A stretch of 34,580 bases of DNA from the sequence record SRR2962707_1538. One strand, written 5' to 3'. The notes under the pieces are model-generated. The model saw only the letters and a list, made by a program, of their open reading frames with translations, did no database searches and had not been told where the DNA came from. Every line of letters starts with the position of its first letter. Within the stretch, counting starts at the first letter, position 1. Made by a program: the position numbers and the translations under genes. Positions 1 through 34,580 of the stretch are shown piece by piece.

Positions 1-285
1 ATGGGTCTTGCCGTGCTCGCGCGAGATTTCGCGGGCGATGTCGCCGGCATGACGGTCGAGCAATTCCTTGAACTTGAACATGTAGCGGGCGCGCTTCAGA
101 GGCGGCATGGCGCCCCAAGCCGGCTGTGCTGCCTTTGCGGAAGCGACAGCTGCGTTGATTTCCTCAACGGTCGACAGCGGCAGTTCGGCGATCTGCTCGC
201 CGGTGGCCGGATTGAACACCGGGGAGCGGCGGTCCGAGCCGGAAATCGTCAGTTTGCCGCCAATGGCGTTTTCAATGATTTGCAT
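1..285 (-). CDS. mmsA: CoA-acylating methylmalonate/malonate-semialdehyde dehydrogenase, 5' part (runs off left edge)
   Basis: Not in the ORF track; manual minus-strand translation from ATG at 285 gives MQIIENAIGGKLTISGSDRRSPVFNPATGEQIAELPLST...WGAMPPLKRARYMFKFKELL...ISREHGKTH, a typical MMSDH N-terminus. It starts 2 nt after the aminotransferase stop. Confidence 0.85.
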   Translation of the reverse strand, partial: MQIIENAIGGKLTISGSDRRSPVFNPATGEQIAELPLSTVEEINAAVASAKAAQPAWGAMPPLKRARYMFKFKELLDRHAGDIAREISREHGKTH

Positions 286-287
286 GG

Positions 288-1616
288 TTACGCGATCCCT
301 TCGAGGACTTTACGCAGTTTTTCGAACAATTCGTCAATCTGATCCCTGGAGATGATTAGGGGTGGTGAAAGTGCAATGATGTCGCCTGTGGTGCGGATCA
401 GCAAGCCATCATCATAAGCCTTGAGGAATGCCGAGAAAGCGCGCTTGGTCGGCTCGCCGGCAATCGGGTCGAGCTCGATGGCGCCGATCAGGCCGGTGTT
501 GCGGATGTCGATCACATGCGGACAATCTTTCAGCGAGTGCAACTGCTCTTCCCAGTAGGGCGCGATGTCCGCGGCGCGGGTGAACAGGTCTTCTTCCTTG
601 TAGGTGTCGAGGGTGGCAAGGGCTGCGGCCGATGCAATCGGGTTGCCCGAATAGGTATAGCCATGGAAGAACTCGATCATGTGCTCGGGGCCTTGCATGA
701 AGGCATCGTGGATCTCCGAAGTGACAAAGACCGCGCCCATCGGGATGACGCCGTTGGTCAGTCCCTTGGCGGATGTGATCATGTCCGGCATGACATCGTA
801 ATGTTGGGCTGCGAAGGGTGAGCCCAGGCGGCCGTAGCCGGTGATGACTTCATCGAAGATCAGCAGGATGCCGTGCTTGGTGCAGATCTCGCGTAGTTTC
901 TTCAAATAGCCTTTCGGCGGGATCAATACGCCGGTGGAGCCGGCAACCGGTTCGACGATAACAGCGGCGATGGTCGAGGCGTCATGCAGCGTGACGATAC
1001 GCTCGAGTTCGCTTGCAAGGTCGCCGCCATGCTCGGGCTGACCCCTGGTGAAGGCGTTCTGGGCGGGCAAATGCGTGTGCGGCATGTGGTCGACGCCGGT
1101 CAGCAATGTGCCGAACATCTTGCGGTTGGAAACAATGCCGCCGACCGAGATGCCGCCAAAATTGACGCCGTGATAGCCGCGCTCGCGGCCGATCAGCCGG
1201 GTGCGGGAGCCATTTCCCTTCACGCGCTGATAGGCCAGCGCCACCTTCAGCGCCGTCTCGACCGACTCGGAACCGGAATTGGTGAACAGAACATGGTTCA
1301 TGCCCTCGGGCGCGATGTCGACCAGGCGGTTGGCCAGCTCAAACGCTTTCGGATGGCCCATCTGGAAGGCGGGCGCGTAATCAAGCTCACCAGCCTGCTG
1401 GGCGATCGCCTCGGTGATCTTGGGGCGGCAGTGACCGGCGTTGACGCACCAGAGGCCCGCGGTGCCATCGAGGATCTGGCGACCATCGGAAGACGTGAAA
1501 TGCATGTCCTTGGCACCGACCAGCATACGCGGGTTCTGCTTGAACTGGCGATTGGCGGTAAACGGCATCCAGAACGCGCGGAGGTCGTTGGGGGATGTGT
1601 TGAGCCGATTTGACAT
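288..1616 (-). CDS. Omega-amino acid/beta-alanine--pyruvate aminotransferase (class III PLP)
   Basis: AFWMPFTANRQFK, DGTAGLWC, FTNSGSESV, FDEVITGYGR and SAKGLTNG (PLP lysine) motifs. Start trimmed to MSNRL at 1616, which has a GGAGG RBS upstream. Confidence 0.92.
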   Translation of the reverse strand: MSNRLNTSPNDLRAFWMPFTANRQFKQNPRMLVGAKDMHFTSSDGRQILDGTAGLWCVNAGHCRPKITEAIAQQAGELDYAPAFQMGHPKAFELANRLVDIAPEGMNHVLFTNSGSESVETALKVALAYQRVKGNGSRTRLIGRERGYHGVNFGGISVGGIVSNRKMFGTLLTGVDHMPHTHLPAQNAFTRGQPEHGGDLASELERIVTLHDASTIAAVIVEPVAGSTGVLIPPKGYLKKLREICTKHGILLIFDEVITGYGRLGSPFAAQHYDVMPDMITSAKGLTNGVIPMGAVFVTSEIHDAFMQGPEHMIEFFHGYTYSGNPIASAAALATLDTYKEEDLFTRAADIAPYWEEQLHSLKDCPHVIDIRNTGLIGAIELDPIAGEPTKRAFSAFLKAYDDGLLIRTTGDIIALSPPLIISRDQIDELFEKLRKVLEGIA

Positions 1617-1711
1617 GGCTGGCGCGCCTCCTGACGCAATGTGTTCCCGGTCGTTGGTCAATAGCCATTTCAATGGCTTTTTTTCCGCACGCGAGTTCAC
1701 TGACGAAAATA

Positions 1712-1755
1712 TTGACTGTTTGATAAAACTCTAGCAGGGTCAATCATCCGGTCAA
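1712..1755. promoter_or_regulatory. Two RutR/PydR-like operator boxes between the aminotransferase and the TetR gene
   Basis: TTGACTGTTTGATAAA (1712-1727) and TCAATCATCCGGTCAA (1740-1755) resemble the 16-bp RutR palindrome TTGACCnnnnGGTCAA. Confidence 0.65.
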
Positions 1756-1832
1756 GGCAAATTCGGCGGTGTCCGCAAGAGCTTTGCCGAGGCCGTTTTT
1801 CAGCTGGTCGATGGTGACATGGAGCGCGCAAC

Positions 1833-2480
1833 TTGAAGGCAAGAGCCACGGAAACCCAGCGCAAGACGCGCATTCAGATGGAAAACGAGGAGCGCATCCT
1901 CGACGCGGCGCTTGAAGAGTTTTCCGCCCACGGATTTCGCGGCGCGACCATTGACCGGATCGCCGACCATGCGGGCATGTCCAAACCCAATCTGCTATAT
2001 TATTTTCGTCGCAAGCAGGACATGTACGAGGCATTGATTGCGCGTCTGCTCGATACCTGGCTTGAACCGCTGCGGGAACTCAATGCGGTCGGCGACCCGC
2101 TTCCCGAGCTGCAGTCCTACATTCGACGCAAACTGGAAATGGCGCGCGATTTTCCGCGCGAGAGCAGGTTGTTCGCCAACGAGATCCTGCAGGGTGCACC
2201 ACGTATCAAACGACTGCTCGAAACCGAGCTCAAGCCTCTGGTCGATGAGAAGGTGGATGTGCTGCAGGGCTGGATGAAGGACGGGCGGATCAACACCGTT
2301 GATGCCCGCCACCTGATATTCTCGATCTGGTCAACCACGCAGCATTATGCCGATTTCGATACCCAGGTGCGCGTGATCCTGGGGCCGGACAGGGGCGCGG
2401 AAGGCCGCTTCGATGATGCCGCGCGGTATCTCGAGACGTTGTTTCTTGATGGCCTGAGACCTCAAAGACAAGGCCAGTGA
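1833..2480 (+). CDS. rutR: TetR-family regulator, RutR/PydR type
   Basis: HTH ILDAALEEFSAHGFRGATIDRIA...MSKPNLLYYF, plus RutR C-terminal motifs ESRLFANEILQGAP and IFSIWSTTQHYADF. Divergent from pyrimidine catabolic genes. Exact start (TTG 1833 or ATG 1878) is uncertain. Confidence 0.85.
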   Translation: MKARATETQRKTRIQMENEERILDAALEEFSAHGFRGATIDRIADHAGMSKPNLLYYFRRKQDMYEALIARLLDTWLEPLRELNAVGDPLPELQSYIRRKLEMARDFPRESRLFANEILQGAPRIKRLLETELKPLVDEKVDVLQGWMKDGRINTVDARHLIFSIWSTTQHYADFDTQVRVILGPDRGAEGRFDDAARYLETLFLDGLRPQRQGQ

Positions 2481-2517
2481 CACGCCCCGCGTGCGGACCC
2501 CCTGAGGTTGACAGCTG

Positions 2518-3276
2518 TCAGGTGATGAGCCCGACAGCACGGCGGCTTTCCTCGGTTTTCAGCGAAAAGTCATCTCCGTCATAGGCCCGGCCGGCATCAG
2601 TCGTCAGCCAGGCGATCGCCTCTCCGACCCATTCAGGCGAAATATGCTGTGACCAGTCGAGCTTGCTGACAGGATTGATGCCCGAGTCCTTGATCGAGCG
2701 TTGCATGTCGGTTGCCACCGTGCCGGGTGACAGGCCGACGACGCGAACATTGTCGTCCATGTTTTCCCGGTGCGCGCAGCGGGTCAGGGAGAGCACTGCC
2801 GCCTTGGTCGCGCAATAGTGGCTCCAGCCCTCCAACGCCGCACTGGCAGCACCAGAGGAGATGTTGATGATCACGCCGCCGCCCTGCTGCTTCATGACAG
2901 GGATTGCAGCACGCAGACCATGATAGACGCCCTTGAAGTTGACATCGACAACCTGGTCCCAGGCTTCAGGGTCGGAATTCTCGATGCGTGCGATCGGGTC
3001 AATCAGACCGGCATTGTTGACCAGAATGTCGAGGCTGCCAAAGTGGGAGACGGCCTTGCTGACGGCGCTGTTGACATCGTTGTAGCGCGCCACATCGCAG
3101 GCAACCGCGAGCGCCTTGTCGCCAATTTCGGCTGCGATCCGTTCGCAATCTGTGGTGGAGCGTGCGGCCAGAACCACGTTGGCGCCGTACCCTGCCATAA
3201 TGCGGGCTGCCGCTCCACCGATTCCGCGGCTTGCGCCGGTGATCAGGGCTGTCTTGCCGGTCAGGTCAATGCTCAT
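2518..3276 (-). CDS. Short-chain dehydrogenase/reductase
   Basis: TGASRGIG, NNAG and YCATK catalytic motifs. Start trimmed to MSIDL at 3276 with an AAGGAG RBS. Confidence 0.9.
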   Translation of the reverse strand: MSIDLTGKTALITGASRGIGGAAARIMAGYGANVVLAARSTTDCERIAAEIGDKALAVACDVARYNDVNSAVSKAVSHFGSLDILVNNAGLIDPIARIENSDPEAWDQVVDVNFKGVYHGLRAAIPVMKQQGGGVIINISSGAASAALEGWSHYCATKAAVLSLTRCAHRENMDDNVRVVGLSPGTVATDMQRSIKDSGINPVSKLDWSQHISPEWVGEAIAWLTTDAGRAYDGDDFSLKTEESRRAVGLIT

Positions 3277-3429
3277 AATGGGCTCCTTGGTCCAAGTCTT
3301 CCTTTGCGCAATCGATACCCCAGGAAAGGTGTGTGGCCAAGCGGGGATGCTGAAATCGTTCATTCAAACGGGCCACACCCCGGGTACGGCCAGGCAGTCA
3401 TCGGCGTGGATTTCGGACGGAAATAATCA

Positions 3430-3445
3430 ATCAAGAAACCTTGAT
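3430..3445. promoter_or_regulatory. Putative ArsR operator upstream of arsC-arsH
   Basis: Perfect palindrome ATCAAG-AAAC-CTTGAT (ATCAA-N6-TTGAT) about 70 bp before arsC, abutting a TATAAT. Confidence 0.6.
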
Positions 3446-3516
3446 ATAATTCTGGCATTGCCGCAGCTCTTGGGTTAAAGCCGGGTACAAACGGACGCCT
3501 TGCGAAGGAAACGCTC

Positions 3517-3921
3517 ATGAGCATTGTCATTCATCACAATCCTGGTTGTGGGACATCCCGCAACGTCCTTGAAATCATCCGTGCCTTTGCGGACGAACCG
3601 ATTGTGATCGAGTATCTCAAAACCGGCTGGACGAGGGAGCAATTGCAGGGGCTGTTCGCAGCCGCAGGCATGACCCCGCGCGCGGCGTTGCGAGTGTCGA
3701 AATCACCTGCGGAGGAACTCGGCCTGACTGACCCTTCCGTCAGCGACGAGGCAATCCTGGATGCGATGCTCGAACATCCGGTGCTGGTCAACAGGCCGAT
3801 CGTCTGCACCGCGAAGGGTGTGGCGCTGTGCCGTCCGTCGGAAGCGGTCTTTGCGCTGCTCGATGTGGCTTCGGGCGCCACCTATACGAAAGAAGACGGG
3901 GAAGTGATTACAGCGCCATGA
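3517..3921 (+). CDS. arsC: Arsenate reductase (glutaredoxin type)
   Basis: [10 protein letters not shown] active site and [10 protein letters not shown]...LCRPSE motif. Confidence 0.92.
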
Positions 3922-4634
3922 CGAAGGACATGCCGAATATTGACTGCGACAGCCTGCAACTGCCTGACGCAGATCTGTTGGGGCTGACCGGTGAGCCGAA
4001 CCATGCGCCGCGGATCCTGATGCTGTGTGGTTCGCTGCGCACCCGGTCCTATTCACGGTTCCTGAGCCAGGAAGCGAAACGGGTGCTTGAAGCGCTCGGC
4101 GCGGAAGTGCGGCTTTATGATCCGAGCGGTTTACCGCTTGTTTCCGATGATGCGGAGAACCATCCCAAGGTGGCTGAATTGCGCGAGCTGTCGCTCTGGT
4201 CTGAAGCGCAAGTGTGGTGCTCGCCGGAACGGCACGGGGCCATGACCGGCGTGATGAAGACACAGATTGACTGGTTGCCGCTGGCGCCGATCGGCGGTGT
4301 GCGACCGACGCAAGGGCGGACGCTGGCGCTGATGCAGGTCAGTGGCGGATCACAGAGCTTCAACACGCTCAACCAGATGCGGGTTCTCGGCCGCTGGATG
4401 CGGATGATCACCATCCCCAACCAGTCATCGGTTCCCAAGGCTTTTGCGGAGTTTGACGAAGACGGCCGGATGAAGCCGTCGACCTATTACAACCGCATGG
4501 TCGACGTGATGGAAGAACTGATGAAGTTCACACTGCTGACCCGGGGGCGGGCGGCGTATCTTGTTGATCGCTATTCGGAGCGGGTGGAAAGCGCCGAAGC
4601 GCTTTCCCAGCGTGTGAACCAGCGCTCGATCTAG
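3918..4634 (+). CDS. arsH: Arsenical resistance protein ArsH (NADPH-dependent FMN oxidoreductase)
   Basis: [46 protein letters not shown] and DRYSER motifs. ATGA overlap with the arsC stop. Confidence 0.95.
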
Positions 4635-4663
4635 CGCATCGTTCCATTGATCGAACGATGCGC
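4634..4663. terminator. Hairpin between convergent arsH and redoxin genes
   Basis: GCGCATCGTTC-N8-GAACGATGCGC forms an 11-bp perfect stem. No clear U-tract. Confidence 0.5.
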
Positions 4664-4678
4664 CAGTCCCGGATGGTT

Positions 4679-5215
4679 TCAGACGGCGCCGGTGTATTCG
4701 CCGCGGGCTGGATAGTCGTTCTTGATGGCAAAATCCAGCGCACCGACGAGTTCAGAAAAATGCGGGCGAACGAACGGCATGGTCTGGACCGAGCCGTAAT
4801 AAAGGTTTTGTTCCGGCGTCACCATGAACAGTCCAGGTTCCGAAAACAGCGCCGGTTCTTCGATGCCGATCGAGGTCTTGCCCCGTGAGGTGGAAATGTA
4901 GAGCCCCCATTCGCGCGCCTTGGCCAGCGGCAGGTCGTAACCGAAGCGCAGGCTGTCGGCGCCGATCTTGTCGGCCATCTGGCGTGTCCGCTCTTCACCG
5001 TCTGAACTGATCGCGATGGTGGCCACGCCACGTTCGGCGAAGTCTGCCACGCGTTTCTGGAATTCGGTGAGGTAGTTGGCGCAGATCGGGCAGTGAAGGC
5101 CGCGATAGAAGCAGATGACAGTTCCGCGTTCCGAGGCGTCCGTGGTGAGATCGAAGTCGCCGTGACCAAGTGTCGGCACTTTGAGATCCGGTGTTTTCTG
5201 GCGGGGCAGGAGCAT
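4679..5215 (-). CDS. Peroxiredoxin-like redoxin (AhpC/TSA family)
   Basis: FYRGLHCPIC CxxC, FSEPGLF, QTMPFVRP and DYPARG motifs. Confidence 0.85.
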   Translation of the reverse strand: MLLPRQKTPDLKVPTLGHGDFDLTTDASERGTVICFYRGLHCPICANYLTEFQKRVADFAERGVATIAISSDGEERTRQMADKIGADSLRFGYDLPLAKAREWGLYISTSRGKTSIGIEEPALFSEPGLFMVTPEQNLYYGSVQTMPFVRPHFSELVGALDFAIKNDYPARGEYTGAV

Positions 5216-5268
5216 GGATAAAGCCTTTCAGTGTGGGGTTGTGTAAATATACTATCGGAAATAAAATC

Positions 5269-5302
5269 TGAAAAATCCGATTTAACTGATGAAAACACCG
5301 AT
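5269..5302. promoter_or_regulatory. Tandem direct repeat, probable AraC-family binding sites
   Basis: TGAAAAATCCGAT (5269-5281) and TGAAAACACCGAT (5290-5302): 11/13 identical with a 21-bp period, between the divergent redoxin and AraC genes. Confidence 0.5.
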
Positions 5303-6073
5303 ATGATCAAAATGGACAGGCTTGCAACGCTGATGGAACGGTTCACCTTGCAGGTGAAGCCTGCGGCGCTGGATGTGGCCACAATGGTGGTGACGGCAGG
5401 TGACAGTGGGACATCCGGTCATGTCTGGTTTGGCCAAGCGGGCGTTGGCAGTGATTTTCCAGCCGCAACCGTGTTGTTTTCAGCAAAGGTCGATTGGGGT
5501 GGTGCGTCAAATCCGCTAATCGCGGCGTTGCCCGAGAAGCTCTGTTTCGATCTGTCCGGCGATCCCGAAGCTGCAAGCCTGGTCAACCTGATGCATTCAG
5601 AACTCGCTGCTGCCCGATGCGGATCTGCTTCCGTCGTCAACCGGCTTGGTGAAGTGATGGTGGTGCGATTGCTCCGCGCCCAGATCGAGGCGGGGTCTAC
5701 CGAGCCCGGGCTGCTCTCGGGGCTTTCGGATGCGAGGCTGAGTCGGGCCATCGTGGCGATGCATGGCAATCCGGGGCGAAATTGGCGCAATGATGATCTT
5801 GCCGAAGTCGCCGGCCTGTCCCTGAGCCGGTTTGCGGAGACCTTCGCCGATGTTGTCGGAGAAACTCCGGCTGCTTACCTGCGCCGTTGGCGGCTCCTGG
5901 TGGCGCGACAGGATCTTCAAAAGGGGGATCGTGTCGATGCTGTGGCGCGACGCTACGGCTATCAATCGGCGGAAGGGTTCGCGCGGGCGTTTCGTCAGCA
6001 TTACGGGCAGAACCCGCTCGCCATGCGTGGCGTGCGACCGGCGGAACCGGTTCCAGAGACTGCGCGGCTCTAA
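5303..6073 (+). CDS. AraC-family transcriptional regulator (Cupin_6/RclR-like)
   Basis: NPLIAALPE, VVNRLGEVMVVRLLR and a double HTH (LAEVAGLSLSRFAETF...YGYQSAEGFARAF). Start is ATG 5303 or 5312. Confidence 0.88.
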   Translation: MIKMDRLATLMERFTLQVKPAALDVATMVVTAGDSGTSGHVWFGQAGVGSDFPAATVLFSAKVDWGGASNPLIAALPEKLCFDLSGDPEAASLVNLMHSELAAARCGSASVVNRLGEVMVVRLLRAQIEAGSTEPGLLSGLSDARLSRAIVAMHGNPGRNWRNDDLAEVAGLSLSRFAETFADVVGETPAAYLRRWRLLVARQDLQKGDRVDAVARRYGYQSAEGFARAFRQHYGQNPLAMRGVRPAEPVPETARL

Positions 6074-6960
6074 CGCTGACGGGCAGCCCAGTTCTGGCCG
6101 ATGTCGTTTGCAAGATCGGCAATCGAGGCTTGGCTCCAGCCGCTGCGGCCACCTTTGATGTAGCCGACGAAGGCAAGTTTCCCACCCTTGCGCATGGCGG
6201 AAACAGCCACGCTGTCGGGCATGATCGTCCGGACCCCGTAGATTTCCATGATTGGCAGATCGAGCTGTGGCATGACGCGGTGAATGAGCTCGGTACAGAA
6301 TGTGCAGTCGGGCGAATCCACGTCGAACAGGAAGTCGAACTTCATGCCAATCGCACTGAAATAACCGTGCGCGGCCTTGCGCCGCTGTGCCAGGTTGCTG
6401 AAGCGCGGGCGCAGGATCGCCACGGCATCCGTGTTGAGCACGATCAAAGCTTTCGACAGATGCACGCCGCCTGAATCGGCTTCGACGAAAACCTGACCAT
6501 TGCGAATGCTGGCATTGTGCGGCCGGACCTTCGGGGATGACCAGACACCCAGGCGCTGAAGCTCCTGCTCCGTCCCAATATAGACCGCGGCATGACCGAA
6601 CAGCCCGGGTATGACCTGTCCTGACCGCCTTCCCTTGGAACTGACAAGCACGATGTCGAGCGGCTGGAGCACATCAAGGACGGCTTTCTGCGCGGCCGGC
6701 TTTGACTTGAGGTGACCACTGCGCCAGGCAACGTGGCTCAACACTGTCCCCAGTGTCGGCGCGACCGTACGCGCCATGTCCACAAACCAGGGTGGGTAGT
6801 CTTCCATGTTGGTGCAGCAGGCCGAAAGACTTGCCTTGGCGGGTTTGAGATCTGGCTTGTCAGAGCTGGACTGCGCGCATCCCTGGGCAACAGCCATGAG
6901 ACACAGGAGCAGGGCCACAAGCAAGCCGCGAACACTACGCAGGGAAACAGGAAAACTCAT
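6070..6960 (-). CDS. Exported permuted papain-like (YiiX/YebB-type NlpC/P60) cysteine hydrolase, probable lipoprotein
   Basis: Signal peptide ending AQGC; LQPLDIVL...FGHAAVYIG (His) precedes FDFLFD...FCTELI (Cys), the permuted order. Confidence 0.75.
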   Translation of the reverse strand: MSFPVSLRSVRGLLVALLLCLMAVAQGCAQSSSDKPDLKPAKASLSACCTNMEDYPPWFVDMARTVAPTLGTVLSHVAWRSGHLKSKPAAQKAVLDVLQPLDIVLVSSKGRRSGQVIPGLFGHAAVYIGTEQELQRLGVWSSPKVRPHNASIRNGQVFVEADSGGVHLSKALIVLNTDAVAILRPRFSNLAQRRKAAHGYFSAIGMKFDFLFDVDSPDCTFCTELIHRVMPQLDLPIMEIYGVRTIMPDSVAVSAMRKGGKLAFVGYIKGGRSGWSQASIADLANDIGQNWAARQR

Positions 6961-7116
6961 CCACACGACCAAAGATCAGAGGTATTCGGCCATGTGCGGA
7001 CGCCAGGCCAGGAACGGCCGCTCCTGAATGGCTTGATGTTGACCTTTGGTCAATGCCGATTGCTGAAGCGCTGCATTAGACATTGGTGCAACCGGTGATC
7101 GCCCCTGCGACAAGTC

Positions 7117-7716
7117 TTATTGCGATACAGGTACTGCGCGATAGCGGAAGTCCGCCATGTCATCTTCAATGCGACGCAATTCGGATTGCTGGCGACCGAT
7201 GTCCCGCTCCATGTCGCGGATGTTGCGACGGTTGTCGTCGATCCGTCGTTCCACGCTGCGACGGTCCTTTATACCGTCACGGATCAGTTTTTCATCATCG
7301 CGGATTGACTGTTCAAGCTCGCGGATGCGGGTTTCCAGAGAATTTATCTGTCGTTTCTTGGCATGGTGCACACGGCCAAGATCGTAGCCTTCACGGAAGC
7401 CCGCCTCAAGATTGGCAGGGCAGACATTGCCGTAGGCCTTGCCCTGGCTGCCGACGCTCAAACCATTGAGCGGTGTGCAATAGCGCGGGAGACCCTGCTG
7501 ATAACCCTGATACCAGACCGTCTGGTTGGCAGCCACACCTGCCTTGGCGCAGGCCTTGACGTGGCGCGCGAACCGGTCCTGGGGACTGTAACCTGCCGCG
7601 CCGTCCTGTTCGCCGATGACGCGCCAGTCGGCGATCGCGCACTCCTCTTTCGACATGGTTTGGCATGATGCAAGAAAAAGGCAGGCAAGAAGAACCAGTG
7701 CTGAATACAATTTCAT
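7117..7716 (-). CDS. DUF2799-like lipoprotein with C-terminal coiled coil
   Basis: Lipobox LASC; MSKEECAIADWRVIGEQDG...C...YQQGLPRYC...G..G..Y..VC pattern; charged heptad C-terminus. Confidence 0.75.
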   Translation of the reverse strand: MKLYSALVLLACLFLASCQTMSKEECAIADWRVIGEQDGAAGYSPQDRFARHVKACAKAGVAANQTVWYQGYQQGLPRYCTPLNGLSVGSQGKAYGNVCPANLEAGFREGYDLGRVHHAKKRQINSLETRIRELEQSIRDDEKLIRDGIKDRRSVERRIDDNRRNIRDMERDIGRQQSELRRIEDDMADFRYRAVPVSQ

Positions 7717-7861
7717 GATTATCCCCCAGACAACAGACAGACCCCGATATTTGATAGCAACTCGAGGCGCGGGAGACAAGCAACCATGAGGTCATCGCCT
7801 GGGAGCGCGTTGATTTCCGGTCACAGGAGGTGGCAGAATCTGCTTCACTTGCGTGGCCAAG

Positions 7862-7889
7862 AAAAAACCGGCCGTCAGAAACGGCCGGT
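7862..7889 (-). terminator. Rho-independent terminator of preT-preA
   Basis: ACCGGCCGT-cagaa-ACGGCCGGT stem preceded on + by an A-run, which is a U-tract on the minus strand. Confidence 0.8.
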
Positions 7890-7921
7890 CTATCATGGTG
7901 TAACTGGCGGGATCGGAAGAC

Positions 7922-9232
7922 TTATTCCGCAGCCTGTTTGGACATCGGATTGTTGGGATGCGTCGTCCAGTTGGCATACTCATGGTCGATCGGCTTGCCG
8001 GTTCGCGGGTCCGATCCTTCGGTCATCTCCACCATGGTGATGCAATCATCGACCGGGCAGACATTGACGCAGAGATTGCAGCCGACACACTCGTCGTCCA
8101 TCACCTCGAAATAGCGGGCTCCGTCGACCATCGAGGTGATCGCCTGATGCGAGGTGTCCTCGCAGGCAATGTGGCAACGACCGCACTTGATGCACAGATC
8201 CTGATCGATCTTGGCCTTGGTGATGTAGTTGAGGTTGAGATACTGCCAGTCGGTGACATTGGGCACCGCGCGGCCCTGGAAATCGGCGATGGTGGCGTAG
8301 CCCTTTTCGTCCATCCAGTCGGAAAGGCCTTCGGCCATTTCTTCGACGATCTTGAAGCCATAGGTCATGGCAGCGGTACAAACCTGAACCGTGCCGCAAC
8401 CCAGCGCAATGTATTCAGCGGCGTCGCGCCAGGTCTGAATGCCACCGATGCCCGAGATCGGCAGGCCGCGGGTCTGCACATCGCGGGCGATTTCCGCGAC
8501 CATGTTGAGCGCGATCGGCTTGACCGCCGGTCCGCAATAGCCGCCGTGCGAGCCCTTGCCGTCGATCGTCGGCGTGGGCGCGAAATTGTCAAGATCGATG
8601 GAGACAATCGACGAGATGGTGTTGATCAGTGACACCGCATCGGCGCCACCGGCCTTGGCAGCACGTGCCGGATAGCGGATGTCGGTGATGTTGGGCGTCA
8701 GCTTCACGATGACAGGCATGTTGGAGTAGTGCTTGCACCATTCAGACACCATCTGGATGTATTCGGGCACCTGGCCGACAGCGGCACCCATACCGCGTTC
8801 ACTCATGCCGTGCGGACAGCCGAAATTGAGCTCGATGCCATCGGCGCCGGTGTCTTCGACACGCGGCAGGATCGCCTTCCAGCTTTCCTCCTCGCAAGGA
8901 ACCATGATCGAGACGATCATTGCCCGGTCGGGCCAGCGTTTCTTGACTTCAGCGATCTCGCGGAGGTTGACCTCGAGATCGCGGTCGGTGATCAGCTCGA
9001 TATTGTTGAGGCCCAGAAGCCTGCGGTCAGGACCCCAGATGGCGCCATAACGCGGGCCGTTGACGTTGACGACCGGAGGGCCGGCCTCGCCAAGCGTCTT
9101 CCAGACGACGCCGCCCCAGCCAGCTTCAAAAGCGCGCTCGACATTGTAGGCCTTGTCCGTAGGCGGAGCCGAGGCAAGCCAGAAGGGGTTGGGGGATTTG
9201 ATACCGAGAAAATTGGTGGAAAGGTCAGCCAT
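7922..9232 (-). CDS. preA: NAD-dependent dihydropyrimidine dehydrogenase subunit PreA (PydA)
   Basis: NPFWLASAPPT, LNNIELI, ELNFGCPHGM and KLTPNITD motifs; C-terminal 4Fe-4S motifs CIKCGRC and CVGCNLC. Confidence 0.96.
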   Translation of the reverse strand: MADLSTNFLGIKSPNPFWLASAPPTDKAYNVERAFEAGWGGVVWKTLGEAGPPVVNVNGPRYGAIWGPDRRLLGLNNIELITDRDLEVNLREIAEVKKRWPDRAMIVSIMVPCEEESWKAILPRVEDTGADGIELNFGCPHGMSERGMGAAVGQVPEYIQMVSEWCKHYSNMPVIVKLTPNITDIRYPARAAKAGGADAVSLINTISSIVSIDLDNFAPTPTIDGKGSHGGYCGPAVKPIALNMVAEIARDVQTRGLPISGIGGIQTWRDAAEYIALGCGTVQVCTAAMTYGFKIVEEMAEGLSDWMDEKGYATIADFQGRAVPNVTDWQYLNLNYITKAKIDQDLCIKCGRCHIACEDTSHQAITSMVDGARYFEVMDDECVGCNLCVNVCPVDDCITMVEMTEGSDPRTGKPIDHEYANWTTHPNNPMSKQAAE

Positions 9233-9248
9233 GATATCTTTTCCTTCC

Positions 9249-10598
9249 TCAAGCCATCAGGGCTTTGTGAATGCTTTCGGCCGCGATCTTGCCGTCTTCG
9301 ACCGAGACCACGGTGAGGTCTTCGCCACCGGTGACGCAGTCTCCGCCAGCCCAGATCTTGGGATGCGAAGTGCGGCGGTCGGCAGCGGTGCGGATCCGGC
9401 CTTTTTCCAGCTCGATCGACATGATTGCCAGCGGATCTGCGTCCGGCGTCTGGCCGATGGCCTTGAACACCTGGTCGGCTTGAAGTGTCACCAGTTCTCC
9501 GGTGCCGGTCAGTTTGCCGGAGACGTCGAGTTCGGTCTTTTCCATGACGATGGCTTTGACGGCTCCATCCGAGACTTCGAGGCTCGTCGGCATCATCCAG
9601 TAACGGATGGAGACACCATGGGTCTGGGCCAATTCCTGCTCGTAGAGCGAGGCATTCATGTGCTCCTGACCACGGCGATAGGCGACGGTTACTTCCTCAG
9701 CGCCCAGCAGCTTTGACTGCATGGCTGCATCGATCGCGGTCATGCCGCCGCCGATGACAACGACACGGCGGCCAATTTCAAGCTGGGAGAGGTCTTCAGC
9801 CTGACGCAGCACCGCAATGAAATCGACAGCGTCGATGACGCCGGCGGCATCTTCATTGTCGAGACCCAGTGCGTTGACGCCGGGAAGGCCGACGCCGAGA
9901 AAAACCGCATCGAAATCGGCGGATAGCTGATCGAGGGTGATGTCTCTGCCGAGCGCCTTGCCGTTCTCGATGGTGATGCCGCCGATCTGCAGGATGAATT
10001 CGACTTCATCCTGGGCAAAATCATTGGTCGTCTTGTAGGACGCGATGCCATACTCGTTGAGGCCGCCGGCTTTCTCACGCGCTTCGTAGACGGTGACGTC
10101 GTGGCCGTGGGTGGCGAGGCGATGGGCGCAGGAGAGCCCTGCCGGGCCGGCGCCGATGACTGCAATTCTCTTGCCGGTCGGGGCGGCGCGGGTGAACGGA
10201 TGCGGTTGCTCGCGTTCCATGAAGGTGTCGGTGGCGTAGCGCTGCAGCAGTCCGATCTTGACCGGCTTGCCTTCGGCGGTTTCGCGCACGCAGACCTCTT
10301 CACAAAGGGTCTCGGTCGGGCAAACACGGGCGCACATGCCGCCCATGATGTTCTCTTCAAAAATGGTCTTGGCTGAGCCGACCGGGTTTGCTGCCTGGAT
10401 CTTGCGGATGAACATCGGAATGTCGATCGATGTCGGGCAGGCCGTCATGCACGGGGCATCGTAGCAAAAATAGCAGCGATCCGCCTCGACAAACGCTTCA
10501 TGCGGCGTCAGTGGCGGATGGATGTCGGAAAAGTTTTCGGCGTAGTCAGCGCTGGAAAGGCGCTTTGCCTTCACATCGTTTGTCTCGGACGCAGTCAT
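9249..10598 (-). CDS. preT: Dihydropyrimidine dehydrogenase subunit PreT (PydX, GltD-like)
   Basis: RCYFCYDAPC, CARVCP, GAGPAG and GGGMTAID motifs; immediately upstream of preA. Confidence 0.93.
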   Translation of the reverse strand: MTASETNDVKAKRLSSADYAENFSDIHPPLTPHEAFVEADRCYFCYDAPCMTACPTSIDIPMFIRKIQAANPVGSAKTIFEENIMGGMCARVCPTETLCEEVCVRETAEGKPVKIGLLQRYATDTFMEREQPHPFTRAAPTGKRIAVIGAGPAGLSCAHRLATHGHDVTVYEAREKAGGLNEYGIASYKTTNDFAQDEVEFILQIGGITIENGKALGRDITLDQLSADFDAVFLGVGLPGVNALGLDNEDAAGVIDAVDFIAVLRQAEDLSQLEIGRRVVVIGGGMTAIDAAMQSKLLGAEEVTVAYRRGQEHMNASLYEQELAQTHGVSIRYWMMPTSLEVSDGAVKAIVMEKTELDVSGKLTGTGELVTLQADQVFKAIGQTPDADPLAIMSIELEKGRIRTAADRRTSHPKIWAGGDCVTGGEDLTVVSVEDGKIAAESIHKALMA

Positions 10599-10695
10599 CA
10601 GGACCCCTCTCGTTTGCGAGAACCTCTTTTGCGGTCTTTTTAAGGGGCAACTCCTCAGCGCCCCTTTCGCCGCGATTTAGGGAGAATGGAGCCGT

Positions 10696-10731
10696 TTTAT
10701 CAAAAGGTCAAATTTTTTATCAAATGATCAA
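10696..10731. promoter_or_regulatory. Tandem RutR/PydR-like boxes upstream of preT
   Basis: TTTATCAAAAGGTCAA (10696-10711) and TTTATCAAATGATCAA (10716-10731). The reverse complement of the 1712 box is TTTATCAAACAGTCAA. Confidence 0.72.
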
Positions 10732-10804
10732 AAATTGACTTTTTGCCTCAACATTGCGCTTCGGTCAAAGCCCGGTAAATATGCAGCCAACCAAGGAGCT
10801 TGCC

Positions 10805-11635
10805 GTGACAGATTACCCGATCGCCGATTATGATGACGCATACGCCAATGGCGCTCACATTGAGGGTGCAGCCGATTTTCCGCCACGCTGGGCTGCCAAC
10901 GCGCAGGCGTTCCGCGAGGCGTTGAGCAAAGCGGGGAGGGCGCGTCTTGATGTCGAATACGGGACAGCCACAAGCAACCATCTTGACCTTTTCATGCCCG
11001 AAGGTGCGCCCAGGGGATTGGCGGTGTTTGTTCACGGCGGATACTGGAAGGCCTTCGACAAATCCTTCTGGTCGCATCTGGCGGCAGGGCCGCTGGCGCA
11101 CGGCTTCGCTGTGGCGATGCCGAGTTACACGCTCTGCCCTGAAAACCGGATTGCGGGGATTGGCCGCGAAATCGCGGCAGCAGTCAGTCTGGCTGCTGGC
11201 GAGGTGGCCGGGCCAATCCGGCTTACAGGGCATTCCGCCGGCGGGCAGCTGGTGACGCGGCTGATCAGCGGTTCGCCGCTGCTCTCAGACGAGGTGCTGG
11301 GCCGTATCGCAGGCGTGACCTCGATTTCCGGTGTTCACGACCTCAGGCCGCTGCAGCGCACCGAGATGAACGAGGCTTTGAAAATTGATGCGGCTGAAGC
11401 ACAGTCGGAAAGCCCGGTGCTTCTGGCGCCGCTGGCACCGGTTGCGGTTCATGCATGGGTCGGGGCAGACGAACGGCCGGAGTTCGTTCGCCAGAACCGG
11501 GCGCTTTACGAGATGTGGCGCGGGTTTGAGACGCCGATGCATTTGCATGAAGAGCCAGGCAAGCATCATTTCAATGTCATTGACGGGCTCGGTGATGCCG
11601 ATCACCCGCTCTGTCGTGTCTTCATGGGGCTGTAG
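10805..11635 (+). CDS. Alpha/beta hydrolase (arylformamidase/HSL-like esterase)
   Basis: HGGYW oxyanion motif, GHSAGG nucleophile and HHFNVI His. GTG start at 10805 after AAGGAG. Confidence 0.85.
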   Translation: MTDYPIADYDDAYANGAHIEGAADFPPRWAANAQAFREALSKAGRARLDVEYGTATSNHLDLFMPEGAPRGLAVFVHGGYWKAFDKSFWSHLAAGPLAHGFAVAMPSYTLCPENRIAGIGREIAAAVSLAAGEVAGPIRLTGHSAGGQLVTRLISGSPLLSDEVLGRIAGVTSISGVHDLRPLQRTEMNEALKIDAAEAQSESPVLLAPLAPVAVHAWVGADERPEFVRQNRALYEMWRGFETPMHLHEEPGKHHFNVIDGLGDADHPLCRVFMGL

Positions 11636-11781
11636 AGCTGGCGTCGTTGAAGGCGAGTGAGCTTGCTAGACGGCGAGATTAAGCAAATGTTCATGACAAT
11701 CTTCTAATTTGCCTGCCTCAGCATATGCCTTGCGACCAACAGGGCCGTCGTCCTTCCCGATCACACAATCCGGAAACAGCC

Positions 11782-14052
11782 ATGACGCATTCCAGGGCCA
11801 TGACGGGCCTACTCGCTCTGCTGGCAATCAATGTCATGCAAATGGACGCCGCAGCCAACGAGATGCTGCCTGATCCGGCATTTTCTCAATCTGCAGTGGT
11901 TGGAGAATGGTGGGCCACGCCAAACATCAAATTCGAGTACAAAGCCGGCGCGCTTTGCGGTCTGGTGGCCGGCGGCACTGAAAAACCATGGGATGCGATC
12001 CTCGGCCTCAACGGCCTGACGTTGAGAAAAGGCGAGCAATATCGCATGTCGGTCACAGTGTCGGGGGACCCGGCCGGGCCGATGCGGGCATTGGCGCAGA
12101 AGGGTGTAGAGCCCTGGACCCCGGAAGTGGAGATCAAGCGCCGGCTGAGCCCGGACAAACAAACCGTGAGCGAGGATTTCACAGCCAAGGATACGCACAC
12201 CCAGGCTCAACTGGTTTTCCAGCTTGGCGGGGCCGATGAGAGCTGGCGTTTTTGTCTGCATTCGGCGTCTTTGCAATCCGGCCAGAAGCCTGCGGCAAAG
12301 ACTGCTTCGACCCGCACTTCGGCGATCCGTGTCAATCAGCTGGCCTATTTTCCGAATGGCCCGAAGCACGCGACTTTGGTGCGCAAGGGCCGTTCGAGCG
12401 CCAGTTGGAAGCTGGTCTCGGCTTCTGGCGAAACAGTGGCGTCGGGGAGCAGCAAGGCTGCTGGTCGGGATGCATCCTCGGGACTTGAGGTTCACACCAT
12501 CGACTTCAGCGGATTCCGCGGGAAAGGCGATGGCTACCGGCTGGTTGTGGACACTGACACAAGCCCACCCTTCTCCATTTCTGACCGTGCCTATGAAAGC
12601 CTGCGGGCAGACGCGCTGAGCTATTTCTACAAAGTGCGCAGCGGCGTTGAGATCAAGGAAAAATATGCGGGAAAGGGCTACGGCCGCCCGGCCGGGCATC
12701 TGGGCAAACCGCCCAACCAGGGAGATACCTCGGTAGGCTGCGTGGATGCTCGCACGGCACGAAAAGTCTACGGCAAATCCTGGAGCTGTGACTACCGGCT
12801 CAACGTTGCCGGCGGCTGGTACGATGCAGGTGACTTTGGCAAATATGTCGTCAATGGCGGAATAGCAGCGGCACAGTTGCTTGGCGTTTACGAGAGGGCG
12901 CTACACCGCGGCCGCGGCAAATCACCGGCGGTTACGGATTCTCTTGCGCGTATTCCGGAGGCAGGAAACGGCATTCCCGACATTCTCGATGAAGCGCGAT
13001 GGGAGCTCAATTTCCTGATGTCGATGAGGGTTCCGGAGGGTGAAACCTATGCCGGGATGGCGCACCACAAGGTCCACGGCAACAGCTGGGCGTCGTCGCC
13101 CAGTTTTCCGCACCGTGACCGGGAATTGCGCGTTCTGCACAGGCCGTCGACAGCTGCCACACTCAATCTGGCTGCAGCCGCGGCGCAAGGTGCGCGTCTT
13201 TTCGCTCCGTTTGACAAGGCCTATTCGAATTGGTTGCTGGTGGGTGCAATCCGGGCTTATGGCGCCGCGGAAGCCAATCCGGCAGTCTATGCACCTCACA
13301 CCGATGGCAGTTTCGGCGGTGGCGACTACCAGGACGATGATGTCAGCGACGAATTCTATTGGGCGGCGTCGGAACTGTATCTGAGCACGGGAGACAAGGT
13401 CTGGCTTGATCGCGCAAAGGCTTCACCTCATTGGGACGGTCCGGTTTTCCACCCCACAGGCTTTGACTGGCGCTCGGTTGCGGCGCTCGGACGCATTCAG
13501 CTTGCCGCGGTTCCATCAAAACTGCCAATGCGCGATCTCAAGACGGTGCAATCCTCAGTCAGGGATGCAGCCGAGGGGTATCTGCGGGACCAGCGAAAAG
13601 AGGCGTTCGGCTTCATGTATCATCCCAAACGGTTCGGCTGGGGGTCGAACCATTTGCTGATGCAGAACATGATCGTTGTCGCCACCGCTTACGATATTAC
13701 CGGCGACAAGCGCTATCTGCAGGCAGTTAGGGAGAGCATGGACTATATACTCGGACGCAATGCGCTCGGGATATCCTATGTCACCGGCTACGGCACGACC
13801 TACGCCCAGCGGCAGCATTCCAACATGTTCGCGGCCTCAATCGATCCATCGTACCCAGCAGTGCCCAAAGGTGCGATTGCCGGCGGTCCAAACAGCGGGC
13901 TTGCCGACGATTATGCCATCAGCAAGCTGAAGGGATGCGCGCCGCAGACCTGTTATGTCGACGATGCGCGCTCTTATTCGACCAACGAAATCGCCATCAA
14001 CTGGAACGCGCCACTGGTTTGGATGGCTTCGTTTCTGGCTGATACCCCGTAA
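11782..14052 (+). CDS. Secreted glycoside hydrolase family 9 endoglucanase (signal peptide-CBM4-Ig-GH9)
   Basis: N-terminal hydrophobic signal; CBM4-like LCG...KPWDAIL; Ig-like IRVNQLAY; GH9 motifs GGWYDAGDFGKY, DEFYWAASELY, YVTGYG and YSTNEIAINWNA. Start is 11782 or 11800. Confidence 0.9.
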   Translation: MTHSRAMTGLLALLAINVMQMDAAANEMLPDPAFSQSAVVGEWWATPNIKFEYKAGALCGLVAGGTEKPWDAILGLNGLTLRKGEQYRMSVTVSGDPAGPMRALAQKGVEPWTPEVEIKRRLSPDKQTVSEDFTAKDTHTQAQLVFQLGGADESWRFCLHSASLQSGQKPAAKTASTRTSAIRVNQLAYFPNGPKHATLVRKGRSSASWKLVSASGETVASGSSKAAGRDASSGLEVHTIDFSGFRGKGDGYRLVVDTDTSPPFSISDRAYESLRADALSYFYKVRSGVEIKEKYAGKGYGRPAGHLGKPPNQGDTSVGCVDARTARKVYGKSWSCDYRLNVAGGWYDAGDFGKYVVNGGIAAAQLLGVYERALHRGRGKSPAVTDSLARIPEAGNGIPDILDEARWELNFLMSMRVPEGETYAGMAHHKVHGNSWASSPSFPHRDRELRVLHRPSTAATLNLAAAAAQGARLFAPFDKAYSNWLLVGAIRAYGAAEANPAVYAPHTDGSFGGGDYQDDDVSDEFYWAASELYLSTGDKVWLDRAKASPHWDGPVFHPTGFDWRSVAALGRIQLAAVPSKLPMRDLKTVQSSVRDAAEGYLRDQRKEAFGFMYHPKRFGWGSNHLLMQNMIVVATAYDITGDKRYLQAVRESMDYILGRNALGISYVTGYGTTYAQRQHSNMFAASIDPSYPAVPKGAIAGGPNSGLADDYAISKLKGCAPQTCYVDDARSYSTNEIAINWNAPLVWMASFLADTP

Positions 14053-14124
14053 GCACTTGATAGGCGCCGATGTGCCGGAAGCCGTTTCACGGCTGGTTTG
14101 CTCCAGCCGGAGCGCCCGAGCACA

Positions 14125-14829
14125 TCACCAGGGAAGAGAGTTGCCCTGGTAATCATAAAAGCCGCCGGTCTGTGCCGGTGTGAGACGGTCGAGCACGCTG
14201 ATCAGTTGTGCGGCGGCTTGCCCTGGTTGGCGCACAGTCAGGCCAGACTTGGCAAAATCCGATGACAATCCGGTGTCGACTGTCCCGGGGTGCAAAGCGA
14301 CACAGATGGCTTCAGGTTTCTGACGCGCCAGCTCTATTGCCGCGGTGTGAACCAGCTGATTGAGCGCAGCCTTGGAGGCGCGGTAACTGTACCAGCCGCC
14401 CAGCGCATTGTCGCCGATCGAGCCCACCTTGGCGGAGAGTGTCGCGAACACCGATCTGCCGTGCCGCGGCAACAACGGAAGGAAATGCTTCATCAGCAAG
14501 GCGGGGCCCACAGCATTGACCGCAAAGGCGTGGGTCATGTTCTCAGCGGAGATGGCAGTAAGGGATTTTTCCGGCGCGAAGCCATTGCCATGCAAGACGC
14601 CGGTTGCATCAAACACCAGACGCAGATCGGTTTGCCGTGTTTTCAGCGAGGTTGCGGCGCGGGCAATGCTTTGCTCATCGAGAAGGTCAATCGCCGGCTC
14701 TGAGCTGCGCGAAAAACTGATTACCTCTGTGAAGGCCCCGGACTGCTCCAATGCTGCAATCATTGCGGCCCCGATCCCGCCGTTGCCGCCGATGACAACC
14801 GCGCTTCCACCTGTTGGGTGCTGTTGCAT
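14125..14829 (-). CDS. SDR oxidoreductase, CsgA/C-factor-like
   Basis: PEKSL, SAKVGSIGDNALGGWYSYRASKAALN and LHPGTVDT motifs. Confidence 0.88.
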   Translation of the reverse strand: MQQHPTGGSAVVIGGNGGIGAAMIAALEQSGAFTEVISFSRSSEPAIDLLDEQSIARAATSLKTRQTDLRLVFDATGVLHGNGFAPEKSLTAISAENMTHAFAVNAVGPALLMKHFLPLLPRHGRSVFATLSAKVGSIGDNALGGWYSYRASKAALNQLVHTAAIELARQKPEAICVALHPGTVDTGLSSDFAKSGLTVRQPGQAAAQLISVLDRLTPAQTGGFYDYQGNSLPW

Positions 14830-14879
14830 GCCGATGCTCCCTTCACACGGTTCGGATTGCTGTTCGAGGCGTCACCACC

Positions 14880-15833
14880 TCATCCGGCGTGACGGGTCAT
14901 TGCCATCATGTAGTCGGCCATGAACATCTGCGGATCGGTGTCGACCATGACCAGATGATCTGGTCTTCCATCAAAGCAGCGGGCACGGCTATGCGTGCCG
15001 CCAGGCTGGAACAGGGTCTGGCCAATGGCCGGGCCATCGGTGACAACGCCAAGAGCGCCTTTTTGCAGCCGGAAAGCGCCTGGAACCGTCAACCAGGACA
15101 ACGCCATCACATCGTGTGGGACGCAGCCCCCAAGGCCTTGGTGGGAACGGTAGAACCGGGAGTAGAATTTGGCCATGGCTGCCAGCGGCTTGCCGAGTTT
15201 CGGATTCTCTTCCGCCAGCGCCTGCATGAAATCAGGCGTGAACAGTACAGGCATGGTGCAATCGAGTGGTGCCAGAACCAGAGGCCAGGATGCTCCCAGA
15301 ACCGCGTCTGCCGCGTGGGGATCGTTCCAGAAATTTGCCTCGGCAACCGGCGTGACATTGCCCTTGCGATGTACGGCGCCACCCATCACCACCACCGACT
15401 TGAGGCGGTCTACGACTTCCTGGTCGCGCTCAAGCAATCTGGCCAGATTGGTCAAGGGTCCGACCGCGCACAGCACGATTTCGCCGGGATGGCGTTTGGT
15501 GGCCTCGATGATGTAGTCGACCGCGCCGAGCGCATGCTTGCTTCGCGACGAAGCCGGGATATCGACCCCGCCAAATCCGTTGCGACCGTGCACCAGATAG
15601 CCTGGTTCATTGGCGGGCATTGAAACCGGCGCGCCTTCGCCTTCGGCGACATCCGCATCCGAATCCCAATGCTCAAGCAGGGCCAGTGCATTGCGCGTTG
15701 CTTCATGGGTTCGGACGTTGCCAAAGATCGTGGTCAGGGCCAGCAGCTCAATATCCGGGTGAGCGATGGCATAGGCAATGGCCATGGCATCGTCGATTCC
15801 GGGATCGGTATCCAATATAACTTTGTGCTTCAT
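14880..15833 (-). CDS. Inosine/uridine-preferring nucleoside hydrolase
   Basis: DTDPGIDDAMA N-terminal motif, GPLTN, AEANFWNDPHAA and PHD. True start is MKHK at 15833, not 16301. Confidence 0.92.
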   Translation of the reverse strand: MKHKVILDTDPGIDDAMAIAYAIAHPDIELLALTTIFGNVRTHEATRNALALLEHWDSDADVAEGEGAPVSMPANEPGYLVHGRNGFGGVDIPASSRSKHALGAVDYIIEATKRHPGEIVLCAVGPLTNLARLLERDQEVVDRLKSVVVMGGAVHRKGNVTPVAEANFWNDPHAADAVLGASWPLVLAPLDCTMPVLFTPDFMQALAEENPKLGKPLAAMAKFYSRFYRSHQGLGGCVPHDVMALSWLTVPGAFRLQKGALGVVTDGPAIGQTLFQPGGTHSRARCFDGRPDHLVMVDTDPQMFMADYMMAMTRHAG

Positions 15834-15979
15834 GGTGTGCTTCCTGCTGTCCGGGATCTCCATTGCCACGGCCAGCCCCCAGTCACAAGACAACAGGCCG
15901 GCGAGGTAAGGCCGGAGCAAGATTGTTTGTGCATTTTCGCCAGCGACCGGCGGCATGGCAGGATTTCCTGTCGTCGCTT

Positions 15980-16021
15980 GACGGGCGTTGTCCTCGCCGG
16001 ATAACGCCCGTCTGCTTTTTT
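15980..16021 (+). terminator. Orphan rho-independent terminator in a divergent intergenic region
   Basis: GACGGGCGTTGTCC-tcgcc-GGATAACGCCCGTC (14-bp stem, one G-U) followed by TGCTTTTTT. Confidence 0.6.
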
Positions 16022-16252
16022 GGCTCATGTCCAGCGGCCCGCGCGCCTGCATGGCCCAGCCCGACCGCGTCATCGAAGGTTCTTCATTCCAGGCCCGAAT
16101 CACAGTGCCACAAGTGCTGAATTTTGTATGGCAGATGCGTAGCCGGCTTTTGATTTTGTGAGAGTTGCATGCGGGTTTACATGGCCAAAAGCCCGCTTTG
16201 CTTGCGAATTGCATTATAAAATTAGCATAAATTAATATGAATCCGATATTTC

Positions 16253-16267
16253 TTAACTCTGCATTAA
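16253..16267. promoter_or_regulatory. CtrA-binding box upstream of the periplasmic protein/MCP operon
   Basis: Exact TTAA-CTCTGCA-TTAA (TTAA-N7-TTAA) in an AT-rich promoter, 37 bp before the ATG at 16304. Confidence 0.6.
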
Positions 16268-16303
16268 AAAAAATGGTCCAGATGTTATGAAAAGGAGACA
16301 ATC

Positions 16304-16909
16304 ATGGGCCTTACAAAAAACATATTCGCTGCTGCCGTTTTTGGTGCGATGATCTCGCCAGCGTCTGCGGAGACCGCCAAGCCAAACATCGCCAGCCTGA
16401 TCACACCTTCTGTCGTGGAAGATATGCGTCAGTTGATCGAGACCGACATCGTGCGGATTTCGATCCAGGCGCAGAATGAGCGCCTGAAGAAGCTGCCGCA
16501 GGATCAGATCGACGCACTGGACAAGCAGTGGCGCGAAGAGCGCGAAGGCGACGACAAACCGCTGATCGCTGCAACCCTGTCGAACCCGCTTTCGGTTTAT
16601 CTTGTCCGCCTGCAGGGCAAATCGCTCGGCCTTTATGCCGAAATCTTCGTGATGGACCAGAACGGTCTTAATGTCGGGCAAAGCTCGATTACAGGAGATT
16701 TCTGGCAGGGTGACGAAGCCAAATTCCAAAAGACCTACGATGTTTCCGGCGATGCGCTGTTTGTCGATGAGCCCGAGTGGGACGCAGATAACAACATCTG
16801 GCGCGGGCAGGTCAGCTTCACGATTACGGAAGCAGACAAATCAATTGGCGCCGTGACGATGGAAGTCAATCTGACGGAACTCGAGCGCCGCGCAGCCGCA
16901 GGTGCATGA
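16304..16909 (+). CDS. Periplasmic protein, stand-alone Cache/PDC-like sensor domain
   Basis: AAAGGAG RBS and cleavable signal (ASA-E), with no second TM segment. EIFVMDQNGLNVG...DFWQGDEAKFQ...FVDEPEWD...IGAVT resembles a Cache sensor fold. Confidence 0.7.
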   Translation: MGLTKNIFAAAVFGAMISPASAETAKPNIASLITPSVVEDMRQLIETDIVRISIQAQNERLKKLPQDQIDALDKQWREEREGDDKPLIAATLSNPLSVYLVRLQGKSLGLYAEIFVMDQNGLNVGQSSITGDFWQGDEAKFQKTYDVSGDALFVDEPEWDADNNIWRGQVSFTITEADKSIGAVTMEVNLTELERRAAAGA

Positions 16910-16986
16910 CGCAGCATAGCTAATCAGCGTCGTGATGCCCCTCAGTCTTGAGGTCGCGACCCACCAGACACAACAGGACTTGTAAC

Positions 16987-18930
16987 ATGCTCAAGAATAT
17001 ATCGGTCAGCACCAAGGGATTCGCGGCTTTTGCCATCCTCGCTTTCATTGCGATTGCCGCCTCCGGATTCATCTACACCCGCGCGGTCACTGCGACCCAT
17101 CTTGTCGAGCACAGCCACTCCATGGGTGAGTTGCTGAGCCAGACGTCGGAACTGACCGATAGTGTCAATCAGGCCAACCTTTCCCTGAAGAACTTCCTGC
17201 TGACGGGCAACAGGGATTTCGTCGCTGAATACAAGTCCACCAGTGCGAATATTGATACGCTGGTGACAGATCTCGGCGCGGTCTATGCCGATCATTCAGC
17301 CCACAATATCCCCATGCTGACAGAAGCCGAGGCGGTCCTTGCCAATTGGCGCACCTCTGTGGTCGACCGGCAGATCAGCCTGATGCGCGATCCGATGACG
17401 GTTGAATTGGCACGTGTGCTTGAATTGACCGGCGAAGGCTCAAAGCTGCTCAGCGAATTCAATACGAAAATTGCAACCGTAACGGACGATATCCGGGCCG
17501 ACTCGCAGGCTGCATCTGTGGAACAAATGTCTGCACTTTCGACCGTGGAATTCATCGCCATGGCCGCGTCGATCGTTGTCGCACTTGTGGCTGCGGGGAT
17601 GGGGTTCTTGAACTTCCAGCTGGTTTCCCGCCCGCTCAGCCGTCTGGCCGATGTAACGGCACGGCTGGCCAATGGCGAACTTGACGTGACAATCGACAAG
17701 GGCGGCAAGGACGAGATCGGCAGGATGGCTGAATCCATGCAGGTCTTCCGTGAAGCCGGAATCGCCAATCAGCGTTTGCAGGTTGAAGCGGAAGAAAACC
17801 GGAAGCAGGCAGAAGCAGATCGTATTGCCGCACAGGAGCAAGCCGAGTCCGATGCTGCCGCTCGTCTGAAGGTGGCCACCTCGGGTCTTGCAACAGGTCT
17901 GCAGCGTCTGGCTGCCGGTGACCTTTCGTTCCAGCTCGAAGAAGCCTTTGCACCGGATTTCGAAGCTCTGCGCCATGACTTCAACCAGTCAGTCAAGCAA
18001 TTGAGCACGACCATGGGATCGATCGCCGAGAGCGTGTCGATGATGGAAACCGGAACCCGTGAAATTGCCAACGGCACGGATGATCTCTCCAAGCGCACGG
18101 AGCGTCAGGCCGCAGCGCTTGAGGAAACCGCGGCTGCAGTCGAGGAAATCACTGCAAATGTCGTCAACTCGACCAAGCGGACGGAAGAAGCGCGCGGCGT
18201 TGCCACCCAGGCAAATTCCTCGGCGACCCAGTCCTCCGAAGTTGTCGGTCAGGCCGAAGATGCCATGCGACGGATCGAAGAGAGCTCCAAGCAGATCTCC
18301 AACATCATCGGTGTGATCGACGAAATCGCATTCCAGACCAACCTTCTGGCGCTCAACGCCGGTGTTGAAGCGGCGCGTGCCGGTGAAGCAGGCAAGGGCT
18401 TTGCGGTTGTCGCCCAGGAAGTGCGTGAACTGGCCCAGCGGTCTGCCAATGCGGCAAAGGAAATCAAGGAACTCATTCAGAACTCCTCGACGGAAGTGTC
18501 CAGCGGTGTGGATCTCGTTCGCAGGGCAAGCGAAGCACTTCGCACCATCGGCGGCTTCATCATCGACATGAACACCCACATGGATGCGATCGCGATCTCG
18601 GCCAAGGAACAGTCGACTGGGCTGTCTGAAGTCAATCAGGCTGTCAATTCGATGGACCAGACGACGCAGCAGAACGCGGCAATGGTGGAGCAATCCAATG
18701 CTGCCTCTTCGGAACTTGCAGCCGAGGCAGGAAAGCTGCGGGAGCTCATCTCGCAGTTCACCATCGATGGCTCAGCAACAGCGCAGTCGAGTGCTTTGCG
18801 CAAGACAGCCCACACCATGGCACAGGCTGGTCACACCGAAGCGCGCCGACCTGCCGCACACACTGCTCGGCCTGTTGCGCGGAGCCAGGGCAATGCCGCC
18901 GTGGCCCAGGACAGCTGGGAAGAATTCTGA
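16987..18930 (+). CDS. Methyl-accepting chemotaxis protein (CHASE3-like periplasmic domain, HAMP, MA domain)
   Basis: Two TM segments around [10 protein letters not shown] (CHASE3-like); signalling motif [35 protein letters not shown]-terminal SWEEF CheR/CheB tether. Confidence 0.95.
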
Positions 18931-18968
18931 GCCGGCCAACTGGCTCAGTAACTCGCTTCCAAATTGCC

Positions 18969-18996
18969 AAAGCCCGCTTCGTAAGAAGCGGGCTTT
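18969..18996. terminator. Bidirectional terminator between MCP and copA
   Basis: AAAGCCCGCTTC-gtaa-GAAGCGGGCTTT perfect stem. Confidence 0.8.
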
Positions 18997-19035
18997 GTGC
19001 GTTTGAGTGGGCAGCGTCAGCTTCGAGAGCTGCTG

Positions 19036-21276
19036 TCAATCGCGTGCGAAGGCCGGTTTCCATCGTGCCATAAGGGCGGAGTTAGTGACGACGCTGACAG
19101 ATGAAAACGCCATCGCAGCTCCGGCGAATACCGGCGGCAGAATGCCGAAGGCTGCCAGCGGGATGCCGACCAGATTGTAGACAAAGGCCCAGCCCAGATT
19201 CTGCCGGATGGTGCGTCTGGTTCTGGCCGCGACATCAAGGGCTGCAGGAACCAGCCGAAGGTCGGGACGCATGAGCGTGATGGCCGCAGCTTCGCGGGCC
19301 GCATCGGCACCTGTGGCCATGGCAATTCCGAGATTTGCAGCAGCCAGCGCCGGCGCATCATTCAAGCCGTCGCCGACGAATGCGACGTGGCCGCCGGTGG
19401 TTTTCATCAGCTCGCGAATAATGTCGAGTTTTTCGCCTGGAAGCAGTCCGGCTCGGACATCGGTTACGCCCGCCTCGGTGGCGATAGCGCGGGCGGTGGA
19501 TTCGTTGTCACCGGTGAGCATGACACTGGCAAGACCTCTTGCGGAAAGATCGGCCAGTGCGGCTCGTGTCTCCGGCCGGATCTGGTCGGCCAAGCGGATG
19601 ATGCCGATCAGCTGATCGCCCGCCGCGACCCAGGCCAGCGTCCCGGTTTGCTCGCGCGTGCCTGTCGCATCCGCGCCTTTAATATCAATGCCTGCTTCAG
19701 TGAGATAGCGTTCGGAGCCAACCTGCACTTTGAGCGTGCCATTCATTCCCTCCAGACCGCGACCGGGAACCGCGCGGTTCTGCTCTGCTGGCGAGATGGC
19801 GATGCCGTGCTGAGCGGCGTAGCTGAGAATGGCGCGGCCCAGCGGGTGTTCACTTCCGGTCTCGACCGATCCTGCCAAAGCCAGAAGCTCAGACGGAGTT
19901 GTGTCTCCGACCGGATAGACGCCGGCAACCTCGGGCGTTCCCATGGTCAGGGTTCCGGTCTTGTCGAATGCCACCAGCTTTATGTCTGTGGCGCGTTCGA
20001 GTGTCTCGATGTCCCTGATCAGGATGCCGGCTTTTGCTGCGGCGCCAGTGCCCGCCACAAGCGCTGTGGGCGTGGCAAGTCCCAGCGCACAAGGGCAGGC
20101 AATGACCAGAACGGCGACGGCTGAAACCATGGCGGTTTCGAAATCTGCGCCCGCCAGCATCCAGCCGGCGAATGTCAGCAAGGCGATCACGAGAATGAGC
20201 GGGACAAAGACTGCGGAAATTCTGTCGACGAGTTTCTGCACGGGTGCATGACCGGTTTGAGCTTCCTCGACCAGCCGCGTCATCCGGGCAAGGCGCGTGT
20301 CGGCGCCTGCGGCACTGACCTCGACCTCAAGCACACCGTCGGTGTTGGTGGTGCCGGTGATGACCGGATCGCCGGGCCCACGGGCAACGGGCATGCTTTC
20401 GCCGGTGACCATGGCCTCGTCAAGCGATGAGCTGCCGCTTCGGATTACGCCATCGGCAGCAACCCGCATGCCGGGCCTGATGATGATCACGTCGCCGACG
20501 GCCAAGCGTTCGACGGGGACAGTCCGGACCGACCCGCTCAGGCTTTTGAGTTCTGCGGTGTCAGGCTGCAACCGTCCGAGCGCACGCAAGGCACCGGCGG
20601 CCCCCGATTTGGCGCGCGCCTCAAGGTATTTGCCAAGCATGATGAGGGTCAGAACAACCGCGGCTGCTTCAAAATGCAGATGCGAGGCCATTGCGTCGCC
20701 ATGGCCTGAATGCGGGTCACTCCAGCCGTTGATCATCACCCACAGAGACCAGAGATAGGCAACGCCGGTGCCAAGACTGACCAGCACGGCCATGTTGGCC
20801 GATCCGCCGCGCAGCGCACCGGCGGCCTCGCGCCAGAACCGGCTACCCGATACGGCCATCACACCGGTGGCCAGAAGGGCTTGCCAGACGGGCGAAATCC
20901 AGGCGTCTCCGAGGCCGGTCATCATCGGCAGCATGCCGATGACTATGGGCAGTGTCAGAACGGCTGAAACCACGAGACGCAGCAAGGTCTGACGTTCATG
21001 AGCGCGGCGCGTGGCAGCTTGTGCCTCGTCGGCGTCGCGGTGAGCGGCAAAGTCGTTGCGGCGTAAAACCGCGCCAAAACCGGCACGCGTGATGGCTTCC
21101 GCCAGTTTCTCCGAATCAAGCCCGTCGCCTTCAATGTCGGCGCGCTCAAGCGCCAGATTGACGTGTGCTTCTGCCACGCCAGGCTGTCGGCCAAGAACCT
21201 TCTCGACGCGCGCGGAACAGCTGGCGCAGGTCATGCCTGTGATGTCGAATGTCACGTGATCTGGTTTGGCGGTCAT
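19036..21276 (-). CDS. copA: Cu(I)-translocating P1B-type ATPase
   Basis: GMTCASC metal-binding domain; TGES, CPC, DKTGT, SEHPL and GDGLND motifs; YN and MAFSS Cu+ signatures. Confidence 0.93.
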   Translation of the reverse strand: MTAKPDHVTFDITGMTCASCSARVEKVLGRQPGVAEAHVNLALERADIEGDGLDSEKLAEAITRAGFGAVLRRNDFAAHRDADEAQAATRRAHERQTLLRLVVSAVLTLPIVIGMLPMMTGLGDAWISPVWQALLATGVMAVSGSRFWREAAGALRGGSANMAVLVSLGTGVAYLWSLWVMINGWSDPHSGHGDAMASHLHFEAAAVVLTLIMLGKYLEARAKSGAAGALRALGRLQPDTAELKSLSGSVRTVPVERLAVGDVIIIRPGMRVAADGVIRSGSSSLDEAMVTGESMPVARGPGDPVITGTTNTDGVLEVEVSAAGADTRLARMTRLVEEAQTGHAPVQKLVDRISAVFVPLILVIALLTFAGWMLAGADFETAMVSAVAVLVIACPCALGLATPTALVAGTGAAAKAGILIRDIETLERATDIKLVAFDKTGTLTMGTPEVAGVYPVGDTTPSELLALAGSVETGSEHPLGRAILSYAAQHGIAISPAEQNRAVPGRGLEGMNGTLKVQVGSERYLTEAGIDIKGADATGTREQTGTLAWVAAGDQLIGIIRLADQIRPETRAALADLSARGLASVMLTGDNESTARAIATEAGVTDVRAGLLPGEKLDIIRELMKTTGGHVAFVGDGLNDAPALAAANLGIAMATGADAAREAAAITLMRPDLRLVPAALDVAARTRRTIRQNLGWAFVYNLVGIPLAAFGILPPVFAGAAMAFSSVSVVTNSALMARWKPAFARD

Positions 21277-21286
21277 CGGGTCGGTC

Positions 21287-21499
21287 TCAGGCCTTGAGGC
21301 CGGTCACGTCAAAGCCGCAATCCTCGACAGCGGCCTTGAGCGTTTCGGCAAGCTCAGGTCTGACAATGTTGGCCGTCAGTTCTCCGCTCTCGAGGTTTAC
21401 AGAGATATCTGAAACGCCTTCAACGGACAGCGCGGCCTTCTCCACGGAACGCACGCAACCTCCGCAATGCATCCCTGCTACTTGCATTGAAACAGTCAT
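21287..21499 (-). CDS. copZ: Heavy-metal-associated copper chaperone
   Basis: 70 aa with GMHCGGC; directly upstream of copA. Confidence 0.85.
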   Translation of the reverse strand: MTVSMQVAGMHCGGCVRSVEKAALSVEGVSDISVNLESGELTANIVRPELAETLKAAVEDCGFDVTGLKA

Positions 21500-21512
21500 G
21501 ATCAGGATCCTT

Positions 21513-21552
21513 CCTGCCCTTCATATGGGGAAGGGCAGGCGGACTCGTCAAG
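21513..21552 (-). promoter_or_regulatory. copZ-copA promoter with overlapping 10-bp inverted repeat
   Basis: Minus strand reads CTTGAC-N17-CCCATAT. The inverted repeat CCTGCCCTTC-N7-GAAGGGCAGG at 21513-21539 covers the -10 and reaches the RBS. Confidence 0.5.
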
Positions 21553-21599
21553 CGCTGCCGGTTGCGGTTCGCTGCAAGATCGGGGACGAGGTGGCTATC

Positions 21600-21896
21600 T
21601 CAATTGCAATAGATGGACGAAAGGGTTCGCAGCATCTGGAGGACCGGTTCGGAGTTGATCGAATAATAGACCGCCTGGGCCTCTCGCCGCGTCTTGACCA
21701 GCTGGCGTGTTCTCAGCTTGGCGAGGTGTTGCGACAGGGCTGATTGGCTCAGATCCACTTTCTCGGCGAGCGTGCCGACCTGCATTTCGCCGCTCGCGAG
21801 ATTGCAGAGAATCATCATCCGTTTTTGATTTCCCATTGCCGACAGGAGGTCAGCAGCTTCTTCCGAGTGATTTTCCAAACGATGTGCATCAATCAT
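21600..21896 (-). CDS. ArsR/SmtB-family regulator, NolR/BigR/SqrR-like
   Basis: AADLLSAMGNQKRMMILC...LSQSALSQHLAKLR...RREAQAVYY...IYC; 98 aa from ATG 21896. Confidence 0.87.
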   Translation of the reverse strand: MIDAHRLENHSEEAADLLSAMGNQKRMMILCNLASGEMQVGTLAEKVDLSQSALSQHLAKLRTRQLVKTRREAQAVYYSINSEPVLQMLRTLSSIYCN

Positions 21897-22013
21897 GGCT
21901 ATCTTCCGTGGTCTTCCCCCGCCCAAGGCGGTCCTCAATAAATCAACATATGCTCAAAAAAAGACGTCGCTTATATTTCAACCATAAAGGGGTCAATGTA
22001 CACCCCTATTTTT

Positions 22014-22760
22014 TCATAGTGTACGCGAGAGTTCGGTTATTTTTACACGCAAGCCGGAAGCATGTTCAAGAGGGGTGTCGAATTCGATGCGCAACAGTTG
22101 ATCCCCCTTGGCGAGGTCGATGCCCGCGCAGTCAATTCCGCATATTTTCCAACCATTTGTCTTGGATTTTCCGTGGATCCTGGCGTAGGTGTCGACCGCA
22201 TCCGGATGGTCAGTGTTCATGTGGGCGATGGCTTCCGCCTCGATTTCTTCCAGATCACTGATCGCTGGCGATGTGATGAGAAGATCCGAAGCCTCCAGCA
22301 CGAAGGCTCTGCCAAAGCCGCCATTCAGGCTGGCTGATTCGGGCACCATTCGGAAAAATGCGAAATCAGGAAAGTCGGCATAGAGCGCTGCCTTGGGGTG
22401 TCTTGCGATAAAACGTGCGCGCAGGCGCGCATGGTCGGGATCATCGCGGGCAACGCGGGCCGCCTTGGTCCGCACAGTGATTCGCGGATGAGCGAGGGGG
22501 TCGCCCTTGCCGGGTTCTCCAAACAGCAGCGACGCGCGGGGATCCGCAACAAGAGCGTTGGTGTGAACCGAGAGGGCCGAGACCAGGATCAGCGGTGTTC
22601 CATCCACATCGATCCCTGTCAGGACCCTGCTGGTGAACGGAAAGCCTGTGCCGGGTTCAATCACGCCGATAGCGGCGAAGCGCGCCCCGCGGATCAGTCG
22701 GCGCGCCAGACGGCGCGCCTCCTCATCCGTGTCGCGAATGGTTTTGACGGGTTCTTTCAT
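22014..22760 (-). CDS. HugZ/pyridoxamine 5'-phosphate oxidase-like split-barrel protein with DUF2470-like C-terminus
   Basis: GKGDPLAHPRIT, HPKAALYADFPDF, LNGGFGRA and AIAHMNTDH motifs. Start trimmed to MKEP at 22760. Confidence 0.85.
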   Translation of the reverse strand: MKEPVKTIRDTDEEARRLARRLIRGARFAAIGVIEPGTGFPFTSRVLTGIDVDGTPLILVSALSVHTNALVADPRASLLFGEPGKGDPLAHPRITVRTKAARVARDDPDHARLRARFIARHPKAALYADFPDFAFFRMVPESASLNGGFGRAFVLEASDLLITSPAISDLEEIEAEAIAHMNTDHPDAVDTYARIHGKSKTNGWKICGIDCAGIDLAKGDQLLRIEFDTPLEHASGLRVKITELSRTL

Positions 22761-22776
22761 CGAAATCGAAAGCTCC

Positions 22777-23538
22777 TTACTTCGGAGCCATCCGGATAGC
22801 CCCGTCGAGGCGGATGGTTTCGCCGTTGAGCATGACATTGTCGATGATGTGCATGGCGAGACTGGCGTATTCTTCCGGCTGCCCGAGACGCGACGGGAAC
22901 GGCACGGATGCGCCGAGGCTGTCCTGCACTTCCTGGGGCATGCCCAGCAGCATGGGCGTGGCAAAGATGCCCGGCGCGATGGTCATCACACGAATGCCGA
23001 AACGGGCAATTTCGCGGGCGATTGGCAGGGCCATGGCGTGCACGCCGCCCTTGGAGGCCGAGTAGGCTGCCTGACCGATCTGACCGTCAAACGCTGCGAC
23101 CGAAGCGGTCGAAATCACCACGCCGCGCTCACCATCAGCAAGCGGCTCGAGCTTGGAAGCCCGATCGGCGAACAGTCGCAGCATGTTGAAGCTGCCGATC
23201 AGGTTGACCTCGATGACCTTGCGGAACACCTCGAGATCGTGCGGGCCTTCGCGACCGACAACGCGAACGGCCGGTGCTATGCCGGCGCAATTGATCAGGA
23301 TCCGGGTTTCGCCATAGGTTTCAGCTGCCTGGGCGAGTGCGGCTTCGGCTGCAGCGGCATTGGAGACGTCGCAGGCGATGGCCTTGCCACCGATTTCGGC
23401 AGCCACTTTTTCGGCCTGCTCGAGGTTCACATCCAGCAGCGAAACCTTCGCGCCAGCCTTTGCCAATGCCCGTGCGGTCGCCGCACCGAGGCCTGAGCCT
23501 CCACCGGTTACAATGGCGGCTTTGCCCTTAACGTCCAT
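22777..23538 (-). CDS. 3-hydroxyacyl-CoA dehydrogenase type II (HSD10-like SDR)
   Basis: TGGGSGLG, NCAGI, AFDGQIGQAAYSASKGG and NGETIRLDGAIRM motifs. Confidence 0.9.
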   Translation of the reverse strand: MDVKGKAAIVTGGGSGLGAATARALAKAGAKVSLLDVNLEQAEKVAAEIGGKAIACDVSNAAAAEAALAQAAETYGETRILINCAGIAPAVRVVGREGPHDLEVFRKVIEVNLIGSFNMLRLFADRASKLEPLADGERGVVISTASVAAFDGQIGQAAYSASKGGVHAMALPIAREIARFGIRVMTIAPGIFATPMLLGMPQEVQDSLGASVPFPSRLGQPEEYASLAMHIIDNVMLNGETIRLDGAIRMAPK

Positions 23539-23588
23539 ATTCCGATCTCCTCGAATGCACTATTCTGGTTGTCTGGTTTTCATCAGTC

Positions 23589-24650
23589 TCAGCGGCGATG
23601 CCGGGTCAGACCGCGGATAATATCGTCGGCTGTGATGGAGCCTGTCACCGCGCCTTTGTCAATAACGCCGATCGTCCCGTTGCGCCGCGCAAGGGCCTCC
23701 ATGACCTCTTCCAGCGGTGTGTCGGGTTTGACAGAGGCCGAGAGCGGCGATTGGCCGCGTAGGGCATCGGGCTTGCCCGGCGTCATGACGTCGCGGGCCG
23801 TCAGCATGGCAATCGGGTTCATGTTGGCGACAAAATCGGCGACGTAGCGGTTTTCCGGCGAGTTGACGATTTCGCGCGGGGTGCCGCACTGGATGATCCG
23901 TCCGCCTTCCATGATGGCGATGCGGTTGCCAAGCTTCATGGCTTCATCAAGGTCGTGGCTGACGAAGACAATGGTCTTGCCCAGACGGGTCTGGAGTTCG
24001 AGCAGCTCGTCCTGCAGCCTTGTCCGGATTAGCGGGTCGAGGGCTGAAAACGGCTCGTCCATCAGCAGGATCGGCGCGCCGGTGGCGAAAGCGCGGGCGA
24101 GGCCGACGCGCTGCTGCATGCCGCCGGAGAGTTCCGCGACCATCCGCTCTGACCAGTCTGACAACCCAACAAGTTCCAGCTGTTCTGCGACCCGCCGCTC
24201 GCGTTCCTTTTTGGGGACGCCTGAGATTTCCAGGCCGAAGCCGACATTGTCAGCGACCGACCGCCAGGGCAGCAGGCCGAATTGCTGGAACACCATCGAC
24301 ACGGTGTCCATGCGCAACTGCTTGAGCTGCTTGTCGTCGCAAGCGCCAACGTCGAAGGTTTCGTCTCCGCATTCGACCGTCAGGGTTCCGCGGCTGATCG
24401 GATTGAGCCGGTTGATGGCGCGCAGAAGGGTGGATTTGCCCGACCCCGACAATCCCATCAGGACGAGGATTTCGCCCTCGTTGATGTCGACGGTGCAATC
24501 GTGCACGCCGAGCACATCACCGGTTATTTCCTGGATCTCGGTGCGGGATTTACCTGCATCGGCCAGCGCCAGGCTTTCGGCGGTGTTGTCGCCAAAGATG
24601 ATGGAGACATTGTCAATGCGGACCGAGCCGCGATCAGCAGCAAGGCTCAT
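23589..24650 (-). CDS. choV: Choline ABC transporter ATP-binding protein
   Basis: GLSGSGKS, LSGGMQQRVGLARAF and DEPFSALDPLIR motifs; CBS-like tail. Confidence 0.88.
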   Translation of the reverse strand: MSLAADRGSVRIDNVSIIFGDNTAESLALADAGKSRTEIQEITGDVLGVHDCTVDINEGEILVLMGLSGSGKSTLLRAINRLNPISRGTLTVECGDETFDVGACDDKQLKQLRMDTVSMVFQQFGLLPWRSVADNVGFGLEISGVPKKERERRVAEQLELVGLSDWSERMVAELSGGMQQRVGLARAFATGAPILLMDEPFSALDPLIRTRLQDELLELQTRLGKTIVFVSHDLDEAMKLGNRIAIMEGGRIIQCGTPREIVNSPENRYVADFVANMNPIAMLTARDVMTPGKPDALRGQSPLSASVKPDTPLEEVMEALARRNGTIGVIDKGAVTGSITADDIIRGLTRHRR

Positions 24651-25501
24651 GATGTGGCTCCAATGCGGACGCGGCAGATCCGGTCGAGGATGATGGCGAG
24701 AATGACGATCGCAATACCGGCTTCAAGGCCGAGCGGGATGTTGACGGTGTTCAACGCGCGAACCACCGGTTTGCCAAGGCCGTTGGCGCCGATCAGCGCG
24801 GCAATCACCACCATCGACAGCGACAGCATGATGCATTGGGTCAGACCCGCCATAATGGTTGGCAACGCTGCCGGGAGCTCGACTTTTCTGAGCAATTGCT
24901 GCGGCGAGGCGCCAAAGGCCATGCCGGCTTCGACCATCGGTTTGGGCACCGAGGTGATGCCCAGATAGGTCAGCCGGATCGGGGCAGGGGACGCGAAGAT
25001 GATGGTGACCAGCAGGCCTGGCGCAAGGCCGAGGCCGAACAGGATGAGCACCGGAATCAGATACACGAAGGTCGGCATCGTCTGCATCAGATCAAGGACC
25101 GGCTGCAGATAGGTGTAAAGTCTGGGCCGATGCGCCAGCCATATGCCAATCGGCACGCCGATGAGCATTGACATGAAGGCGGCCGAGATCACCAGAACCA
25201 GCGTCTCGACGGTTTCCTTCCACAGACCCTGATTGATGATGAAGACAAGGCCAAGAACGATGCCGAGCGCAAGCCGCCAGGATTTCTGGATGCGCCAGCC
25301 AATCAGTGCAATCACCAGAACAAGGATCAGCGGCGGCAGCCACAAAAGCCCGTCAATCATGCTGTCGAGAAGGAATTTGAGCGAGTCAGCGATAGCGTCG
25401 AAGGCAAACTCGAAATTGTCGGTGAGGAAATTGAAGAAGCTCTTGCCCCATTTCCCAACCGGGATTTTCCATGCGGTGATAAAATCCGCTAATCCGTCCA
25501 T
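24647..25501 (-). CDS. choW: Choline ABC transporter permease
   Basis: LDLMQTMPTFVYLIP and IMAGLTQCIMLSLSMVVIAALIG ProW-type motifs. Confidence 0.88.
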   Translation of the reverse strand: MDGLADFITAWKIPVGKWGKSFFNFLTDNFEFAFDAIADSLKFLLDSMIDGLLWLPPLILVLVIALIGWRIQKSWRLALGIVLGLVFIINQGLWKETVETLVLVISAAFMSMLIGVPIGIWLAHRPRLYTYLQPVLDLMQTMPTFVYLIPVLILFGLGLAPGLLVTIIFASPAPIRLTYLGITSVPKPMVEAGMAFGASPQQLLRKVELPAALPTIMAGLTQCIMLSLSMVVIAALIGANGLGKPVVRALNTVNIPLGLEAGIAIVILAIILDRICRVRIGATS

Positions 25502-25525
25502 GCCCTATCCCCCGGCGCACATCAC

Positions 25526-25557
25526 GATCCGGGGCCGCGTGATGGCAGCCCCGGATC
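25526..25557 (-). other. Intercistronic stem-loop after choX
   Basis: GATCCGGGGC...GCCCCGGATC inverted repeat between the binding-protein and permease genes, typical of mRNA-stabilising hairpins. Confidence 0.6.
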
Positions 25558-25576
25558 CGATTTCAAGTCTCTAGTA

Positions 25577-26506
25577 TTACATGCCCAGCTTGGCTTTGAC
25601 AGCAGCAGCTGCATCGCCACCGTCGAAGGTGGTCACACCTTCAAGCCATGGTGTCACCACGTCCGGGTTGGCCTTCAGCCAGGCCAGACCGGCATCATTG
25701 GCGTCTTCACCCTTGAGGATGTCATCCATGATCTTGTTTTCCATGGACAGCGAGAACGACAGGTTCTTGACCAGCGTTCCGACGTTCGGGCATTCGGTGG
25801 TGTAACCGGCGCGCACATTGGTGTGCACGGTGGCGGCGCCGAAGCCGGAATCGCCCATGCCGTCGAGGTAGGCAATCGACATTTCACCCATGATCGGGTG
25901 CGGGGTCCAGCCGAGGAATGCGATCCATTCTTCGTTCCTGAGGGCCTTTTCGGCCTGCGAGAGCATGCCGGCTTCCGAGCTTTCAACCAGTTCGAAACCA
26001 TCAAGGCCGTTGGCCGGATCTTCGATCATTTCAAGCACGATGCGGTTGCCGTCATTGCCCGGCTCGATGCCGTAGATCTTGCCGTCGAACTTGTCCTTGA
26101 ACTTGCCGATATCGGTCAGGCTCTTGACGCCGCCTTCAGCAACATAGGTCGGCACCACAAGGCCGTAGCCTGCCCCGTCGAGGTTCTGTGCGACGGTTTC
26201 AACGGAACCATCGTCGAGGAATGGCTGAACGTCTGCGGCCATGGAGGGCATCCAGTTGCCGAGGAAGACATCCATGTCCTTGTTCTTGAGCGACTGGTAT
26301 GTGACAGGCACGCTGAGGACCTGGACGTCCTGCTCATAGCCGAGCGCGTCGAGAACGACGCCGGCGACGGCGGTGGTGGCCTGAATGTCGGTCCATCCCA
26401 CATCAGCAAAGCGAACCACCTTACAGGATTCGGCATCTGCTGCCTGAACAGATGCGGTTCCGGCGAGCAGCATTGCTGCGAATGCGAGTGTCATTTTTTT
26501 TGTCAT
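25577..26506 (-). CDS. choX: Choline ABC transporter substrate-binding protein
   Basis: Signal peptide; CKVVRFADVGWTDI, FLGNWMPSM, YGIEPGNDGN and LGWTPHP motifs. Start trimmed to 26506. Confidence 0.9.
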   Translation of the reverse strand: MTKKMTLAFAAMLLAGTASVQAADAESCKVVRFADVGWTDIQATTAVAGVVLDALGYEQDVQVLSVPVTYQSLKNKDMDVFLGNWMPSMAADVQPFLDDGSVETVAQNLDGAGYGLVVPTYVAEGGVKSLTDIGKFKDKFDGKIYGIEPGNDGNRIVLEMIEDPANGLDGFELVESSEAGMLSQAEKALRNEEWIAFLGWTPHPIMGEMSIAYLDGMGDSGFGAATVHTNVRAGYTTECPNVGTLVKNLSFSLSMENKIMDDILKGEDANDAGLAWLKANPDVVTPWLEGVTTFDGGDAAAAVKAKLGM

Positions 26507-26747
26507 AATCGATTTCTCCCGTGTTCCGATGGCCGAAACAACCACCGTTGGGCAGCGAACTCAAGCGGCAAAGCCCCCTAAATTTTCAAGCACAGGAAAA
26601 ACGGCTGTTGAAAGCAGTTCGACAGGGGTGGAATTCGGCGGCATCGACCGGCAATAGATATTGTACCGGCGGCGCTGCGGCCGCGTGGGCATATCCGGGT
26701 TGAAAGCCGGAGAGACATCAGTACCGGCGATCAATCGGGAGCCCAGC

Positions 26748-27338
26748 GTGGCCAAGCTCTATTTCAGCTACTCAACCATGAATGCGGGCAAGTCGACGCT
26801 GTTGTTGCAGGCTTCCTACAACTACCGCGAACGCGGCATGCGAACCGTGCTGTTCATCGCAGCTTTCGATGATCGCGGAGGGGTCGGGCGCATCGCATCA
26901 CGCATCGGGCTCGACAGTGAGGCGCATACCTTCCGGCCGGAAGACAATCTCTATGAGCTTCTTGAGGGCTTGAAAGCCGATGGTGATATTGCTTGTGCTT
27001 TCGTTGATGAAGCGCAGTTCCTCACAGAACAGCAGGTCTGGCAGTTGGCACGCGTGGCCGACAGGCTGAAGATCCCGGTGATGACGTACGGTCTGCGCAC
27101 GGATTTCCGCGGCAAACTGTTTCCCGGGTCGGAGGCTCTCCTGGCGCTTGCGGATGAACTTCGCGAAGTCCGCACCATCTGCCATTGCGGGCGCAAGGCA
27201 ACAATGGTGGTCCGGATGGACGGGCAAGGCCAGGTGATCCGGGAGGGCGCCCAGATCGAAGTCGGCGGCAACGAGAAATATGTGTCGTATTGTCGCCGTC
27301 ACTGGGACGATGTGATGAATCCCGAGGCTCTGAAATAG
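26748..27338 (+). CDS. tdk: Thymidine kinase
   Basis: AKLYFSYSTMNAGKSTLLLQ, VDEAQFL, YGLRTDF, ICHCG and YVSYCRRH motifs. GTG start after GGGAG. Confidence 0.95.
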   Translation: MAKLYFSYSTMNAGKSTLLLQASYNYRERGMRTVLFIAAFDDRGGVGRIASRIGLDSEAHTFRPEDNLYELLEGLKADGDIACAFVDEAQFLTEQQVWQLARVADRLKIPVMTYGLRTDFRGKLFPGSEALLALADELREVRTICHCGRKATMVVRMDGQGQVIREGAQIEVGGNEKYVSYCRRHWDDVMNPEALK

Positions 27339-27475
27339 CAATCTTGTGCGGATTCGACGCTGTTTTTACCTGATTCTGATGTGATCGCGATGGCTTGCCT
27401 ACAAAAGTGCTGATTGCCCTCGCATTGGACTAGGTTATAACAGCGCTATCTGAATAATCCGAACGGAGACAGTCT

Positions 27476-27874
27476 ATGCGCATTTCACTTTCCATGTTGT
27501 TTGGGGCGGCAATTGCTGTTGTCGTTGCTGCTCCCACTCTCGCATTCGCCGATGGCGATGCCGTCAAGGGTGCCAAGATCTTCAAGAAATGCGGCGCTTG
27601 CCACACTGCGACTGAAGAAAAGAACAAGGTCGGCCCACACCTGGTCGGCATTATTGATCGGCCGATCGCCTCGGTTGAAGACTACAAATATTCACCGGCC
27701 ATGACCGAGCATGTGGCCGAGGTGCCGACGTGGACAGTCGAAGCGCTGGACGCTTTCCTGCGCAGCCCGAAAGGCGTGGTCAAGGGCACCAAGATGGCTT
27801 TTGTCGGCCTGAAGAAAGACAAGGATGTCGCCGACGTCATCGCTTATCTTACGGATCCTGCTGCCGCAGAATGA
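27476..27874 (+). CDS. Class I cytochrome c (c2/c550-like)
   Basis: Signal peptide, CGACH heme motif, KVGPHL and GTKMAF axial Met. Confidence 0.93.
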   Translation: MRISLSMLFGAAIAVVVAAPTLAFADGDAVKGAKIFKKCGACHTATEEKNKVGPHLVGIIDRPIASVEDYKYSPAMTEHVAEVPTWTVEALDAFLRSPKGVVKGTKMAFVGLKKDKDVADVIAYLTDPAAAE

Positions 27875-27900
27875 ATCCTGCCGGCGATGCCGATACCACA

Positions 27901-27930
27901 GGCCGTTCCTTCGGGAGCGGCCTTTTTTTT
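27901..27930 (+). terminator. Rho-independent terminator after cytochrome c
   Basis: GGCCGTTCC-ttcg-GGAGCGGCC followed by T8. Confidence 0.88.
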
Positions 27931-28071
27931 CACCTTCATCGTACCTACCTCTTGCTTCGGTAAGGTTTCCGGAGCACGCAACCAGTGCTAATAAAGCTTT
28001 GGTGTCCGGCGCTACTGGACCAGTCGTGTGAGCGTGCTTTCAGGTAACGCAGAAAAACAGGGGAATTGGAC

Positions 28072-29160
28072 ATGGCCGATATCAAGGCACTTGATGCAGA
28101 AATCGAGAAAACCCGCTCCGTCGTCAACGATATGCGGTCGAAGATCGAGGCATCGGGTGTTGTGCTCGAGAAAATGTCCGAGGCTGACGCCCAGCTTGGC
28201 GACCCGCAGTTCGATATTGAAAATGCCCGTATCCAGGATGTGTTGCGCCAGCAGCGGATGATGGAAACCAATATTGCCGATCTGATTATTGGGCTTGAGG
28301 ATGCGACCAATGTTTTCGGCGCCGAGTTCGAAAGCATGAAAGGCTTTTCCGGAATGGAGAGCTTCATTGCGATTTTCTCCAAGGGCCGGGCGCAGCGCAT
28401 GCGTTCGGATCGCGTTCGCAACATGTCACTGTCGGGCAATCTTCAGGAGCTGTTGAAGAAGTCCGACACCATTACCGGCATTCTCAAAGACCAGAAGGAT
28501 ATCCTCGACAGCCGTTACAAGACGTCTGAGGCCAGCCTGATCAAGGTGATCGAGCGCCGCAAGGTCACCATGGCCAATCTCGAAGCCACGCAGCAGCGGA
28601 TCGAGGAACTCAATCCACTGCTGATGGATATCGAAAACCAGATCGCAGCCTCAACGGACCAGAAAACCCGCACCGACCTTGAAAGCGACCGTTCGAAGCT
28701 CGCCACCGAGTACAACCAGCGGCAGGCCAAGGAACAGGAACTGCTGGCCGAAAGCCAGACGCTGGAGCGCTATACCTCGATGTTCCAGACTTTCGTGGAC
28801 TCGCTCAACAACCAGATCGCGGCGCAGAACACGCTGATCAACAAGCTGACCATCGATACCGAGCAGCGCATCGTGCTTTACAAGGCGCTCGAGGATTCAT
28901 TGAAGACGGCTGCGCAGCAGGACGTCGCCCACAAGATCAATACGCTCGGCAGCCGGGTCGATACGGCGGCGGAAGAAACCATGGCCGGCATTGGTGCCGC
29001 AGCGCAGACCCATATTGGCGATCTTCTGGAAATGCATGAGAAGAACATGCTTTCGACCAAGGATATCCAGCGCCGCAAGCAGCTTGCCGACGATGCGTTT
29101 GCCAGACGCTTCTCGGAAGTTCTGGAAAAGCACAATTCAGCCAATTACGTGAAACCCTGA
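28072..29160 (+). CDS. Hypothetical long coiled-coil protein (possibly TelA-like), first gene of operon
   Basis: 362-aa ORF with strong codon bias; almost entirely helical and rich in E/K/Q/L. ATG 28072 follows AGGGGA. Confidence 0.85.
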   Translation: MADIKALDAEIEKTRSVVNDMRSKIEASGVVLEKMSEADAQLGDPQFDIENARIQDVLRQQRMMETNIADLIIGLEDATNVFGAEFESMKGFSGMESFIAIFSKGRAQRMRSDRVRNMSLSGNLQELLKKSDTITGILKDQKDILDSRYKTSEASLIKVIERRKVTMANLEATQQRIEELNPLLMDIENQIAASTDQKTRTDLESDRSKLATEYNQRQAKEQELLAESQTLERYTSMFQTFVDSLNNQIAAQNTLINKLTIDTEQRIVLYKALEDSLKTAAQQDVAHKINTLGSRVDTAAEETMAGIGAAAQTHIGDLLEMHEKNMLSTKDIQRRKQLADDAFARRFSEVLEKHNSANYVKP

Positions 29161-29188
29161 GCCGGTATGATGAAGGTGAGGGGTCGCC

Positions 29189-30334
29189 ATGCGCGCTGAC
29201 ACCGGTGCAGCCGGAGCCTATTTCAGGTCGATGCATGCGGCCTTGAAAGGCCTGCGTGTCTATCTGGCCGATGACAATTCGCCGCTCTACGCACATGGCC
29301 TGGTTGGCCAGGTGATCATCCCGTATGTCGATCGACTGGAAGCAACGTTTTCGGCCTGGGAAAACCGTGTCGGTTTTCTCGAACGCTTCCGCATCAGCCA
29401 GGCCGACAGCGGCTTTCCAACGTTTCAGAATGTGCTGACGCTGGAGAATGATCGGTCGACAGCCGAAGAACGGCTGGCGGCGATCCCGGACGTCGAGACG
29501 CTGAAAGCCGAAATGGCCGATTTCATCCTGCGCCACAAGGAATTTCCCGGCACGCTGCAGGAACAGATTGCCGAACGTCTCTATCTCGAAGACATCGGCA
29601 AGGACGCAGTCTTTGCGCCGTTCATCCTGCCCGAGACCATCCGTGTTTCGGTCAATCCGAAAAACGGACGGCCTTACTATGTGGTTCACTGGGGTGTGTT
29701 CGACGGCAGTCAGACGCTGCCGATGGTCTATATGGCGACGATCGAGGATTCGAGCGAGTCCATTGCCAAGATGCTGGTGACCAAGGACGGCAAGCTCAAT
29801 CCCGATGTCGATATCCCGCTGCCGGTGGGCGGGTTGCTCAATCCTGAATATGCCCGGGCCTTTGATGCCTCGGCTGAAAAACACGGCGCCTATTCGCTTT
29901 CGCCGGTGACCATCGCGCAAAACCTCGATGCCGATTTCGAGCATCTGCACCCCAAGCAATTGCGCCGTTTCGTGTTGGGGCCGTTTTATTCGGCGGGCGT
30001 CACCGAGAATTCAGACCGGATCTCGACCATCCTGTCCAAGGTGCGCAAGGACGAGAACGCATGGCTTCTGACATGGACCCTGCAGGAGGTGTTTTCCAAG
30101 ACCGAACGCCCGGCCAAGCGGGGGCTGTGGAGCTCGGAGCCGGCGCGCGACGAGTACCACATCGAAACCGATGATCTGGAAGCAACACGGCAGGGCGTCA
30201 GTGCTTATCAGAAACACGCGCTTGTTCCGCACGAAGCCTATCAGGCGCTTTATGCGTCAGGCGAAGCCGAGAGCATTTTCTCGGGCTTCACCGTGCATGT
30301 GATCTCCGGCAACCAGGTCATCAGCGAGGTATGA
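29189..30334 (+). CDS. Hypothetical cytoplasmic protein
   Basis: 381-aa ORF with GAGGGG RBS, in operon. No motif recognised. Confidence 0.82.
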   Translation: MRADTGAAGAYFRSMHAALKGLRVYLADDNSPLYAHGLVGQVIIPYVDRLEATFSAWENRVGFLERFRISQADSGFPTFQNVLTLENDRSTAEERLAAIPDVETLKAEMADFILRHKEFPGTLQEQIAERLYLEDIGKDAVFAPFILPETIRVSVNPKNGRPYYVVHWGVFDGSQTLPMVYMATIEDSSESIAKMLVTKDGKLNPDVDIPLPVGGLLNPEYARAFDASAEKHGAYSLSPVTIAQNLDADFEHLHPKQLRRFVLGPFYSAGVTENSDRISTILSKVRKDENAWLLTWTLQEVFSKTERPAKRGLWSSEPARDEYHIETDDLEATRQGVSAYQKHALVPHEAYQALYASGEAESIFSGFTVHVISGNQVISEV

Positions 30335-30338
30335 AATC

Positions 30339-32255
30339 ATGAGCCAGTCGACAGGCCTGACGACCATTTCCGAAGAAGATATCGCAAAGCACCAGGCGGT
30401 GGCGCAATCGATGGTGAGTCGCGTTGTGGTGATGGTTGCCCAGGATGGCGGGTCCACGACGCCGCTGGCGGGCACCAACAGGCGGTTCGTCTCCACCGTG
30501 TCGACCCGTGGCATGCGACGAACCCGCGAGATCGAACTGGGCAAGACCATCCAGTCGGTTCGCGCCAATGACCCGATGCTGTCGATCCAGCAGCACACGC
30601 TGCTCTACCGGACGCGCCGGGGCATCTCGGTGGCGCTGGCGGTTGCAGAGATGTTTGCCCAGCAGACCGATCTTGAAAGCCTGCAATCGCGTAACGCCGG
30701 AGCGCCGCTGCAAGGCGATGAGGCCGAGCGTTTCAAGCGTCTGCTGTCGGCTTCGGCCTATGTGGCGGCGTTCACGCTTGCTGCCTATATTCTGCAGACT
30801 GTCGATGGCGAAAGCGAACCGGCGAACGACACCGAAGAGCCGGATTTCCAGTTCGATACCCCTCAGGATGCGCTGAAATCGATTGTCGCCGCACTTGACG
30901 AGGCGATTTCCGGTGCGCCGGACGAGATCGCGATGACCTCACGGGCCCGCGCTCTGGCCCGGGTTGCAATCGAAGGCCTGATCAGCCGCCGCGCCCGGTT
31001 TGAGGCGCTGAGCGGTTTCGCGCAATCGCATCTGCGGCTGGAAAGCGACAATTTCACGCTCGACGGTTTCGATGTGGCGCCCGGTCAACGCCGCAAGCCG
31101 CTGGTGATGAGCTTCAAGAAGCCCAACGAGATTATCGGCAACCATCTGGCCAAGCATCAGGCGATGCGGCTGGCGCGGATGGTCATGGCCTATGATTTTG
31201 ACCGCCAGCTCAATCCGTTTGTCGAACTCGGCGGCTTCCTGTTCACCTTTATTGGCGACGGTGCACCCGGCACCGGCAAGACCATCCTGATCCAGATGCT
31301 GGCCGGGATGATCAATGATTATTGCCAGGTCGCGGGCTATCCGTTCCACTACGAGAATTTCGGCGTCGACCAGATTTCATCCTATCAGGGCAAGTCGGGC
31401 CAGAACTGCAAGGCCTTTGTCGACAATGTGCTCAACCCCCGCGCCATCGGCTTCGGCACCATCGACGACATTGATCAGGTTGCCGCCAAGCGCTCGGACG
31501 ACAGAGCCTCCGCAGGCCAGCAAGAAGTCACCGCCGTGCTGATGGAGAGCTTTGCCGGCGCTTCCACGGTGGTGCGGGGCAATTGCAGTTTCGGCATGTT
31601 CTCCAATTATCCGGAGAATGTCGATGATGCGCTCAGACAACGCGCCGGGGCGCGCTGGCTGGTTGACGGACCGCAATCGCTTGATGATTACATCGACATT
31701 TTCGCGCTGCTGGCTGGCAAGAATCACTCGATCTTGCTCGGCTCGCATGATCTGTTTGCCAGCCAGGAAATCAAGCAGGCGGTGGCACGCTCCTATGACG
31801 GGCATGATGAGCCACAGGAAGAGGGGCTTCTCTCTGTCTGGGAACGGTTTGAGAAAGACCACGGCAAGGTCAAGACAATCTCGGACATCGGCGCCTATCT
31901 GCACCAGATCAAGCTGGCCGAACCGCGCTTTACCGGGCGCGCGATCAAGAACATCACCGATGCAATCAAGATGCGGGCGATGGACATCGATCTTCCGGAC
32001 GAATGGTTCGAGATACCAGAAGCCTTCATGCACAAGCCCTATGATGACAAGGTCGCGATGATCTCTGAGCTGCGCAAGCCGTTCACCATCGAGATGGTGC
32101 TGCAGGAGATCAACCGCTACGCCGATTCCGAGTTCCGCTACACTGACCGCTCCGATGCGACAGCCGTGGATGACATCATCCGGCGTGAGCGGCAGCGTGA
32201 ACGGGCGATCCGCGAGATCGAGGCGATGAAACGCGACGGGCGCTGGCAACAATGA
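30339..32255 (+). CDS. AAA-family ATPase with ~250-aa N-terminal domain
   Basis: Walker A GAPGTGKT, pore-loop SSYQGKS, Walker B variant FGTIDDID, SRH-like SNYPENVDDALRQR and FTGRAIKNI. Confidence 0.88.
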   Translation: MSQSTGLTTISEEDIAKHQAVAQSMVSRVVVMVAQDGGSTTPLAGTNRRFVSTVSTRGMRRTREIELGKTIQSVRANDPMLSIQQHTLLYRTRRGISVALAVAEMFAQQTDLESLQSRNAGAPLQGDEAERFKRLLSASAYVAAFTLAAYILQTVDGESEPANDTEEPDFQFDTPQDALKSIVAALDEAISGAPDEIAMTSRARALARVAIEGLISRRARFEALSGFAQSHLRLESDNFTLDGFDVAPGQRRKPLVMSFKKPNEIIGNHLAKHQAMRLARMVMAYDFDRQLNPFVELGGFLFTFIGDGAPGTGKTILIQMLAGMINDYCQVAGYPFHYENFGVDQISSYQGKSGQNCKAFVDNVLNPRAIGFGTIDDIDQVAAKRSDDRASAGQQEVTAVLMESFAGASTVVRGNCSFGMFSNYPENVDDALRQRAGARWLVDGPQSLDDYIDIFALLAGKNHSILLGSHDLFASQEIKQAVARSYDGHDEPQEEGLLSVWERFEKDHGKVKTISDIGAYLHQIKLAEPRFTGRAIKNITDAIKMRAMDIDLPDEWFEIPEAFMHKPYDDKVAMISELRKPFTIEMVLQEINRYADSEFRYTDRSDATAVDDIIRRERQRERAIREIEAMKRDGRWQQ

Positions 32256-33553
32256 AGCGGCTGGTCGAAAACGAACTGATCTACGGCCGGCTGCTGCCGG
32301 TGGCGGAACCGCACCTGGTGGCGCGCTACAACAAGGCGCTCCGGGCGTTCGGGCTGCCGGAAACCAAACTCGACAGTTTCCAGATCGACATGACCGGTTT
32401 TTCTCCGGAAATCGCCGAGGAACTTGGCGATGTGCAGTATCTTGATCCCAATGGCGTCAATCGCCGCTTTGTCGTGCTGACGCCGGAGCAGGAGAACCTG
32501 CCGGTGGTTCACACGCAGTTTTCAAACACCGCCGGGCTGATGCACCAGTTCTTCGACGGCAATCGCCGGGCCGTCCATGCCGTGACGATCAAGGACGCAT
32601 TGTTTGGCGAGATCGAAGAGCCGATCGACGTGGTCACCGGAGTCGAGGACCTGCTGTCGATCAACGAGATCCGTTTCCGAGTGATGTCGGCGGAAAACAT
32701 GCTGGGCAAGGCCACCGAGCTTCGCGCTCTGGTTGACCGTCTCAAGTCGTCGAGAGACGGCTGGCGCGACGACGCCATGCTCAACCGGATGGTTGAACTG
32801 GCGCGCGAGACCGGAGATATCCGGCAAAACGCGCTCGTGCCTGACAAACTCGTGTTTCCTCACACTTCCTTCTGGGCCAATCATTTCGGCGGCGTGTTCA
32901 TCTTCCGGGATGATCGTACCACCACGGTAATCTGCGACAGCCACGCGCCGGGGTTCCGGCGATCGCGTCCGTGGGAAGTCAGCTATATCGACATAGGCGA
33001 TCACGCCCGGATCTTTGATTTTCTGACGAAGTCCGAACGGTTGCAATTGCCACGTGCGTCCTGGGTCGAGCCCTCGGGCTTCTTCGCTCACCGGGCGGAA
33101 ATGGCGGTGGACGATCTCATTCGCCGTGCTGATCCTTCCGTTGATCTTGCTGGAACCGACAGGATCTGGCTGCAGACCTGGATGCACCGAAATTCTGCGC
33201 TGATTGCCGAGGAGGGGACCTATCCCTTCCTGCAGGAGGCGATGCGCGAAGTGGCCACCACCGGACAGGTGAAGATGCGGGAGGTGCGGACAGACAGAAA
33301 ACTGATGTTGTGCCGTGCAAACCCCGGCCATCCGGACCAGTGGCTAATCAACCGGCTTCTGGCGCGACTGGCGCCGTTTGACTTTGTCAGCCGCTTCATC
33401 TTTGACAAACACGGTTTTTACGAAGCTTATGAAGGCTATTCCGATAGCTACCGCGCCCATGTCGTGGACGTTCTCGGGACGACCTATCTGAACAACAAGG
33501 CAGCGCTCAGGTCGCGGCTTTACGGACTGGAAGGATATCAAGACCATGTTTGA
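32252..33553 (+). CDS. DUF6638-like hypothetical protein
   Basis: 433-aa ORF with ATGA overlap on the ATPase. The N-terminus LVARYNKAL...FQIDMTGFSPEIAEELGD.YLDPNGVNRRF recalls DUF6638; family name is from memory. Confidence 0.7.
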   Translation: MKRLVENELIYGRLLPVAEPHLVARYNKALRAFGLPETKLDSFQIDMTGFSPEIAEELGDVQYLDPNGVNRRFVVLTPEQENLPVVHTQFSNTAGLMHQFFDGNRRAVHAVTIKDALFGEIEEPIDVVTGVEDLLSINEIRFRVMSAENMLGKATELRALVDRLKSSRDGWRDDAMLNRMVELARETGDIRQNALVPDKLVFPHTSFWANHFGGVFIFRDDRTTTVICDSHAPGFRRSRPWEVSYIDIGDHARIFDFLTKSERLQLPRASWVEPSGFFAHRAEMAVDDLIRRADPSVDLAGTDRIWLQTWMHRNSALIAEEGTYPFLQEAMREVATTGQVKMREVRTDRKLMLCRANPGHPDQWLINRLLARLAPFDFVSRFIFDKHGFYEAYEGYSDSYRAHVVDVLGTTYLNNKAALRSRLYGLEGYQDHV

Positions 33554-34580
33554 CCCGGTGATCGAGTTTTTCGAGCGGATTTTCAACGCCATCGGCCGCG
33601 GCATCGGGATGGTGATAGCTTTCCTGCTCTGGCCGTTTGTCACAGTGGCGGGCTGGTACCGGCGCCGGGGTTTCATGCTCAAGGCGATTGTTGGCGGCAT
33701 CCTTCTTATCTTCTTCGGTCTTTACGGCTATTTCTTCTGGCAGACCCAGGTCTGGACCGGGTTCGATCCTGACTATCCGAGCAAGCGCGAAGCCTTGGCA
33801 ACAACGCCGGGAACCAAGCAGGCTGACGGCACCTGCGCTCCTTCGGCGATGGTTTCGGCGACGTCGGATCTCATCGATTTCAACGTCAATCAGAATGCCT
33901 GGATCTCGTCGATGATCCTCTACAAATCCGGCCTGTTCGGGGTGGATTGGGATCATACGCCGTTCTTTGACAACAAGGCTGCATTCCAGCGCGGTGTGAA
34001 CCAGGCGATCCGCCGGACCACGGTCGAATTTGTTGACACGCTTGGGCGCGTGCGCGGCACCAGTCAGGTCGATGGTGATCTGCAGGATGCCCGCGGCGCC
34101 ATGCAGTTTGATGAATACACCTGGTATTTCGGCGTGAGCCCATTCGGTCCGAAGACCCCGACGCCGTCGTTCTACCGCTCGGCGATCGATGATCTGCAGG
34201 CCTTCAATGGCCGCCTTACCAAGTGCGAAGCGGTTTACGATGCGCGAACAGATAATCTGGTGCAATTCCTTGACCGGATTGCTTCGGACGTCGGCTCAAC
34301 TTCCGCGATCCTGCGGGACCGTTCAGAGAACTACAATTCGGGTTGGTTTGATACGCGTGCAGATGACCGGTTCTGGTTCTCCTACGGCCAGCTCTATGGC
34401 TATTACGGCATTCTGAAAGCCACCCGCGACGACTTTCGCGATGTGGTCGCGCAGCGCAATCTTGAGCAATTGTGGGATGATATGGACGTTCAGCTGGCGG
34501 CTGCGCTGAAGATTCAGCCATCCATCATTTCCAATGGCAACGAAAGCGGATGGATCATGCCGACGCATCTGGCGACGATG
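33546..34580 (+). CDS. DUF2333-like membrane-anchored periplasmic protein (runs off right edge)
   Basis: Not in the ORF track. Manual translation from ATG 33546 gives MFDPVIEFFERIFNAIGRGIG...RRRGFMLKAIVGGILLIFFGLYGYFFW (TM)...FFDNKAAFQRGVNQAIRR...RVRGTSQVDGDL...DDRFWFSYGQ...IMPTHLATM. The frame is open for 345 codons and overlaps the upstream gene by 8 nt. Confidence 0.8.
   Translation, partial: MFDPVIEFFERIFNAIGRGIGMVIAFLLWPFVTVAGWYRRRGFMLKAIVGGILLIFFGLYGYFFWQTQVWTGFDPDYPSKREALATTPGTKQADGTCAPSAMVSATSDLIDFNVNQNAWISSMILYKSGLFGVDWDHTPFFDNKAAFQRGVNQAIRRTTVEFVDTLGRVRGTSQVDGDLQDARGAMQFDEYTWYFGVSPFGPKTPTPSFYRSAIDDLQAFNGRLTKCEAVYDARTDNLVQFLDRIASDVGSTSAILRDRSENYNSGWFDTRADDRFWFSYGQLYGYYGILKATRDDFRDVVAQRNLEQLWDDMDVQLAAALKIQPSIISNGNESGWIMPTHLATM

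Follow-up and report, generated by a model that had tools for sequence, protein, structure and literature searches.

An operon of Hoeflea and other bacteria that possibly encodes a membrane-associated AAA remodelling module

Introduction

What task could be served by five adjacent genes when a biochemical role can be assigned to the ATPase among their products alone, and when three of the five proteins lack an assignable fold or family? This question is raised by the 3' part of a stretch of a Hoeflea chromosome (34,580 nt, hereafter the window), in which five co-oriented genes, O1 to O5, run from position 28072 to the end of the stretch, 3' of a conserved terminator. A sequence-only reading had described them as an uncharacterised operon, and that description stands: the operon matches no characterised system, and no paper describing it was found in the literature searched. 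Bacterial examples of classical AAA ATPases that have dedicated partners are, to our knowledge, rare.

Results

Gene spacing and boundaries of the operon

The recomputed spacings agree with those given by the sequence-only reading: gaps of 28 nt between O1 and O2 and of 4 nt between O2 and O3 are followed by overlaps of 4 nt (ATGA) between O3 and O4 and of 8 nt between O4 and O5. The translational coupling that had been deduced from these spacings is not conserved for O3 and O4, as their junction is longer than 60 nt in 51 of 80 relatives, mostly owing to inserted genes. In relatives the junction is an insertion hot spot, occupied by three kinds of toxin-antitoxin pairs and by a DUF559 endonuclease.

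The operon had been proposed to comprise five genes or more. In locus L001, which is 97-98% identical to the window, O5 encodes 365 aa, and ends 20 codons beyond the point at which the window stops; the next gene, of the LuxR type, is convergent. Thus, the operon consists of five genes and is not longer. Its 5' boundary is marked by the terminator of the upstream cytochrome c gene (Table 1), the G+C-rich hairpin of which is conserved in five further loci of Hoeflea, where compensatory changes occur; the sole Rfam match of the hairpin was sbrA, below threshold. The plus strand of the leader showed no sigma-70 consensus; with the exception of O5, the leader has the lowest conservation between L001 and L002. 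The site has a conserved order (tdk, cytochrome c, the operon and, further on, fhs) and housekeeping surroundings.

Table 1. Features of the operon and its upstream region (positions in the window)
Feature	Position	Strand	Description
Terminator	27900..27931	+	Intrinsic terminator of upstream cytochrome c gene; 10-bp stem with 7 G-C pairs, then T8
Leader/promoter region	27932..28071	+	RBS AGGGGAA ahead of O1 ATG; RBS and ATG conserved
O1	28072..29160	+	362 aa; ATG start, TTG further upstream at 28066
O2	29189..30334	+	381 aa; cytoplasmic, unnamed family
O3	30339..32255	+	638 aa; classical-clade AAA ATPase
O4	32252..33553	+	433 aa; DUF6638, cytoplasmic
O5	33546..34580	+	DUF2333 membrane protein; 345 of about 365 aa, open at the end of the window

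A fixed four-gene core with a clade-specific fifth gene

Synteny had been set beforehand as a test of the proposed operon. In 78 of 80 Rhizobiaceae loci, the five genes share one order, and the remaining two loci are cut by a contig end. The order O1-O2-O3-O4 is fixed in all 14 distant alphaproteobacterial loci (27-51% identity), recurs in three complete and two partial metagenome loci (25-44% identity), and is also kept in records of S. meliloti and Vibrio. The synteny of O1 to O5 is far beyond chance, and O1 to O4 are four cytoplasmic proteins that are inherited as a fixed unit, the inheritance of the operon in Hoeflea and Rhizobiaceae being largely vertical.

The fifth gene is clade-specific. 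It encodes a DUF2333 protein in the lineage of the window, where it adjoins the DUF6638 gene in nine of nine sampled genomes of this type, and a DUF1523 protein in the other alphaproteobacterial loci sampled, where the same adjacency was found in 14 of 14 genomes; the two families are unrelated (hhalign 0.8%). Neither gene follows O4 in the distant metagenome loci and the Vibrio record, and therefore the core can exist without a recognisable membrane partner. The flotillin/SPFH, PspA and TelA genes that the earlier reading had named as neighbours were encountered neither among 44 flanking proteins of the distant loci nor within the window.

The cytoplasmic proteins O1, O2 and O4

O1 is the slowest-evolving and most conserved of the five proteins, with 78-83% identity between Rhizobiaceae genera, 40% identity for the distant loci and about 100 invariant columns, as expected for a protein with many contacts. 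It is all-helical and cytoplasmic, without a TM or other hydrophobic segment (hydropathy maximum 0.91), and no Pfam family was matched even at E<=10 across 11 O1 homologues. The AF2 model, which is of moderate confidence (pLDDT 66.7, about 90 within the hairpin; pTM 0.43), contains a long hairpin formed by residues of approximately 120-193 and 197-270, in keeping with the coiled-coil protein that had been claimed. Fold comparison of the model yielded a flat, non-discriminating list of long helical proteins (Z <=12.4), which includes ESCRT-III hairpins with Z values of 10.2-11.3 over just 77-112 residues. XaxA (Z 12.2, 226 residues), AhlC (12.1, 182), ClyA (11.5, 217) and AhlB (11.2, 250) were matched with Z values in a range that is common for helical bundles. 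With Foldseek, no match was obtained at E<=1e-3, and the top row was AhlC (E 1.6e-2, TM 0.59 on the target).

Two family assignments of O1 were tried and rejected, namely ESCRT-III/PspA (3.3% hhalign probability against a PspA alignment; no such Pfam family at E<=10 in the 11 homologues) and TelA (PF05816; hhalign 0.2%; no Pfam TelA match in the same homologues). In a protein-atlas search, clusters with 10% TelA-carrying members made up 17 of the 30 matches listed, with a best score of 0.96.

The AF2 model of O2 (pLDDT 81.1, pTM 0.82) combines an N-terminal helical bundle with a C-terminal alpha/beta domain. The O2 family comprises 621 representative clusters at E<=1e-3; O2 had no match in Pfam, NCBIfam or PADLOC, and fold searches yielded none that was detectable. 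The T-fold is defined by a beta-beta-alpha-alpha-beta-beta domain, and the C-terminal domain of O2 reached Z values of 4.3-4.8 over 94-120 residues against T-fold proteins (DHNA, urate oxidase, QueD2, DHNTP epimerase), which is below the level that is meaningful for the tool. O4 was rightly called DUF6638-like, as it matches PF20343 over most of the model (4.8e-78, 263 bits versus a cut-off of 27, profile positions 2-412 of 439); it has no TM segment.

O3, an AAA ATPase with an invariant Asp-Asp Walker B motif

The AAA motor that had been claimed is confirmed by a match of O3 residues 308-438 to PF00004 (7.7e-11, 43 bits versus a cut-off of 21.2). It is the sole Pfam match at E<=0.01, and neither an MIT nor a Vps4_C domain was detected; the protein also has an N-domain of about 255 aa that is specific to the family, and its C-terminal region is extended. 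The Walker A motif (GAPGTGKT, 308-315; consensus GxxGxGK[ST]) is conserved in 99 of 99 homologues. The Walker B motif (IDDID, 375-379) has the hDDxD form in all 99 and the DE form in none, so that the acidic pair is retained but the catalytic Glu is replaced by Asp, at variance with the canonical hhhhDE.

AAA proteins are further recognised by an aromatic-x-Gly motif in pore loop 1 and by a second region of homology with arginine fingers. In O3, the pore loop is SYQGKSG (348-354), with Y349-Q-G present in all nine printed sequences that span the range and the stricter S-Y-x-G form in 93 of 99 homologues, and the second region of homology extends from N423 to R439, with the sensor-1 Asn and the arginines of A-L-R433-Q-R435 conserved in all sequences inspected. 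Judged by these motifs, O3 has elements of a threading AAA, i.e., Walker A, a Tyr pore loop, the sensor-1 Asn and the arginines. The best solved relative is the i-AAA Yme1 (5ubv, 2e-5); other matches to the core are CDC48 (TIGR01243, 2.3e-5), PAN (3e-4) and Rpt (1e-3).

Alleles of O5 and a two-gene form

O5 matches DUF2333 (PF10095; 8.4e-16, 58.3 bits versus a cut-off of 22); the match consists of two stretches, and the better one covers profile positions 64-199 of 330. The protein belongs to a divergent subfamily, typical members of DUF2333 scoring at about E 1e-150. Hydropathy and alignment indicate a conserved N-terminal peptide, TM segments at 14-38 and 41-66, a variable linker, and a large domain with two invariant Cys that is probably periplasmic, which fits the TM-anchored periplasmic protein proposed earlier. 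Two deep alleles of O5, about 55-60% identical, recombine among Hoeflea strains with sharp boundaries and occur together within one species, and their distribution is independent of the O1+O3+O4 tree (six changes, at least four of them forced). The N-terminal 21 residues, directly followed by the recombination break, are conserved even between the two alleles.

In five genomes without DUF6638, an O1-like gene lies directly ahead of a DUF2333 gene, and O2, O3 and O4 were not seen in the stretches fetched. The O1-like proteins are 28-29% identical to O1 (E 1e-36 to 1e-39; weaker in one), and the DUF2333 proteins are 57-59% identical to O5. In at least one case (L154), the pair adjoins thymidine kinase, the same site as that of the operon in the window. 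The existence of this form without an ATPase ties O1 to the membrane protein; the pairing is seen for DUF2333 only, because DUF1523 genes standing alone (19 loci) have no O1-like neighbour. The O1-like proteins are devoid of O1 residues 273-293 and of the MAxIGxA motif (304-310), both of which are invariant wherever the ATPase is present.

Discussion

The operon possibly encodes an undescribed kind of membrane-associated AAA remodelling module, a reading that we put forward tentatively. O5 would reside in the inner membrane, and its conserved cytoplasmic N-terminal peptide would recruit O1 to the membrane face, where O1 would assemble via its long hairpin. O2 and/or O4 might serve as adaptors that target O3, roles that we infer purely; O3 would engage the family-specific segment of O1 (approximately residues 273-310) and thread it through its pore, and threading would disassemble or reset the O1 assembly. 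The likely role would be envelope or membrane maintenance, with a trigger from the periplasmic side. Because the Walker B Glu is always Asp, hydrolysis by O3 is probably slow or gated, and O3 could, given this motif, be a nucleotide-gated switch instead of a processive unfoldase. A more far-reaching version, which we regard as rather unlikely, is that O1 to O4 are an unrecognised ancient machine of several phyla, in which a slow Asp-Asp AAA cyclically assembles and strips a hairpin scaffold at the inner membrane and is governed by interchangeable periplasmic sensors, the sensor being under diversifying selection as a target or detector of external attack; such a machine would be a counterpart of ESCRT-III/Vps4 in logic, not in ancestry.

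The variability of O5 could also be the mark of an anti-phage, anti-bacteriocin or other conflict system, in which the periplasmic domain would sense the invader or toxin and the AAA module would execute the response. The two deep, independently sorting alleles with their sharp recombination boundaries are indirect hints of such a system, as are the toxin-antitoxin pairs and the endonuclease inserted between O3 and O4 in relatives and a weak PADLOC match of the AAA core of O3 to TRIP13 (2.4e-4). However, PADLOC-DB 2.0 gave no match for O1, O2, O4 or O5, the operon occupies a fixed chromosomal site amid housekeeping genes, neither mobile nor defence genes were seen nearby, its inheritance is largely vertical, relatives of O2 were absent from the viral contigs and phage records searched, and no nuclease, NADase, pore former or other effector domain was recognised; we consider a conflict system improbable. 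We give still less weight to an export or membrane-insertion device, in which a ClyA/AhlC/XaxA-like O1 would change conformation and insert, O3 would unfold or prime it, and O2 would be a chaperone. It is true that components of alpha-pore-forming toxins are the matches with the widest residue coverage of the O1 model (Z 11.2-12.2) and that AhlC tops the Foldseek result, but these Z values are common among helical bundles, no Foldseek match reaches E<=1e-3, the confidence of the model is only moderate, hydrophobic segments are absent from O1, and the operon encodes no multi-pass channel component.

The kinship of O3 with Yme1 and the proteasomal ATPases, together with a borderline hydrophobic helix at O3 residues 135-153, would agree with a quality-control or regulatory unfoldase, for which O2 and O4 would be adaptors in the extraction or unfolding of membrane or cytoplasmic clients and O1 a regulator, in the manner of PspA acting on PspF, rather than the substrate. 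This is less probable again, since no protease domain or gene was found in the operon or as a conserved neighbour, and since four genes so strictly linked, with O1 conserved to an extreme degree, suggest a dedicated set of partners and not general clients. Least probable of all, and very unlikely, is a pathway of envelope polymer or lipid modification with O4 as a GT-A-type glycosyltransferase and the other proteins as accessories. In the protein-atlas search, nine of the ten best family-carrying matches of O4 were nucleotide-sugar transferase families, but these language-model scores are weak (0.86-0.88, below the lead threshold of 0.9 of the tool; 107 of 256 features shared), no strand-borne DxD motif is present in the O4 alignment, sequence comparison of the O4 profile gave no solved relative, and the AAA motor would be left unexplained.

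The core of four genes is found intact in rhizobia, among them the model symbiont Sinorhizobium meliloti, in Vibrio and in contigs related to Riflebacteria, and conservation as strict as this usually indicates a machine with a defined job. The O5 alleles, the insertion hot spot between O3 and O4, the two-gene form and the invariant Asp-Asp Walker B motif are new here. Natural variants offer experimental handles, namely the two-gene form without AAA, the two O5 alleles, the exchange of DUF2333 for DUF1523, and the O1 segment that is linked to the ATPase.

Among known systems, the AAA proteins of the Yme1/FtsH type and the proteasomal and related ATPases (PAN/Rpt, Cdc48) are the best sequence matches to the core of O3. 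Unlike them, O3 scores far below the family cut-offs (22.9 bits versus 802 for CDC48), has neither a protease domain nor a double ring, and carries family-specific N- and C-terminal regions. The O1 model resembles the alpha-pore-forming toxins of the ClyA family (AhlC, XaxA, YaxA, ClyA) in its elongated bundle of helices and its long hairpin, and its structural overlap is most extensive with them; however, the similarity is not significant, and O1 differs in having no hydrophobic head, no secretion context and a housekeeping-like conservation. With TelA, O1 shares size and helical character but no family signal in the Pfam and hhalign comparisons described above; one operon-bearing genome (G096) has a separate true TelA elsewhere, and an operon-bearing relative from Hoeflea (G001) has no match to PF05816.

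The joint encoding of a coiled-coil protein, an AAA+ protein and inner-membrane proteins recalls PspF-PspA-PspB/C, in which small inner-membrane sensors respond to the state of the membrane. PspF, however, belongs to another AAA+ clade as a sigma-54 activator, whereas the classical AAA family was the only one matched by O3, and O5 is unrelated to PspB/C, from which it is set apart by family name alone; G001 has no match to PF04012 (PspA/IM30). The arrangement of a classical AAA with a pore-loop aromatic beside a soluble long-hairpin protein and a membrane link is shared with Vps4/CdvC and ESCRT-III, of which PspA/Vipp1 are the bacterial relatives. At the level of families, the ESCRT-III-type polymer protein of the sequence-only reading is not borne out, given the hhalign result for O1 and the domain content of O3. 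Further differences are the Asp-Asp Walker B of O3, the greater length of O1 with about 120 extra N-terminal residues and no Snf7/PspA family signal, and the obligatory O2 and O4, which have no counterpart there. The findings as a whole are compatible with a Vps4-like mechanism, and if the module does remodel a membrane-bound scaffold, it would represent an independent bacterial solution to the task of ESCRT-III/Vps4 or PspA.

Operon boundaries and genomic setting

Because all five operon proteins are 96-98% identical to those of a Hoeflea metagenome-assembled genome (locus L001), the window can be assigned to a Hoeflea chromosome. In L001, O5 comprises 365 aa; downstream lie a LuxR-type regulator in convergent orientation, an Lrp-type regulator and putA. 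The operon therefore consists of five genes, and only some 20 codons at the 3' end of O5 fall outside the window. The sequence-only reading had located the five ORFs correctly and had noted the terminator ahead of them, and its family guesses were borne out by Pfam, which assigns AAA to O3, DUF6638 to O4 and DUF2333 to O5, with no family matched by O1 and O2; of its wording "five-gene or longer", the first part stands and the second does not. The genes are separated by gaps of 28 and 4 nt and overlaps of 4 nt (ATGA) and 8 nt. The upstream hairpin, the ribosome-binding site and the O1 ATG are kept in five further Hoeflea loci, with compensatory changes in the terminator stem, and the sole Rfam match in 27300-34580, which is below threshold, falls on this terminator.

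The remaining window contains ordinary metabolic and transport genes, including a proVWX-like transporter, thymidine kinase and cytochrome c. No SPFH, PspA or TelA gene was found elsewhere in the window, in agreement with the earlier remark that these partners are not upstream here. It should be noted that a 775-aa cellulase-like protein of glycoside hydrolase family 9 (CelD_N + CBM_4_9; 11725-14049) is encoded amid the metabolic genes of this marine rhizobial chromosome.

Features of the operon in the window, and of the O3/O4 junction (window position 32252) in the best 80 of 138 relatives
Feature	Position or loci	Remarks
Hairpin, 10 pairs + eight T	27900-27931	terminates upstream cytochrome c gene
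O1	28072-29160	362 aa from ATG; in-frame TTG 6 nt upstream
O2	29189-30334	381 aa
O3	30339-32255	638 aa
O4	32252-33553	433 aa
O5	33546 to window end	345 aa, reading frame still open
Junction under 60 nt, as in window	29/80
Junction with RHH antitoxin + ParE toxin	17/80
Junction with ParE-like toxin + HTH-XRE protein	16/80	Pfam on L025 only, rest by similarity
Junction with DUF559 endonuclease-like gene or remnant	12/80
Junction with Phd/YefM + PIN pair or remnant	3/80	pair in 2 Hoeflea loci, remnant in 1
Junction gap of 121-142 nt without such ORFs	3/80
Example inserts	L021:9455-9974; L025:9302-9977; L031:9600-10001; L012:9325-10001

Conservation and spread of the gene set

A scan with O4, restricted to one genome per species, yielded 138 relatives, and the best 80 were kept, all of them from Hoeflea, Rhizobium, Pararhizobium, Shinella, Ensifer/Sinorhizobium or close kin. 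All five genes occur in the same order in 78 of these 80 loci; the two exceptions (L039, L070) run into a contig end, with O4, O5 and part of O3 still present. Some gene matches are partial in L036, L075 and L079, which may be due to frameshifts or assembly errors, and without these three loci the identity between Hoeflea and other genera is 77-83% for O1, 73-76% for O3, 67-73% for O2, 65-70% for O4 and 56-65% for O5.

DUF6638 is sparse: its family cut-off was reached in 5 of 401 sampled genomes of the class and in 23 of 401 of the phylum. In all 14 distant alphaproteobacterial loci fetched, O1-O2-O3-O4 lie on one strand and keep their order. Two of the 14 (L110, L111) are of the rhizobial type; in the others identity amounts to 39-45% for O1, 27-31% for O2, 49-51% for O3 and 30-33% for O4. 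The O2 family comprises 621 representative clusters at E<=1e-3, and a distant branch contains a relative from Candidatus Riflebacteria, the one named organism among 32 matches. A metagenome scan seeded with this branch returned seven loci, and the gene order was repeated in the three that are long enough (L137, L138, L141) and in two partial ones (L140, L143), with 25-44% identity and overlapping genes. Records of a plasmid collection show that Vibrio vulnificus and V. parahaemolyticus also encode O1-O4, at 26-39% identity, on replicons of about 0.9 Mb. At the V. vulnificus locus (L196, NZ_CP015514.1, 4644-10192), O1-O4 are followed by mfd, not by DUF2333 or DUF1523. No relative of O2 was found in the viral contigs and phage records searched.

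In the same plasmid collection, the set was present in Sinorhizobium meliloti strain Ak57 (L195, CP090106.1), where the genes are annotated as hypothetical, hypothetical, ATP-binding protein, hypothetical and "DUF2333 family protein". The Ak57 record is 3.7 Mb long and labelled pSymB, yet it carries chromosomal genes (cho transporter, tdk, fhs). Because of the Ak57 gene order and the numbering of choXWV, which we take to be SMc02737-39, the putative orthologue of O3 could be SMc02733. A screen for DNA binding by ChvI in S. meliloti lists a bound fragment F9 inside the unannotated SMc02733 (PMC3687685). A search of the literature on tags in the range SMc02728-SMc02738 returned nothing beyond that paper, and the literature searched contained neither a description of the five-gene system nor a paper naming DUF6638.

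The O3/O4 junction

The short spacing had been taken to indicate translational coupling. At the O3/O4 junction, the 4-nt overlap in the window agrees with this view, but the coupling is not conserved, because the junction carries inserts in relatives and exceeds 60 nt in 51 of the best 80. The inserts are toxin-antitoxin pairs or endonuclease-like genes, or remnants of these; in S. meliloti Ak57 the ATPase gene is separated from the DUF6638 gene by a DUF559 endonuclease gene and an ISRm16 transposase (L195, 8106-9851). That selfish genes collect at this junction is a new finding of this analysis. At one distant locus, an extra 276-aa gene without a Pfam family and with a hydrophobic N-terminus is situated between the ATPase and DUF6638 genes (L089:10988-11818, - strand).

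An interchangeable membrane protein as fifth gene

Among the 23 DUF6638-bearing genomes of the phylum sample, the adjoining gene encodes DUF2333 in nine and DUF1523 in 14, and DUF1523 is found downstream on the same strand in 12 of 12 non-rhizobial alphaproteobacterial loci. The two families are unrelated (hhalign 0.8%), and each is also widespread alone, DUF2333 in 75 and DUF1523 in 33 of the 401 genomes. Neither follows O4 in the distant metagenome loci and in Vibrio. O5 has hydrophobic segments at 14-38 and 41-66 with YRRRG between them. Beyond them, a linker that varies in length leads to a domain in which two cysteines are invariant and for which the predicted topology suggests a periplasmic location. 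In DUF1523 proteins a domain of some 120 residues is flanked by two transmembrane segments, one on each side, and the tail is cytoplasmic. As to published work, a DUF2333 gene is named, without more, beside a T6SS hcp3 locus in PMC5256989, and by their titles and abstracts none of the papers found for DUF1523 deals with its function.

Two short conserved peptides deserve mention: M-[LF]-D-P-[IV] in DUF2333 (O5 residues 1-21, window 33546-33610) and R-I-D-P-x-L-E in the DUF1523 tail (alignment A10). Both adjoin a transmembrane segment on the presumed cytoplasmic side, and they may represent a shared docking motif or a chance resemblance. In Pararhizobium, DUF2333 is followed on the same strand by a 315-aa gene with a signal-like N-terminus and no Pfam family, located before fhs (L021:12426-13370); Hoeflea has luxR, lrp and putA at the equivalent position.

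Within Hoeflea, O5 exists as two deep alleles, some 55-60% identical: ten of 22 loci carry type A (364-365 aa, 84-98% identical to O5 of the window) and 12 carry type B (368-370 aa, about 54-59% identity over the whole length). The DNA of L001 and a second locus, L002, is 86-94% identical over most of the aligned stretch, with the exception of O5 (11295-12404 in both) and the surroundings of the intergenic region upstream of O1; identity falls to 48-70% in the stretch that starts some 100 nt into O5 and ends at its stop codon, and is about 80% beyond. The break points lie just within the gene ends, and the first ~21 residues are conserved across the alleles. In the O5 tree a branch with 100/100 support separates the types, with type A joining the other genera, whereas on the tree of O1, O3 and O4 the type label needs six changes, at least four of them forced, which is no better than shuffled labels. 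Both types occur in Hoeflea alexandrii (strains G21627-S1 and DSM 16655). The mixture within one species, the conflict between the trees and the sharp breaks together indicate that the body of O5 has been exchanged repeatedly through recombination. The existence of two recombining DUF2333 alleles is newly described here, and the pattern is typical of proteins that face pressure from outside, of whatever kind.

O1 and DUF2333 as a pair without the ATPase

Five genomes of the 401-genome sample have no match to DUF6638 (G632, G741, G457, G551, G753), and each encodes a DUF2333 protein 57-59% identical to O5, directly preceded by an O1-like gene (28-29% identity over ~315-354 residues, E 1e-36 to 1e-39; the match in G753 is weaker and shorter). 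O2, O3 and O4 were not found in the stretches fetched around these pairs (L154:10163-12596, L155, L162, L166, L164); in L154 the pair comes just after thymidine kinase, a chromosomal setting shared with the operon of the window and of S. meliloti. Among themselves the O1-like proteins share 56-82% identity, and they are therefore under selection. In the alignment with true O1, their first 270 residues correspond in outline, and residues 273-293 (LEDSLKTAAQQDVAHKINTLG) are missing, as is the MAxIGxA motif at 304-310; in loci that have the ATPase, both elements are invariant or almost invariant. We read this as indicating that O1 would work with the membrane protein, that O2-O3-O4 would be a separable addition, and that the missing O1 segment is a candidate contact for O2-O3-O4. 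An O1-DUF2333 pair without the ATPase is, again, new here. The pairing is not extended to DUF1523, because no O1-like or O1-O4 gene was found in the fetched stretches of 19 stand-alone DUF1523 loci, and no O1-like neighbour was detected at 14 loci of remoter DUF2333 genes (27-46% identity).

Features of the individual proteins

By its motifs O3 belongs to the classical clade of AAA proteins. It contains Walker A, a pore loop (S-Y-Q-G-K-S-G), a sensor-1 Asn and arginines (A-L-R-Q-R), and an M-E-S-F stretch at the site of the inter-subunit signalling motif of its relatives; the pore-loop Tyr is present even in the Vibrio and metagenome loci. All 99 homologues counted have hDDxD as Walker B and none has DE; this is a hallmark of the family and suggests that hydrolysis is slow or gated. 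Nothing matched the N-terminal ~255 residues or the long C-terminal region, which holds conserved RFTGRAIKNITDA and QEINRYADSEFRY stretches. Residues 135-153 (window 30741-30797) form a borderline hydrophobic helix (hydropathy 1.53) whose character is kept in distant homologues, possibly a buried helix or an element that dips into the membrane.

Hydropathy revealed no transmembrane segment in O1, O2 and O4. The O1 model is all-helical, with a confident hairpin (~120-193 and 197-270, pLDDT about 90) within a less certain whole (pLDDT 66.7, pTM 0.43). Fold searches returned a flat, non-discriminating list of long helical proteins, the sole PDB match of the O1 profile was the t-SNARE Vti1 (E 0.25), and the named proteins among 1513 homologues are nearly all "hypothetical". 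O1 is not recognisable as TelA (profile comparison, 0.2%), and Hoeflea genome G001 contains a match to neither TelA nor PspA. The model of O2, a helical bundle with an alpha/beta domain, is confident (pLDDT 81.1, pTM 0.82), and it had no Foldseek match in the PDB at E<=1e-3; a wide VIA fold search gave a best Z of 5.5, for a helical stretch only, the T-fold bore a faint resemblance (Z 4.3-4.8), viral models in BFVD reached just TM about 0.1 (levivirus maturation proteins), and the sequence profile met nothing in the PDB below E 0.79. A CBASS-like HORMA/TRIP13 arrangement was dismissed, as no HORMA-like chain is among the O2 fold-search rows, and so was a T7SS-like EccA/EspG logic, as an FtsK-type ATPase and a channel are both absent. 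The O4 and O5 profiles gave nothing significant against the PDB. The operon matches no characterised system, in keeping with the earlier view of it as uncharacterised.

Likely function of the operon

What the evidence shows is a constant set of four cytoplasmic proteins built around a threading-type AAA ATPase, together with an interchangeable inner-membrane protein to which the helical O1 is linked. Our preferred explanation, advanced tentatively, is that O5 would recruit O1 to the membrane, that O2 and/or O4 would target O3, and that O3 would then act on O1, probably via residues 273-310, to dismantle or reset an assembly.

Other explanations appear less probable. A conflict system is unlikely; the recombining alleles of O5 speak for it, whereas no mobile or defence genes were found elsewhere in the window. 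NCBIfam and PADLOC searches with the operon proteins gave weak matches to the AAA core only. Still less probable is a device for export or insertion whose cargo is O1, although the most extensive structural overlaps of O1 are with ClyA-family toxin components. We consider it rather improbable that O3, whose closest solved relative is the Yme1 ATPase domain (5ubv), acts as a quality-control or regulatory unfoldase, and the least probable case is an enzymatic pathway centred on O4, for which language-model searches gave weak leads to GT-A glycosyltransferases.

The favoured dismantling or resetting of an O1 assembly brings back the analogy with Vps4/ESCRT-III drawn in the sequence-only reading, which survives as a likeness in logic: ESCRT-III proteins match the hairpin of O1 alone, the profile comparison of O1 with PspA gave 3.3%, and tests for membership in either system were negative. 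Among known systems the logic of the operon is most like that of Vps4 with ESCRT-III or that of the Psp system.
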